Both the position numbers and the translations under genes were made by a program. From the NCBI GenBank assembly GCA_050012475.1, contig JBEKHC010000017.1:1-61879 (forward strand): 61,879 bases of DNA, read 5' to 3'. Under the pieces are notes generated by a model, which did no database searches, was not told where the DNA came from, and saw nothing but the letters and a program-made list of their open reading frames with translations. The stretch is from Candidatus Velthaea sp. (GTDB lineage: Bacteria; Vulcanimicrobiota; Vulcanimicrobiia; Vulcanimicrobiales; Vulcanimicrobiaceae). Below, in pieces: positions 1 through 61,879 of this stretch; the stretch's first letter is position 1; every line of letters begins with the position of its first letter.

Positions 1-32
1 CCGCCGGCCGCCAAGCGAAGACCGAACGTGAC

Positions 33-1325
33 CTACGTTGAATGCTGCTCTTCGGCGACGCTGCGGCGGATGTGGCGGATGCCCAGGCCCGCCAACACCG
101 CTACGATCGGGATGCTGATCGCCATGACGATTTCTATGTCGAGCGGCGCGCCTGCCGCTTTCAGCCCTTTCGCAACATAGCCAACGAGGCCGACGATGTA
201 GTAGGTGATTGCGGCGACCGAGAGTCCCTCGACGGTCTCTTGTAGCCGCAGCTGCAAACCCGCACGCCGGTCCATCGACTCCAACAAGCGTTGGCTCTGC
301 CCTTCGCGCGTTATCTCGACGCGAGTCGTTAGCAGCTGGGTTGCACGAGCGACCCGTTGCGAAAGGGATTCGAGCTTGAGCGCGGTCGTGCGGCACGTAT
401 TCATTGCCGGCGCCAGTCGACGGTCGGTGAACTCGCGGAACGTTTGCATCCCCGCGAGGCGCTCTTCGCGCAGTTCCGCGATGCGCCGGTGGATGAGGTC
501 GTCGTAGGCCGCGGCGGCGCTGAAGCGGTGCAGATTCTGCGACAGCGTGCTCTCGATCTCGGCTTCGAGCCGCGTCAGCCGCTCGAACAGCAACGGCTCG
601 TCGGCATCGCGCGCGGCGACGAGCAGGCGGGTGATCTCCGTCAGTTCGCGTTCGCAGGCGTTGAGCGAAGGCGCGAGACCGCGTGCGATCGGCAAAGCCA
701 TGAGCGACAAAATGCGGTACGTGTCGATCTCCATCAAGCGTGCGACGCTGCGTCCCGCTTGGCGCGGAGTCATGCTGCGGTCGAGCACCAAAGCGCGGCT
801 GAAGCCGTCGGGATGGATGCGGAAATCGGTCACCGCGAACGCGGCGCCCGCGCCGATGCTCGCACCGACGAGATCGTTGCCGGCGAAAAAACGTTGGGCG
901 AGCGATTCGAATGCCGGCTCTTCGTCGCCGGCGCGCAGCAAGCCGACATTCGAGGCCACGATGACCTGGCCGGGGAGCGTGGCCAGCCAATCCACGGGTA
1001 CGAGACCGATCGCCGGCTCCGCGAACGGGTCATCCGCTCCGCCCGGAACGATGAAGGCAAAGCGCAGGAATTCTGTATGCCGTTCGCACTTGACGCGAAA
1101 CGGCCCGAGGTCGGCGCTGAAGTGGTGCGCGTCCGTAGGCGGCGATGCGACACCGAAGCGCGCCGTAAGCGCGGCGACGCAGTCCCAGCCCTGCTGACGT
1201 TGGGCGCCTTCGGCGAAGAGCGCCAAGTAACTCAGGTGCAGCGGGGCTTGAAGCGTCTCAGGCGGACGCGCATGGACTTCGTCGTTGAACTCCTGACGCC
1301 GCGGATGATCGAGTGGGAGGGTCAA
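33..1325 (-). CDS. DUF3422 family membrane-anchored protein
   Basis: N-terminal HPRRQEFNDEVHARPP, ERHTEF, LMEIDTYR, QLRLQETVEGLSVAAITYY, and two C-terminal TM helices typical of DUF3422. Confidence 0.85.
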   Translation of the reverse strand: MTLPLDHPRRQEFNDEVHARPPETLQAPLHLSYLALFAEGAQRQQGWDCVAALTARFGVASPPTDAHHFSADLGPFRVKCERHTEFLRFAFIVPGGADDPFAEPAIGLVPVDWLATLPGQVIVASNVGLLRAGDEEPAFESLAQRFFAGNDLVGASIGAGAAFAVTDFRIHPDGFSRALVLDRSMTPRQAGRSVARLMEIDTYRILSLMALPIARGLAPSLNACERELTEITRLLVAARDADEPLLFERLTRLEAEIESTLSQNLHRFSAAAAYDDLIHRRIAELREERLAGMQTFREFTDRRLAPAMNTCRTTALKLESLSQRVARATQLLTTRVEITREGQSQRLLESMDRRAGLQLRLQETVEGLSVAAITYYIVGLVGYVAKGLKAAGAPLDIEIVMAISIPIVAVLAGLGIRHIRRSVAEEQHST

Positions 1326-2062
1326 TGTGTGCGTTCCATTGCTTCACGTTGGTACGTTTGCCGGAGGGCACGCACCTCGCGCTGCGATTCGGCGTGTGGA
1401 GGCGCGGCGAACGTGGCCCCGGTTCGGGGGGCGCAAAATCGATCGAGACCTGGTCTGCGCGTGAACCGTCCTGCGGCGCCGATGCCTTCATACGAAACAT
1501 TATGGTTGTCGGGAAAACGCGGAGCGGTATGCGGAACGCTGCCGACGCTTTCGAGGCTCGAGTGTACGCAATGGACTTGCAAGACGTACGCGTCCCGCGT
1601 TTCGTTTTCGAGCGTTCGCATGACAGCGCAAATCCGCGGCGTCACCGATGTCGCGCCCGCGTATCGGTCGGCGAAATGCATCGCATCGAGCAAACTACCG
1701 TACCCGACCCCGAGCCAGCTCCCGACCCTGCAGGATCGCGGCTCCCGTTCAGCCCCGGCGCTCCTGTCCAGACAGGTTCGGGAGCGACCGTCCGGCAAAG
1801 AAAACCGCGCGGCTGCGCGACAGGTTCCGGCGCGGCGAGTTTGCAAAAGGTACCTTGGCCATGCAAGCGCCAGTCGGAGCTCGATCGAGCGATCGGGCTT
1901 CTTGATCGGCTCGGCTTTGCGCTTGCGAGGCGGTCGGGCTAATTACCGGGCTCGCAAACCTTCGCCGGTCTTGCCGGTATATCGCGCCCGTCATGGAAAC
2001 TGCACCTATCAAGTCGCGGCGCCCGCGCATGAGGTCGCGACGGTCCTGCTAGGAGGTCGGCC

Positions 2063-4141
2063 ATGTCCGACATGTCGCGTATCCGTAATGTCGCCTTCGT
2101 CGGCCCGCATCACGCGGGCAAAACGTCGCTGGTGGAGGCGTTGCTGGCCAGTTGCGGCGCGATCCCGCGCCGGGGTTCCGTACAGCAGGGTACGACGACG
2201 ACCGACTGCGAGCCCGAGGCGATCAAACACGTCCAGTCGGTGTGCACCGGCTTCGCCTTTGCCACGACGGACGCGGTCGATATCACGATCATCGATACGC
2301 CCGGCTTCATCGACTTTTTCGAGGAAACGAAGCTCAGCCTGCTGGCCGCCGATGCCGCCGTGATCGTCATCGAGGCCGATCCGGGCCGCGTCGCGCAGAC
2401 AGCGGCGATCGTCGACCACCTCGAACTGCGCAAGGTACCGCATCTGTTCTTCATCAATAAGCTCGACCGCCCGGGCGCTGATTTTGACGGCACGCTGGAG
2501 AAGCTGCGAGCGCTCTACGGTCCGCACGTCGTCGCCAAACACCTGCCGATCGGAATCGCCGAAACGTTTAAGGGCTATGTCGATTTGGCTCCGCGCACTG
2601 CGTTCGCGTACGACGCCGACGGGACCGAACGGAGCGTGGCGATTCCGGCCGAACTCGAAGCGGCCGTCACCGAGCAGCGCAAAGTGCTGCTCGAAGCCCT
2701 CGCCGATTTCGACGATCACCTCATGGAGGAACTACTCGAGGAGATCGAGCCGCCGCAGGACGAGATCGCGCGCGATCTCTGCGAAGACTGCACGCACGAC
2801 CAAATCATCGCCGTCTTAGCCGGTTCGGCGCTCAGCGGTGCCGGCGCCGTCGCCTTGCGCGAAGCAATCGAAACGCTGTTGCCGGCACCGGGCGTCGCGG
2901 CTCGCACCGATATCGATGGGCGCGAGATCGCACCGGTCGAGAGCGGCCCGGTCGTCGCGCAAGTCTGCAAGACCATCGTTCATCCGCAGGCCGGGAAGTT
3001 CTCGGTGGTGCGCGTCTTCAGCGGAACGTTGACCGCGCAGACGCCGCTGCTGAATGCTTCGCGTGGCAGTGCGACGGTCAAACCGTCGGGCCTGTTCCGC
3101 CTTTTCGGGAAAAAGACCGAGCCGATAACGACCGCTGGGCCGGGCAGCATCGTCGCGATCGGCCGGCTCGAAAACGTCGCGACGGGCGATACGCTCACGA
3201 CCGCCGGCAGCAGCACCGTGATGCCGACCGTTCCTTTGTCCGAGCCGGTCTACGCTGTGGCCATCAAGCCGCGCGAGAAGCTCGACGAATCGAAGCTCTC
3301 GGTCATGCTCGCGCGGATCATCGACGAAGATCCGGCGCTGCGCTTACTGCGGGCGGAGTTCACCAACGAGCTGCACTTGCTGGGCAACGGCGAGATGCAT
3401 GTGACGACCGCCACCGAACGGCTGACGCGCAAATACAACCTCGCGCTCGAAACGCACGCACCGAGCATCCCCTACCGCGAAACGATAACGGCCGACACCG
3501 AAGTTCACGCGCGCTACAAACACCAAACCGGCGGCCACGGGCAATTCGCCGATATCTGGTTGCGCATCAAGGCCTGCGAGCGCGGGCACGGGGTGACGTT
3601 CAGCGAAGAAATCGTCGGCGGCGTGGTGCCGCGGCAATTCTTCTCGGCCGTCGAGAAAGGCGTCCGCGAAGCGCTGCAGCACGGACCAGTGGCGGGATTC
3701 CCGGTCATGGACGTCCACGTCACGCTGTTCGACGGCTCGTATCACGCGGTCGATTCGAGCGAAGCCGCATTCAAAACCGCGGGTTCGATGGGGATCCGTG
3801 ACGGTCTCGCGAAATGCAGCCCGGTGCTGCTCGAACCGCTGGTTCGCGTGCAGACGACGGTTCCCACCGAATATGTTTCGGCGGCGATCCAGCAGCTCAC
3901 CGGGAAACGCGCGCAGATCTTAGGCTTCGAGCCAACCGATCGCAGCGGCTACGATGTCGTGCACGCCCTCGTGCCCCAAGCGGAACTCGCGCGGTACATC
4001 ACCGAATTGCGAACGGCGACCGCCGGTTTCGGAACCTACTCATGGCGGCACGAACGCTTCGACGTCGCTCCCGAACGCATCGTCGCAAACGTGCGCTCCA
4101 GTGCAAACGGAGCCGGCGTCCTCGATCACAGCGCGACCTAA
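2063..4141 (+). CDS. Elongation factor G paralog (EF-G2/FusA2 type)
   Basis: GPHHAGKT, DTPGF, NKLD, GNGEMH, KHQTGGHGQFA, DGSYHAVDSSE; 692 aa; AGGAGG RBS upstream. Confidence 0.9.
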   Translation: MSDMSRIRNVAFVGPHHAGKTSLVEALLASCGAIPRRGSVQQGTTTTDCEPEAIKHVQSVCTGFAFATTDAVDITIIDTPGFIDFFEETKLSLLAADAAVIVIEADPGRVAQTAAIVDHLELRKVPHLFFINKLDRPGADFDGTLEKLRALYGPHVVAKHLPIGIAETFKGYVDLAPRTAFAYDADGTERSVAIPAELEAAVTEQRKVLLEALADFDDHLMEELLEEIEPPQDEIARDLCEDCTHDQIIAVLAGSALSGAGAVALREAIETLLPAPGVAARTDIDGREIAPVESGPVVAQVCKTIVHPQAGKFSVVRVFSGTLTAQTPLLNASRGSATVKPSGLFRLFGKKTEPITTAGPGSIVAIGRLENVATGDTLTTAGSSTVMPTVPLSEPVYAVAIKPREKLDESKLSVMLARIIDEDPALRLLRAEFTNELHLLGNGEMHVTTATERLTRKYNLALETHAPSIPYRETITADTEVHARYKHQTGGHGQFADIWLRIKACERGHGVTFSEEIVGGVVPRQFFSAVEKGVREALQHGPVAGFPVMDVHVTLFDGSYHAVDSSEAAFKTAGSMGIRDGLAKCSPVLLEPLVRVQTTVPTEYVSAAIQQLTGKRAQILGFEPTDRSGYDVVHALVPQAELARYITELRTATAGFGTYSWRHERFDVAPERIVANVRSSANGAGVLDHSAT

Positions 4142-4150
4142 CATCCAACC

Positions 4151-4179
4151 GCTGCCGCAAGGTTCGCGCTTGCGGCAGC
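4151..4179. terminator. GC-rich hairpin downstream of the EF-G paralog (possible terminator)
   Basis: GCTGCCGCAAG-N7-CTTGCGGCAGC perfect 11-bp stem; no U-tract. Confidence 0.4.
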
Positions 4180-4377
4180 ATCGAAGTCGGCTCGAGATCG
4201 CCGCCGCGCTGGCGGCGTGCAACTGACATGCATCTGGTGTCGCGATCGCGGATGGCGGCCTAGGCCGCAGTGCCCGCAGTCGCTCACGAAAAGCCCGCCT
4301 TTCGCGCGGTACGCGGCAAGGTATCAAGCGCGAGCGAGGAAGTGAGCGGAAACTCGCGCAAAAAGGACTTCATCGCA

Positions 4378-5406
4378 ATGCGACCTTCGTTCAAGCTTGC
4401 ATTTCTGCTCGGTTTCGCGTTCATCGCCGCTTCCGCGGTTCACTCGACCAACGGCGCAGCTGCCGGTGCGCCCGTCGCGGACGGGAAAGCAATCTTCGAG
4501 GCAAACTGCGCGGGTTGCCATCAGACGACGGGCCAGGGCGGCGGCCCGTTTCCGCCGTTGGCCGGGAACGCCGACGTTACCGGAGCCGACACGTCGGCGC
4601 TGCTTTCCACGGTCCTCAATGGCCGCAGCGGACCGATCGTCACCAACGGGAAGACCTACGGCGGCGTGATGCCGGCTTGGAAAGGGACGCTTTCCAACGC
4701 CCAGGTCGCGGCCGTGGTCAGCTACATTCGAACGGCCTGGGGCAACAATGCCGCGATCGTCACCGAGGAGCAGGTCGCCGAAGCGAGCGCGCCCACCGGA
4801 TTGAGCGGCCAGCAAATCTTCGTGGCGAAGTGCGCGACCTGTCATCAGGCGCACGGCCAAGGCACCGACAGCATTCCGCCGTTAGCGGGGAACCCGGCCG
4901 TCGCCGCGAGCGACCCTAAGGACATGATCGCAACGATCGTGAACGGCCGCAGCGGCCCGCTTATGGTGAACGGTAAGACGTATAACGGGAAGATGCCGAC
5001 GTGGAGCGGTCGGCTCTCCAACGCCGACATCGCCGCGGTCGCTACCTACGTTCGCTCGGCCTGGGGCGATAGCGCTTCGGGCGTGACCGAACAACAAGTG
5101 GCGGCGGCCGGGCCCGGGGTGTCCGCCGCGGTCGGTGCCTCGATTTTCACCTTCAAATGCGCCCGCTGCCATCAGGCGAACGGAGCCGGCCGCGATACGA
5201 TCCCCGCACTGGCCGGCAACAAGAACGTCCTCGCCGCGGATCCGAACGGTATCATCACCACGGTGGAAGACGGCCGCAACCTGATGCCTTCGTGGAAAGG
5301 TCAGCTCACGTCCGCCGACATCGCAGCGGTTCTCACGTACGTCCGCTCCGCGTGGGGCAACAGCGCCGCGCCGGTTACCGAAGAGCGGGTGGCAGCCGTG
5401 AAATAA
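4378..5406 (+). CDS. Periplasmic triheme cytochrome c (three tandem class I c-type domains)
   Basis: Signal peptide; CAGCH, CATCH and CARCH, each followed by P(P/A)LAGN...MP(A/T/S)W and (S/T)Y(I/V)R(T/S)AWG; start moved to ATG 4378 after AAGGA. Confidence 0.9.
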   Translation: MRPSFKLAFLLGFAFIAASAVHSTNGAAAGAPVADGKAIFEANCAGCHQTTGQGGGPFPPLAGNADVTGADTSALLSTVLNGRSGPIVTNGKTYGGVMPAWKGTLSNAQVAAVVSYIRTAWGNNAAIVTEEQVAEASAPTGLSGQQIFVAKCATCHQAHGQGTDSIPPLAGNPAVAASDPKDMIATIVNGRSGPLMVNGKTYNGKMPTWSGRLSNADIAAVATYVRSAWGDSASGVTEQQVAAAGPGVSAAVGASIFTFKCARCHQANGAGRDTIPALAGNKNVLAADPNGIITTVEDGRNLMPSWKGQLTSADIAAVLTYVRSAWGNSAAPVTEERVAAVK

Positions 5407-5512
5407 GACGGATTGACCGTGCGGAGCGGCTAAGACCGCACGGGTCGATCATGCGCTTAAAGAATAGTGGGTTTCGCGGGTCGGGCGTTCCGCCCGGCGC
5501 GGACGGTCCGCG

Positions 5513-6799
5513 GTGACCTGGCAAAAGACATACGCGGGCGTTCTCGAGCGCCTCGACGCAGAAATTGCGAATGCACGTTTGACGCTTTGCGGGCTCTCGG
5601 CTTGCGTCGATGCGACAGTCTCGCTGCACGATGCCGGTGCGCTGTTCGCGCCCACCGGCGATGCGGAAGCCGAACGTTTCGCCGGGATGCTGCGCGAGCG
5701 CGCGGCCGCCGGGATTGGCGGCGAGATCAAAGTCGATTGGCTGGGCGGACCGGCCTGGCTCGACGAGCGCGTCCCATTCGTTCGCGCTCTGGGCGGCACG
5801 GGACCGCACGCGGCACGCGTTCTCACGACCTTGGGCGCTCCGGCGCTGCTCGCGCTCGAAACGCGCAGTGCCGAGCAGCTTGCGGTGCTCGACCCGGAGA
5901 TTCGCGTCGCGCGGGACGGGCGCAGCGTCCCAGCCAAAACGATCCAGCCGGACCATCCAAATGCGATCAAGACCTATATTTTCGAGTACACCAAAGGCCG
6001 TCCGATCGGCTCGGTTCTGCCGCCGCGCTCATCCCGCATCATCGTTCGCTTCGACGATCCCGGCTTGCAAAACGATCGTGACTTCGAGCAGCTCAGCTGC
6101 CGGCTCGCGCCGCAGGCGGGCGCCGCGATTCTGTCGGGCTTCAATACGGTCGGAGTGGCCGCGCTGGGTCCGACGCTGGCGCGCACCCGGAAGCTCGCGC
6201 AGCGGTGGGCCGCGGCGGGTGTGCCGGCCATCCATTTCGAGCTTGCGGGCTACGCTCGGCCCGAATATCGCGACGCGGCCATGCGCGAACTAACCGGCTG
6301 CGCGACGTCCTTCGGGCTCAGCTTTTCCGAGTTTGCCGCCCTGGTTCCAAACAGCGATCTGGCGGCCGGGATGCGCGCATTGGGCGAGCGCCTACAAGTG
6401 CGCCGCGTCTGCGTTCATGCCGACGACTGGGCCGCGGCGGCGACGCTCGACGATCCGGCTCGCGAACGAGACGCGTTGTTGCTGGGCAGCCTGCTGGCGA
6501 GCACACGCGCCGCTCACGGCCGGCCCGTCGTGCCGCGCGCGCTTCCCGCCGGCGCCGCGTTCGGTGAGCCGCCGCGGGTGCCGGAGGCGCTGGGCGAATG
6601 GCGGATCGCGGTCTGCTCGACGCCGTATTTAGCGCAGCCCGTGACCACGCTCGGACTGGGCGATACGTTCATGGCCGGGTGCCTGCTCGTGCTGGGCCAG
6701 CAACATTCGCCTCTCCCACCCGCCGGGTACCGGCCGGATCCGCGCGCTGCGCGGCTGCCGGCCGCACCCTTCGCTTACGATAGGACCGATACGCAATGA
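5513..6799 (+). CDS. ADP-dependent glucokinase/phosphofructokinase family sugar kinase
   Basis: GLSACVDA at the N-terminus, IFEY, ILSGFN, HFELA, CVHAD, TTLGLGDTFMAG ribokinase-type anion hole of the ADP-dependent clade. Confidence 0.75.
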   Translation: MTWQKTYAGVLERLDAEIANARLTLCGLSACVDATVSLHDAGALFAPTGDAEAERFAGMLRERAAAGIGGEIKVDWLGGPAWLDERVPFVRALGGTGPHAARVLTTLGAPALLALETRSAEQLAVLDPEIRVARDGRSVPAKTIQPDHPNAIKTYIFEYTKGRPIGSVLPPRSSRIIVRFDDPGLQNDRDFEQLSCRLAPQAGAAILSGFNTVGVAALGPTLARTRKLAQRWAAAGVPAIHFELAGYARPEYRDAAMRELTGCATSFGLSFSEFAALVPNSDLAAGMRALGERLQVRRVCVHADDWAAAATLDDPARERDALLLGSLLASTRAAHGRPVVPRALPAGAAFGEPPRVPEALGEWRIAVCSTPYLAQPVTTLGLGDTFMAGCLLVLGQQHSPLPPAGYRPDPRAARLPAAPFAYDRTDTQ

Positions 6800-7836
6800 A
6801 AAAGATCGACGCGAAACTGGCCAACATCCGGGCCGGCAAATACACGCGTGCCGACTTCATGATCGCCGACGCCAAAGACGCCGACATGGGCGGCGGGATC
6901 GGCATGGGGGGCCCGCGTCGCCGCCCCGACGGCAGCGTCGACGGCGTGCGCTCGCGGCGCGAGTATCTCGACGCGATCAAAGCGGTCGTGGCGCAAGACA
7001 TCGTCGACATCATGCTCGTCTCGGCATCCAACTTGGAAGTCCTGACCCAGGAGGGGGTGTTTGCGCGCAGCGCGATCCAGCCCGCCGTTCGCGCGAACGA
7101 AGCGACCGACATTTGGGGCGGCCTGCGGCACGGGCGCTACGCCAGCCGGCTCTCGGTGCCGTTTCGCTCGGCGGTGCTGGGTCGCGTGATGTACGGCAAC
7201 GCCGACGGTAGCGAGATCGTCGGCACCGATCTGGGTTTGTATTCAATGACGTTCAACAACGATCTGGCAGCCGATCTGCGCACGCTCGAGGCGTTCAAAG
7301 AGTTTCGCGACGAAGCCGGTGCGCTGGGCTTCCGGTATTTCCTCGAAGTCTTCAACCCCAATGCGCCGGCCGATCTCGATCGGACGATGATCCCCAGCTT
7401 CGTCAACGATCATATCGTGCGGTCGCTCGCGGGTGTGATGCAAGCCGACCGCCCGCAGTTCCTCAAAATTCCGTACAACGGACCGGGCGCGCTCGAAGAA
7501 CTCGCGGCCTTCGATCCGACGCTGGTGGTGGGGGTGCTCGGCGGGAGCGCCGGCACGACCCGTGATACCTTCGAGTTGATCTATCAGGCCGAGCGCCACG
7601 GCGGCCGGCTCGCGCTCTTCGGCCGCAAGATCAATTTGGCCGAATCACCGCTGGCGCTCATCAAACTCATGCGCGCCGTTGCCGACGGGACACTCGCACC
7701 GGCCGAAGCGGTTCGCGTCTATCACGGCGCGTTGCAGGCCGAGGGCATCCGGCCCGAACGAACGCTCGAGGAAGACGTGCAGATCACCGAGGCACCGCTC
7801 ATGCTCGACCGCTCCCCCGATCTCGTTCATCACTAA
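6796..7836 (+). CDS. Uncharacterised TIM-barrel protein, class I aldolase-like
   Basis: ATGA overlap with the kinase; FLEVF, FLKIPY (candidate Schiff-base Lys), VGVLGG and LFGRKI resemble DhnA/LacD-type aldolase motifs; coding status clear, function inferred. Confidence 0.55.
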   Translation: MKKIDAKLANIRAGKYTRADFMIADAKDADMGGGIGMGGPRRRPDGSVDGVRSRREYLDAIKAVVAQDIVDIMLVSASNLEVLTQEGVFARSAIQPAVRANEATDIWGGLRHGRYASRLSVPFRSAVLGRVMYGNADGSEIVGTDLGLYSMTFNNDLAADLRTLEAFKEFRDEAGALGFRYFLEVFNPNAPADLDRTMIPSFVNDHIVRSLAGVMQADRPQFLKIPYNGPGALEELAAFDPTLVVGVLGGSAGTTRDTFELIYQAERHGGRLALFGRKINLAESPLALIKLMRAVADGTLAPAEAVRVYHGALQAEGIRPERTLEEDVQITEAPLMLDRSPDLVHH

Positions 7837-7867
7837 CGGAGCGCCGCTGCTCGCGCGCGGCGCGGGT

Positions 7868-8611
7868 TTGTATGCCGTCATCACGGCGGGCGGCAGCGTT
7901 GCGGGTGATTTCGCTCGTGCCATCGGGACCGACATCAAGGCGCTCGCCCCGCTCGGATCCGGCCGCCTGATCGACCCGGCAATCGAGGCCGCCCGTGCCG
8001 CCGGCGTGTCCGCGATCGCGGTCATCGGTCCCGGCGCGGTTCGGGACTACTGCGGCGCCCGGGTCGAGCGCGTTCTCGCTGCCGCAGCCGACGGCGCCGA
8101 GAACATCAAGCGCGCGCTCCACGCGTTTCCCGCCGCCGAGCGGCTCGTCTTTCTCACCAGCGACATGCCGTTCGTCGATGCGCAGGGGTTGCGCGGCTTC
8201 GTCGAGCGATCGAGCGACTTCGCGCTGACGATGGCGCTCTCGCCGGCCGGCGCGTATGCCGCGCAATTTCCGGGCGCGCCGCCGCATCTGGTGCGATTCG
8301 GAGCGCACGCGTTTGCCAACGGCAGCGCCTTCGTCATCGATCGTTCCGCGCTGGCCGCGCTCGAACGCGTTGCGGGAAGATTCTTTGCCGCCCGCAAGAG
8401 TTTGCCGCGGCTGGCCGCGTTGCTGGGTCCGACGCTGTGTCTGCGTTTCGCGCTGCGCCGGCTGCGCATCGCCGACATCGAACGCCGCGCCGCGGATGTC
8501 CTCGGTGTCGACACCCGGGCAATCCTTGATGCTGCGCCGGGGCTGTGTTTCGATGTCGACGACCTCGCCGACTGGAACTACGCCCAGTCGCGTCTGCGGC
8601 ATTATGGGTAA
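7868..8611 (+). CDS. Nucleotidyltransferase (MobA/NTP_transf_3-like)
   Basis: AVITAGG...KALAPLG, FLTSDMPF, CFDVD; probable TTG start at 7868. Confidence 0.7.
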   Translation: MYAVITAGGSVAGDFARAIGTDIKALAPLGSGRLIDPAIEAARAAGVSAIAVIGPGAVRDYCGARVERVLAAAADGAENIKRALHAFPAAERLVFLTSDMPFVDAQGLRGFVERSSDFALTMALSPAGAYAAQFPGAPPHLVRFGAHAFANGSAFVIDRSALAALERVAGRFFAARKSLPRLAALLGPTLCLRFALRRLRIADIERRAADVLGVDTRAILDAAPGLCFDVDDLADWNYAQSRLRHYG

Positions 8612-9776
8612 CGGCCTGTACGCGCGCCTCGCTGCGCTGTGGTTCGGCCTGCAATTCGTCTGGGGCGCAATTCTCGCCGTATCGCTTCAGGCGCGCAGCT
8701 TGGAGCTTGCTCCGCACGACGGCTTGCGCGCGTACGCGCTCATCGCCGCATCGGGAGCGCTGATCGGCATGCTCGTTCAGCTCGCGATCGGACCGTTCGC
8801 CGACCGGTTCTTCGATCGGCACGGCAATCGCCGCGCCTTGTATGCCGCCGGCGTCGCCGTGGCCGCGCCGGCGCTGCTGTGGTTCTATCTCGCGCCCAGC
8901 TACGTCCAACTCATCGGCGCATTTTTTGCCTTGCAGGTCGGGATGAACGTCGTGAGCGGTCCGTACGCGGCGATCGTCCCCGATTACGTGCCGGCCGATC
9001 GGGCCGGCGCGGCATCGGCTTGGATGGGGATGCTGCAGTCGCTGGGTAATGCGGGTGGGTTGCTCGTTGCCGGATTCGTCGAAAGCCGGCTCGTCGTCGG
9101 CAGCGTCCTCGCCGTGACCCTCGGTGCAGCGTGGTTCGTCACCGCGCGCGCGACGTTCGGCCGCAACGTCGAACGCGCTCCGCGCCGGCGCCTGTCCATC
9201 AACCGTGACTTTCGCACGATCGTGGTATCGCGCGCGGCCATCAACTTTGGATTTTACACCCTGCTCGGTTTTTTGTTTTTCTTCGTTGCGCAGAGTTTGA
9301 ATACGCCTGCGGCGGCGGTCCGAACAACGACGGCGCTGTTGTTCTTGACCTTTACGCTGGCCAACGTCGCGGGCGCATCAGTGGCTGCCAAACCGGCCGA
9401 TCGCTACGACAAACGCGCGGTGGTGATGGCGTCAAACGTCGCCGTCGGCGCGGGGCTGCTGCTGCTGGCGTTGACGCCGAACGTCGGCTTGGCGTTTGCG
9501 GCGGCGGCGCTTGCCGGGGCCGGCTGGGGTGCATATTTCATCGCCGACTGGGCGATCGCGTGCACGGTGCTGCCCCGCACGGCGATGGCCGCGGCGATGA
9601 GCGTCTGGAACGTCGCCGCGACCTTGCCGCAAATTCTCGCTCCCGCGCTCACGACGCCGATCGTCGAGCGCACGAGCGCCGCCCTGCCGGGCGGGGGGCC
9701 GCGCGTCGCGATCGGACTCGCGATCGTTGAGTTTACGGCCGGCGCGCTTTGGCTCTATCGCTTGCCGCGCCAATGA
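8604..9776 (+). CDS. MFS transporter
   Basis: About 12 hydrophobic helices; GPFADR and ADRYDKR MFS loop motifs; ATG 8604 overlaps the previous gene. Confidence 0.85.
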   Translation: MGNGLYARLAALWFGLQFVWGAILAVSLQARSLELAPHDGLRAYALIAASGALIGMLVQLAIGPFADRFFDRHGNRRALYAAGVAVAAPALLWFYLAPSYVQLIGAFFALQVGMNVVSGPYAAIVPDYVPADRAGAASAWMGMLQSLGNAGGLLVAGFVESRLVVGSVLAVTLGAAWFVTARATFGRNVERAPRRRLSINRDFRTIVVSRAAINFGFYTLLGFLFFFVAQSLNTPAAAVRTTTALLFLTFTLANVAGASVAAKPADRYDKRAVVMASNVAVGAGLLLLALTPNVGLAFAAAALAGAGWGAYFIADWAIACTVLPRTAMAAAMSVWNVAATLPQILAPALTTPIVERTSAALPGGGPRVAIGLAIVEFTAGALWLYRLPRQ

Positions 9777-9804
9777 TTTGCCGGCACGCTGGCCGCAGCC
9801 GGCG

Positions 9805-10221
9805 CTACTGCGCGCCGAGCGCCGTTCCCGCGCGTTGAATGTCGGCGGCGCCGACATAAAAGACCGCGCCGAAGCCGCCGCTGCCGTCCGAAACGGCCTG
9901 CACGGCGTCGAGTCCGACGTTGGCCGCTGCGAGCTTTGCAAGCGCATCAGCCAACGCCCCGACGCGGTCCGCACCGGTGAGGTAGAACACCGTGACCGGC
10001 GCGCCGTGCACGAGCCCCAACGCTTTCGCCGCGGCGACGAAACCATCGGCGTCGTCGGGCACGATTTCGAGCTTCGCCTTGCCCGACGCCGTCGCGTAAC
10101 CCCACGCCGCGATGAGGTTCACGTCGTCGTTTCGCAATTGACCGAGCACGGCGGCGCCGGCCCCGGTTTTGTTGTCGATGTCGACCGTAAAGTGAGCAAC
10201 GCTTCGAACCGTATCTGCCAT
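9805..10221 (-). CDS. Tandem ACT-domain protein
   Basis: DNKTGAGAAVLGQL...VNL and DRVGALADALAKLAAANVGL ACT repeats; AGGAGG RBS. Confidence 0.75.
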   Translation of the reverse strand: MADTVRSVAHFTVDIDNKTGAGAAVLGQLRNDDVNLIAAWGYATASGKAKLEIVPDDADGFVAAAKALGLVHGAPVTVFYLTGADRVGALADALAKLAAANVGLDAVQAVSDGSGGFGAVFYVGAADIQRAGTALGAQ

Positions 10222-10362
10222 GGTACGCCTCCTGTGCTTACGCTAGTCGTAATTGGCGCCTTCGTCAACGCTGATTGACGCCGCACGCGTTGCCGGCTCG
10301 CGCGGGCAGCGTCGTCGCCGGCAAGTCGCCTGTTCACGCATTACCCCAAGCGCTTCGCGTGA

Positions 10363-10562
10363 CCCGCTGCCAGGGATGGTTTGCTTTCGTCCTGGCGAGG
10401 AGCATAGCGGCGAAGTTTGCTTCAGCAAATGAGCCGCGTAGCGACGCCGCCCGCTGCTAGGGATTGTTTGCTTTCGTCCTGACGAGGAGCATAGCGGCGA
10501 AGTTTGCTTCAGCAGATGAGCCGCGTAGCGACGAAGTCCAGAGCGAAAGCAAACCATCCCTA
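10363..10562. repeat. MITE/REP-like structured repeat, tandem copies A (10363-10446) and B (10450-10562)
   Basis: 87-bp period near-identical duplication; copy B bounded by about 19-bp inverted repeats TAGGGATTGTTTGCTTTCG ... CGAAAGCAAACCATCCCTA. Confidence 0.9.
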
Positions 10563-11330
10563 ATGGACGGTTGCGCCGCCGTCGATGCGCAGCACCAAAC
10601 CGTTCACCATCGCCGCGTCGTCGGACGCGAGATAGAGCACCGCCGCGGCGACTTCGCTGGGTTCGGCGAACCGGCCGACGGGAATCCGCGCGCGCATCGG
10701 ATCGCCTTTGGCCGGATCGCTCCAGACCGCTTTGCCCAATTCGGTGTTGACCACGGTGGGAGCGACGGCGTTCGTGGTGATTCCGTACGGACCCCATTCC
10801 AAGGCGAGCACTTGCGTGATCCCATTGATGCCGGCTTTGCTCGCCATGTACGCCACGTGACCCGGCAGCGCGATGAGTCCGGCCTGCGACGAGATATTGA
10901 TGATCCGGCCGAATTTGCGCGCGATCATGCCGGGTGCGACGGCCTGCGCGCACATGAACGAGCCGGTCAGATTGACGTCGAGCGTTTTACGCCAGCTCGC
11001 GAGTTTCGTTTCCAGCGCGGGTTCGATGATCGCGATGCCCGCGCTATTGACCAAAACGTCGACGCCGCCCAGTTCGCGCTCGGCCAGTGCGACGATCGCG
11101 GCCACGTCGTCGGACTTGGTGACGTCGCCGATGTGGGAAACATAGCGCCGGCCCAATCCACGCACGTCCCGTCCCAGGGCTTCCAGGTCGCCTTCAAGCG
11201 AGAAAGCGATGATGTCGGCGCCGGCCTGTGCCGCGCGCGCAGCGACCTCGCGGCCGATGCCCGCCCCCGCGCCGGTCACCATGACCCGGCGCCCTTCGAG
11301 AAGTGGCTTGTTCGTTGAAGTTGCGCTCAC
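10560..11330 (-). CDS. SDR oxidoreductase, GolD/DthD (threitol/polyol dehydrogenase)-like
   Basis: TGAGAGIG, NSAG, YMASKAG, LALEWGPYGITTNAVAPTVVNTELGK, IDGG; probable GTG start at 11330. Confidence 0.8.
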   Translation of the reverse strand: MSATSTNKPLLEGRRVMVTGAGAGIGREVAARAAQAGADIIAFSLEGDLEALGRDVRGLGRRYVSHIGDVTKSDDVAAIVALAERELGGVDVLVNSAGIAIIEPALETKLASWRKTLDVNLTGSFMCAQAVAPGMIARKFGRIINISSQAGLIALPGHVAYMASKAGINGITQVLALEWGPYGITTNAVAPTVVNTELGKAVWSDPAKGDPMRARIPVGRFAEPSEVAAAVLYLASDDAAMVNGLVLRIDGGATVH

Positions 11331-11450
11331 GCGAGCTAATTCACGCTGCAGCGCGCCGAGCCTTTGGGAACTTGGTCGCGAGGCCCGAGCCGGAATGACG
11401 AGAAACGCAAAGCGAGAAAGGTGGGATGCCATGCCGCGCTTCAGGTCTCG

Positions 11451-12980
11451 ATGACGGACGCCATTCCGCACGGTGTCGACATGCGCGGCATCGTCAAGAG
11501 CTTCAGCGGCGTGACGGTTCTGGACGGGGTCAACTTCACGTTGCGCCCGGGCGTCGTGCATGCGCTCGCCGGAGAAAACGGGGCCGGCAAGTCGACCCTG
11601 CTCAAGATTCTCGCCGGCCTGTATCGTCAAGATAGCGGGACGTTGTGGATCGACGGCAAGGCCGCGGTCTTCGCGTCGCCGCGCGATGCGTTGCGTGCGG
11701 GCATCTCGATGATCCATCAAGAGCTCACGCCGCTGCGCGACATGACCGTGTACGAGAATCTCTTTCTGGGCATCGAGAAGATGCGCGGCCCTTTCGTCGA
11801 CGTCGGCGGGATGGTTGCCGCGGCGCGAACGATGCTGGCCGAACTCGATCTCGACGTCGATCCGCGCATGCCCGCGCGCGACCTGAGCACCGCGCAATTG
11901 CAGTTGCTCGAAGTGGTGAAGGCCGTCGCCGTGCGCAGCGTGTCGGTCGTGCTCATGGACGAGCCGACGTCATCGCTCAACGTCCAGGAAACGGGCCGGT
12001 TGTACGCCTTGGTTCGCCGCCTGCGCGAACGCGGCGTCGCGGTCGCGTTCACCACGCATAAGATGGAAGAGCTCTACGCCATGGCCGACGAGGTCAGCGT
12101 GCTGCGCGACGGGAAGCTCGTCGCCACTGAGCCGGCAGCGGAACTGGACGAAGGGCGGCTCATCCGGTTGATGGTCGGACGCGAACTGTCCGGCATGTTC
12201 GCCGTCGATCGTACCGCCAGTTCGATCCGCGCCGACGAGCGCCCGGCGCTGGCCGTCGAGAAGCTGGGCCGCGACGGTGAATTCGACGACGTCACGTTGG
12301 CGGTGCACCCGGGCGAGATCATCGGACTCGCGGGTCTCTTGGGCTCGGGGCGCAACGAATTGCTCGAAACCGTGTTCGGGTTGCGCAAGGCCCAGCGCGG
12401 AACGATCGCCGTCGCCGGCGCATCCGTCCACCCGGGTTCGCCGCGCGGTGCGATCCGCCACCGCGTGGCGTTCGTGGGCGAAGATCGCAAGCGCAGCGGC
12501 ATCGTGCCCGATTTGGGCGTCGGCGAGAACCTCTCGCTGCGCGCGCTGCAGCGCTTTTCGCCCGGCGGCTTCATCGATTCACGAACCGAGCAAAGCGCGG
12601 CGCGCGAAGTGGTCGCGGACCTTGCCATCAAGATTTCCTCGCTCGATCAACCGGTGCGAACGCTCAGCGGCGGAAACCAACAGAAGGCCGTGGTCGGGAA
12701 ATGGCTGCTGGCCCGGCCGGCGCCGCTGATCTATCTGCTCGTCGAACCCACGCGCGGGGTCGACGTCGGCGCCAAAGCGCAGATCTACGAACTCTTACGT
12801 CGGCTCGCGCGCGAGGGCGCGGCCGTCCTGTTCGTCTCCGGCGAACTCCCGGAGCTCATGACCCTCAGCGATCGCGTAATCGTCATGCGCGGCGGGCGCA
12901 TCGCCGGCGAAGTCGCGCGCGCGCACTTTTCGCAAGAAGGAATCATGCAATTGGCCGCAGCCGGAAGCAGCGTCGCGTAG
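11451..12980 (+). CDS. Monosaccharide/polyol ABC transporter ATP-binding protein (RbsA-like)
   Basis: GENGAGKST, DEPTSSL, LSGGNQQK, EPTRGVDVGAK; two ABC domains. Confidence 0.92.
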   Translation: MTDAIPHGVDMRGIVKSFSGVTVLDGVNFTLRPGVVHALAGENGAGKSTLLKILAGLYRQDSGTLWIDGKAAVFASPRDALRAGISMIHQELTPLRDMTVYENLFLGIEKMRGPFVDVGGMVAAARTMLAELDLDVDPRMPARDLSTAQLQLLEVVKAVAVRSVSVVLMDEPTSSLNVQETGRLYALVRRLRERGVAVAFTTHKMEELYAMADEVSVLRDGKLVATEPAAELDEGRLIRLMVGRELSGMFAVDRTASSIRADERPALAVEKLGRDGEFDDVTLAVHPGEIIGLAGLLGSGRNELLETVFGLRKAQRGTIAVAGASVHPGSPRGAIRHRVAFVGEDRKRSGIVPDLGVGENLSLRALQRFSPGGFIDSRTEQSAAREVVADLAIKISSLDQPVRTLSGGNQQKAVVGKWLLARPAPLIYLLVEPTRGVDVGAKAQIYELLRRLAREGAAVLFVSGELPELMTLSDRVIVMRGGRIAGEVARAHFSQEGIMQLAAAGSSVA

Positions 12981-13918
12981 TGCGCCTGAGCGTCCTTGTC
13001 AATCGCTACGCGATCGGGATCGTTCTGATCATCTTCATCGCGCTGCTCGAGATTTTGGTGCCCAGCTTCCGCAGCGTCGGCAACGTGCAGAACATCCTGC
13101 TGCAGACGTCGATCAACTCGCTGCTCGCCGTCGGAGCAACCCTGGTCATTCTTACCGGCGGCATCGACCTGTCAGTGGGCAGTATTTTGGGCTTTGCCGG
13201 CATCGTCGCGGCATTGCTGGGCAAAACCGCCGGCGTGGAAAATTTCCTGGTCGCGTTAGCCGCGGGTGTGGGCACCGGGCTGCTGCTGGGTGCGGTGAAC
13301 GGGTCGCTCGTCGCCTTCGTGCGCATCCCGCCTTTCGTGGTGACGCTGGGAATGATGTCGATTGCGCGCAGCCTCGCGTTCGTCTTCAGTCAGGGCCAGC
13401 CGATCTCCGATCTCTCCGACGAGTTCCTAGCCATCGGTCAAGGGTCACTCTTCAACGTTCCGTACCCGATCCTGATCAGCATCGCGACGTTCGTGATCTT
13501 CGGCGTCTTGCTGGCGCGCACGCGTTTCGGCCGCTATATCTATGCCGTCGGCGGCAACGAGGAAGCTGCGCTCGTTTCGGGCGTCGACACGCGCGCCATC
13601 AAACTCGCAGTCTATTCGCTGAGCGGATTGTTGGCGGGCTTGGGCGGCGTCGTGCTGTCCGCGCGCGCAACCGCCGGTATCTCGACCAACGGCGAAGGTT
13701 ACGAGCTCACCGCGATCGCGGCCGCCGTCATCGGCGGAACGAGCTTGAGCGGCGGCCGCGGTTCGCTGCTCGGAACGCTGGCCGGGGTGCTCATCATCGG
13801 CATCATGGTGAACAGCCTCGATTTGCTCAACATCTCGCCGTTCTATCAAGGACTCATTCAAGGCACGATCATCATCGGCGCCGTCGCGATTGACGCCCTC
13901 GCCAACCGCCGCCGCTAG
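12980..13918 (+). CDS. Sugar ABC transporter permease (RbsC-like)
   Basis: GGIDLSVGS, TRFGRYIYAVGGNEEAA, YELTAIAAAVIGGTSL; GTG start overlapping the previous stop. Confidence 0.92.
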   Translation: MRLSVLVNRYAIGIVLIIFIALLEILVPSFRSVGNVQNILLQTSINSLLAVGATLVILTGGIDLSVGSILGFAGIVAALLGKTAGVENFLVALAAGVGTGLLLGAVNGSLVAFVRIPPFVVTLGMMSIARSLAFVFSQGQPISDLSDEFLAIGQGSLFNVPYPILISIATFVIFGVLLARTRFGRYIYAVGGNEEAALVSGVDTRAIKLAVYSLSGLLAGLGGVVLSARATAGISTNGEGYELTAIAAAVIGGTSLSGGRGSLLGTLAGVLIIGIMVNSLDLLNISPFYQGLIQGTIIIGAVAIDALANRRR

Positions 13919-13937
13919 GCTCCTCGCCAGGACGAAA
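13919..13937 (-). repeat. Fragment of the 10.4 kb repeat family
   Basis: GCTCCTCGCCAGGACGAAA is the exact reverse complement of TTTCGTCCTGGCGAGGAGC in copy A; it lies directly after the permease stop. Confidence 0.6.
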
Positions 13938-13945
13938 TCTGACCA

Positions 13946-15472
13946 TCAAGAGCAGTCTTTGGTTTTGAAGGCGCGGATCTGCGCGAAGACCGCTGCGTTT
14001 GCCGCGTAGAGCGAACCCTGGAGCGCCATGAGTTCCGCGTAGCGCGCGGCATTGGCCGGGTTGGGTTCGACGGTGGTCGTTTGGGCGCTCATCGCGGCCG
14101 CCGCGTCTTCGATCGTGGCGAACCAGCCGGCGCCGTATGCGGCGAGCATCCCCGCACCCAGCGCCGAAGCCTGCACCGTTTGGCAGATGCGCGCCGGACG
14201 TTCCGTCGCGTCGGCAACCATTTGCACCCAGAGCGGGCTGCGCGCGCCGCCGCCGATGACGACGAGTTCGTCGATCGCGATGCCTTCGGCTTCCATCACG
14301 CTTGCCGCGCGCGCGCTTTCGAGCGTGAGCCCTTCGAGAATCGAACGGTAGACGTGGGCCGCGCCGTGCGAGCCGGTGAAGCCGATGAGGCAGCCGCGCG
14401 CATCGGGATCCCAGTGCGGGTTCATGCACCCCGACCAGTATGGGAGGGTCAGCAATCCGTCCGAGCCGATCGGCAGCGCGCGCGCCGCGGACTCCAGCAT
14501 CTCGAAGATGTCCTGCCCGGCCGCGGCGGTCACGAAGTGCGTTCGAAACCAATTCATGAGAAAGACGCCGCTGCGCTGCACGGTCTCGAGCACGTAGCCG
14601 CGGCCGCTCGCCGAGATGAGCGTCCGCCAATGCGGCGTGCACGCGCACGTTGCCGACCAGACGCCTGAAACGATCGCGGTGCCGAGGTTGAGATAGGCGC
14701 GTCCGGGCAGCACGCAGTTCGTGCCGAGCCCCGCGCACTGTCCGTCGCCGCCGCCGGCGATGATCGGCGTGCCGGGGCGCAGTCCCGTTTGCGCGGCTGC
14801 CGCAGGGAGCGTCTCGCCGAGTTTCGTTCCGGGCGCATAGCTGCGCGGAAAGCGCGAGACATCCAGATCGAGTTTGGCCAGAATCGGTTCCGACCACGCG
14901 CGCGCTTCGATGTCGAAGACGCCCGAGGGATCGCTGCTGGCCCAACTCGTGGCGAACTCGCCGGTGAGTCCGTGAACGAGAAAGGCTTGCGCTTCGGTAA
15001 AGGTGACGGTGCGCGCGAAGAGCTCCGGTTCGTGGTCGCGCATCCATGCCAGCCGGGAGATGGTCGGCGTCAGATCGATGGGCTTGCCGGTCAGCTGGTG
15101 CAATCGCCGGGCGCCGAACCACTCGGCAAGCAGCGGCAGGTAGGGGCGCCCGCGTTCGTCGAGCCACAGCATCGCCGGGCGCAGTGCGGCTCCCGTCGCA
15201 TCGAGCGGCGCCATCGTTTCACGCTGATTGGCGATCGCCAGCGCCGCAACGCGGCGCGCGTCGACTTGAGCGAAGAGCGTCTGCAGTGCGGTGACGAACG
15301 AGCCCCACCAGTCGCGCGGATCTTGCTCGTACCGGTCGTTGCCCAGCGACGCCATGGCGATCGGTGCGGCGCTTTCGGCGACGATGGCACCGGCGGCGTT
15401 CCAGGCGATTACTTTGGTCGACTGGGTCGAACTGTCGACGCCGATGACCAGATCGCGATCCATCGAACTCAC
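13946..15472 (-). CDS. FGGY-family carbohydrate kinase (xylulokinase-like)
   Basis: IGVDSSTQSTK, NQRET, WLDER, GGGDGQC, LNLGT, GGGARS. Confidence 0.9.
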   Translation of the reverse strand: MSSMDRDLVIGVDSSTQSTKVIAWNAAGAIVAESAAPIAMASLGNDRYEQDPRDWWGSFVTALQTLFAQVDARRVAALAIANQRETMAPLDATGAALRPAMLWLDERGRPYLPLLAEWFGARRLHQLTGKPIDLTPTISRLAWMRDHEPELFARTVTFTEAQAFLVHGLTGEFATSWASSDPSGVFDIEARAWSEPILAKLDLDVSRFPRSYAPGTKLGETLPAAAAQTGLRPGTPIIAGGGDGQCAGLGTNCVLPGRAYLNLGTAIVSGVWSATCACTPHWRTLISASGRGYVLETVQRSGVFLMNWFRTHFVTAAAGQDIFEMLESAARALPIGSDGLLTLPYWSGCMNPHWDPDARGCLIGFTGSHGAAHVYRSILEGLTLESARAASVMEAEGIAIDELVVIGGGARSPLWVQMVADATERPARICQTVQASALGAGMLAAYGAGWFATIEDAAAAMSAQTTTVEPNPANAARYAELMALQGSLYAANAAVFAQIRAFKTKDCS

Positions 15473-15489
15473 CGCGCCCGCGTTGTCAC

Positions 15490-16458
15490 TCAGGCACCGG
15501 CAAGCAGCGCTTGCGCGGTCAATTCATCGGTCACGAAAATCGTCGCGTAGCCGCCGTCCAGCGCGGATCGCAGCGCTTCCACTTTTGCCACGCCGCCCGC
15601 GACGCACAGCCGCTGGGGAATCGCGCGCAGCTCCGGGAGCGTGAGTCCGATCATGCGGCCGTCCAACTCGCCGTTGACGGGCTTCCCGCGACGGTCGATG
15701 AAACGGCCCGCGATGATCGCACGCGCGCCTTTGGGCACGACGTCGATCGGCCGGCGGAGATGATTTCCGAACACAAAACCCACCGTTTCCCGATCGACGG
15801 CCGCAACGCCGAAGACCACGGCGTCGCTCTTGCGCAGCAGTTGGAATTGCGCTTCGAGCGTCGGTTCGCGCATCAGAATTGCCTTGACCTTCGCATTCGA
15901 GGTCAGCCCCGGCGCGTGCAGATTCACGCACCGGCCGCCTAACCGGCTGGCAATATTCGTGGTGCACAGTTCGGGCGAAAACGCGTAGGTCGCCATCATG
16001 CTGCCGGCGATCTGCACCACGGAGAGGTCGCGCGTTTTGAGCGTCGGCAGCGCGGCCGACAGCGCGAGGACGGTACGGCCCCAGGCAACGCCGAGCGTCA
16101 GGTCGGGGCGCACGAGTGAAACGAGCACGCGCGCTCCGGCCACCCCGATGCGTTCGGCGGGATCCGCGCCGGTGCGATCGTCCGGAATGACGAGGCATCC
16201 GTGCAGCCCGTAACGCTCCTTGAGCATGCGCGCGCTGCCGACGGGCTCGCGAATGTTGGGTGCGACCGAAATCTGCACGATTCCGCGCGTTCGCGCCTCC
16301 TGCAGATAGTTGACGACCGTGGCCCGGGATACCCCGAGCAGCTCGGCGACGGCGCCCTGATTCAAGTCGTCTTCATAATAGTACCAAGCGGCAGCGAGCA
16401 CCGGATCGAAGGCAAACTCGAACGGCACGGGAGTCTGGCGGTCGGAGACACGACCCAT
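15490..16458 (-). CDS. SorC/DeoR sugar-binding transcriptional regulator
   Basis: AAWYYYEDDLNQGAVAELLGVSRATV HTH, GVAWGRT, VAGGVAK, VTDE; probable ATG start at 16458. Confidence 0.88.
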   Translation of the reverse strand: MGRVSDRQTPVPFEFAFDPVLAAAWYYYEDDLNQGAVAELLGVSRATVVNYLQEARTRGIVQISVAPNIREPVGSARMLKERYGLHGCLVIPDDRTGADPAERIGVAGARVLVSLVRPDLTLGVAWGRTVLALSAALPTLKTRDLSVVQIAGSMMATYAFSPELCTTNIASRLGGRCVNLHAPGLTSNAKVKAILMREPTLEAQFQLLRKSDAVVFGVAAVDRETVGFVFGNHLRRPIDVVPKGARAIIAGRFIDRRGKPVNGELDGRMIGLTLPELRAIPQRLCVAGGVAKVEALRSALDGGYATIFVTDELTAQALLAGA

Positions 16459-16573
16459 CGTAAAGAAGATTTTTCCGGAAAATCGAAGAAAGGTCAACTC
16501 CGCCTGACAATTGTCAGCTTTTTGCCGTCGGCTGAACCGGGCGGACATCGCCCGCAAGGAGCCCGCAATCTCC

Positions 16574-17911
16574 ATGAACTCCGGCGAACGCGATAATCAC
16601 CCGGACTGGAACGAACGCATCGCCGAGATCGTGGCCGGCACGTGGTGCGATCCGGAGTCGGGCGAGCGTTTTCGCGTTCCCTACAAGTCGATCGTGATCG
16701 CCGACGATCTGCGCGGGCGCGAAGCCGAGCTCATCGCTTCGCTCGAACTCGGGCGCACGCTGGCCGTCGTGTCGGATTCCGCGACGCACCGCGTGCTGGG
16801 CGCGCGCGTCGAGGCAGCGCTGGCCGGTACCGCCGAGATCCGGTCGGTCGTGCTCGATCGTCCGCACGCCGATGAGGCGACGCTGGCCGTCGTCGCGGAG
16901 CGGACGCGCGGCGTCGACGCGGTCGTCGCCGTCGGCTCGGGCACGATCAACGACGTCTGCAAGCTCGTGACGTTTTCCGATGGCCGGCCCTATGCGGTGT
17001 TCGCGACGGCGCCGTCGATGAACGGGTACACGTCGACGACCGCGTCGATCACGTCGGCTGCCGGACTCAAAACTTCGCTGCCGGCGCATGCGCCGCTGGG
17101 CGTCTTCATCGATCTGGCGGTGAACGCGTCGGCCCCGGCCTACCTTCGGGCTTCGGGGTTAGGCGATTCACTGTGCCGTTCGACGGCGCAAGTGGATTGG
17201 TGGCTCTCGCATCGTCTGTTCGGCACGCGCTATACCTCGCTGCCGTTCCGGCTGCAAGTTCCGGACGAAACGCTCATGCTCGAGCACGCGGCGGGGCTCG
17301 CCGCCGGTGACGTGCCGGCCGTCGCCTATCTGCACCGCGTGCTCGTCCTCGTCGGGCTGGGCGTCTCATTCGTGGGGACCACCCATCACGGCTCGATGGG
17401 CGAACATCAAATCTCTCACTACATCGACTGTTTCGCCGGCGCGCGTCATCCGGGCACACGTCACGGTCAACAAGTCGGCGTCGCGTCGTTGACGATGGCG
17501 CGCCTGCAGCGCGCGCTCTTCACGCGGACCGAGCCGCCGCTGCTGCGGCCGACGCAGATCGACGAACCGGACATGGTTCGGCGCTGCGGGTCCGAGAACG
17601 CCCAACAATGCCTCATCGAGTGGCAGAAGAAAGCGCTGACCGCGCAATCGGCGGCGGAGTTGAACGATAAGCTGCGCCGCATCTGGCCCGAATTGCGCGC
17701 GGAGTGCCTGGGCTTTGCGCTCCCCGTCGAGCGCATGCAGTGGGCGCTGCACGGCGCCGGCGGTCCAACGTCGGCCCAGGAGCTGGGACTGGACCCCGAA
17801 TTCTACCGCGAGGCGGTCGTTCACGCACGCGAGATGCGCAATCGCTATTCGGTCCTCGATCTGCTCGGAGATGCGGGAACGCTCGAGGCCGACCTTGCCT
17901 CCGCCGGCTGA
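16574..17911 (+). CDS. sn-glycerol-1-phosphate dehydrogenase-like (AraM/EgsA family) dehydrogenase
   Basis: AVGSGTINDVCK, TAPSMNGYTS, SGLGD, SMGEHQISH, HGQQVG. Confidence 0.82.
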   Translation: MNSGERDNHPDWNERIAEIVAGTWCDPESGERFRVPYKSIVIADDLRGREAELIASLELGRTLAVVSDSATHRVLGARVEAALAGTAEIRSVVLDRPHADEATLAVVAERTRGVDAVVAVGSGTINDVCKLVTFSDGRPYAVFATAPSMNGYTSTTASITSAAGLKTSLPAHAPLGVFIDLAVNASAPAYLRASGLGDSLCRSTAQVDWWLSHRLFGTRYTSLPFRLQVPDETLMLEHAAGLAAGDVPAVAYLHRVLVLVGLGVSFVGTTHHGSMGEHQISHYIDCFAGARHPGTRHGQQVGVASLTMARLQRALFTRTEPPLLRPTQIDEPDMVRRCGSENAQQCLIEWQKKALTAQSAAELNDKLRRIWPELRAECLGFALPVERMQWALHGAGGPTSAQELGLDPEFYREAVVHAREMRNRYSVLDLLGDAGTLEADLASAG

Positions 17912-17912
17912 A

Positions 17913-18719
17913 ATGCGCCCGATCGCCGAACTGCCGCCGGCGGCGCTGCGCGATTTGCTGCTGGTCTGCACCGACATCGACGATACGTTGACGACCGACG
18001 GCCGGCTGCCGGCGGAAGCTTATTCGGCGCTCGAATCATTGGCGGGGGCGGGGCTGGCGGTGGTCCCGATCACCGGCCGACCGGCGGGGTGGTGCGATAT
18101 GATCGCCCGGTTTTGGCCGGTGGCCGGAGTCGTCGGTGAGAACGGCGCGTTCTACTTCCACTACGATCGCGCCCGGCGGGCCATGAATCGTACGTTCGTG
18201 CGTCCCGCCGCCCAGCGCGCGGACGACAATCGCCGTCTCGACGTCTTGGCGAACGAGATCGTGCGCCGCGTTCCCGGGTGCGCGGTGGCGGCCGACCAGC
18301 GCTATCGCGAATCGGATCTCGCGATCGATTTCGCCGAGGACGTCCCCGCGTTGCCGCAGCCGGCGATCGACGAGATCGTCGCCATCTTCGAGGCTGCCGG
18401 TGCGACGGCAAAAATCTCGTCGATTCACGTCAACGGCTGGTTCGGCAGCTACGATAAGCTGTCGACGACCCGGCTCTTCGTGCGCGACGTCCTGGGCCAC
18501 GTTCTCGACGATATCCGCGGCCGGACGCTGTTCGTCGGCGACAGTCCCAACGACTCGCCCATGTTTGCCTATTTTCCCTTAGCGTGCGGGGTCGCGAACG
18601 TGGGCGACTTCGCCGGCTCGTTCTTTCGGCTCCCGGCCTATGTCGCTCATGAACGCGGCGGCCGCGGGTTCGTTCGGATCGCCCAGGCGATTCTCGGCGC
18701 CCGCAGCAGCGCGGCGTGA
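17913..18719 (+). CDS. HAD-superfamily subfamily IIB hydrolase
   Basis: TDIDDTLT, ITGR, ENGA, SSIHVN, DK, GDSPND. Confidence 0.85.
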   Translation: MRPIAELPPAALRDLLLVCTDIDDTLTTDGRLPAEAYSALESLAGAGLAVVPITGRPAGWCDMIARFWPVAGVVGENGAFYFHYDRARRAMNRTFVRPAAQRADDNRRLDVLANEIVRRVPGCAVAADQRYRESDLAIDFAEDVPALPQPAIDEIVAIFEAAGATAKISSIHVNGWFGSYDKLSTTRLFVRDVLGHVLDDIRGRTLFVGDSPNDSPMFAYFPLACGVANVGDFAGSFFRLPAYVAHERGGRGFVRIAQAILGARSSAA

Positions 18720-18781
18720 ACGCATGACATCGAGTGATACACAAGCACCATCTTCACGTTGAAAGAAGGCGAATCAAAGCA

Positions 18782-19804
18782 ATGAGAACTCATCGTCTGG
18801 TCAAATTCGCGAGCGCGTTCGCGCTCGTGCTCGCAACCAACGCCACCGGCGTCCCGGCGGCGACGAGCGAAAAACCGATCACGATCGGCATCACGGTGTA
18901 CGACATGTCGTCGTGGTGTTCGTGGGGCAAGCTCGGCGTCGATAAGATGGCCGCGGTCAACAGCGACAACATCTTGTGGACGAGCGCGAACAACGACGTC
19001 CCCACCCAACTTTCGCAGATCGACAGCTTCATCGGCAAGAAAGTCGATGCGATCATCATCGATCCCGTCAACTCATCGACGCTCGACGCCGAAGTCAAAA
19101 AAGCCAAGGCGGCCGGCATTCCGGTCTTCGCCGTCAACCAGTCGATCAAGAGCGGCGCGCTGGCCGGATACTTCGGGCCCGACGACGTTCAGGCGGGTTA
19201 CGACGAGATGGACTCGCTGGGCAAACTGCTGCACGGCAAGGGCAACATCGTCGTGACCGAAGGCCCGATCGGCGGTTCGGCGCAGATCGACCGCACCGAG
19301 GGCATCAACAAAGCGCTCAAAAAATATCCCGATATCAAAGTGCTCTCGATGCAGACCGCCAACTGGAAGCGCTCCGAAGCGCTGGCGCTCATGGAGAACT
19401 GGATCGCGCGGTACGGCTCGCAGATCAACGGGTTCGTTTCGGAAAACGACGACATGGCGATCGGCGGAATCACCGCCCTCAAAGCCAAAGGACTGGCGGG
19501 CAAAATTCCGGTCACCGCGATCGACGGCATCCAGGACGGCATGCGCTACGTCAAGACCGGCTACATCAACGTGACGTACTTGCAGAACGGTGCGCTCGAA
19601 TTCGGTGAAGGCGTCCAGCTCGTCGGCGACTACGTGCGCCATCACAAAGCGCTCAGCGGAAAACAGCTGATCATGCCGCGCGTCGACAAGGACAACGTCG
19701 AGAAGTACTACACGCAACTCTACGGCGATCCGGCCGCGTTCATTGCGAAGCTGCCCGACATCGTCACGGCCAATCTCAAGTCCGGAAATTTCGGCGGTCA
19801 GTAA
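18782..19804 (+). CDS. Sugar/polyol ABC transporter substrate-binding protein
   Basis: Signal peptide; periplasmic binding protein type I motifs (VDAIII, AGIPV, ANWKR, ENDDMAIG, IDG). Confidence 0.88.
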   Translation: MRTHRLVKFASAFALVLATNATGVPAATSEKPITIGITVYDMSSWCSWGKLGVDKMAAVNSDNILWTSANNDVPTQLSQIDSFIGKKVDAIIIDPVNSSTLDAEVKKAKAAGIPVFAVNQSIKSGALAGYFGPDDVQAGYDEMDSLGKLLHGKGNIVVTEGPIGGSAQIDRTEGINKALKKYPDIKVLSMQTANWKRSEALALMENWIARYGSQINGFVSENDDMAIGGITALKAKGLAGKIPVTAIDGIQDGMRYVKTGYINVTYLQNGALEFGEGVQLVGDYVRHHKALSGKQLIMPRVDKDNVEKYYTQLYGDPAAFIAKLPDIVTANLKSGNFGGQ

Positions 19805-19895
19805 GCGGCTGACGGGGACGTTCGGTCGGCGCCCGGTGGGCTTTCCGGCGCCGGCCGCCGCGCTGCGGTTGGGAAGCCGTGCGGGAACGGCCGGC

Positions 19896-20267
19896 TCAGG
19901 AACGCATGAGCTCGTCGAAAAACGCCTTGTACACGTAATCGACGATCGCCGTCCGCACGGAGTCGGGCACCGAGACGAACGCCACGCGGTGCCGATGGCG
20001 GTCGTCCGCATCCGGGACGCTCAGGACCGTACGGCCGCGCAGTTCGACGTCCAAGCCGGGCGGCAGCTCGAAGGCGATCGTCAGCGCGCTGTTCTGAGCG
20101 AAACTCTCCGCGCTCTCGAATTGTATTCCGCCGCCGCCGATATCGCGCATGCGTCCGGGCTTGGCGGCGACGTCCCCTTCAACGACATAGGTGAGCGGAA
20201 AATTCACGCTCAGCCGCGAGTATTGTCGCAGCCGGATTCCGTCATTGCCGCGCCGGTTGCTAAGCAC
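19896..20267 (-). CDS. PilZ domain protein
   Basis: RQYSR (RxxxR) and DIGGGG (D/NxSxxG-like) motifs in a 123-aa beta-rich protein. Confidence 0.75.
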   Translation of the reverse strand: MLSNRRGNDGIRLRQYSRLSVNFPLTYVVEGDVAAKPGRMRDIGGGGIQFESAESFAQNSALTIAFELPPGLDVELRGRTVLSVPDADDRHRHRVAFVSVPDSVRTAIVDYVYKAFFDELMRS

Positions 20268-20365
20268 CGTGTCCTTTCGTGCGTTCCCAACGTCCTAACA
20301 TTCTTCGTCCACCGACCTGCCAAGCTTTAGCCTTGGCACGCGAGCGCGTGGCGGGCCTCGTCCAT

Positions 20366-20392
20366 CCCGGTTCGCTCGGACCGGGTTTTTTT
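20366..20392 (+). terminator. Intrinsic terminator-like hairpin upstream of infA
   Basis: CCCGGTTC-gctc-GGACCGGG followed by T7. Confidence 0.6.
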
Positions 20393-20424
20393 CTGGGCAG
20401 ACCGCATCTTCTGAAGCGGTCCGC

Positions 20425-20760
20425 ATGTTATACCTTGCGCATGAGTCTTTACAAAGTGAGCTTCCGATAGCTGGCCGACGCGGGACGAAGGCGCCCAAAA
20501 CCGTCCGCCATCCCGACACTTCCGAAAAGCAAGCCTCGCTGGAAGTCTTCGGGACGATAAAACAGGTGTTTCCGAGCACCACCTTCTCGGTCGAACTCGA
20601 GAACGGGCACAGCATCCTGGCCCATATCGCGGGCCGGCTGCGGCGCCACCGGATCAAAATTCTCCCCGGCGACCGGGTCGATCTCGAGATGTCGCCGTAC
20701 GATCTGACCAAGGGCCGGATCATCTACCGCTACCGCGCCGGAGAAGCGCGCCGCTCTTAG
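20425..20760 (+). CDS. infA: Translation initiation factor IF-1 (start uncertain)
   Basis: [49 protein letters not shown]. Confidence 0.92.
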
Positions 20761-21935
20761 CGAATGGCGGCGCGTACGCGCGCCGTTTGGCCCTCCGCCG
20801 ACGCTTCGGGCAGCGACCGCAGCTGCCCGCGCAGTCGCATCACAAGGGCGCTGCGCAGCGCACCGAGGTCCGCTTCGAGGATTGGCCGTTCCACCGCATA
20901 GGTGATCGCGGTCGCGAGCAGGATCGCGGTTGCGATACCAAACGCGAACGTCGCCGCGGGCGGCAAGCCGGCTTGGTGGTACCAGACCGCGATTTCGAGA
21001 TTCCACAAGTACAAGTTGTAGGAAATCATCGACAGAAACACGAGCGCAGGCGCGGTCACGATCGAGCGCCACCGGCCCACCGCGAGCGAGGTCGAGAGCG
21101 CTAGGATCAGGCACAGCGGGCCGACGACGATCCGCACCGCATTGACCCAGTCGTAGGCCGCGTTGATATCCGCGGCCCGGCTGATCGCGGCGACCTCAGC
21201 CAATCCCGCGATCGCGATTGCGAATGCCGCAAACGAACCCAGGGTGGCCAGCCAGCGCGCCGGCGCGCCCGGGGCCGACCTGCGCGCCGTGATGAGGTAC
21301 GCGCCGAACATCCCCGAGCCGAACACGTCCAAATACGCCGGCAACTGGTTGATGAACAGGAAGGTCGAGCCGAGCCCGGCCTTCGCGACCACGAAGCGGT
21401 AGGCTTCAGAGAATGCCAGCAGCAGAACGAAGGTCAGCAGCGGCGACTTGCGCAGGCGCGGATAGATCAGCGGGAACAGCAGATAGAACTGAACCTCGAC
21501 GCCGATCGTCCACAACGGGCCGCTGATCGCTCCGAAGGTGAGCGGCGTAAGGGTGTGCATGAACGTCAGGTGGCTGACGAATTGAATCGCGGCCTCGGCG
21601 GGCGAAGCGAATCGCGCGTGATACACGATGCCGAACACGGCCAGCGCCAGCAGATAGGACGGCAAAATCTTGATCGCGCGCCGGGTGAAGAAGCGGCGCA
21701 TCGTCGGGCCCGGCCGGCCCTCGCGCATCGCCCGCGCGTAGGGATAGAAAATGCAGAAGCCGCTGATGAAGAAGAACAGGTCGACGCCCAGGAATCCGGC
21801 CTCAGCGATGAAGTTGAGCCCGAAGATCCCTTGTCCGCTTACCAGCCAGGCGTGATACCAGACCACAAGCGCGATTGCGAGTCCCCGTAATCCGTCGAGC
21901 ACGTCGAGGCGCTCGCCGGTATATGCTGACGACAC
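20757..21935 (-). CDS. Acyltransferase family 3 (OafA-like) membrane O-acyltransferase
   Basis: [49 protein letters not shown]. Confidence 0.88.
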
Positions 21936-21990
21936 TTCTCGGCTTTTCCCCAGGAAAAGCCGTCTGAAAAGTGATCAGGACCGCAAGCAG

Positions 21991-22872
21991 CTAAGGCTTC
22001 GCTAGCGCGGCGTCGCTTGATTCCTGGGTAACCGCCGAAATTGCCTCGTACCAAGCGCTCGCGACGGCGGCGTAGCCGCCCGCTCCGCACGGATGAATGC
22101 CGTCGGGGAAGTGGTCGCGATCCCGCGGCACCGCGTCCGCCATGGCGCGGGCCAGCGAGATCTGGAAGCCGCGGCCGGCATATTCGCGCACGAGGCTGGC
22201 CAGGTTTTCGGTGGCCGACGGACCGCAGGCCGCGTCGTTGCCGTCGAAGTGCGCCAGCGTGCAGATGTCGACCAGGGGACTGGCCACGACCGGAGCGACG
22301 ATCACGCGCACGTTGGGACGCTGCTTGAAGATCTCGCCCAGCAACAAATCCATCGAATGCGCGATGTTGGCCAGCGTGTAACCGCCGTCGCGCTTCTCGA
22401 GCCGCAGCAGATCGTTGGTGCCGGCCATGAGCAAGATCAGATCCGGTTGGTAGCGGTGGATGGCCTTACGCACGAGCGCGCCGTAGAGCTGTCCCGGTCC
22501 GGGGTCCGAGGGGAAGGAGCGCAGGACGTAGCCCGGCCAGCCTTCGTGCGCGCGGTCGTCGATCGCCGCCGAGTAGTCGCTGCGCGAACCGACGAATTTC
22601 ACGCGGTACCCATTTTTGGCCAGCAGCTTGGCAAGCGCGCCCCGGTACCCGCCGTCATCGATGCGCGACCCGTTCGCGCCGACGCCCGCGGTGATCGAAT
22701 CACCCAGCGCCATGACCCGCATGACCGAGTTCCGGGCGAGCATCGTGGGAGCAGGATGGGGCGCCGCCGGCCCCCCGGCTGCCGGTGACGGCTGGGCAAG
22801 GGCCGGAAAAGCCGAACCGGCCGTCAACATAAGGACGGTGCAGACGAAGCCCATAAGGCGTTCAATGTGCAC
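21991..22872 (-). CDS. Secreted SGNH/GDSL hydrolase
   Basis: Signal peptide; LGDSIT, HEG, GTND, DGIHP. Confidence 0.85.
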   Translation of the reverse strand: MHIERLMGFVCTVLMLTAGSAFPALAQPSPAAGGPAAPHPAPTMLARNSVMRVMALGDSITAGVGANGSRIDDGGYRGALAKLLAKNGYRVKFVGSRSDYSAAIDDRAHEGWPGYVLRSFPSDPGPGQLYGALVRKAIHRYQPDLILLMAGTNDLLRLEKRDGGYTLANIAHSMDLLLGEIFKQRPNVRVIVAPVVASPLVDICTLAHFDGNDAACGPSATENLASLVREYAGRGFQISLARAMADAVPRDRDHFPDGIHPCGAGGYAAVASAWYEAISAVTQESSDAALAKP

Positions 22873-23034
22873 GATACATCCGCGCTTCGATTGTGACCCC
22901 GATCATTTCCTTCGCCAAATCCGCTCTTTGTCGCAAGGATTTTTGTCCCTGCGAGTTGGGGGCATATGTAATCTGTCATCGGCGATATGCCACGCGACTT
23001 TAGCGCGGCGCGCCGGGCGTCGGAAATTTGACGG

Positions 23035-23077
23035 AAAAACGAAAGCGGAGTGCCGTCAGGAATGACGGCGCCCCGCT
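23035..23077 (-). terminator. Intrinsic terminator after the small membrane protein gene
   Basis: AGCGG.GTGCCGTCA-gga-ATGACGGCG.CCCGCT imperfect stem, followed on the minus strand by TTTCGTTTTT. Confidence 0.5.
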
Positions 23078-23149
23078 CGATGCGATCGGTTTGTTTCGGC
23101 TGCACGGCCGGGTCTCGCGCCTTCGCGAGATCCCGGAGTGTCCGGATCG

Positions 23150-23308
23150 TTACACGCGTGCGCCGCGTCCGGTCAGCACGTTGAAGACCAACAGCACGAG
23201 TGCGATCACCAACAAAATGTGGATTAAACCGCCGCCGATGTGAATGGCGAATCCCAACACCCAGAACACAAACAGGACGACGATGATTCCCCAAATCAAT
23301 CCGGCCAT
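23150..23308 (-). CDS. Small membrane protein, lmo0937/DUF5670-like (52 aa; absent from the ORF track)
   Basis: Hand translation MAGLIWGIIVVLFVFWVLGFAIHIGGGLIHILLVIALVLLVFNVLTGRGARV; GGAGGAGAG RBS. Confidence 0.85.
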   Translation of the reverse strand: MAGLIWGIIVVLFVFWVLGFAIHIGGGLIHILLVIALVLLVFNVLTGRGARV

Positions 23309-23437
23309 TTTCTCTCTCCTCCACGCTCGCGGCGCTGACGAACGTATCTTTGCCCAGATATCGCAAGCTTAAGCAACATCGATCCACGCCGTGCGGCGCA
23401 CCGAGCGAGCGCACTTCGTATGAAACGGATGCTTCAG

Positions 23438-23905
23438 ATGTCCGAACGACCACCGCTTCCGCCCTTCACTGCCGAGACCGCGGCGCTCAAAGCGCGCCTG
23501 GCCGAGGACGCGTGGAACACCCGTGATCCCGACCACGTCGCCGGCGCGTATACGCAAGACAGCCGCTGGCGCAACCGCGCCGAGTTCTTTTCCGGCCGCG
23601 CGGAAATCGTCGCGTTCTTGCACCGCAAATGGGAGCGCGAACTCGATTACAAACTCATCAAGGGCGTCTGGGTCTTCGGCGCCGAGCGCATCGGCGTGCG
23701 ATTCGCGTACGAATGGCACGACCATGGCGGGCAATGGTTTCGCAGCTACGGCAACGAGATGTGGGAGTTCGCGCCCGACGGTCTGATGCGCCGGCGTGAA
23801 GCAAGCATCAACGATGTCGCCATCGGTGAGACGGAGCGTTGCTTTCGCTGGGCAGGGTCGCGCCGGCCCGACGGTCATCCGGGTTTGCCCGAACTCGATC
23901 TTTGA
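23438..23905 (+). CDS. DUF1348 / NTF2-like protein
   Basis: [44 protein letters not shown]. Confidence 0.88.
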
Positions 23906-23923
23906 CGCCGGAACCCGCGGCGC

Positions 23924-24742
23924 TCAGCGCTGCAAGAGCCGCAGGATCGCTTTGAAACGCCGCCCGTAGGGCGGCTCGAGCAGCGCGTAGCCGCTGAATT
24001 TGGCTTGTTCGAACACGGCTTTGCGATGCGAAAACGTTTCGAATCCGGCGCGCCCGTGGTACGCGCCCATCCCACTGGGCCCGACGCCTCCGAACGGCAG
24101 TCCATCTTGCGGAAACTGCAGCATGACGTCGTTGATGCAGGCGCCGCCGCTGGTGGTCTCTTCGAGCACCCGCGCGATGTCGGCGGAATTTGCGCCGAAG
24201 TAATACAGCGCCAGCGGATGCGGCCGCGCGTTGACGTAGGCGATGGCTTCATCGAGCGTGCGATACGTGCGGGCGGCGAGAATCGGCCCAAAGCAGATGG
24301 TCGAACGGCAGCGCCGCGAACGCCTGGGCGGTTTCCACGGCGCCGGTGCGCGGTTGCCCGCCGCCAGCGCACCGGCGAGCGGACCGAACGCCAGCAGCAG
24401 CGGGTAATTCCAAGCCGCGATGATTCCCACCACGCCGAGCGGACGGCGGACGATGCGCGCGCGAGCGGGCCAGAAATGCGGCGCGATCGCGACGGCTTCG
24501 GGTTTCATCCACGTCGCCAGATGGCGGCGCGCATAGCGCGCTGCTTCGAGCGTTGGGTAAATTTCGAGCAATTCGGTTTCGTGCGCGGAACGCTGTCCGA
24601 AGTCGGCCGCGACGGTTTGCGCGATTGCGCGCGCGTGCTCGCGAACGATGCGCTCGAGCGTGGCGAGGTGGGCGCGACGTCGGGCGAGCGCGGGAATATC
24701 GCGTGCCGCTGCGGCTCGCATCCGCGCGAGCCGAGCGCGCAA
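23924..24742 (-). pseudogene. Coniferyl-aldehyde-type aldehyde dehydrogenase pseudogene with two internal deletions
   Basis: PLGVVGIIAAWNYP...ALAAGNR joined to FGPIL...PLALY...PFGGVGPSGMG; LPFDHLL present out of frame; catalytic Glu/Cys region missing. Confidence 0.85.
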
Positions 24743-24748
24743 GGCGGC

Positions 24749-25474
24749 TTAGGCCGGCCCGAAAACCGCGCGGTCGATGAGATAGGCTGCGTCGTCGATG
24801 AGTTGCTTGGAGAATTTCTCGCGTTCGCTCAGCGCGACGCGAAACACGCCTTCCATCGCGACGAAGATCGCCGACGACAGCCGCGCCGTAACGGCGTCGC
24901 TGACCATGCCGGCCGCATTGAGCCGGCCCAGGTAGTCGCGCAGCAGATCGCGCATCGCGCTGGGGCGGCGCCCGTCTTCGTGCGGGTCGCCGGTTTCCAG
25001 CATCGCCGGCACGGCTTGCATGAGGGCCGGCGACCCGATGCCGCCGGCGAGCACGCTGCGAATCCATTCATGCAGGCGCTCGCGTTCTCGTTCGCGGGTC
25101 GTCACCGGGCCGGCCAGCGTGCCGGCTTGCGCAAGAACGCCGTCGTTGACGAATTGCACCGCGGCCATGATCGCTTCGCGGCGCGAGCGGAAATGGCGAT
25201 AGATCGTGCCCGGGGCGACGCCCGCCTCGCGCGCGATCACGGTCATCGTGACGTGCTCGATGCGGCGGCGCTCGAGCAGCTTGACGATGGCACCGATGAT
25301 CCGGTCGACGTTGCCGTTGGGCGAGCGCCGGCGCGGCACCACCACATCATCGTCGCCGACTCGTCCGAGATAGGTCCAGCGTGCCCGCGAGCGGCCGGTT
25401 CCGGTATCGCGGACCGATTCCACCCGGTAACGATAGCGATGGCCTTTGACGATCTTCGTTACCTCGTACGCCAT
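24749..25474 (-). CDS. TetR/AcrR family regulator with an extra N-terminal domain
   Basis: TMTVIAREAGVAPGTIYRHFRSR HTH preceded by about 50 aa MAYEVTKIVKGHRYRYRVESVRD...WTYLGR. Confidence 0.82.
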   Translation of the reverse strand: MAYEVTKIVKGHRYRYRVESVRDTGTGRSRARWTYLGRVGDDDVVVPRRRSPNGNVDRIIGAIVKLLERRRIEHVTMTVIAREAGVAPGTIYRHFRSRREAIMAAVQFVNDGVLAQAGTLAGPVTTRERERERLHEWIRSVLAGGIGSPALMQAVPAMLETGDPHEDGRRPSAMRDLLRDYLGRLNAAGMVSDAVTARLSSAIFVAMEGVFRVALSEREKFSKQLIDDAAYLIDRAVFGPA

Positions 25475-25528
25475 GGCCGAGGGCTTCCACGTTGTGGTAT
25501 TCTCGCCTCGTCGATTTCAGGAGTTACC

Positions 25529-25837
25529 ATGGCAACTGAAGCGCGACCCGCGTTTCTCGCAATTACCGGGCTCCCCGAGCACGATACGCTCGATGCTGCA
25601 GCCCGGTTCGCCGTTTCCCTGCGCGACGCGTCGGGAGAGGGCGAGTTCCATCCCGGCGTGGCGGAATGTTCGCGCCTTGCCGGACGCGCGTTCGGCGGCG
25701 ACGGTTCGGCTTGGGCGCCGCTGGTGAAAGCCGTTCGGCAGCTGCTGGCCGATCGGCCGCTGCACACCGGACCCGGCCAAAAATCGCGGCGAGAATTGCG
25801 CGCGTTCGTGGCTGAGAACGCCGACTTGCTGGACTGA
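25529..25837 (+). CDS. Hypothetical protein (102 aa)
   Basis: AGGAG RBS then ATG 25529; fills the gap before pyrD; natural composition. Confidence 0.6.
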   Translation: MATEARPAFLAITGLPEHDTLDAAARFAVSLRDASGEGEFHPGVAECSRLAGRAFGGDGSAWAPLVKAVRQLLADRPLHTGPGQKSRRELRAFVAENADLLD

Positions 25838-25906
25838 CGTTCGGGGCAACGCGGGCGCTCGAGCCGCACGCGGGTTGCGCTCGGCGCGGAGCGAAGCGGT
25901 GGATCC

Positions 25907-26965
25907 GTGATCGATCCGTATCCGTTGGTCAAACCGTTGTTGATGCGACTTGATCCCGAGACCGCGCACGAGTTTGCGTTGCGCGCGCTCGCCCTGGGCG
26001 TCGTCCCCAGACCGGCGCCGCTGAGCGATCCGATTTTGGCCGGCGCGCTTTTCGGCCGCCGGCTTGCCCATCCGATCGGCCTTGCGGCGGGCTTCGACAA
26101 GGACGCCCGCGTCTACCGAACGATGTTCGGCCAGGGCTTCTCATTCGTCGAGGTCGGCGGCGTAACGCCGCTGCCGCAACCCGGCAATCCGCGGCCGCGG
26201 GTGTTCCGGCTGCCGGACGACGCGGCCGTCATCAACCGGATGGGCTTTCCCAGCGCGGGTGCGGCGCTGGTCGAATACCGGTTAGCGAGTCAGCCGCGAG
26301 CGCCTGGGATGCTTGGTATCAACTTGGCGAGCAACGCGCAATCTCCCGATCCGGTCGCCGATTTCAGCGGACTGGTCGCGCGCTTCGCCCGTTACGCCGA
26401 TTTTCTCACGCTCGATATCTCGTGTCCGAATACGGCCAACGGCCGCATGTTCTTGGAACCGCAACGCTTGCGTGAACTGCTCGCGGCGGTGGCTGCGGTG
26501 CCGCTCGGGCTGCCGCGGCCGAAAATCGTGGCTAAACTTTCGCCGGACATCGAACCCGCGGCGCTGCACGAACTCGTCGGCGTCCTCGTCGACACCCGCA
26601 TCGACGGCATCATCGTGAGCAATACGACGGCCAGCCGCCCGCCGCTGGCAAGCGCGCACCGCGCGCAGGCCGGCGGACTAAGCGGCCGGCCGTTGTTCGC
26701 GGCTTCGACGGCGATGCTGGCGACCGTCGCGCGCTTGACCGGCGGGAGCGTTCCGCTCATCGGCGTCGGCGGGATCGCCAGCGGCGCGGATGCCTACGCC
26801 AAGATTCGCGCGGGTGCCTCGGCGGTGCAACTCTACACCGCGCTGATCTACGGCGGGACGTCGCTGGTCGCGCGTATCGGAACCGAACTGGCCGCTCTGC
26901 TGCGCCGCGACGGCTTCACCTCCGTCGCGCAAGCCGCCGGCGCATCGACCGCATTCGAAAATTAA
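25907..26965 (+). CDS. pyrD: Dihydroorotate dehydrogenase (quinone), class 2
   Basis: DPETAH, GLAAGFDK, QPGNPRPRVFRL, INRMGF, KLSPD, SNTT, GGLSG, QLYT. Confidence 0.93.
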   Translation: MIDPYPLVKPLLMRLDPETAHEFALRALALGVVPRPAPLSDPILAGALFGRRLAHPIGLAAGFDKDARVYRTMFGQGFSFVEVGGVTPLPQPGNPRPRVFRLPDDAAVINRMGFPSAGAALVEYRLASQPRAPGMLGINLASNAQSPDPVADFSGLVARFARYADFLTLDISCPNTANGRMFLEPQRLRELLAAVAAVPLGLPRPKIVAKLSPDIEPAALHELVGVLVDTRIDGIIVSNTTASRPPLASAHRAQAGGLSGRPLFAASTAMLATVARLTGGSVPLIGVGGIASGADAYAKIRAGASAVQLYTALIYGGTSLVARIGTELAALLRRDGFTSVAQAAGASTAFEN

Positions 26966-27016
26966 TCCGGCTGCAGCCGGATTCCGGGCGAAGCGCGCGA
27001 ATGCACGGAGTCAATT

Positions 27017-27526
27017 ATGAGATCGCAGCGTCTCATCGCGCTGGTCATCGCACTCGCGGTGGCTAGTTTCGGCGCTTGGTGGGTCATCAAAGGACGGCAT
27101 CATGGCGGCGGTGACAGCATCATCGTCTACTACACGAAGACCGACGGCACGAGCGAAGTGCCGTGGCGCGTGTCGCTGGGCCCCGCACGGGATCCCAAGA
27201 GCATCGCGTTTTACGCCGCCGCGCAAGCCCTCGCCGGACCTTCGTCCGATATCGAGGCGATTCGCTTTCCCGCCGGAACGCACGTCCGCGCCGTCGAGAT
27301 CGACGGTTCGGTCGTCGATGTCGATCTGTCCAGCGAGGTCGAGAAATCCGCCGAGGGCGGCTTGGCGGAAACAGCGGAGTTCAAATCACTGGTCTGGACA
27401 TTGACCGATCCGAAAACGCTGCCGGGCATTGCGACCGTTCGTATCCGCGTCGATGGAACGCGCGTCGCCACCCTTCCGGGAGGTCACTTCGAGCTCGATG
27501 AACCACTTTCGCGATCGACTTTCTAA
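27017..27526 (+). CDS. GerMN domain membrane-anchored protein
   Basis: N-terminal TM; ALAGP...FPAGT...VDLS...LVWTLT...VRIRVDG...PLSR; GGAG RBS. Confidence 0.8.
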   Translation: MRSQRLIALVIALAVASFGAWWVIKGRHHGGGDSIIVYYTKTDGTSEVPWRVSLGPARDPKSIAFYAAAQALAGPSSDIEAIRFPAGTHVRAVEIDGSVVDVDLSSEVEKSAEGGLAETAEFKSLVWTLTDPKTLPGIATVRIRVDGTRVATLPGGHFELDEPLSRSTF

Positions 27527-27542
27527 GTGCACCTCGGCCGCC

Positions 27543-29561
27543 ATGCGCCGGGCCGCGCCCGCACTGCTCGCGGTTTTCGCATCGGCAAGTGCCGGCGTGC
27601 CGCTTGCCGCCGGCGCGCAGAGTGCGCCCGTCACGACGTTTTGGTTCGCCGGCACGCGGCTGATCTTCGACGCACCGACCGCGCTCGAAGGCGACATCGC
27701 CGTTTCCGTGCACGACAGCGGCTTGCAGCGGCTGCTGGCGCGCGTGGGCGCGAGCATCTCGTACGAGCCCCAGCAGCGTTACGTGATGCTGACGTCGGCC
27801 GATCGGCGGGTCATTAGTTTCACGATCGGCGACAATCGCTATTCGGTCGGGGGCGTCGTTTCGACCGCGACGTTTGCGCCGTTTTTCGACGGCACCGACG
27901 TCATCGTGCCGCTCTACGCGATCGCCCGGGCGCTGTATTTGCAGCCGGTCGCGGCCGGTCTGGAAACGGTGTTCGAGCCGCAGATCGGGGCCCTCGACGT
28001 CCGTCCCGACGGGCGGCGCACCATCGTCACGCTGCACGGCGCGACGGCGTTGCGCTACGTCAAGGTCAGCGAAACACCCGACCGGTTAGCGGTGACGTTT
28101 TCCGGCACCGGTTCGACCTTGGCGCCCAACCGCCGAATCGGCGGGGGCGTCGATGAAGTCGACGTCGCCGTTGCGGGCAGCGTGAAGAATCCCAGTTCGA
28201 CCGTGACGATCGTCGCGCCGAGAGGAGCGCGGCATCTGATCGCGACGCCGTTGTCGCCGTTCGACTTCAGCGTAACCTTCGCGCCCGCGGGCGTGGCACT
28301 CGATCCCAACGCGCCCGCGCTGCCCCCGGCTCCCGTCGCGGTTGCGCGTCCGCTCGCAACCCCCGCACCTCCGCCGGCGCCGTATGTGGCGCCGGCGCCG
28401 TATGTTGCGCCGCGCGCGCCGAACCCGGTGCCCAGCAGCGCTCCGCAAGCCGAAAGCACGCCGGAGTCCGGCGCCGCAACGGTCACCGACGTGGCGGTCG
28501 AGCCGCGCGACGGCGGCGTCAGCGTGCGCCTCTCGATCGATGGAACGGCAGCGTACGCGTGGCATCGCCTGCGCGACGATCGCTGGTATCTGGACCTGGC
28601 CAATACAACCTTGGCCGGCGACGCGCGCGAGGAGCGGCCCAATGCGCCGGCGGTCGATGCGGTCCGCGTGCGACAAATCGGAACGCCGGATGCGCCGATC
28701 GTTCGCGTCGCGTTCACCCTGCGCGGCGAACGTCGAGTCGAGGTTACGCCGGCTGAAGGCTTGCTGACAGTTGCCGTGGCGGATCAGCCCGATACCGATC
28801 TCGCGCGCAGTGGGAACGGACAACTCGGCGGCGCAACCGTCGCGCAAAGCAATGCGCAGGCGCCGGCCGGACCACCGGTTGCGCCGATTGCGCCCGCGCC
28901 GCAGAACACGCCGTGGAAGTTCAGTCCGTCCGGCGAAGGTAGCCGGATCATCGTTCTCGATCCCGGTCACGGCGGGGCCGACGCCGGCACGGCCCACAAC
29001 GGCTTGATGGAAAAAGATCTGACGCTGAACATCGCGCTGCGCCTGCGGACGCTGCTGGCCCAAGCCGGCTGGAACGTGCTCCTCACCCGCGATACCGATG
29101 TCGACCCCGTCACGCCCGAATTGCTGACGACGTTCTCGGGCGACGGGCGGCCCAATGCGAGCGATCGCGCCTACCTGCAGACGCGCTGCGATGTCGCCAA
29201 CGTCAACAACGCGCGGATGTTCATCAGCATCCACGTCAACTACGCCGACTCACCGAGCGTGCATGGCACGACGTTCTACTATAGCAAGCAGCAAGACGTT
29301 CCGTTGGCGCAGGCCCTCGAGCGCGGGATGATCCCGTCGGCCGGCACGGAAGACGATGGGGTTGTCAAAAGCAATCTGTACGTCACCAAACACACCAACA
29401 TGCCCGCCGTGCTGATCGAAACGGCGTTCATCTCCAACCCGGGCGACGTCCGATTGCTCTCCGATCCAACCTTCTTGCAAAACGTCGCGGCCGGCATCGC
29501 TGCGGGCGTGAAGTCGTACGCCGGGGCAGTGCCCCCGCCGGCGGCTAATTCCGACCAATGA
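27543..29561 (+). CDS. N-acetylmuramoyl-L-alanine amidase (AMIN-like domains, Pro-rich linker, Amidase_3)
   Basis: Signal peptide; IVLDPGHGG, EKDLTL, FISIHVN, PAVLIETAFISN. Confidence 0.88.
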   Translation: MRRAAPALLAVFASASAGVPLAAGAQSAPVTTFWFAGTRLIFDAPTALEGDIAVSVHDSGLQRLLARVGASISYEPQQRYVMLTSADRRVISFTIGDNRYSVGGVVSTATFAPFFDGTDVIVPLYAIARALYLQPVAAGLETVFEPQIGALDVRPDGRRTIVTLHGATALRYVKVSETPDRLAVTFSGTGSTLAPNRRIGGGVDEVDVAVAGSVKNPSSTVTIVAPRGARHLIATPLSPFDFSVTFAPAGVALDPNAPALPPAPVAVARPLATPAPPPAPYVAPAPYVAPRAPNPVPSSAPQAESTPESGAATVTDVAVEPRDGGVSVRLSIDGTAAYAWHRLRDDRWYLDLANTTLAGDAREERPNAPAVDAVRVRQIGTPDAPIVRVAFTLRGERRVEVTPAEGLLTVAVADQPDTDLARSGNGQLGGATVAQSNAQAPAGPPVAPIAPAPQNTPWKFSPSGEGSRIIVLDPGHGGADAGTAHNGLMEKDLTLNIALRLRTLLAQAGWNVLLTRDTDVDPVTPELLTTFSGDGRPNASDRAYLQTRCDVANVNNARMFISIHVNYADSPSVHGTTFYYSKQQDVPLAQALERGMIPSAGTEDDGVVKSNLYVTKHTNMPAVLIETAFISNPGDVRLLSDPTFLQNVAAGIAAGVKSYAGAVPPPAANSDQ

Positions 29562-29571
29562 CGCGCTAGTC

Positions 29572-30366
29572 GTGCTCGGCGTCTACGACTCCGGACTCGG
29601 CGGGCTGACCGTCCTTGCCGCGCTGCGCAAAGCCGGCATCGATCAGGATGTCGTTTATTTCGCCGACCAGGCCCACGTGCCGTACGGCGACCGCACCGAC
29701 GCCGAACTCTACGGGTTTCTGCACGATAATTTTCGCTTGCTCGAAGCGCACGGGGCCGATGCGATCGTGATGGGTTGCAACACGTCGTGCGCGGTCGCCG
29801 CCCGGTGCGGCGGTTTCCCCGCGACGGCCCTGCCGGTACTCGACCTCATCGGCAACGCGGCGGCGGCGCTGCGCGCAGCGGGTTTGCGGCGGATCGCGGT
29901 TTTCGCCACCGCGGCCACGGTGCGCAGCGCGGCATATCGCACCGCGATCGCGGCTGCGGTGCCCCAGATCGACGTCGTGGAGATCGCAGCCCCGGCATTG
30001 GTGCCGATCGTCGAGGGCGGTCTGGCCCAAACGCGACAGGCACACGACGCGGTGCGCGAGGTCTGTCGCGCGCTCCCGCCGGGCGTTGAAGCAATCGTCT
30101 ACGGGTGCACGCATTACCCGCTGCTCGACGAGCATTTCGCCCGCGTCCTGCCGCCCGAAGTCGTCCGCATCGACCCCGCGCTGGCCCAGGCCGCCGCAGC
30201 CGGCGTGCTCGTCCGGCGCTTGGCGCTGCCGCCCGGGGCGAGCCGCACGCACTATCTCACCAACGGCGATCCAACGGCATTCGAGTCCAACGTCCGCGCC
30301 TGGACCGGCGACCGCACGGGCATCGTCGCCGCCGTCCCAGCCCTCGCGCACGAATCGCCGCGCTAA
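29572..30366 (+). CDS. murI: Glutamate racemase
   Basis: GVYDSGLGGLTV, PYG, GCNTS, GCTHYP. Confidence 0.93.
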   Translation: MLGVYDSGLGGLTVLAALRKAGIDQDVVYFADQAHVPYGDRTDAELYGFLHDNFRLLEAHGADAIVMGCNTSCAVAARCGGFPATALPVLDLIGNAAAALRAAGLRRIAVFATAATVRSAAYRTAIAAAVPQIDVVEIAAPALVPIVEGGLAQTRQAHDAVREVCRALPPGVEAIVYGCTHYPLLDEHFARVLPPEVVRIDPALAQAAAAGVLVRRLALPPGASRTHYLTNGDPTAFESNVRAWTGDRTGIVAAVPALAHESPR

Positions 30367-30401
30367 CAAACCAGAGCAGAACCCCGCGCCCGCACCGCGG
30401 C

Positions 30402-30446
30402 TTGCGGCGCAGCCGCAAACGCCACGGGTTCGGCGCAGCCGAACCC
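30402..30446. repeat. Two adjacent hairpins sharing a CGGC-GCA-GCCG core between convergent genes
   Basis: TTGCGGCGCAGCCGCAA (30402-30418) and GGGTTCGGCGCAGCCGAACCC (30426-30446). Confidence 0.55.
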
Positions 30447-30451
30447 TGCTG

Positions 30452-31093
30452 TTAGCCGATGTGGAAAAGTGCGAAGAAGACGACGGTCGAGAGCGCGCCG
30501 AGTGCCGAGCCGGCGATGACTTGCCGCACCGTGTGCGCTTTGAGATAGACGCGCGCCCAGCAGACGATCGGGATGAGAATGAAAAAGGGCAGCGGTTCGC
30601 GGCCGAACAGATAAAGCGACGCCACCAGCGGCGCCGTGATTCCCAGCGCGTGCGTCGAGATTTTCCAGTACATCGTGATCAGCTGGACGACCGCCGAACT
30701 CGTCGCCAGCGCCGCCATCGTCGCGGTCATGATCGCCGGGGCGTGGATGAGCGCTAAATCGAGCGTGCCCAAAATGAAAAAAATCACGAACGCGCCGAAC
30801 ACTTTTTGGCGTTCGGCACGGATGGACATATCGAGGTCCGAGATGCGGTCCGTCGCGTACAGCGCGAAAATGAACAGCATCGGCCCGATCGAGGTGAAGA
30901 ACGCGCTATTGAAGAGCAGCACCCAAAAATCGGTCGCCGTGTGCGCGCGTGCGCCGGCAAGTACGACAAAAAGCGCAAGGAACGTCAGGAACGGATTGCA
31001 GACCGTCGAGAAGATCCGGGCCATATCGGTCCATACACGGCGCCGCACACGGAGCGGCAGAGGTGCGGGAGCCGGCTGCTTGGGGGCGCGCAC
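30452..31093 (-). CDS. PAP2-superfamily membrane protein
   Basis: Multiple TMs; WKISTH and WARVYLKAHT.RQV..G motifs. Confidence 0.7.
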   Translation of the reverse strand: MRAPKQPAPAPLPLRVRRRVWTDMARIFSTVCNPFLTFLALFVVLAGARAHTATDFWVLLFNSAFFTSIGPMLFIFALYATDRISDLDMSIRAERQKVFGAFVIFFILGTLDLALIHAPAIMTATMAALATSSAVVQLITMYWKISTHALGITAPLVASLYLFGREPLPFFILIPIVCWARVYLKAHTVRQVIAGSALGALSTVVFFALFHIG

Positions 31094-31169
31094 TGACCGC
31101 TAATCGGCGGTTACGGGTCGGCGGTCCTTTACGGACGGTCTCGGGCCCGGTTGCGTCGAAGGAGGGCAC

Positions 31170-33065
31170 ATGATATTGGAGTCCATCAACTCGAACGCCG
31201 ATGTCCATCATTTGTCGCGGCCGGATATTGACGTGCTCGCGGCGGAAATTCGCGAGACGCTCGTTCGCGTTTGCGCCGTCAACGGCGGGCATTTAGCGCC
31301 GAACCTGGGCGTGGTCGAGTTGACGCTGGCAATGCACCGCGTGCTCGATCTGCCGCACGACAAAGTCGTCTGGGACGTAAGCCACCAATCGTACGTCCAT
31401 AAGCTCCTGACCGGACGCGCGAACCGCTTCGATACGCTTCGCCAGGGCGGCGGCATCTCGGGCTTCTCGATGCGCAGCGAGTCGGCGTACGACGTGTTCG
31501 GCGCGGGGCACGCGTCGACGGCAATCTCGGCGGGCTTGGGCATGGTCACCGCACGCGATCTGCGCGGCGGCGATGAAACGGTCGTCGCCGTCATCGGCGA
31601 CGGTGCGCTGACCGGCGGCCTGGCCTACGAGGCGATCAACAACGCCGGCACGCTCAAGTCGAATTTCATCGTCATCCTCAACGATAACGAGATGTCGATC
31701 GCGCCCAACGTCGGCTCGATCGCCTCGCATCTGGGCGTGCTGCGCTCGAAACCGATGTTTACCCGCGGCCGGGAAATTACCAAAGATTTACTCGGTCACG
31801 TTCCGTTCGGCGGTGCCGTACGCAAGGGACTGGCGACGGCCGAAGTCGCCGCGATGCGCTTCGTCAACCCGGATCAAAAAGCGGCGGTGATCTTCGAGGA
31901 GATGGGCTTCCGCTATCTCGGCCCGATCGACGGTCACGACCTCGACGTGCTCGTCGACGTGTTGTCGAACGCGCGCCGCATCCCCGGGCCGGTCCTGTTG
32001 CACGTGCGCACCGTCAAAGGCAAGGGCTTCGGGCCGGCGGAGATCGATGCGCGGACGTTCCACGGCGTCGGTCCCAACGTCTATTCGCCCGACGAGGGGA
32101 AGCTGGAGAAGAAGGCCGGCCGCATCGCCTTCGCGCAAGCGTTTGCCGATGCGCTGGTCGAGGCGGCCAAGGCGGACGAGCGCGTCATCGGCATCACGGC
32201 CGCAATGCCCGACGGCACCGGCCTGGCCAAATTCGCCAAGCAGTTTCCCAGCCGCTATTTCGACGTCGGGATCGCTGAAGCGCACGCGGTGTGCTTTGCT
32301 GCGGGCGCGGCGACGAGCGGCCTCAAGCCCGTCTGCGCGATCTACTCCACGTTCTTGCAGCGGGCATACGATCAGGTCATCCACGACGTCGTCATTCAAG
32401 ATCTGCCGGTGGTCTTCGCGATCGACCGGGCCGGATTCGTCGGCGACGACGGGCCGACGCACATGGGGCTCTACGACATCGCCTATTTGCGCACGCTGCC
32501 CGGCATGACGATCATGGCACCGCGCAACGAGCACGAGATCGCGCCGATGCTCAAGCTCGCCCTGGCGCTCAACGCGCCGGTTGCCATCCGTTACCCGCGC
32601 GGCAGCACGAGCGGCAAATACGACGAAGCGCTGGCGCCGCTGGCGTTGGGCCGCGCCGAAGTACTGCGCCGCGGCGCAGGCGTCGCGATCCTGGCGCTCG
32701 GCAATACGGTCGATGCGGCGCTCGAAGCGTACGACGCGGTCGCCGCCGCGGACGGTCAGGCGCCGACCGTGGTCAACATGCGCTTCGTCAAGCCGCTCGA
32801 CGAAGCGCTGCTCATCGAATTGGCCGAGACGCACGAGCGCTTCATCACGCTCGAAGAACACTCGCTGGCGGGCGGCTTCGGCTCGGCGGTCGTCGAGTGC
32901 GTCGCCGACAAGGGGTTGGGCGTGCACGTCGAACGGATCGGCGTCCCTAGCGTCCTCGTTCAGCACAATAAGCCCGAGCGCCAGCGGGCGATGTTCGGAC
33001 TCACGGGCGAGCATATCGCGGCCCGCGTCCAATCTTACGCGGCTGCGCTTTCATCGAAGACGTAG
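31170..33065 (+). CDS. dxs: 1-deoxy-D-xylulose-5-phosphate synthase
   Basis: GGHLAPNLGVVELT, WDVSHQSY, GDGALTGG, NDNEMSI, FDVGIAE, DRAG, IRYPRG. Confidence 0.96.
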   Translation: MILESINSNADVHHLSRPDIDVLAAEIRETLVRVCAVNGGHLAPNLGVVELTLAMHRVLDLPHDKVVWDVSHQSYVHKLLTGRANRFDTLRQGGGISGFSMRSESAYDVFGAGHASTAISAGLGMVTARDLRGGDETVVAVIGDGALTGGLAYEAINNAGTLKSNFIVILNDNEMSIAPNVGSIASHLGVLRSKPMFTRGREITKDLLGHVPFGGAVRKGLATAEVAAMRFVNPDQKAAVIFEEMGFRYLGPIDGHDLDVLVDVLSNARRIPGPVLLHVRTVKGKGFGPAEIDARTFHGVGPNVYSPDEGKLEKKAGRIAFAQAFADALVEAAKADERVIGITAAMPDGTGLAKFAKQFPSRYFDVGIAEAHAVCFAAGAATSGLKPVCAIYSTFLQRAYDQVIHDVVIQDLPVVFAIDRAGFVGDDGPTHMGLYDIAYLRTLPGMTIMAPRNEHEIAPMLKLALALNAPVAIRYPRGSTSGKYDEALAPLALGRAEVLRRGAGVAILALGNTVDAALEAYDAVAAADGQAPTVVNMRFVKPLDEALLIELAETHERFITLEEHSLAGGFGSAVVECVADKGLGVHVERIGVPSVLVQHNKPERQRAMFGLTGEHIAARVQSYAAALSSKT

Positions 33066-33099
33066 CCGCCCGCGTTTCTACCGAGGAGTCCGTTTACGC

Positions 33100-33486
33100 A
33101 TGTTCGCGTTGATCGCCGCCGCGGCTACCGCCGTTGCGACCCCCGTTGCCAAGGCGACGACCTTAACTCTTACTCCCGCTCAGCTCGAGCAATTGCGCGC
33201 GGCGGGAGCCGCCGCGGCAGGCGGGCCCAAGTCAGCGTTGGCGCTTCATGCCCCCTGGCTGACGCACACGCTCGCGGGTTTCTTCGTTTTCTCGGCGCTG
33301 CTGCTGATCGTGCTGCTGGCGATTCAGACGACCAAACAGGAGGGGCTGAGCGGCACCATCGGCGGCAAGGTCGAGTCGGCCTATCGCGGTCGCGTGGGAA
33401 TGGACAAACAGCTCCAGCGCTTCACCGCCGTCGTCGCGATCGCATTCGTGCTCTTCGCGACACTCGTGTCGATTAGCGGAATCTAG
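33100..33486 (+). CDS. secG: Preprotein translocase subunit SecG with N-terminal extension
   Basis: TM-IQTTKQEGLSGTIGG-...-LQRFT-TM; GAGGAG RBS before ATG 33100. Confidence 0.78.
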   Translation: MFALIAAAATAVATPVAKATTLTLTPAQLEQLRAAGAAAAGGPKSALALHAPWLTHTLAGFFVFSALLLIVLLAIQTTKQEGLSGTIGGKVESAYRGRVGMDKQLQRFTAVVAIAFVLFATLVSISGI

Positions 33487-33491
33487 CCTCC

Positions 33492-34543
33492 TTGGCGCTG
33501 CTCGAGGTCAAGAATCTCAAGACCACGTTCAAGACCGACGACGGCGTGGTAAGCGCGGTCAACGGACTGTCGTACGCGGTGGAAGCGGGTTCGACGCTGG
33601 GCATCGTGGGCGAATCCGGATCCGGAAAATCCGTCAACGCGCTGTCGATCATGCGGCTGATCCCGCAGCCCCCGGGCAAGATCGAGCACGGCGAGGTATT
33701 TTTCAAGGGTCAGGACCTGCTGCTCAAGAGCGAAGCGGAGATGCGCAAGATCCGCGGCCACGAGATCGCGATGATCTTTCAAGACCCGATGACCTCGCTC
33801 AATCCGGTCTTGAACGTCGGCGAACAGATCATGGAAGCGACGCGTCTGCACCTCGGGCTGTCCAAGAAGGACGCGCGCGACCGGGCGATCGAGATGCTCA
33901 AGCTCGTTCGCATGCCGGCTCCCGAGCGCCGCATCAAAGATTATCCGCATCAGTTTTCGGGCGGGATGCGCCAACGCGTCATGATCGCCATGGCGCTGTC
34001 CTGCGATCCGGCAGTACTCATCGCCGACGAACCGACGACCGCCCTCGACGTGACGGTTCAAGCGCAGATCATCGATCTGATGAACGAGATGCAGCAGCGG
34101 CTGGGTTCGGCGATCGTGCTTATCACGCACGATCTCGGCGTGGTCGCGGAGACGTGCCGGAACGTGCTCGTGATGTACGGCGGCAATCTCGTCGAGTACG
34201 GGACCGCCGAGCAAATCTTCAGCCGGCCGAAAATGCCGTATACGCTCGGGCTGCTCGAATCGCTCCCGCGGCTGGACGCCGCCGGTGAACGGCTCCTGCC
34301 GATCCCCGGTCAGCCGCCGAATCTGCTCCGCATGCCCTCGGGCTGTGCGTTTGCGCCGCGCTGCAAGTATAAGATGCCGATCTGCGATGAGCCGGTTCCG
34401 CTGTTCGATTTCGGCTCCGGGCACGTCGCGCGCTGCTTCCTGTACGACGAGCGGGCCGAAGGCCAAAAGCCGGTTCCCGCCGAGAACGCGCCGCGTGTTT
34501 CGCTCGATGCGGTCGCGCACACTCCGCAGGAACTCTCCGCTTA

Positions 34544-34544
<1 letters not shown>
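33492..34544 (+). CDS. oppD: Oligopeptide/dipeptide ABC ATP-binding protein (OppD-like)
   Basis: [31 protein letters not shown]-terminal GCAFAPRC. Confidence 0.88.
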
Positions 34545-35605
<1,061 letters not shown>

Positions 35606-35648
35606 CGCCGCGCCCGTGTTCGGACTGTCGAAACGGGGGGCGAAACGG

Positions 35649-35678
35649 AAGAGCGATCACCTCGCGGTGATCGCTCTT
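35649..35678. terminator. Likely bidirectional terminator between convergent oppF and histone-like gene
   Basis: AAGAGCGATCACC-tcgc-GGTGATCGCTCTT perfect 13-bp stem. Confidence 0.65.
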
Positions 35679-35697
35679 TCGTTATGCAGTTCGGGGG

Positions 35698-36153
35698 CTA
35701 CGATGCTTTCTTACGGCCGGCGCTTTTCTTACGCCCGCCGGCGGCTTTCTTGCGTCCGGCGGTCGCTTTTTTGCGTCCGCCGACGGCGGCTTTCTTGCGT
35801 CCGCCGACAGCTTTCTTACGTCCGCCGGTGGCTGCCTTCTTGCGTCCGGTCGCCGCTTTCTTCCGCGTTCCGGTGGCTTTCTTGCGCGTTGCGGTGGCTT
35901 TCTTCCGGCCTGCCGTCGCCTTCTTGCGTCCGCCCGTCGCTTTCTTGCGAGCCGGCGCTGCTTTCTTGCGTCCGCCGGCGGCCTTTTTGCGCCCGCCCGC
36001 CGCGGCTTTCTTCCGCGTTCCGGTGGCTTTCTTGCGCGTTCCGGCGGCGGCTTTTCGTGCGCCCGTTTTGCGGCGCGTTGCTTTCTTTCGACCTGGTGCC
36101 GCGGGCGGAGCCTCGGGCGTCAGTTCGCTGTCAGTCACGGTATCCGAGTCCAT
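35698..36153 (-). CDS. Histone H1-like (Hc2/AlgP-like) basic repeat protein
   Basis: Acidic N-terminus, then about 19 units of RKKA(T/A)xx; GGAGG RBS. Confidence 0.8.
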   Translation of the reverse strand: MDSDTVTDSELTPEAPPAAPGRKKATRRKTGARKAAAGTRKKATGTRKKAAAGGRKKAAGGRKKAAPARKKATGGRKKATAGRKKATATRKKATGTRKKAATGRKKAATGGRKKAVGGRKKAAVGGRKKATAGRKKAAGGRKKSAGRKKAS

Positions 36154-36548
36154 TCGTCCTCCACGTCCACAACGGGACGATCATTCGAATTGCGGATGCA
36201 TCGACTCAACTGCCGACGCATTTAGTCGCATCCTACAAGGAATTCAAAAATAATGCAACACAGTGCAGCGGTCGTACGTTAAGACACGCGCGAAAAATGC
36301 GCGAGCAACACACCCGCGCGCAACGCAATGCGTCCGCGAAACGCCGCGCGCGCATCGCTGCTGCAGCGCTGCCGACGGGCGGACAAACCTACTCAGGCAC
36401 CGGCGTTCGACGTCCGATCTGAGGCCCGATTCGGGGGTCGAAAAGCGGCCAAAGCGCGGCCTGAACCCGGGTGCCGGACGGCCGAAGCGTTATCGGGGGC
36501 TTGACGTCCGAGAGTATACTGAAGGCGTTTACCAGCACAGGGGGAGCC

Positions 36549-38735
36549 GTGGCGAAGCCGCTTATCATCGTCGAGTCGCCGACGAAAGCCAGAACCATCA
36601 AGAAATTCTTACCCGCGCGCTTCGTGGTGAAGGCGTCGGTCGGCCACGTCCGCGACCTGCCGAAGTCGACGCTGGGCGTCAACGTGGAAGACGGCTCCTT
36701 TACGCCCAAGTACCTTACTATCAAAGGGAAGGGCGACATCATCAAAGAGCTCAAGGCGGCGGCGAAGAACGCGAGCGACGTCTATCTCGCGACCGACCCC
36801 GACCGCGAGGGCGAAGCGATTGCGTGGCATCTGGCCGAGATCCTCAAGCTCGACCACCCCAAGCGGATCGAACTGCACGAGATCACCAAAGACGCGGCGC
36901 TCGCCGCAATCAAAGATCCGCACGAGATCGACATGCCGCGCGTCAACGCGCAGCAGGCGCGGCGCATCCTCGACCGGCTCGTCGGCTATAAGATCTCGCC
37001 GCTGCTGTGGGCCAAGGTGCGCGGCGGCTTGTCTGCCGGCCGCGTTCAGTCGGTAGCCGTCCGCCTGATCGTGGATCGCGAACGTGAGATCGCGGCGTTC
37101 ATTCCGCGCGAATATTGGTCGATCACCGCGCAACTCGCTTCGCATGGCAGCCCGATCGTCTTTCCGGCCGAGCTCAATACGATCGACGGCCGCAAAGCCG
37201 AGGTGACGAACGAGGCCCAAGCGCTCGATATCGTCGCCGCCGTGACCGCCGGATCGTTCGAGGTTGCGTCGATCAAGGAGCGCGAGCAGCGCCGTAATCC
37301 CGCCGCACCGTTCACCACCTCGACCCTCCAGCAAGAAGCGTCGCGCAAGCTCAAGTTCCGCGTCCGCAAAACCATGCAGCTGGCCCAGGCGTTGTACGAA
37401 GGCGTCGATCTCGGGGGCAGCGACGGCACGCAAGGTCTCATCACCTACATGCGGACCGACTCGACGCGCATCTCGGATTCGGCCAAAGATGCGGCTCGCG
37501 AGTACATCGACGGCGCGTTCGGCGCGGAATTTTACGGTGGTTCGCGCGTCCACAAATTGCGCGAGGGTGCGCAGGACGCCCACGAAGCGATCCGGCCCAC
37601 GTTCGTTCACCGGCACCCGGATACGCTCACGGCGATCCTCAAACGCGACGAACTGCGGCTGTACAAGCTCATCTGGGAGCGCTTCGTGGCGTCGCAGATG
37701 GCGGCGGCGATCTACGATCAAACGACGGTCGACCTGCGCGTGGTGTCCGCCGACGGGTCCGCGGAAGCCGGGCGCTACACCTTTCGCGCCAGCGGCAGTG
37801 TGCTCAAGTTTGCCGGCTTCACCGCCGTGTACGAAGAAGGCCAAGACGACATCGCCCCGCTGGCGCCGGTCGCGAACGGAAAGGCGCCCAAGGCGCGGCC
37901 GGTTCTGCCCAAGCTGACGCAGGACGAAAAGCTCGAGACCAAAGCGATCGAACCCAAACAGCACTTCACCGAACCGCCGCCGCGGTATTCCGAAGCGTCG
38001 CTGGTCAAGGCGCTCGAAGAGAATCGCATCGGCCGCCCGTCGACGTATTCGGCGATCGTCGAAACGATTCAAGCCCGCGGCTACGTCGAGCAGATCGACC
38101 GCCGCTTCCATCCGACGGACATCGGTTTCGCGGTCAACGACTTGCTGGCCGAGCATTTCAAAGACATCGTCGATCTCGCATTCACCGCGCTCATGGAGGA
38201 GAAGCTCGATCGCGTTGCCGAGGACGGCGCCGACTGGGTAGCCGTACTGGCGGACTTCTACGGACCGTTTGCCGCCGAGCTTGCGCTGGCCGAGGAGAAG
38301 CTGCCCAAGTTCGAGCAGCGCGACGAACCGACCGACGATATCTGCCCGAATTGCGAGCGCCCGATGGTGATCAAGACCGGGCGCTTCGGGAAGTTCATCT
38401 CGTGCACGGGGTATCCGGAGTGCAAAACGACCCGGCCGATCCTCAAGGATACCGGAGCGATCTGTCCCAAGGACGGCGGGATGGTCGTCGAGCGAAAATC
38501 GCGTAAAGGCCGCACGTTCTACGGCTGCGCGAATTACCCCAACTGCGATTTCGTTTCGTGGGACCGCGTCATTCCCGAACGCTGCCCGGTCTGCGGCGGA
38601 TACGTCACCTCCAAGACCAAGCGCGGCGGTGTCGTGACGCTGGAGTGCCATACCGATAAGACGCATGATCTCACGGCGCTGGGCCTGGCGAACGCGAACG
38701 CGGAAGACGAGGATCTCGAACCGGTCGGTGTATAG
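36549..38735 (+). CDS. topA: DNA topoisomerase I
   Basis: IVESPTK, GHVRDL, DPDREGEAI, SAGRVQS, ITYMRTDS, C-terminal zinc ribbons; GTG start after GGGGAG. Confidence 0.96.
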   Translation: MAKPLIIVESPTKARTIKKFLPARFVVKASVGHVRDLPKSTLGVNVEDGSFTPKYLTIKGKGDIIKELKAAAKNASDVYLATDPDREGEAIAWHLAEILKLDHPKRIELHEITKDAALAAIKDPHEIDMPRVNAQQARRILDRLVGYKISPLLWAKVRGGLSAGRVQSVAVRLIVDREREIAAFIPREYWSITAQLASHGSPIVFPAELNTIDGRKAEVTNEAQALDIVAAVTAGSFEVASIKEREQRRNPAAPFTTSTLQQEASRKLKFRVRKTMQLAQALYEGVDLGGSDGTQGLITYMRTDSTRISDSAKDAAREYIDGAFGAEFYGGSRVHKLREGAQDAHEAIRPTFVHRHPDTLTAILKRDELRLYKLIWERFVASQMAAAIYDQTTVDLRVVSADGSAEAGRYTFRASGSVLKFAGFTAVYEEGQDDIAPLAPVANGKAPKARPVLPKLTQDEKLETKAIEPKQHFTEPPPRYSEASLVKALEENRIGRPSTYSAIVETIQARGYVEQIDRRFHPTDIGFAVNDLLAEHFKDIVDLAFTALMEEKLDRVAEDGADWVAVLADFYGPFAAELALAEEKLPKFEQRDEPTDDICPNCERPMVIKTGRFGKFISCTGYPECKTTRPILKDTGAICPKDGGMVVERKSRKGRTFYGCANYPNCDFVSWDRVIPERCPVCGGYVTSKTKRGGVVTLECHTDKTHDLTALGLANANAEDEDLEPVGV

Positions 38736-38864
38736 TGGTGGATTCGTCTCGGATCCGGCCTCGCGCTCGCTGCATGGTTTGGATGCTCGACGAATCCATC
38801 GCGTTCGCCGCTCCGCGCCGAGCCGCCGGGTTTTGCGGTTGCTTCGACGTTTGATCGGCCGACG

Positions 38865-40244
38865 GTGCTGACGGTTGTCGGCGGCGGTTTAGCCGGCTGC
38901 GAAGCGGCGTGGCAGGCGGCGCAGACCGGCGTCGCCGTCGATCTGTTCGAGATGCGTCCGCACAAGTGCGGCCCGGCGCACGAGACGGGGATGCTGGCCG
39001 AATTGGTGTGCTCGAACTCGCTGCGCGGCGCTGCGCTCGAGAACGCCGTCGGCTTGCTCAAGGAAGAATTGGCACGCTGCGATTCGCTCATCATCGGCTC
39101 GGCGCGGGCGTGCGCCGTGCCGGCCGGCGGCGCGCTGGCCGTCGATCGCGCGCGTTTCGGCGCGCTCGTCGAAGCCCGTTTGGCCGCTCACCCCAACGTG
39201 ACGATCCACCGGGACGAGATCGTTGCGCTGCCCGCCGCGGGAACGGTGATCATCGCCTGCGGTCCGTTGCCGTCCGACGCCTTGGCCCAAGCGATCGACG
39301 CGCTCGTCGGCCCGAGCCGACTGCACTACTTCGACGCCGCAGCGCCGATCGTCGCGCGCGACTCGCTCGACGAATCGGTGATGTACCGTAAGTCGCGTTA
39401 CGATAAAGGTGCCGGTGACGATTACCTCAACATTCCGCTCGACGAACCGGTCTACCGGCAGTTCGTGGACGACTTACGGACGTTGCCCAAGCACGATCCC
39501 AAAGATTTCGAGAAAAACGCAGCGACCGGCAAGGTGCCCTATTTCGAGGGCTGCTTGCCGATCGAAGAGCTGGCCGTGCGCGGCCAGGACACCTTGCGTT
39601 TCGGTCCGCTCAAGCCGGTGGGCTTGCGCGATCCGCGCACCGGCCGCACGCCCCACGCCGTCGTCCAGCTGCGCAACGAGAATGCCTCGGGCAGCGCGCT
39701 CAATCTCGTGGGCTTTCAAACGCGCCTGACGTGGCCCGCGCAGCGCGAAGCCTTCGGCAAGCTGCCCGGGTTAGCCGCCGCCGAGTGGCTGCGCCTGGGC
39801 GTGATGCACCGCAATACGTTCATCGACTCGCCGCGGCTGCTCGATCGCGACTTGCGCCTGCGCGCGAATCCGCGCGTGTTCTTTGCCGGTCAGATCACCG
39901 GCGCCGAGGGGTACGTCGAGGCCGCCGCCTGCGGATTGATCGCGGGGAACGCCGCGGCTCGTGAACTGGCCGGGCTGCCGCCCGTCGCGGTTCCCGAAGA
40001 TACGGCCCTGGGTGCGGTGCTCGCGCATCTCGCCAATGTCGTCACCGCCGACTTTCAGCCCGCCAACGTCACCTGGTCGTACTTCACGCCGCTCCCCGGC
40101 GGCGGCAAGAAACTCGACAAACGCGAGAAACGGCGGCAGCTGGCCGAGCGCGCACTCGAGCGGATCGAGCGCTTTGCCGCGGCGCTCGGGCGGAGCGGCG
40201 AAGCGCGGCGTTCCGGCGAAACTTCGGCAATCTCGCACGGGTAG
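38865..40244 (+). CDS. trmFO: FAD/folate-dependent tRNA (uracil-5) methyltransferase
   Basis: [52 protein letters not shown]. Confidence 0.95.
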
Positions 40245-40245
40245 C

Positions 40246-40818
40246 TTGCCCGCATGTCGTCTCGCACCGGGGCTCATCATTAAAACCAAGATTCGCTCGA
40301 CCACGATCTGCGCCGTCCGCCGGGACGGCAAACTCGCGATGGCGGGTGACGGGCAAGTCACGTTCGACAAGTTCGTCATGAAGCACAGCGCACGCAAAGT
40401 GCGCCGCATCGCCGGCGGTTCGGTGCTGTGCGGCTTCGCCGGCTCAGCCGCCGACGGCATCACGCTGCTCGAGAAATTCGAGGCCAAGCTCGGTGAGTAC
40501 AAAGGCAACATCCTGCGGGGTGCCGTCGAACTCGCCAAGGATTGGCGTCAGGACCGCGCGCTGCGCCGGCTCGAGGCGCTGCTGATCGTGGGCAACGCCG
40601 AGCATCTCATGGTCGTGAGCGGCAACGGCGACGTGATCGAACCCGATGAGGGGATCGCCGCGATCGGCAGCGGCGGCCCGTACGCCCAAGCCGCAGCGAC
40701 GGCGCTGCTGCACCACTCGAATCTCGACGCCGCGGCGATCGCCCGCGAAGCGCTCGGCATCGCTTCCAAGATCGATATCTACACCAACGACGACATCATC
40801 GTCGAGGTCGCATCATGA
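40246..40818 (+). CDS. hslV: ATP-dependent protease subunit HslV (start uncertain)
   Basis: [45 protein letters not shown]. Confidence 0.93.
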
Positions 40819-42257
40819 CTGCTCTAACGTCTGCCCACGAGCTTACGCCCCGCGAGATCGTTACCGAACTCGACCGCTACATCGTCGGTCAGGGCAAGGC
40901 CAAGCGCGCGGTCGCGATCGCGCTGCGCAACCGCTACCGGCGCGAAAAGCTGCCCGAGGAGATGCGGGTCGACATCATTCCCAAGAACATCCTGATGATC
41001 GGACCGACGGGCGTGGGCAAGACCGAGATCGCACGGCGCCTCGCGAATCTCGCCGGCGCGCCGTTCATAAAAGTCGAGGCCACCAAGTACACCGAAGTCG
41101 GGTACGTCGGACGCGACGTGGAGTCGATGGTGCGCGATCTGGCCGAAGCCGCGATCCGCATGGTGCGCGACGAACGGCGCGCCGACGTGGTGGAAGCTGC
41201 CGACCGGGCGGCGGTCGAACGGGTCATCGACTTGCTGCACCCGGAAACGCGACCGCCCACGCCGTCCGCCCCCAACCCGTTCGCGGCGACGTTCGGTTCG
41301 ATCTTCGGTAACAATTTCGGCGGTCAGAACGCCGCGCAAAGTCCGCCGGTCACGACGCAGACCGCGCCGCCCGACGAAGCCGCGCGCATCCGCGACTCGG
41401 CGCGGGCCGACGTGTTGCGCGGTTTCTATGATGTGCGGCTGGTCGAGATCGAAGTCGAGGAAGCGCAGTCGCTCCCGATCGGCATGATCGGCGGCGACAT
41501 GATGAACCAGGGCGGCGGCGACATCGGCGAGATGTTGGGCGGTTTGATGCCCAAAAAGCGGGCGAAGAAGCGCGTTACGATCGCCGAGGCCCGACGCATC
41601 TTCGCGGCCGAAGAAGAGGGCAAGCTCATCGACATGGACGCCGTCAAACGCGAAGCGCTGCGGCGGGCGAGCGAAAACGGCATCATCTTCATCGACGAGA
41701 TCGACAAGGTTGCGGGCTCGGGCGGCAGTCGCGGGCCCGACGTGTCACGCGAAGGCGTGCAGCGCGACATCTTGCCGATCGTCGAAGGCTCGACGGTCAA
41801 CACCAAGCACGGCCAGCTCAAGACCGATCACATCCTGTTCATCGCGGCCGGTGCGTTTCACATGAGCAAACCGTCGGACCTCATCCCCGAACTGCAGGGC
41901 CGGTTCCCGATCCGGGTCGAGCTCGAATCGCTGACCGCCGCGGACTTCGAGACCATCCTCACCCAGCCCAAGAACGCGCTGATCCTGCAGTACAAGGCGT
42001 TGCTCGGAACCGAAAACGTGCAGCTCGACTTCAGCTCCGACGCGATCGCCGAGATCGCGCGCATCGCCATGCAGGTCAACGACCAAACCGAGAACATCGG
42101 CGCCCGGCGGCTGCATACGGTGCTCGAAAAGCTGCTCGAGGATATCGCCTTTGATGCGCCTGAGACGACCGGCGCGGTCGCGATCGACGCCGCCTACGTG
42201 CGCGGCAAACTCGAGGCGATCGCCGGGAACACCGATCTGTCGAATTTCATTCTATAA
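40815..42257 (+). CDS. hslU: ATP-dependent protease ATPase HslU
   Basis: [55 protein letters not shown]. Confidence 0.96.
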
Positions 42258-42347
42258 ACGCTTCGTCACCCGATCGGCCGAATGGTCGCCCAGCGCGGAC
42301 AAGGATGCTTGGGGTCCGAGCGGCCGCGGCTCGTTTGCGGGCAACGT

Positions 42348-42647
42348 TTAACGGGTGTGCTTGGGCTTCGGACTCGGTTTTGCTTTCGGAAAATGGCCCG
42401 AGTGTGGAACGAAGTCGCTGCTCTCACTAGGGCATCCGCCGGCTACGGGGACGAAGGTGGCACCGGCGGGCTTATTCATCTTGATTCCGTTGCAGGCCGT
42501 GAAAGCGTCGCCGTCCAGCGTTCCGTACATGCGTGGTTTGCCGTCGACGACGAGCTTCACGACGTGGTTCTCGTCGGCGTACGCCATCCCGAAAACGAGC
42601 GCGAACAGACCGATCGCCGCCGGGATCCGAAATCTCACCTTGACCAT
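42348..42647 (-). CDS. Small secreted hypothetical protein
   Basis: GAGGAG RBS, Sec signal ending AYA-D, two Cys, basic Pro-rich tail. Confidence 0.6.
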   Translation of the reverse strand: MVKVRFRIPAAIGLFALVFGMAYADENHVVKLVVDGKPRMYGTLDGDAFTACNGIKMNKPAGATFVPVAGGCPSESSDFVPHSGHFPKAKPSPKPKHTR

Positions 42648-43774
42648 AGCTCCTCCGCAGCAATGAGTGACTTAGCGATGATGTACACGCGGTCTTTCGG
42701 ATCGCGCTTCGATGCGTTATCGATGTCCGGATCCGGCGTCGAAACGAGAAACACGATGCTGCTTGCAGTCTCCGCTACCTGCACGACCCGGCCGCAGGAG
42801 CTCGCGTCGTTAATTTTTTCCAGCAGCTGCGCAAACGTCGATGGCTCGACCCTATCATAGGCGTTCTCACCGAGCGCACATTGCACAGCGATCCTCTTCG
42901 ACGCGTCGCTATCGGCTTTCGCAATCTTGTTCAGATCCGACATGCTTGGGGCGTGCGGCTCAGAGGGCTCGGCCTCATTATCCGGTGGCTTTTTAATCAG
43001 TTCAAAAGACTTTCGAATCCCGTGGTGAGCATCGGCAAATTGATCGTTTGCATCCCTCGTCGCAACGTTGGACGACCAGAGAAAGAGGACCGGGAAAATC
43101 ATGATCAATACGAGGACCGAAGCTACCGGCAGAAGGGACCTGAGCGCTCGAAGCGTGCGACGCAAGAGACGAGCATCGGCCATGGGCGTGCCGATCTTTT
43201 GCATCGCAGCCTCGATGCGCGTGGCGGCCGACTCCGGGTCTGCAAGCGTTCCAATTACATAGTTGCAGCAGAAGCCGAGAACCACGCCTACAGCTGCTAA
43301 GAGGATCGTGAGGAATGGTTCCCGTTGGATTACCTCCCAGGCGAAAACACAGACGAGATGCACGTCGGTTTCGGAATCGAGGACCCCGAGGCCAAATTTG
43401 TCAAAGTAGAAGTAAAGGTAGACCAAACCAAGGAAATAGACGTAAATCGCGGTACTGATCCCGATATCGCGAGCGAGGCCGATGTATTGGAGAATACCGC
43501 CTTGTGTCGGTGCGATACTGCTCTCGCTCGTCGATGCCGCGCTACCCACGGGAGTAGATGGGACGCGGCTACGACTGGTCAATCCAGCGATGCCGTCACT
43601 GGTCAACCCGGCCATGCTTTCGCTCTTCAATTCGGCGATGCTCTCGCTCGTTAATCCGGCGATGCCGTCGCTCGTCAATGCGGCGCCGCTCTCGCTGGTC
43701 GCCCCGGCGCCTTCGCTTTGCAAAGCTGCGCTTTCGTTCTTCAAGTTGCACGCTCGCTCGTCAATGCGGCGCAC
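42635..43774 (-). CDS. Hypothetical membrane protein with N-terminal 7-8 aa repeats
   Basis: Repeats TSDGIAGL/TSESIAEL/KSESMAGL, then three hydrophobic helices; start uncertain. Confidence 0.6.
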   Translation of the reverse strand: MRRIDERACNLKNESAALQSEGAGATSESGAALTSDGIAGLTSESIAELKSESMAGLTSDGIAGLTSRSRVPSTPVGSAASTSESSIAPTQGGILQYIGLARDIGISTAIYVYFLGLVYLYFYFDKFGLGVLDSETDVHLVCVFAWEVIQREPFLTILLAAVGVVLGFCCNYVIGTLADPESAATRIEAAMQKIGTPMADARLLRRTLRALRSLLPVASVLVLIMIFPVLFLWSSNVATRDANDQFADAHHGIRKSFELIKKPPDNEAEPSEPHAPSMSDLNKIAKADSDASKRIAVQCALGENAYDRVEPSTFAQLLEKINDASSCGRVVQVAETASSIVFLVSTPDPDIDNASKRDPKDRVYIIAKSLIAAEELWSR

Positions 43775-43846
43775 CGCCTTCTGCTCTCGCTCGTCAATGT
43801 TTTAGCATTGCGTTCGTTCGACAAAGCTTCGCACCGCGTTTGCTCG

Positions 43847-45619
43847 TCAGTGCCGCGCGGCTGTCGTCACGGTCGCCGAAGGCGGGACCGGGTTTTTCAT
43901 GTACCAGCGAACGTCCTGAGCCTCGAAGCCGACGACCACGGCTTGTCCATCGGGCTCGAGCACGGTGCAACGGTAGACGGATCCGGCGTGGTGATTGAAC
44001 AGGTCGGTCAGCTGCTCGGGCGACATCTTCGACAAGTCCTGGCCGTCGAGGGCGACGATCACATCCTTGAGCTGTAAGGTCGAACGGGCGGCGGTGCCGT
44101 AGGGGTAAATCGCCGTGACGCGCGCTCCCTTACGGTCCGGTGCGATCGCGAAGAACGGGCTCTTTGCTCCCGTAGCGAGCGGGATGCCGAACCGGCCGAA
44201 GTTCTTGCCGCCGTCGGCCCCGGTTGCCGCTACCTGGGCGCCGACTTGGGCGATGGCATCCTGGGTTACTTTGTCCCACAACTGATCGACTTGTTCCTGA
44301 AGCAAAGCGATTGGCTGCTGTTCGGACTTTGACGCCGTCGCACTGAAGATCACGTCGCCGTATTGGTCGATGACGTTGATCTGGGTCGAGACGTCAAATT
44401 GATTGAGCAGGCCCATGGCCTTTTTGGCCGCGTGAAGCGACAAGATCTCCTGGATGCCGCCAACATAGCCTCCGCCCGCCGCCATTTTGCCGATCTCCGC
44501 CGGCGACAGCCCGCGTTGCTGTTGCGCGCGCGTGTCCGGCTGTTGCGGCTGTAGTGCTTCGGCTATCGACGAATCGAACTGCGGTCCTAGCGACGACGCG
44601 ATCGCTTTGCTCAAGGTCGTCGCGAAGATCAACGAGTCGTCTTGCGTCGCGGGTGACGTGGCGTTTTTCACGACGGCACCCGGCTGAGCGTTCGTGCTCG
44701 TGTTCGCGCTTTGACTTGCATTCGCGCTGGTCGCGTTGGCGTTGACGTAAGCGGGCGTCGTCGCCGCGCCGGCAACGCCCCATTTGACGTCGTACTCGAC
44801 ATCAGCCAGGAGTTTGTGAGCACCGCGCGCTTCTTGGAGCAAATTGATTCCCGGCACTCCGGCAAGATTGGTATCGCGCGTTTTCGGTGCTTCGAGACCC
44901 TCGGCTCCATAAAACGAAATGTTTGCCGCGGTCAGGAAACGTCGCAGCGCTCCGACGGCGGCGCCTTGAAAGCCGATGTCGCTGGAATGCCCGAAATGTC
45001 CGGTGACGATCCCGACGATTTTCGCCCCGTCCTGCTCGAAGATCGGTGAGCCGCTGTCGCCGGGTTCGGTCGGCGCGCTCGTCGATATCAGCGACGCATG
45101 CGAACGAACCGAGGTTACGGAACCTAAGCGCGCCTCCGGCTCGAGCGCCTCGGGTCCTTTCAAGTGGGCATACGTCGTTTCGGTGGGATAGCCGAGCATC
45201 TCTATTCGATCGCCGCTGAGGACATCGGAGGCCAGCGAGACTTGTTGCGCGGCCGACTGGGACGTATGAATGACCGCCAGATCGTAAACGGGGTCGATGC
45301 GAACGACCTGAGCTTTCACCCCACGGGTTTTGTCGCCTTGAAAATAGACGTCGATGTCGCCGCCCGCCTTCACGACATGCGCGGCGGTCACGATGTAGCT
45401 GCCCGTCGTGTCGGTGCGAACTACCACCCCAGAGCCGGTCTCTTGCGCGAGCGGCAACAGAATGAAGACGACGGCCGGGCGCATCTCGGCTACGGCAGCC
45501 TCGGAGCCGACGGCTTCCGCGGGAGTTCGCGTTCCAACCAGGGTTAGCACTGCCGCGAACGATGCGAGACAAACGCGAATTGCAAAGTTACCGTTGCAAA
45601 TGAATTGAATGAAGTTCAT
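43847..45619 (-). CDS. Secreted trypsin-like serine protease with C-terminal PDZ domain
   Basis: TAAHV, YDLAV, PGDSGSP triad; GTAARSTLQLKDVIVALDG PDZ; start uncertain. Confidence 0.8.
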   Translation of the reverse strand: MNFIQFICNGNFAIRVCLASFAAVLTLVGTRTPAEAVGSEAAVAEMRPAVVFILLPLAQETGSGVVVRTDTTGSYIVTAAHVVKAGGDIDVYFQGDKTRGVKAQVVRIDPVYDLAVIHTSQSAAQQVSLASDVLSGDRIEMLGYPTETTYAHLKGPEALEPEARLGSVTSVRSHASLISTSAPTEPGDSGSPIFEQDGAKIVGIVTGHFGHSSDIGFQGAAVGALRRFLTAANISFYGAEGLEAPKTRDTNLAGVPGINLLQEARGAHKLLADVEYDVKWGVAGAATTPAYVNANATSANASQSANTSTNAQPGAVVKNATSPATQDDSLIFATTLSKAIASSLGPQFDSSIAEALQPQQPDTRAQQQRGLSPAEIGKMAAGGGYVGGIQEILSLHAAKKAMGLLNQFDVSTQINVIDQYGDVIFSATASKSEQQPIALLQEQVDQLWDKVTQDAIAQVGAQVAATGADGGKNFGRFGIPLATGAKSPFFAIAPDRKGARVTAIYPYGTAARSTLQLKDVIVALDGQDLSKMSPEQLTDLFNHHAGSVYRCTVLEPDGQAVVVGFEAQDVRWYMKNPVPPSATVTTAARH

Positions 45620-46277
45620 CCGATCCACTCCGATAAGCATAATTAGTTTGGTGAAGCGACGCGTCGTTTCAGGGTGTCTTCTTTGACCTCCTGTATGTTC
45701 GTAAAGCGGCAAGTCCTCACGATGTCTGCGACCGCCTGCCGCATCGTGCTCATGCGCAACGTTAAGTCGATCCGCTCGCGACCGAATTGAGCACGAACGG
45801 CCGCATTACGCTGCTCGTTTTAGAAGGCAACAAAACCCGATCGTTCGTTAGCCGCAATTGCCGCTCGGCATAAAGGTTTGGTGACTAAAATAGGGCAGTT
45901 ACAAAGCAAGGAAACTGCCCGACTCCGGATCGCAAAAAAAAACTTAAGGGCCAATTCGTTTTAGTGGCAACCTTGGCGTCGACCGCTTCTGTACCATCTG
46001 AAGAAGCGATGAGTGAAATTGTACGGTTTATTGGCGCGCAACTCCCATCACCAATGCTTTCGCGGTCTCATTCCCGATTTTTCGTCGCTGAGGTGATACT
46101 TGAGAGCAACCGAGCGCGAGCGACGCCTGGGTGCCTGACGCTGCCCGGAGAAGCGGCAAAAATGGGCTGATCAGGGCAGAGGGAGCGCCCGGCCGCAGGG
46201 CGGCGGCATGTGTCCGACGAGCGTTGGCGTCCGGCGGCGACCGGCGCTTGCGGCCAGGGGGTAAAATAGGAAGAGCT

Positions 46278-46850
46278 ATGGCCTATTTGCGCACGATCCT
46301 GACGGACAACCACCCCACGCTCCGCAAGGTCGCCAAACGTGTCGACCCCACCGAGATCGCCGATCCGCTGTTCCAACAGCTCATCGACGACATGTTTGAG
46401 ACGCAATATGCCGCGCCGGGCATCGGGTTGGCGGCCCCGCAGGTCGGTATCTCCAAACGCTTGTTCACCGTCGATCTGCAGGACCGGGACGAGGAGAACA
46501 ACGGACCGCTCGTCGTCATCAACCCGAAGTTCACCCTCACCGAAGGCGAAGTCGATGCGCTCGAGGGCTGCCTATCGGTGCCAGGGTTCGTTGGGGAAGT
46601 CACCCGGTTCGAGCACGTCGTGTGCACCGGCCTCGACCGCCACGGCAAGAAAATCACCCTCGACGCCCACGCTTGGTTTGCGCGCGTGCTGCAGCACGAG
46701 ATGGACCACCTCGACGGCATCATTTACGTCGACAAGGCGAAGAACGTCCGGCCGGCCGCAACCGAAGAAGAGAAGGCCGAAGCCGCGAAAGCCAGCGCCG
46801 AGATCGAGTCGACCGAACGCATCAACGCCGAAGCTGCGCTCGCGCGCTGA
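46278..46850 (+). CDS. def: Peptide deformylase
   Basis: GIGLAAPQVG, EGCLSVP, QHEMDHLDG. Confidence 0.96.
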   Translation: MAYLRTILTDNHPTLRKVAKRVDPTEIADPLFQQLIDDMFETQYAAPGIGLAAPQVGISKRLFTVDLQDRDEENNGPLVVINPKFTLTEGEVDALEGCLSVPGFVGEVTRFEHVVCTGLDRHGKKITLDAHAWFARVLQHEMDHLDGIIYVDKAKNVRPAATEEEKAEAAKASAEIESTERINAEAALAR

Positions 46851-47761
46851 AAAGCGTATTGTTCGGAACGAGCGAGTTCGCCGTTCCGAGCCTGCAGCGG
46901 TTAGCTGCGCGAACCGAGATCGTCGCCGTGGTAACCCAGCCCGACCGGCCTGCCGGGCGCGGTCATCGTCTTGCTGCGACGCCGGTCAAGGCGGCCGCGC
47001 TCGCATGCGGACTGCCGGTGCACACTCCGCTCCGGCTGCGGGATCTCGTTCCCGAGCTGACGGCGCTGCGCGCCGATATCTTCGCCGTCGCTTCCTACGG
47101 CCGAATTTTGCCGGCCGCCTTGCTCGCGCTGCCCGTCGCAGGGATCGCGTTCAACGTGCACCCGAGCTTGCTGCCGCTGTACCGCGGCGCGACGCCGCTC
47201 CAGTCGGCGATCCGCGACGGCCGGCGCGAAACCGGAGTGACGATCATCGCGATGGACGCTGGTATGGACACGGGCGACATCCTGGTTCAGGAGCGTACGC
47301 CGCTCGACCCGGGCGAAACCTACGGCGAACTCCACGACCGGTTAGCCGCGCGCGGTGCGGAGCTGCTGATCGCGGCGATCGACCGGCTCGCGGCCGGGAC
47401 GCTCGAACGAACCCCGCAAGCGCAGCTCGGCGTGCCGGCCGACGAGATCGCGGCGACGCTCACTCATCCCATCGGCAGAGACGATCTGATGGTCGATTGG
47501 TCGGAGCCGGCCGCACGCATCGTCGACACGATTCGGGCGTTCGCCCCGGCCCCGGCCGCTCGCGCTCGCGTGGGCGGCGAAATCGTCAAGATCTTGGCCG
47601 TCCGGCCGGCGGTCGACGGCGAAGCGGGCGTGACCGCCGACGCCGGGTTCGTGGAACGCGCCGGCGACGGGCGCGGGGTCGTGTTGCTGCGCGTCACGCC
47701 GCCGAATCGTGGCCCGATGAGCGGCGCGGCGTATGCCCGGGCCCGCGGCGCGGCCGTATGA
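46847..47761 (+). CDS. fmt: Methionyl-tRNA formyltransferase (apparent CTG start)
   Basis: LFGTSEFA, VVTQPDRPAGRG, NVHPSLLPLYRGATP, MDAGMDTGDI. Confidence 0.93.
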   Translation: MKSVLFGTSEFAVPSLQRLAARTEIVAVVTQPDRPAGRGHRLAATPVKAAALACGLPVHTPLRLRDLVPELTALRADIFAVASYGRILPAALLALPVAGIAFNVHPSLLPLYRGATPLQSAIRDGRRETGVTIIAMDAGMDTGDILVQERTPLDPGETYGELHDRLAARGAELLIAAIDRLAAGTLERTPQAQLGVPADEIAATLTHPIGRDDLMVDWSEPAARIVDTIRAFAPAPAARARVGGEIVKILAVRPAVDGEAGVTADAGFVERAGDGRGVVLLRVTPPNRGPMSGAAYARARGAAV

Positions 47762-49104
47762 GCGTCACCGCCTCCAAACGCCCGGTCGATTCGCGCGAGG
47801 TGGCACTGCAGGTCGTGCGTGACGTGTTCGGCGAGCATTTGCGCGGCGCGCGCGAGGCGCTCGATTATCGCGCCCGGGCGGCTGCGTTCGAGAATCGGGA
47901 CCGCGGATTCGCCACCGAGCTGGCCTACGGGACGATCAAGATGCGGCGTTGGCTGGACTACCAGCTCGCGCCCTTTTTGGGCGCGCGCGCGAACACCATC
48001 CCCCGCCCGATCGCCGAGATCCTACGGCTGGGTGTGTATCAGCTGCGCTGCATGAACAGCGTCGAGACCTATGCCGCCGTCTCGGAAAGTGTCGGCCTCG
48101 CCCGGCGTTACGGCCACAAGGGCACCGCCGGATTGGTCAACGCCGTGCTGCGCCGGGTTGCTGAAGCGCCCGTGCGCGAGGCGCCCGGCGATGACGATGA
48201 CGCGCTCGCGATTCGGGCTTCGTTGCCGACCTGGATCGTCAGCCACTGGCGCGCCCGCTTCGGCCCGGCGGAGTTGACCGCGATTTTGGCCGGGGTCAAC
48301 GCACCGGCCGCCATCGGGTTGAGCGTGAACCTGCTGCGCACGACGCGCGACGCCGTTCTGGCGCTGCTTGCCGAGGCCGGCATCGCTGCCGGCCCGTCGG
48401 CCTTCGCCTGCGACGCGGTCGTGATCGCGGGCCATTCGCCGTCCACGGTGCTCGAAAAACTCGCCGACGGGCGCTGGGAGCCCCATGCCGAAGCCGCCTG
48501 TTTCCCGGTCGATATTCTCGATCCCCAGCCCGGCGACCGTATCTACGAAGCCTGCAGCGGACGCGGCAACAAAACCGTCCAAATCGTCGAGCGCGTCGGC
48601 ACCGATGTGCAACTGGAGGCGATCGACCTCGACGAACGGCGCGTCGCGCGGGCGCGCGAGCGGCTCATCGCGGCAGGCGCGTCGGCCTCGACGCTGGTGA
48701 TCGCCGGCGACGCTGCGCTGCTCGAGGGCGAGGCCGATTGCGACCGGGTGTTGGTCGACGCGCCGTGTTCGGGCTTAGGGATCATCGGACGGCAGCCCGA
48801 GGCACGCTGGCGCAAAGATCCGGGTGATCCCGCGCGGCTGGCGCCCGCGCAAAGCGCGATCTTGCACGCTTCGGCCGAGCGGCTCAAACCGGGCGGAGCG
48901 CTGGTGTACGCGGTTTGCACCACCGATGCCCGCGAGTGCGAAGCGATCATCGACGCCTTTCTGCTCGCGCGTTCGGACTTTGCGCGCGCGCCGATCCCGG
49001 ATCGTTACGCACCGTTCTTCACCCCGGCGGGGGAGGTCCGCGTCGCGCCCGGCATCGCCGGGCGCGACGGCTTTTATATCGCGCGCTTGACGCGCCGCGG
49101 ATGA
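47758..49104 (+). CDS. rsmB: 16S rRNA m5C967 methyltransferase (NusB + Nol1/Nop2 domains)
   Basis: ELAYGT, LRLGVYQL, GLVNAVLR, ACSGRGNKT, DAPCSG, YAVCT, DGFYIA. Confidence 0.9.
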   Translation: MSVTASKRPVDSREVALQVVRDVFGEHLRGAREALDYRARAAAFENRDRGFATELAYGTIKMRRWLDYQLAPFLGARANTIPRPIAEILRLGVYQLRCMNSVETYAAVSESVGLARRYGHKGTAGLVNAVLRRVAEAPVREAPGDDDDALAIRASLPTWIVSHWRARFGPAELTAILAGVNAPAAIGLSVNLLRTTRDAVLALLAEAGIAAGPSAFACDAVVIAGHSPSTVLEKLADGRWEPHAEAACFPVDILDPQPGDRIYEACSGRGNKTVQIVERVGTDVQLEAIDLDERRVARARERLIAAGASASTLVIAGDAALLEGEADCDRVLVDAPCSGLGIIGRQPEARWRKDPGDPARLAPAQSAILHASAERLKPGGALVYAVCTTDARECEAIIDAFLLARSDFARAPIPDRYAPFFTPAGEVRVAPGIAGRDGFYIARLTRRG

Positions 49105-49715
49105 ATCCGATCGCTCGGATCGAGCATGCCTGTTCGCGTTTCGTCGAAGAAACGTTCGCGCGCGTGTTTCCCAGCGATCTCGATCCCGCCCAAGTCGGAC
49201 GGAAGCTCGCCGCGCTCATGCAGGCCGCCCCGGGTGATCTGTATCTCGTGCGCGTCCATCCGACGGACTACGCCCGCTTCGCGGCCGACCGCGAACTGCT
49301 CGAGGCGCGCTGGAGCGCGCTGCTGCGTGAAGCGCTTCCAACGGGCCATCGCGCGGACCAGCCGCGCGCGCTGCTGCACGAAGACGCGCGCGTCGTCGCC
49401 GGATCGGTGACGATCGAAACGGTGGCGGACGAACGGCCCCGGCTGGCGCTCGAGCGGCACGATGGATCGCGCATCACGCTGCGCGAGGGACTGCGGATCG
49501 GCCGGGCGTCCGACAACGATGTCACGGTGCGGGACCAACGCGCTTCGCGCTATCATGCGCGCATCGGCGTCGCCGGCGGAACGCTGGCGATCGAAGACCT
49601 TGGTTCGTCGAACGGCACGTTCGTCGACGGCCGCCCGGTAACGCGTGCATCGCTCACTCCCGGTGCTGTCGTTACCATCGGCGACACGCACCTGCGGGTC
49701 CTTGCCGATGGCTGA
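49101..49715 (+). CDS. FhaA-like protein (DUF3662 + FHA)
   Basis: FVEETFARVF...PAQVGRKL N-domain; IGR, SRYHA, DLGSSNGT FHA motifs. Confidence 0.82.
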   Translation: MNPIARIEHACSRFVEETFARVFPSDLDPAQVGRKLAALMQAAPGDLYLVRVHPTDYARFAADRELLEARWSALLREALPTGHRADQPRALLHEDARVVAGSVTIETVADERPRLALERHDGSRITLREGLRIGRASDNDVTVRDQRASRYHARIGVAGGTLAIEDLGSSNGTFVDGRPVTRASLTPGAVVTIGDTHLRVLADG

Positions 49716-50124
49716 CCCGCGGCTGGCGACGTTAGGACTGAGCCTGGGCATCGCGGCGTTCATCGGGCTCGTGCGCGATCGCCGCGGCAAGCCGCCCGCG
49801 CCGGCGCTCGACGTCGAAATCTCGACCGGAATCGAATTGACGGTGAGCTGGGCGGGAACGATCAAGACGTATCGATTCGGACGCCGCGTCCTCGTCGGGC
49901 GGGCACCCAACGCGGATCTGCGAATCGACGATCCCCAGGTCAGCCGCTTGCACGCCCGGATTGAAATGCGCGATGATGGAGTGTACGTGGAAGATTTGGA
50001 CAGCCGAAACGGGACCCGGGTCGACGGCGCGAAGGTAGCCGGCAGCCGGTGTCTCCGGGTCGACGAGGAAGTCGAAATCGGTACAGCGGCGATAATCTTT
50101 CGAGGTGTCGGGGCATGGAGATAG
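49708..50124 (+). CDS. FhaB-like membrane-anchored FHA protein
   Basis: N-terminal hydrophobic helix; VGR, VSRLHA, DLDSRNGT. Confidence 0.82.
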   Translation: MADPRLATLGLSLGIAAFIGLVRDRRGKPPAPALDVEISTGIELTVSWAGTIKTYRFGRRVLVGRAPNADLRIDDPQVSRLHARIEMRDDGVYVEDLDSRNGTRVDGAKVAGSRCLRVDEEVEIGTAAIIFRGVGAWR

Positions 50125-50963
50125 CGGTCGGGTCGCAGCCCGGTCTCTGGCAGCGGAGCGGCGCGGAAGCGCACGTCGCCGAGGTTATCGCGCCGGGTGT
50201 CGTTCTGCTCGCCGTAGCCGACGGGTTCGGCAACGTCCGCGGCACGCCGGTTGCCACCGTTACCGTGCACACGGTGCGCGATGCGCTCAAACGCAAAGTC
50301 CGCTCCGATACCCGCGATCCGCGGTCGCACCTCATGGCGGCGTTCTCCGCCGCAAACGCGCGGGTCTTTGCGCAGACCGGCAGCACCGACGACTTCGTCG
50401 CGGGCGGCGCGTCGCTCACCGCGGCGCTGATGATCGACGATCATGCGTATATCGCACACGTCGGACAGGCTCGCGCCTACCTTTGCCGCGACGGCGCGTT
50501 GTCGGCGCTCACCGAGGACGACGCCCTTGCCGGCGAAGATTGGCTCAACGCGCGAACCCACGTGCCGACCGAAGCCCGCACGGGCAACCTCTTGACGCGA
50601 ACGCTCGGAACGCAGGCAACGCTCGAAGCGAGCGTGATGCACGTGCGCTTGATGCACGCCGATGCCTTGGTGCTCTCGACCGGCGGCGTGCACACGATCG
50701 TGGCGCCCGACGAGATGCTCTACGCGCTGCAAGCCGCTCACAGCTCCAGCGACGTCGCGTCGCGCTTGCTCGAGATCCTCAAACTGCGCGGCGCTCCGCA
50801 CGGCGGGACCGTCATCGTCGGACGCGCGCTGACTGAACGGACACCTCCGGTCAACGAGTGTTTCCGGCCGGCCACCATCCGCACGGCGATCGTCGCGCTG
50901 GCCGCGCTGCTGGCGGTTACCCTCATCGCGATTGCGGTTCTTCACGCCGTTTTTTCTCCATAG
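50115..50963 (+). CDS. PP2C/PstP-fold protein with degenerate active site and C-terminal TM
   Basis: AVADGFG, AHVGQARAY, LTRTLG; the later metal-binding Asp residues are replaced. Confidence 0.8.
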   Translation: MEIAVGSQPGLWQRSGAEAHVAEVIAPGVVLLAVADGFGNVRGTPVATVTVHTVRDALKRKVRSDTRDPRSHLMAAFSAANARVFAQTGSTDDFVAGGASLTAALMIDDHAYIAHVGQARAYLCRDGALSALTEDDALAGEDWLNARTHVPTEARTGNLLTRTLGTQATLEASVMHVRLMHADALVLSTGGVHTIVAPDEMLYALQAAHSSSDVASRLLEILKLRGAPHGGTVIVGRALTERTPPVNECFRPATIRTAIVALAALLAVTLIAIAVLHAVFSP

Positions 50964-52206
50964 CCTGCGCGCGGCTGTCCCGATGCTGCTCGCGTTGGGC
51001 TTGGCCGCGGCGTGCTTTCAGCTGGCGGCTCCGCGTGCGCTGGGACCGACCCCGCTTCTGATCGGGCTGGCCGCGATCGCGACGGTTTGGGTGATGCTCG
51101 TACCGGGCGACGTCGACCGCGACGATACGCTGCCGGCGTTAGCCGTGCTGCTTTCGGCCCTGGGGTTGCTCGAGATTGCCCGGCTGGCTCCCCAACTCGC
51201 TGCGCGCCAGGCGCTCTGGCTGGGCTTTTCGCTCGTGCTCGCCGTCGCGGTGGGGCCAGCCTTCAACCGGTTTCGCGTGCTCGCCGCGTACAAGTACATC
51301 TGGATTCTGTTGGCGATCGCCCTGTTCGCCGCGCTTGCACTCTTCGGTCAGGAGGTCAATGGAGCCCGGCTCTGGATCCGGCTGGGCCCGGTCCAATTCG
51401 AGCCGGTCGAAGTCGTGAAACTGCTCGTCGTGCTGTTCATGGCCTCGTACTTAGCCGAAACGGCCGACGTGATCGCGCGGACGCGCCCGTGGTCGCTGCG
51501 CGCCAACGCCAAATACTTGGGGCCGCTGTTCATGGGCTGGGGCGCCTCGATGGCCATTTTGGTGTTCGAGCATGATTTGGGGATGGCGACGCTGCTGCTC
51601 GCGACGTTCGCGGCGATGCTGTACGTCGCGACCCGCCGGATCGATCTCATCGCCGGCGGCCTAGCGGTGTTCGGCGTTTCGGCCTACCTCGCGGCAACCC
51701 ACTATCCGTACGTTCGCACCCGGATCACGGTCTGGCAGCACCCGTTCGCCGACCCCTTCGGCGCCGGCTATCAGACCGTGCAATCGCTGTTCTCGCTCGC
51801 GTCGGGGGGCTTGTTCGGCACGGGCTACCGGCTGGGACAGCCCGACGCGATCCCCAGCGTCGCGACGGATTACATCTACGCAGCCTGGAGCGAAGAGTGG
51901 GGCGCGATCGGCGCAATCGTCTTGTGTTTGACGTTTTTGGCGATCGTGCGGCGCACGCTGCGCATCGCGCAGCGCCAACCCGATCTGTACGCGAAGCTGT
52001 TGGCCACCGGTCTGGCGGTAACGCTGGGCTTTCAAGTTTTCATCATCATCGGCGGCGTGCTAGGCTTGTTTCCGCTCACCGGGATCACCCTGCCGTTCAT
52101 CTCGTACGGCGGCAGCTCGCTGGTGACCAACTACATGCTCATCGCGCTGGTCTGGGCGATCTCGAGCGAACCGCGGCCCGCGTCGCGCCGGGTGAACTCG
52201 GCGTAG
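50932..52206 (+). CDS. rodA: SEDS peptidoglycan glycosyltransferase (RodA/FtsW)
   Basis: NGARLWI, FEPVEVVK, DLG, GYQ, GGLFGTG, TDYI, PLTGITLPFISYGGSS; start uncertain. Confidence 0.9.
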   Translation: MRFFTPFFLHSLRAAVPMLLALGLAAACFQLAAPRALGPTPLLIGLAAIATVWVMLVPGDVDRDDTLPALAVLLSALGLLEIARLAPQLAARQALWLGFSLVLAVAVGPAFNRFRVLAAYKYIWILLAIALFAALALFGQEVNGARLWIRLGPVQFEPVEVVKLLVVLFMASYLAETADVIARTRPWSLRANAKYLGPLFMGWGASMAILVFEHDLGMATLLLATFAAMLYVATRRIDLIAGGLAVFGVSAYLAATHYPYVRTRITVWQHPFADPFGAGYQTVQSLFSLASGGLFGTGYRLGQPDAIPSVATDYIYAAWSEEWGAIGAIVLCLTFLAIVRRTLRIAQRQPDLYAKLLATGLAVTLGFQVFIIIGGVLGLFPLTGITLPFISYGGSSLVTNYMLIALVWAISSEPRPASRRVNSA

Positions 52207-52264
52207 GGCGCGCCAAAGCAGTGCGGCCGCGGGCGACCGGCACGGCCCTGGCGCCGGACCGCGG

Positions 52265-52456
52265 TTACGAGTCGGTTCCCGGCCCGCGGCGAAACAGCGT
52301 GCGGATCAGCGCGCCGATTCCCGGCGTATCCCGCCGGTCACCTTTACGCCGATCGTCCGCGACGGCTGTGTCCGCAACGCGGCGGTCGCCGCGCCGGCGT
52401 ACTGGCGCCGGGTCGGAATCGGTACGGTTTGTTTCTTCAGTCGACATACGTACCAT
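52265..52456 (-). CDS. Small Arg-rich protein with RRxxDRR repeats
   Basis: RRRGDRR...DDRRKGDRR, then an amphipathic helix; lies downstream of and co-oriented with the GGDEF gene. Confidence 0.5.
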   Translation of the reverse strand: MVRMSTEETNRTDSDPAPVRRRGDRRVADTAVADDRRKGDRRDTPGIGALIRTLFRRGPGTDS

Positions 52457-52566
52457 ATCGGTCGGCGCCGGCGCGATTTACAGAGAAATGACCGATTTCC
52501 AGCGGCATGAGACGTAGCTCTCACTTTTGTCGCTGGTGAAGGACTTTCGTGATGAACTGTCGTCGG

Positions 52567-53709
52567 CTATGCCGCGACGAAAACGCGATTGCAGCCGCGC
52601 TGCTTGGCTTCATAGAGCGCTTCGTCGGCGCGTTTGAATGTCGGCCAGAGCAAAGTCGCGTCTTTTTCGGCGGCGGCGACGCCGACGCTGATCGTGCACG
52701 CGACCGGCTTGTCATCGATTTGGACGGTCATTTGACCGATCCGCCGGCGCAAACGCTCGGCGAGGAGTTCCGCGCCCGCGGAGCTCGTTTCGGGCAGCAG
52801 GATCGCAAACTGTTCGTCGTCGACGCGAGCAATCAGATCGGACACGCGTGTTCCATCGCAAAAGCTCGAAGTCAGCGCCTTGAGCACGGCCTTGCCGCCG
52901 TCGGGGCCGTAGGTCGCCTCGATCGCGGGCAACTGGTCGGCCCCGATCACCAGCAGCGACAGCGGGCGCCCATAGCGGCGGGCTTTGTGCATCTCGATCG
53001 TTCCGCGATCCTGGAAGCTGCGTTTGTTGAGCATGCCGGTGACCGGATCCGTAGCGGCGACCCGGGTGAGCTCGCCGATTTCGTGCGCCAGCGCGGCGAT
53101 GCGGTTCAGCATCGGTTGGAAGACGCCCAGCGCGGCCGTTGCGAGTCCCGCGAGGATCAGCGTGAAGTATGCCGTACCGGCGTGGCCGAACAGCGCGAAG
53201 GTTTCGTCAGCGCGCTCGTTTCGGGCGCGAATCGTCTGCGCGAGCGCTTCGAGCAGCGGACGCTGGGCGGCGGCCGCGGATGCCGCGTTCGCCGCGGCCG
53301 ACGGATCGTGCGGCGCTGCCGCAAGCATTCTGTTGAGCTGGGCAACGTATGCCGTCGCCGCAGCGCCGAGCGGCGCGACGTTCGGATCGAGAGCTGCGAG
53401 TTGCCGCTGCCCCCGCGCAAAGGAATCGATCGCCGGGCGCAGGCTGCGCTGCACGCCGGCGTCTCCGAGCCCGTACTGTGTGGTCAGGCTCCCGATCCGC
53501 TGCAGGCGCAGCTGCTGCCCCTCGGTCAACTCGATCGCAGTAGCCGTCGTGCGCTGCACCGAGATCGCGCTTCCGAGCGTCAGATACGCGGCAAACGTCA
53601 TGACCGCGACAACGCCGACGGCAGCGACAAACCGGATCACGACGCTGCGCCGGAAACGCTCGCTCTGCCCCGGTTGATCGTAGTACCGGCGTGTGGGTGA
53701 GCTGACCAT
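52567..53709 (-). CDS. Membrane-bound degenerate GGDEF protein
   Basis: Two TMs flanking a helical sensor; TDPVTGMLNKR, TISVGVA, RADEALYEAK..G.NRV; active site reads VDDEQF. Confidence 0.85.
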   Translation of the reverse strand: MVSSPTRRYYDQPGQSERFRRSVVIRFVAAVGVVAVMTFAAYLTLGSAISVQRTTATAIELTEGQQLRLQRIGSLTTQYGLGDAGVQRSLRPAIDSFARGQRQLAALDPNVAPLGAAATAYVAQLNRMLAAAPHDPSAAANAASAAAAQRPLLEALAQTIRARNERADETFALFGHAGTAYFTLILAGLATAALGVFQPMLNRIAALAHEIGELTRVAATDPVTGMLNKRSFQDRGTIEMHKARRYGRPLSLLVIGADQLPAIEATYGPDGGKAVLKALTSSFCDGTRVSDLIARVDDEQFAILLPETSSAGAELLAERLRRRIGQMTVQIDDKPVACTISVGVAAAEKDATLLWPTFKRADEALYEAKQRGCNRVFVAA

Positions 53710-53821
53710 CGATGCCTCCGCGGATTGGGGAACCAACGATCATATCGGCGCCTGAATCGGCGTGCGATCGTGGTATGCGGCGATCGAACACAAACTTTGC
53801 ATCGCCGGCGCTCGCCTGCCG

Positions 53822-54385
53822 TCAGGAAGCAAGCTCGTTGGCGAAGAGCGTTGCGATCAGGTCGCTCATCGCCGGATCGATCGCGCGCAAGCGCGCGCGA
53901 GTGGCGCGTGGCCAGAGCGATTGCGGATCGTTCGCCTCGACCCACGCGCGCATCGCCTCGGCGAAATATTCGTCGAGCCCCGAAGCAGCGTACGGCGTGA
54001 CGAACGCCGTCGCTTGCTCGAAAGCACGGCGAATGCGCGGATCGACTCCGCTGAGATAGACGCCGCCGCCCAACGCACAATCGAGCGCATGGGCGAATTC
54101 GTGCGCGACGGTCATCGGGCTGAACGAGCGTAAATACATCGTTCGCTCTTCGACGACGAACAAGCCGGCCGGCGGAATCGGCCAGTCGTCGACGCCGGCT
54201 GCCAGACGCCGCAGCGCGCGCGATCGATCGCGGTACCCGTCTTTGCGGCGCAACGCGACGATCCGGATACCGGCATCGCTTGCGACTCGCCGCGCCCCGG
54301 CGCCAAAGCGCTGCAATGTCGTCTCGATCGCGGATCGAATCAAAGGATCGTCGCTGCAGATCGGCGGAGCGCAAGCATCGGGCAC
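53822..54385 (-). CDS. Zinc metallopeptidase, anthrax-lethal-factor/PPEP/MtfA-like fold
   Basis: VAHEFAHALD plus YAA...EYFAEA, LRAIDP. Confidence 0.7.
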   Translation of the reverse strand: MPDACAPPICSDDPLIRSAIETTLQRFGAGARRVASDAGIRIVALRRKDGYRDRSRALRRLAAGVDDWPIPPAGLFVVEERTMYLRSFSPMTVAHEFAHALDCALGGGVYLSGVDPRIRRAFEQATAFVTPYAASGLDEYFAEAMRAWVEANDPQSLWPRATRARLRAIDPAMSDLIATLFANELAS

Positions 54386-54408
54386 TCACCCATTCTGCAA
54401 CGCCGTCG

Positions 54409-54969
54409 TTAGGCCGGCATTATGCGCGTATGACCGTTTCGTGCTCGACGTTCAAATGGCTGGGGTCGGTTTGGCTGCGACGGAGGCGTTTGGGCTGCGC
54501 AGATGTCGCTGCGCCGCAGCAGGTGATGCTCGATTCGAGTGACGAGCTCCCGCGCATCGACCGGCTTCGTTATGAAGTCTTGCACGCCGGTCTCGAATGC
54601 GAAGAGGCGATCCTCGTCGAGGGCGTGCGTTGAAAGCATGACGATCGGAATAGCCCGCGTCGCGCTGTCGCTTTTGAGTACTTCAACCGCCTGACAACCG
54701 TCCATGACGGGCATCATCCAATCCAAGACGATGACATCGGGACGCTGCGCTCGCGCCGCCGCGCAGGCCAACGCTCCGTTCTCGAAGGCGTGCACGATGA
54801 ACGATGCGCGCGTTAGGATGCGGCACAGCAGCATGCGCGTGGCGGGGTCATCTTCGGCGATTACAATGGTGGCGCGCGGGCGAACGGCGGCGTCGGATGT
54901 CGTCCGCGAAACGGCCGTTGTTTCGTTGCAGTCCGTGCTGTCGGCGCAGCGCTCGATCGTTCTTTTCAT
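54409..54969 (-). CDS. Single-domain response regulator
   Basis: IAEDD, VLDWMMPVMDG, IVMLS, FITKP. Confidence 0.85.
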   Translation of the reverse strand: MKRTIERCADSTDCNETTAVSRTTSDAAVRPRATIVIAEDDPATRMLLCRILTRASFIVHAFENGALACAAARAQRPDVIVLDWMMPVMDGCQAVEVLKSDSATRAIPIVMLSTHALDEDRLFAFETGVQDFITKPVDARELVTRIEHHLLRRSDICAAQTPPSQPNRPQPFERRARNGHTRIMPA

Positions 54970-55352
54970 GGGGCGCCCTCAACTCGACTGCGAACGCTCT
55001 GCGCCCGGCGGGAACGCTGCGCGCCGCCGGCGGCACGTCACGAGAAACAGCCCAACTCTATCATGCGTGCCGGTCAAGCTCATAGAGCGCCCCCGCGGCT
55101 CAAACGCAAGCTTTACGCGAAGCACGGCGGTGTAGTGCTTTGCGCTGCCGGACCGGCTCTTGACCCCGCGGGGACCCTCGTCGCTCGATTTCGGCCCGAG
55201 GCGCGTTGCGTTCGTGCGAAGAAAGCTTCGTAAAGCGTTCTTATGGATGACGTACGTTGCGCGCACTTGCCTTGGAGGAGAGAGGTTTGATCTTTTCGTT
55301 TTGGGCCCGATTTTCGTGGAACGCACTCCTTGCCGAGTTGACGACGGCTTAG

Positions 55353-56570
55353 ATGGCTCGTCAGAAATACGTTCTCGGCGCGCTCGGGGTCGCAGCTGCA
55401 GGGCTGCTCGTCGCTGGTCTGTTCGCCAAGCCGACGCAGTCCGTGGCGATGCCGACGTTCGCGCAGGCCTATGGGCTGCCGTGCAGCGCCTGCCACACGC
55501 AGGTCCCGCTGCTCAACGCGAACGGCCGCTACATCCAGCGAACGGGCTATGCATCGCTCGACCGGACGGTGCTCGCGCGTGCGCTGCCCGTCTGGATCGA
55601 CGCCAGCACGAATTACGACTCATCCGGAGGCACCAACGTGCCGCTCGGGCCGGGGCAGCCCAACGTTCCGAAATACGAGTTCGGCAACTTGGCCATCCAC
55701 GGCGTCGGTTACATCGCGCCGGATCTGACATTTCACGCCCAGCAGTGGATCGAATCGGGCGGCGACTCCGGTCCGCTGGACACGCTTTGGGTAACCTACA
55801 ACCACATCTTCCATAACGACGGACATCTGTTTTTCGGGAAGATCCTCAACCCCGCGCCTTCGCCGTACAGCCAAGATTTCGAGCTCGACGGCGCGACCGC
55901 TTCGAGCACGGTCGTGGGCGACCACGATTGGAGCGCAACGTACGATAACCGCTGGGGCACGCGGTTCGCCTACATTCGCAAAGCGCTCGACGTCGAGGCG
56001 GGCTACTATCTTTCGGGCGACGACCTCAACGGGATCACCGATTTCAACCCCGGCGACAAGACGTTTCAATGGAAACTCGCCTACGCGCAACCGAACTCCC
56101 CGCTCGAATTCGGCACCTTTGGCAGCAACGGAGCGATTCCGCTCACCAGCGGCCCCGGGACCGACATCTATCATTCGATTGCCGGTTACGTGCAGCTCGA
56201 TCCGTCACGCTATGGCCGGCCCGGCCTCTTCGCGGTTTATCAAAGTGCACGGGACGGAAATCCGGGCTTCGACGGCAACGGAAATCCGCTGGGTGTGGCC
56301 TCGAGCAAAGGGCTGAGCGTCGCGATCTTCGAGCATATCCTGCGCAACAGCGCGACCGTTGGGTTTCGCCACGACCTCAACGACGACGGACTCGGCACCG
56401 TCAGCAACGGCAACTCCATCAACCTTGCGTTCAATGTGCCGCATTTCAGTTACGCGCACATCTTCCTCGAGGCCAATACCGGGTCGAATTCCGCGCTCGC
56501 GGGCGGATCCAACGGGCCGACTTGGAAGGGCATGTTCTGGTTGACCGTGCCGATCAAAGCCGTCCATTGA
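55353..56570 (+). CDS. Cyc2-like monoheme cytochrome c / outer-membrane beta-barrel fusion
   Basis: Signal peptide, AMPTFAQAYGLPCSACHTQVPLLNANGRYIQRTGY, then alternating aromatic/Gly beta-strand sequence to the C-terminus. Confidence 0.8.
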   Translation: MARQKYVLGALGVAAAGLLVAGLFAKPTQSVAMPTFAQAYGLPCSACHTQVPLLNANGRYIQRTGYASLDRTVLARALPVWIDASTNYDSSGGTNVPLGPGQPNVPKYEFGNLAIHGVGYIAPDLTFHAQQWIESGGDSGPLDTLWVTYNHIFHNDGHLFFGKILNPAPSPYSQDFELDGATASSTVVGDHDWSATYDNRWGTRFAYIRKALDVEAGYYLSGDDLNGITDFNPGDKTFQWKLAYAQPNSPLEFGTFGSNGAIPLTSGPGTDIYHSIAGYVQLDPSRYGRPGLFAVYQSARDGNPGFDGNGNPLGVASSKGLSVAIFEHILRNSATVGFRHDLNDDGLGTVSNGNSINLAFNVPHFSYAHIFLEANTGSNSALAGGSNGPTWKGMFWLTVPIKAVH

Positions 56571-56620
56571 AGAGAGTCCGGCAAAAATGATGTGGACCCT
56601 GTCTTCTCCAAAGTAGGCGG

Positions 56621-57592
56621 ATGACGAAACCCGGCTCCGCCGCACCACTGCAGCGCGTCCTCGTCGCGCTTGACGGCTCCGATACGTCCCACGGTGCCCT
56701 GCTGCTCGCGATCGAGCTGAGTCGTCAATATAAGAGCGAGCTGATCTTGTGCACGGTCGTCGACCGCGACGCCGTGATCGTCGCGGCGCAGTCGCCCGAC
56801 GGGCCGTTCATGGGCTTCGACAATATCGTCGAGCATTACGAGACGGCGGCGCGGCTGTTGTTGACCGAAGCAGCGGCGCGCACTTCGGCGGCCGGCGCGC
56901 CGACGACCACGATGCTGCTCGACGGCCGGCCCGCCGTCGCGATCGCCGATTACGCCAAGGAGGCCGGGGTCGACGCGATCGTGATGGGGACGCACGGGAA
57001 GAGTGGCCTGGAACGGATGTTCCTCGGCAGCACCGCGGAAGGCGTCCTGCACTTGACGACTGTTCCGACGTTCGTCGTGCATCAGACGGGTGACGCGAGC
57101 TTCGCTCCCGCGGCGCTGCCGACGGTTCCCGAGTTCGGGCGCATCCTTGTTGCCGTCGACGATTCCGATCCGTCCGATGCCGCGATCGCTTTCGCACTCG
57201 ACCTCGCCGCGGCAACCCAAAGCCGCGTGTTGTGCTGCAACGCGATCGAACAGGGTCAGTTTTTCGACAAGGCCGCCCGTTACGGCTACAATCCTGGTCC
57301 GCTGCTCGCCGATCTGCGCGGGCATGCATCCGCGCTCATCGAAGAGAAAACGCGGGCGGCAAAGGAACGCGGGCTCACGGTGATCAGCATCATCGTGGAA
57401 GGCAACGCGCCGGACGCCATCCTCAAGGCCGCCGCCGACAACGACGCGGACCTCATCGTCGTCGGGACGCACGGGCGGCGCGGTCTCCAGCGGCTGTTCA
57501 TCGGCAGCGTCGCCGAAAGCATCATCCGCCACAGCGTTCTGCCGGTTGCGGTCGTTCGCGCCGTTGCGGTGCGCTCTGCCCAGCTGTACTGA
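56621..57592 (+). CDS. Tandem universal stress protein
   Basis: Two USP domains: VALDGS...IVMGTHG...LGSTAE and VAVDDS...VGTHG...IGSVAE. Confidence 0.9.
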   Translation: MTKPGSAAPLQRVLVALDGSDTSHGALLLAIELSRQYKSELILCTVVDRDAVIVAAQSPDGPFMGFDNIVEHYETAARLLLTEAAARTSAAGAPTTTMLLDGRPAVAIADYAKEAGVDAIVMGTHGKSGLERMFLGSTAEGVLHLTTVPTFVVHQTGDASFAPAALPTVPEFGRILVAVDDSDPSDAAIAFALDLAAATQSRVLCCNAIEQGQFFDKAARYGYNPGPLLADLRGHASALIEEKTRAAKERGLTVISIIVEGNAPDAILKAAADNDADLIVVGTHGRRGLQRLFIGSVAESIIRHSVLPVAVVRAVAVRSAQLY

Positions 57593-57671
57593 TTCCGCCC
57601 TGGACGTCGTCGCTGCGCGGCTCATCTGCCGAAGCAAACTTCGCCGCTATGCTCCTCGCCAGGACGAATCA
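57590..57671 (-). repeat. Copy C of the 10.4 kb structured repeat family
   Basis: Reverse complement reads TTCGTCCTGGCGAGGAGCATAGCGGCGAAGTTTGCTTCGGCAGATGAGCCGCGCAGCGACGACGTCCAG. Confidence 0.9.
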
Positions 57672-57794
57672 GAGCATCTGGTGTTCCGGTTCATGAATAG
57701 GGCGACACAAAGCGGACCGGATCTTCGTTCGCGGCAAGGCGCGAAGAGGGAGCAACGCCGTAGCGTTGTGACCGATGAGCAACGCAGCAGCCCA

Positions 57795-58487
57795 CTAGGT
57801 CGACACCTGCGACAGGCGTTCGTAGGACGTCCGAATGTGCGAATCGATCAGCCGGACGGCATCGCTTTTCGAGCGTGCCCGCACGGCGTCGAGCAAAGCG
57901 GTGTGTTCGCCAACGACCTTCGCGAGGTAATCCGAGGTATCGATCGAGCGCGAATGGAGAAACGTTTCGATCTGCGGCCGCAGGGTCGACCACGTCAGAT
58001 ACAGCCGCGAATTGTGAGCGGCGACGTAAATGAGGTCGTGGAAACGAACGTCGAGGGTCACGACCTCGTGCAGGTCGCTGCCATCCACGGCATGCGTCAT
58101 CCCCGCGACGACCTCCGCGAGCGCTGCGAAGTCGTCCTGGGTCGCGCGCTGTGTCGCACGTTCGATGGCGAGGCGCTCGAGCGAACTGCGAAGTTCGTAG
58201 ATTTCCTCGATGTCGGTAGCGGACAGCCGCGTCACGCGTGCACCGCGATGGCGTTCGAGCTTGAGTAAGCCCTCACGCTCCAGTTCCGCGAACGCCTCAC
58301 GAATCGGCCCGCGGCTGACGCCGAGCTTCTCGGCTAATCCGGCTTCGTTGAGATGCTGACCGGGCGGAAAAGCGCCGCGAACGAGCGCCGCGCGCAGCAA
58401 ATCGACGACGTCCTCTGCGAGGCTGCGACGGTTGGAAAGCGTTAGTTTGTTGAGCAATGCGTCGTTCGGCTCAGGCGAGTCGTGCAT
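57795..58487 (-). CDS. GntR family (FCD) transcriptional regulator
   Basis: PGQHLNE..LAEKLGVSRGPIREA, EIYELR, FHDLI, EH. Confidence 0.9.
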   Translation of the reverse strand: MHDSPEPNDALLNKLTLSNRRSLAEDVVDLLRAALVRGAFPPGQHLNEAGLAEKLGVSRGPIREAFAELEREGLLKLERHRGARVTRLSATDIEEIYELRSSLERLAIERATQRATQDDFAALAEVVAGMTHAVDGSDLHEVVTLDVRFHDLIYVAAHNSRLYLTWSTLRPQIETFLHSRSIDTSDYLAKVVGEHTALLDAVRARSKSDAVRLIDSHIRTSYERLSQVST

Positions 58488-58588
58488 GATTCACCCCGAA
58501 CTCGGTTTGAGAAGGGTGTCGAAACGGCACAGATAAACGCGACGACGAGATTAGCCTAGCCTAATCGCGTTTGCAGTGTCACTTGGGG

Positions 58589-59725
58589 TCATTCGTCGGC
58601 GAAGGCGAGAAAACTCTCGGGTCCCAGCGCAATCCAACTCCGCTCGTGGTGCGAGCGCACGATCGCGTCAACGATCGATTGACTGCGCGCAGCATCGAGA
58701 AACGTGCATTCGGGCCGTGCGCCGTCCACGATCTCGCTCATGAAGTGCCGGACGAGATTGGGGACGTAGACGCCGGGCCACGGCGTGGTCGGATCCGTCC
58801 CCGGCGGATAGTCAGTACGATCGGGCTCGGCGAGCGTGAACCCGGCGCCGTCCACACGGGCGAGCGCGAGCGTCTCCGCGTTCCCGTGCTCGTGCATCAA
58901 GCGCACGATGGCGGTGCCGTTCGATCCGCACACGCGCAGCTCGATGCCCGGCTCGCCGCCCGTCGCGACGTACGAGGTTTGCAGCAAGCCTTGCGCTCCC
59001 GATCTGAACTCGACGATGGCGGACGTTGCGTCTTCGACGGCAAGCTGGTGCGCCGCGCCGCGCGTTCCGCTTTCCGCCTGAGAAACGAAACTTCGCATGG
59101 TGGCGCAAACGGCGCGAAACTCACCGCCGCACCATCGCATCAGGTCGGCGAGGTGTGCGCCATAGGCGACGATCGACGACGGCAGAAGCCGGTCGTGCGG
59201 TGCATCGGGCGGCACGTGACGTTGCGGAAAATTGGCTGCTGGCAGGCGTGCGTTGTGCTGCAGCGCGTGAACGTGGAAGATGTCGCCCAGTGTGCCGTCG
59301 GCGATCCATGTTCCCAGCCGGCGCACGGCGGGCGAGTAGCGGAAAGCAAAACCCACCTTGGTCCGAACGCCGCGTTCGCCGGCAGCCGCTGCCGTGGCAA
59401 ACGCTTCGGCCGTCGTTTCGGCGAGCGGCTTTTCGCACACCACGTGTTTGCCTGCAGCGATCGCATCAACGTTCAACTGCCGATGCGTGGGCGTCGGCGT
59501 GCACACGTCCACGGCGTCGACGTCGGGATCGGCGAGCAGTTCACGGTAGTCGGTGAAGATTTTCGGGATCGCGAATTGCACGGCCAACGCTTCCGCTCGC
59601 GCGCGATCCGTGTCGCAAATCGCCACCAGCCGGGCGCGGTCCGAGGCCGCGTAACCCGGCAGATGCGCGATGCGCGTCCAACGATGGGCGCCGATGACGC
59701 CAACACCGACGGTCGATCTGCTCAC
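58589..59725 (-). CDS. Gfo/Idh/MocA family oxidoreductase
   Basis: GVIGA, DAVDVCTP, GKHVVCEKP, GFAFRY, YGAHLAD, VED. Confidence 0.88.
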   Translation of the reverse strand: MSRSTVGVGVIGAHRWTRIAHLPGYAASDRARLVAICDTDRARAEALAVQFAIPKIFTDYRELLADPDVDAVDVCTPTPTHRQLNVDAIAAGKHVVCEKPLAETTAEAFATAAAAGERGVRTKVGFAFRYSPAVRRLGTWIADGTLGDIFHVHALQHNARLPAANFPQRHVPPDAPHDRLLPSSIVAYGAHLADLMRWCGGEFRAVCATMRSFVSQAESGTRGAAHQLAVEDATSAIVEFRSGAQGLLQTSYVATGGEPGIELRVCGSNGTAIVRLMHEHGNAETLALARVDGAGFTLAEPDRTDYPPGTDPTTPWPGVYVPNLVRHFMSEIVDGARPECTFLDAARSQSIVDAIVRSHHERSWIALGPESFLAFADE

Positions 59726-59758
59726 GTGTGCCGGGCCCGCGGCGGGCGAGCCGGCACG

Positions 59759-60751
59759 TCAGTGCGTCAGGTCGGCGGCGAGAACGAAGGTAATGCCGTC
59801 GGCCTGCAGTTCGGGGAGCATCGCTCGGACCGCGCGCAGGGTCGTCGGCCGGGGATGACCGATCGCGATCGCGCTGCCGTCGCGCAGCGCGATTTGGGCC
59901 GCCAGCCGCAGTTGGCCCTCCGTGTACGCGACGTCGGCGCGGTTGTCGAGGAAGACGTCGCGGCCGGCCGTCGCGACGCCGCGTTGCGACGCGATCGCTT
60001 CGGCGACGCTTGCACCGTTCGTCTTCGAGTCGATGAAGAAGCGGTCGTGGCGGGCCAAAACGGTCATCAGATCGTTCATCACGCGCCGATCCGCGGTCGC
60101 GCGGCTGCCCTCGTGGTTGTTGACGCCGCGCGCGAGATCGACGTCATCGAGGTCGTGCTCGACCTGCGCGGCGATGGCACGATCGTCCATCTCGGTCGTG
60201 ATCTTCCCGGGCCCGGGATTGAGACCCGAAAGCGTTTCCATCGGAAGATGCAGCATCACACCCTTGTTGCCGTCGACGGCCTCGCGCTCGATCGTATGAT
60301 TGAAGCGCACGTCCGGCAGAACGGACAACGTGAGGGTGACCGGCAGCGCGATGAACCCGCGCTCGGTATCGGGCCACTGCCCGCAGTCATCGATGATGAG
60401 CGCCAGCTTCGCGCGCGCGCCGGAGTACGCGGGATGCGTGGTCGCTTGCGGCGCCGGCGTCGCTCTGGGCGCGAGCGTCGCTACTGCGGTCGGCGGCGCA
60501 TGCGGCGTGACCGCCGGACTTGGCGGCCCCGTCGGCGGCCCGGCGGTGGGTGTCGCCGGGACGACGGTCGGCGCCGGCGTTGCCGGCGCCGGGGTCGCCG
60601 CTTTGGGCGGCACGGGAGCCGGCGTCGTGTGGGTCGACTGCACCGTACGTGTGCAAGCGAATCCGATGAGGGCGAGCGAAACGGTCAGAATGAGCCACGG
60701 CGCGATGGCCGAACGCGGGCTTCGACGGCGCGGCTTTTTTTTGCGGGACAC
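59759..60751 (-). CDS. Divergent polysaccharide deacetylase (YibQ-like) with Pro/Thr linker
   Basis: LIIDDCG, LHLPME, NNHEGS, FIDSKT, RDVFLDN, AIAIGHP; N-terminal TM. Confidence 0.88.
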   Translation of the reverse strand: MSRKKKPRRRSPRSAIAPWLILTVSLALIGFACTRTVQSTHTTPAPVPPKAATPAPATPAPTVVPATPTAGPPTGPPSPAVTPHAPPTAVATLAPRATPAPQATTHPAYSGARAKLALIIDDCGQWPDTERGFIALPVTLTLSVLPDVRFNHTIEREAVDGNKGVMLHLPMETLSGLNPGPGKITTEMDDRAIAAQVEHDLDDVDLARGVNNHEGSRATADRRVMNDLMTVLARHDRFFIDSKTNGASVAEAIASQRGVATAGRDVFLDNRADVAYTEGQLRLAAQIALRDGSAIAIGHPRPTTLRAVRAMLPELQADGITFVLAADLTH

Positions 60752-61023
60752 GAAGGTGGGGTTCGCGCCGTTGCAAGCGCATCATTGTTTTCGGGAGCAG
60801 CCGCCGGACGGCGGTCGCTCCACCGCGTTCGAAGCACGCAAAAGCCGCGCTTCTCGACACGCAGATCAACGTCCACGCGTTGCTCGCAGAAGTCGCCGGA
60901 ACGGATGCCACAGGCCCGCCCGCCGCAGCCTCGCCGGCGAACGGCGCGTCGGCGGGCGGCCGTTCACGTTACGCTTACGCGTAAGGCGAAAGCGAAACGT
61001 GCGGCGCAGCAGTCGAAGGCACA

Positions 61024-61323
61024 ATGTCGACGTCCTGTCTCGTCGACGTCATCACGTCGACGGGTGTGGAATGGTCGCCGGCAGCGCTCGCCCGCGAGGA
61101 CGCCGACCGCATCGCCCGGACGCAGCCGCGCGCCGGCTCGCATCCGACGATGGTTCGTCGACGATGGATGCTTGCGCTCGTCTCGCATGTCGCCAAAACC
61201 GCTGCCGCCAACGTCGTCGACACGAACTCCACGGTGCTGGCGAACGTTTTCGAATTGCGATCTGCGGCCGGAGCGTCCGGCGATGGGAGGCGTTCACGCA
61301 AAACTGCGGCGGATCGCCGCTAA
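61024..61323 (+). CDS. Possible hypothetical protein (99 aa)
   Basis: GAAGG before ATG, sits in otherwise unassigned sequence; no recognisable motif. Confidence 0.3.
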   Translation: MSTSCLVDVITSTGVEWSPAALAREDADRIARTQPRAGSHPTMVRRRWMLALVSHVAKTAAANVVDTNSTVLANVFELRSAAGASGDGRRSRKTAADRR

Positions 61324-61879
61324 CGCCGCGCGCGCGTTCGACTTCGGCGAGCGCTGATGGATCGAGAAGGCGCGGTGCGCATTCGACGTTGACTCGGGCG
61401 AAATTCGCACGCAGAGCAACGACGGAAGTACATCGCTGAGACACCGTCAGTGATCGATATTTGCGCGCACGGTCGAGAAAAAGCGACGGCTTGATTACCT
61501 ACAACCCGTCGAGCGAGGACCTTTTTCCTAGGGGGCACGTTTTCCGAGCGAAAGGTCTACCGAATCAGGTAGGTGATTTTCTGCCGACACTTGGATATCG
61601 TCTTTTCTGAGACACCCCTAACTTGCGTCGACCGAAGATACCGGCAATCGCTTCCCGTTTGGTCAGCGAATGTATTGTTCACTTTTTTCCCGGTGACCGA
61701 TTGTTCTTGCAACTCAGGAGATGCGCATTTCTTATGCCGAAATGACCCGACACGGAGCGGCGAATGCCTGCGATACAACGCATCCTCGCCTGCGCGGTTG
61801 GCGAAGATCGTGCTGATCAGTCGAACACAAGCGGTCATAGACGTCCAGTTTTTGTAGTTGGTTGTTGGTTAACCATTTC

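Follow-up and report, generated by a model that had tools for sequence, protein, structure and literature searches.

We found that a fused cytochrome-porin of a Vulcanimicrobiota (Eremiobacterota) soil bacterium very probably serves as a redox relay, with electron transfer at the periplasmic face, and on balance we favour an inward conduit that would carry electrons from an outside reductant through periplasmic carriers to oxygen respiration. A redox relay is strongly argued for by the adjacency and repeated fusion of the gene to three interchangeable one-electron carriers, and inward flow to O2 is favoured by the high-potential types of these carriers and by the oxidases nearby. What is new is the adjacency or fusion of at least one carrier in 73/79 related loci, the proximity of an oxidase in 18/79, and an upstream repeat that ties the gene to a Usp/low-oxygen-type regulon; the first two of these observations support the electron-conduit role that the initial annotation had proposed. 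The gene lies in a window of 61,879 nucleotides (the whole stretch of DNA that was analysed) from a genome that is 93.8% complete and 5.3% contaminated, and the features discussed are collected in Table 1.

Table 1. Features of the window and further Cyc2-like genes of the host genome (G000); positions without a contig handle are those of the window.
Feature	Position	Strand	Basis
Secreted triheme class I cytochrome c, candidate periplasmic partner, 50 kb from the porin gene	4342..5406	+	
Divergent stand-alone receiver-domain gene, not a conserved neighbour	54409..54969	-	
TTC-N8-TTC direct repeat of 11-bp period, upstream of the porin gene	55226..55243 (matrix site 55222-55247)	+	
Fused monoheme cytochrome c/16-strand porin gene	55353..56570	+	ORF, AlphaFold2 model, structure search
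Predicted Sec signal peptide, residues 1-32, ending S-V-A	55353..55448	+	Ala -1 conservation, model helix 2-24
Cytochrome domain, residues 33-74, predicted mature N-terminus M33	55449..55574	+	Model, alignment
CSACH haem motif	55482-55496	+	Sequence
Predicted 16-strand beta-barrel, residues 80-400	55590..56552	+	AlphaFold2, structure search, alignment
Tandem universal stress protein (Usp), 50 bases downstream of the porin gene	56621..57592	+	
Cyc2-like paralogue, separate family (L001/L002 pair), after plastocyanin-like gene, near SCO	G000:C204:4621-6059		
Cyc2-like paralogue, separate family (L001/L002 pair), after plastocyanin-like gene, near SCO	G000:C1:104841-107664		
Fourth Cyc2-like gene, cut by contig end	G000:C148:7089-7760		

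Sequence, predicted fold and relation to Cyc2

The open reading frame starts with ATG and encodes 405 amino acids (P0001). Its translation contains a single CxxCH and exactly the motif string that the initial annotation had reported, namely AMPTFAQAY (residues 32-40), GLP, CSACH (44-48), TQV, PLL, GR (58-59) and GY (65-66), with the haem motif near the N-terminus. The gene has a GC3 of 0.79 compared to the genome median of 0.81, and its codon use matches that of the genome. The homologue search returned 281 homologues from 7997 scored candidates; the homologues listed, at least 120 of the 281, are 45-100% identical to the query, and the few named entries among the 120 are Eremiobacteraeota, Baltobacteraceae or Vulcanimicrobiaceae. 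In an alignment of 97 homologues, the CxxCH-x3-PxL spacing is kept in 97/97 and residues C44, C47, H48, P52, L54, G58, R59 and Y66 are invariant, which argues that the motif is not due to chance. RNA contigs without a differing letter overlie parts of the gene in 4/4 runs from two studies, the runs having been picked by the gene itself. Sequence searches of Pfam, NCBIfam and the PDB gave no match to the protein, and since ten canonical-type Cyc2 relatives also had no match in the same libraries, these libraries are unable to test Cyc2 membership. A protein cluster look-up returned no informative names.

The AlphaFold2 model, built from the 97-sequence alignment (mean pLDDT 89.1, pTM 0.86), has a leader helix at residues 2-24, CSACH set among short helices (34-74) and a run of 16 strands (80-400), which bears out the earlier description of porin-like beta-strand sequence. 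In an exhaustive structure search, OprP (2O4V) was the top match (Z 23.6, rmsd 3.6, 293 aligned), and the Foldseek matches are 16-strand porins including OprO and OprP (4RJX, 4RJW, 2O4V). Of the barrel with a heme plug that had been suggested as a check, the model returned a 16-strand barrel with a small haem domain, but it is itself haem-free, and for this reason we infer the location of the haem at the periplasmic mouth. Conserved barrel residues are H116, H128, H158, H191, D271, D283, D301, E215, E252 and E373, and the barrel histidines H116, H128, H158, H191 and H369 are invariant in the 97 homologues. The mature protein is acidic (31 D+E compared to 20 K+R). Keffer et al. (PMC8406198) described Cyc2PV-1 with 16 strands, using the OprO/OprP templates 4RJW and 2O4V, and the Cyc2 iron sites predicted by Jiang et al. 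are of the His/Asp type.

In the definition of Keffer et al. (PMC8406198), Cyc2 has AXPXFAR[Q/K][T/Y] and PXL around CXXCH, and their reference tree was filtered on that motif. The present protein has, by inspection, a predicted signal peptide (hydrophobic helix 2-24 and an A-x-A-type site), and it has a single N-terminal CxxCH, which is invariant in the 97 homologues, PxL four residues past it in 97/97, and a fused, predicted OprP/OprO-like barrel of 16 strands within a length above 365 aa. The strict motif fits 0/97 homologues compared to 77/118 of a canonical-type set, and the relaxed AxPxFAxx[T/Y] with canonical spacing fits 95/97. When the family was compared by HHalign with the canonical PxFARQT-type profile, the score was 98.6% (E 1.3e-15, 246 columns, query 18-277), the profile consisting of 118 proteins related to one canonical-motif match, with named members that are proteobacterial and none of them a characterised Cyc2. 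Compared by their barrels only, the family and the canonical set match weakly (E 0.024, probability 2%). The 62 rows of the family group as a long-branched clade (SH-aLRT 100) in a quick 94-row tree, a clade that is separate from the canonical set and from two paralogues of this genome; this tree has long-branch joins among distant rows, and its canonical-motif proteins are unnamed. Because the published defining motif is lacking, the protein is, by its sequence, a divergent Cyc2-like variant and not a strict Cyc2 member. The initial annotation had called it a divergent member of Cyc2, and the likeness stands by HHalign and fold, but strict membership does not; its placing of the host outside the classical iron oxidisers is supported. 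Keffer et al. (PMC8406198) warn that distant Cyc2 homologues may function otherwise, and Cyc2 homologues are present in Fe(III) reducers and in taxa without known extracellular electron transfer.

The alanine that opens the Cyc2 motif is the last residue (-1) of the predicted signal peptide. Alanine stands at -1 in 109/109 of the closest homologues with the pattern (119 examined), most of which have a small residue at -3, in 103/105 wider representatives (148 examined) and in 116/116 canonical-type proteins (120 examined), and the residue that follows is always Met in the close set and M, I, L, V, T, Y, H, Q or W more widely. Cleavage after this alanine would make the haem histidine mature residue 16, as in A. 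ferrooxidans Cyc2, where a 31-residue signal turns haem His47 into mature H16. By analogy with cytochrome f, we tentatively propose that signal peptidase cuts at the first alanine of the motif and that the freed N-terminal amine may be the sixth haem ligand; alternatively, Met33 could be a haem ligand in this clade. In cytochrome f, the N-terminal amine is the sixth haem ligand, and the fold differs from that of the cytochrome-porin and the spacer to CxxCH is longer. The sequence search gave no match to cytochrome f, and we take the likeness as a lead. Mature cytochrome f begins YPIFAQQNY (PMC2291561), so that both proteins start with x-P-x-F-A-Q right past the signal peptide and ahead of CxxCH, and its haem is described in print with an "Fe coordinating Tyr". 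Published Cyc2 models have one axial haem ligand, and EPR of a cluster 1 Cyc2 gave two axial ligands, read as His or Met ligation; this reading and the missing cytochrome f match argue against ligation by the amine. In the accessible parts of the literature examined, we found no proposal of N-terminal amine ligation for Cyc2.

Redox carriers, oxidases and the host genome

Neighbouring genes were surveyed with our own gene caller in 80 related loci with up to 8 kb of flank (41 of at least 16 kb); 67 loci are from Vulcanimicrobiota/Eremiobacterota, two from other phyla and 11 are labelled bacterium only. Neighbour counts refer to 79 loci, with L068 left out because the porin gene was not called there, and six of the 79 have no carrier. 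A small secreted cupredoxin lies directly upstream in 65/79 loci, often with overlapping start and stop codons, and downstream in six; a triheme cytochrome c is adjacent in 7/79, and the porin is fused to a C-terminal CuA domain in three and to a cytochrome c in one. Among the 29 loci of the closest orthologues (query excluded), a set that partly overlaps the 79, a partner was found in 27 (20 cupredoxin, five triheme, two fused) and two have none. A second cytochrome c is fused through an Ala/Pro/Ser/Thr-rich linker in 11 of the 120 homologues listed (281 in total), and cytochrome c fusions occur at several places in the quick tree, where the query is sister to cytochrome c-fused forms (SH-aLRT 96). 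L104, L118 and L119 are natural porin-CuA fusions, and the distant relatives P0166 and P0200 have two extra cytochrome c domains. The survey of related loci found no transporter or TonB gene as a conserved neighbour and no quinol-oxidising multiheme gene as a recurring one.

The cupredoxin keeps all five CuA side-chain ligands, His plus Cys-x3-Cys-x3-His-x2-Met, in 44/44 cases (72/73 by pattern), its best PDB matches are ba3 CuA domains (E 1e-16), and its model is all-beta (pLDDT 87.9) and without a membrane helix. Its ligand set and predicted cupredoxin fold are those of a soluble CuA protein, which the usual partner appears to be. In the 36 genomes common to both searches, a soluble CuA gene is always accompanied by the orthologue (24/24, or 21/21 without unpublished genomes), and 3/12 CuA-less genomes have the orthologue, this genome included. 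No soluble CuA gene was found in the host genome (93.8% complete), and a remnant of an upstream CuA gene at the locus was rejected, with none in three frames or in the genome. Haem-copper oxidase subunit I lies within 8 kb of the porin gene in 18/79 loci, 11 with the GHPLVY helix that the oxidase on contig C65 also has, three as fragments and four of a different type; we take GHPLVY oxidases, by motif and subunit II type, to be of the B family and ba3-like. At L084, L103, L115 and L117, a subunit I in which QFGHTFAN replaces the GHPxVY helix is found near the porin together with a subunit II and a membrane-bound cytochrome c, and these haem-copper superfamily proteins are possibly of the NO reductase type.

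As had been noted before, the porin gene has no oxidase gene beside it in the window; around it lie the divergent receiver-domain gene, genes for a GGDEF protein and a GntR regulator, and the two-domain Usp. Compared to the relatives with a carrier (73/79), this genome stands apart in having no redox gene next to the porin gene. A 187-aa protein in the window (53822-54385, minus strand) has a HEFAH metallopeptidase-like motif and no significant family match. The window triheme cytochrome is 59-80% identical to nine triheme genes of related loci, seven of them porin-adjacent, and two monoheme cytochromes, one at C2:97094 and a lipoprotein-like one at C49:1859, share 48-66% identity with domains fused in the nearest relatives of the query. 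Three further Cyc2-like genes are present on C204, C1 and C148; an OmpR-type two-component pair comes after the C1 paralogue, a PAP2-fold, possibly haloperoxidase-like gene comes before the C204 paralogue, and SCO chaperones flank both full-length paralogues and the ba3-type oxidase. The host encodes three CuA-type haem-copper oxidases (among them the ba3-like oxidase of C65), a fourth, partial member of the superfamily (C118), a bd oxidase, a Rieske/cytochrome b-c complex, System II CcsB, BamA, a NiFe hydrogenase and a form I CO dehydrogenase. Phototrophy genes are found on C88 (pufBA-like, pufL, pufM, a tetraheme pufC-like cytochrome and bch genes) and CO2-fixation genes on C67 (form I RuBisCO, RbcS, CbbX-like and PRK).

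At E 0.001, 230/301 genomes of the phylum match the profile, nearly all in the class of the query, with weak matches that include paralogues. Full-length-level orthologues (E 1e-100 or better) are present in 134/232 class genomes (58%), or 131/226 without six unpublished genomes, tallies in which related genomes are not independent and incomplete genomes may miss the gene. The class with orthologues is drawn largely from ordinary soils, not from an iron-habitat subset. Reaction-centre genes are present in 26/301 phylum genomes, and a link between the orthologue and phototrophy was rejected (12/26 reaction-centre genomes compared to 122/206 others). Phototrophs are 10 of the 14 top-scoring genomes for the orthologue, an enrichment due to kinship with the query, and 3/3 same-genus genomes carry reaction centres. 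Two or three reaction-centre gene sets each are present in G045, G126, G130 and G139.

Upstream repeat and neighbouring regulatory genes

The TTC-N8-TTC repeat is found upstream of the operon in 61/79 loci compared to 109/942 other upstream regions. With a matrix built without the host genome (62/78 loci, consensus CTTCnCAnnnnCTTCnC), the site at the cytochrome-porin gene comes 47th among 4758 called genes (shuffle p 0.0095). Repeat scores above 10 were obtained for 5/8 host Usp genes compared to 123/4758 genes, and further host genes share the repeat: the operon for a membrane-bound hydrogenase, a radical SAM gene resembling haem synthases, and a large gene that the beginning of its sequence marks as ferredoxin oxidoreductase-like. 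It ranks 67 before the C65 oxidase and scores 9.1 before the C2 cytochrome, is absent before the host's triheme and C49 cytochrome genes, and was not found before puf or rbc genes. In the relatives, the repeat is present in 31/95 leaders of recurring neighbour genes compared to 18/429 others, and in the related leaders it precedes 0/12 oxidase subunit II genes and 0/8 triheme genes. Since it is missing before those oxidase and cytochrome genes, co-regulation with the proposed sink is supported in part.

An 11-base period points to an OmpR-family regulator, which suggests that the repeat is a candidate site for one, and OmpR-family regulator genes are present in 24/80 related loci and, in the host, at C14:61021 and C65:20394. 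Genes for Usp occur in 19/80 loci, for phosphoketolase in 11/80 and for acetate kinase in 10/80, and 38/80 have at least one gene of the Usp/phosphoketolase/acetate kinase/pyridoxamine-oxidase-like set, oxidases included. We take these neighbours to resemble low-oxygen regulons; the repeat would thus link the cytochrome-porin with a Usp/low-oxygen-type regulon whose stimulus we infer. Co-transcription of the downstream Usp with the porin gene is possible, with no terminator-like site found between the two genes, and sigma-70 promoter and terminator scans at the porin gene detected nothing. Membership in the phosphate regulon was rejected, with pstS lacking the repeat (score 2.5), as was an FNR-type box (0/80 upstream regions). 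A multi-copy family of 150-aa proteins without annotation (L071:4451-4918; in G000 on C65, C14, C3, C26 and C109) occurs in 26/80 loci and has the same upstream repeat in 19/30 leaders. A repeat-rich island at G000:C14:26000-62000 holds hydrogenase, haem synthesis, radical SAM, Usp, phosphoketolase and OmpR-type regulator genes.

Proposed function, alternatives and known systems

We propose that the protein is an outer-membrane porin of 16 predicted strands whose periplasmic mouth would hold a single c-type haem, and that its export and haem attachment would depend on the encoded BamA and System II CcsB. A small reduced solute would enter the pore and give up electrons one at a time to the haem, and from there they would pass to periplasmic carriers, which would be the soluble CuA protein in most of the class and, in this CuA-less genome, the monoheme cytochromes on C2 or C49 or the window triheme cytochrome. 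The ba3-type or aa3/caa3-type oxidases would be the sink. The gene would be induced together with the Usp-containing low-oxygen-type regulon, and the route would be a supplementary energy source of a mixotroph, not obligate iron lithotrophy. Dissolved Fe(II), which just homology and the acidic, His-rich barrel favour, may be the most likely single donor, at prospects that we put clearly below even; reduced humic or quinone compounds rank next.

The same carriers might instead form an outward conduit at low oxygen, from the Rieske/cytochrome b complex to the haem and on to soluble Fe(III) or oxidised humics. The low-oxygen-type regulon keeps this direction alive, with a repeat common to Usp, hydrogenase operon, radical SAM and ferredoxin oxidoreductase-like genes and with phosphoketolase and acetate kinase as frequent neighbours (11 and 10 of 80), and Fe(III)-reducing taxa have Cyc2 homologues. 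We nevertheless consider outward flow unlikely: the partners, CuA proteins and class I cytochromes, belong to the high-potential carriers that serve the oxidase side, recurring neighbours include oxidases but no quinol-oxidising multiheme gene, and characterised Cyc2 proteins oxidise Fe(II). Less probable still is a metal-handling pore, in which the haem would alter the redox state of Cu or Fe for uptake, detoxification or copper-enzyme assembly and not for energy. Such a pore would agree with the five invariant barrel histidines, the copper-protein partners, the SCO genes flanking the paralogues and the ba3-type oxidase, and a near class-wide presence that suggests a housekeeping role; however, in several lineages copper-free cytochromes take the place of CuA or are fused in the way that it is, an interchange that fits an electron relay, and the conserved neighbours include neither a transporter nor a TonB gene.

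The phototrophy genes of the host (pufL, pufM, tetraheme pufC-like, form I RuBisCO, PRK) raise the question of photoferrotrophy, with the conduit feeding the tetraheme PufC and the type II reaction centre and with Fe(II) supporting CO2 fixation. The three CuA-less genomes with the orthologue are all reaction-centre positive, and the accessible description of a cultured relative leaves its photosynthetic donor unidentified and does not have Fe(II) among the donors listed as tested. That relative is, however, a strict aerobe without lithoautotrophic growth, the hydrogenase and the form I CO dehydrogenase of the host make H2 and CO alternative donors, and neither an association with reaction centres (12/26 compared to 122/206) nor a repeat before puf or rbc was found; we regard photoferrotrophy as improbable. 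An aerobic anoxygenic phototroph that would send Fe(II) electrons both to a low-oxygen oxidase and to the type II reaction centre, with CO2 fixation by RuBisCO, seems a similarly long shot. An ordinary solute porin, for example for phosphate, with a vestigial haem motif is hardly credible: OprP is the best structural match and Porin_O_P is found in 20% of the members of one Atlas cluster, but CxxCH is kept in 97/97, redox partners accompany the gene in 73/79 loci, pstS is without the repeat (score 2.5), and an acidic mature protein (31 D+E compared to 20 K+R) is unlike an anion channel.

Vulcanimicrobiota have a wide distribution in peat and in soils that are acidic, cold and poor in nutrients. 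Should over half of the main class draw electrons from Fe(II) or reduced humics through the proposed inward conduit, soil iron and organic-redox cycling would be far commoner than marker surveys show, the reference Cyc2 tree having been filtered on a motif that this family lacks. The repeated fusions name a probable electron acceptor, something that most Cyc2 proteins lack so far, and they offer a compact two-part assay system. The finding also bears on the electron donor of Vulcanimicrobiota phototrophs. The improbable supply of Fe(II) electrons to both oxidase and reaction centre would, if true, mean photoferrotrophy in a new phylum, in addition to a Cyc2 variant that is spread through the class and paired with a free-standing CuA protein.

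Earlier work described Cyc2-like genes of Eremiobacterota from acid mine drainage (PMC8357290, MAG 15) and, in Baltobacteraceae, from mine tailings (PMC13594681), in the same phylum and with the same suggested function, Fe(II) oxidation. In their accessible parts, these papers give presence only, with no partner, fusion, regulon or class-wide survey, and their genes may belong to any one of several paralogous families. A CuA partner, fusions, class-wide spread or photoferrotrophy in the phylum were not found in the titles and abstract starts of the literature, subscription papers lying outside. Background was also drawn from accessible parts of PMC13741234, PMC13692758, PMC9758169, PMC11194577, PMC12442345, PMC6344600, PMC7908018, PMC5526843 and two preprints.

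Like A. ferrooxidans Cyc2, Mariprofundus Cyc2PV-1, Ghiorsea Cyc2TAG1_1 and Leptospirillum Cyt572, the cytochrome-porin has a (predicted) signal peptide, one N-terminal CxxCH with PxL four residues after it and the same spacing from the AxPxFA motif, a haem histidine at the predicted mature position 16 and a predicted 16-strand OprP/OprO-like barrel. Unlike these proteins, it has FAQAY in place of FAR[Q/K][T/Y], it falls in a long-branch clade of its own with a barrel of weakly similar sequence, and C-terminal fusion to cytochrome c or CuA is frequent in its family. The rus operon of Acidithiobacillus (cyc2-cyc1-cup-coxBACD-rus; PMC10654088) likewise combines a cytochrome-porin with a periplasmic copper protein or cytochrome and a haem-copper oxidase. 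In contrast to that operon (PMC10654088), the family has a binuclear CuA-motif protein rather than rusticyanin or Cup and a ba3-type rather than an aa3 oxidase, the oxidase is near only 18/79 loci and often on the opposite strand, and in this genome the genes are dispersed, with carrier and oxidase genes outside the operon of the cyc2-like gene.
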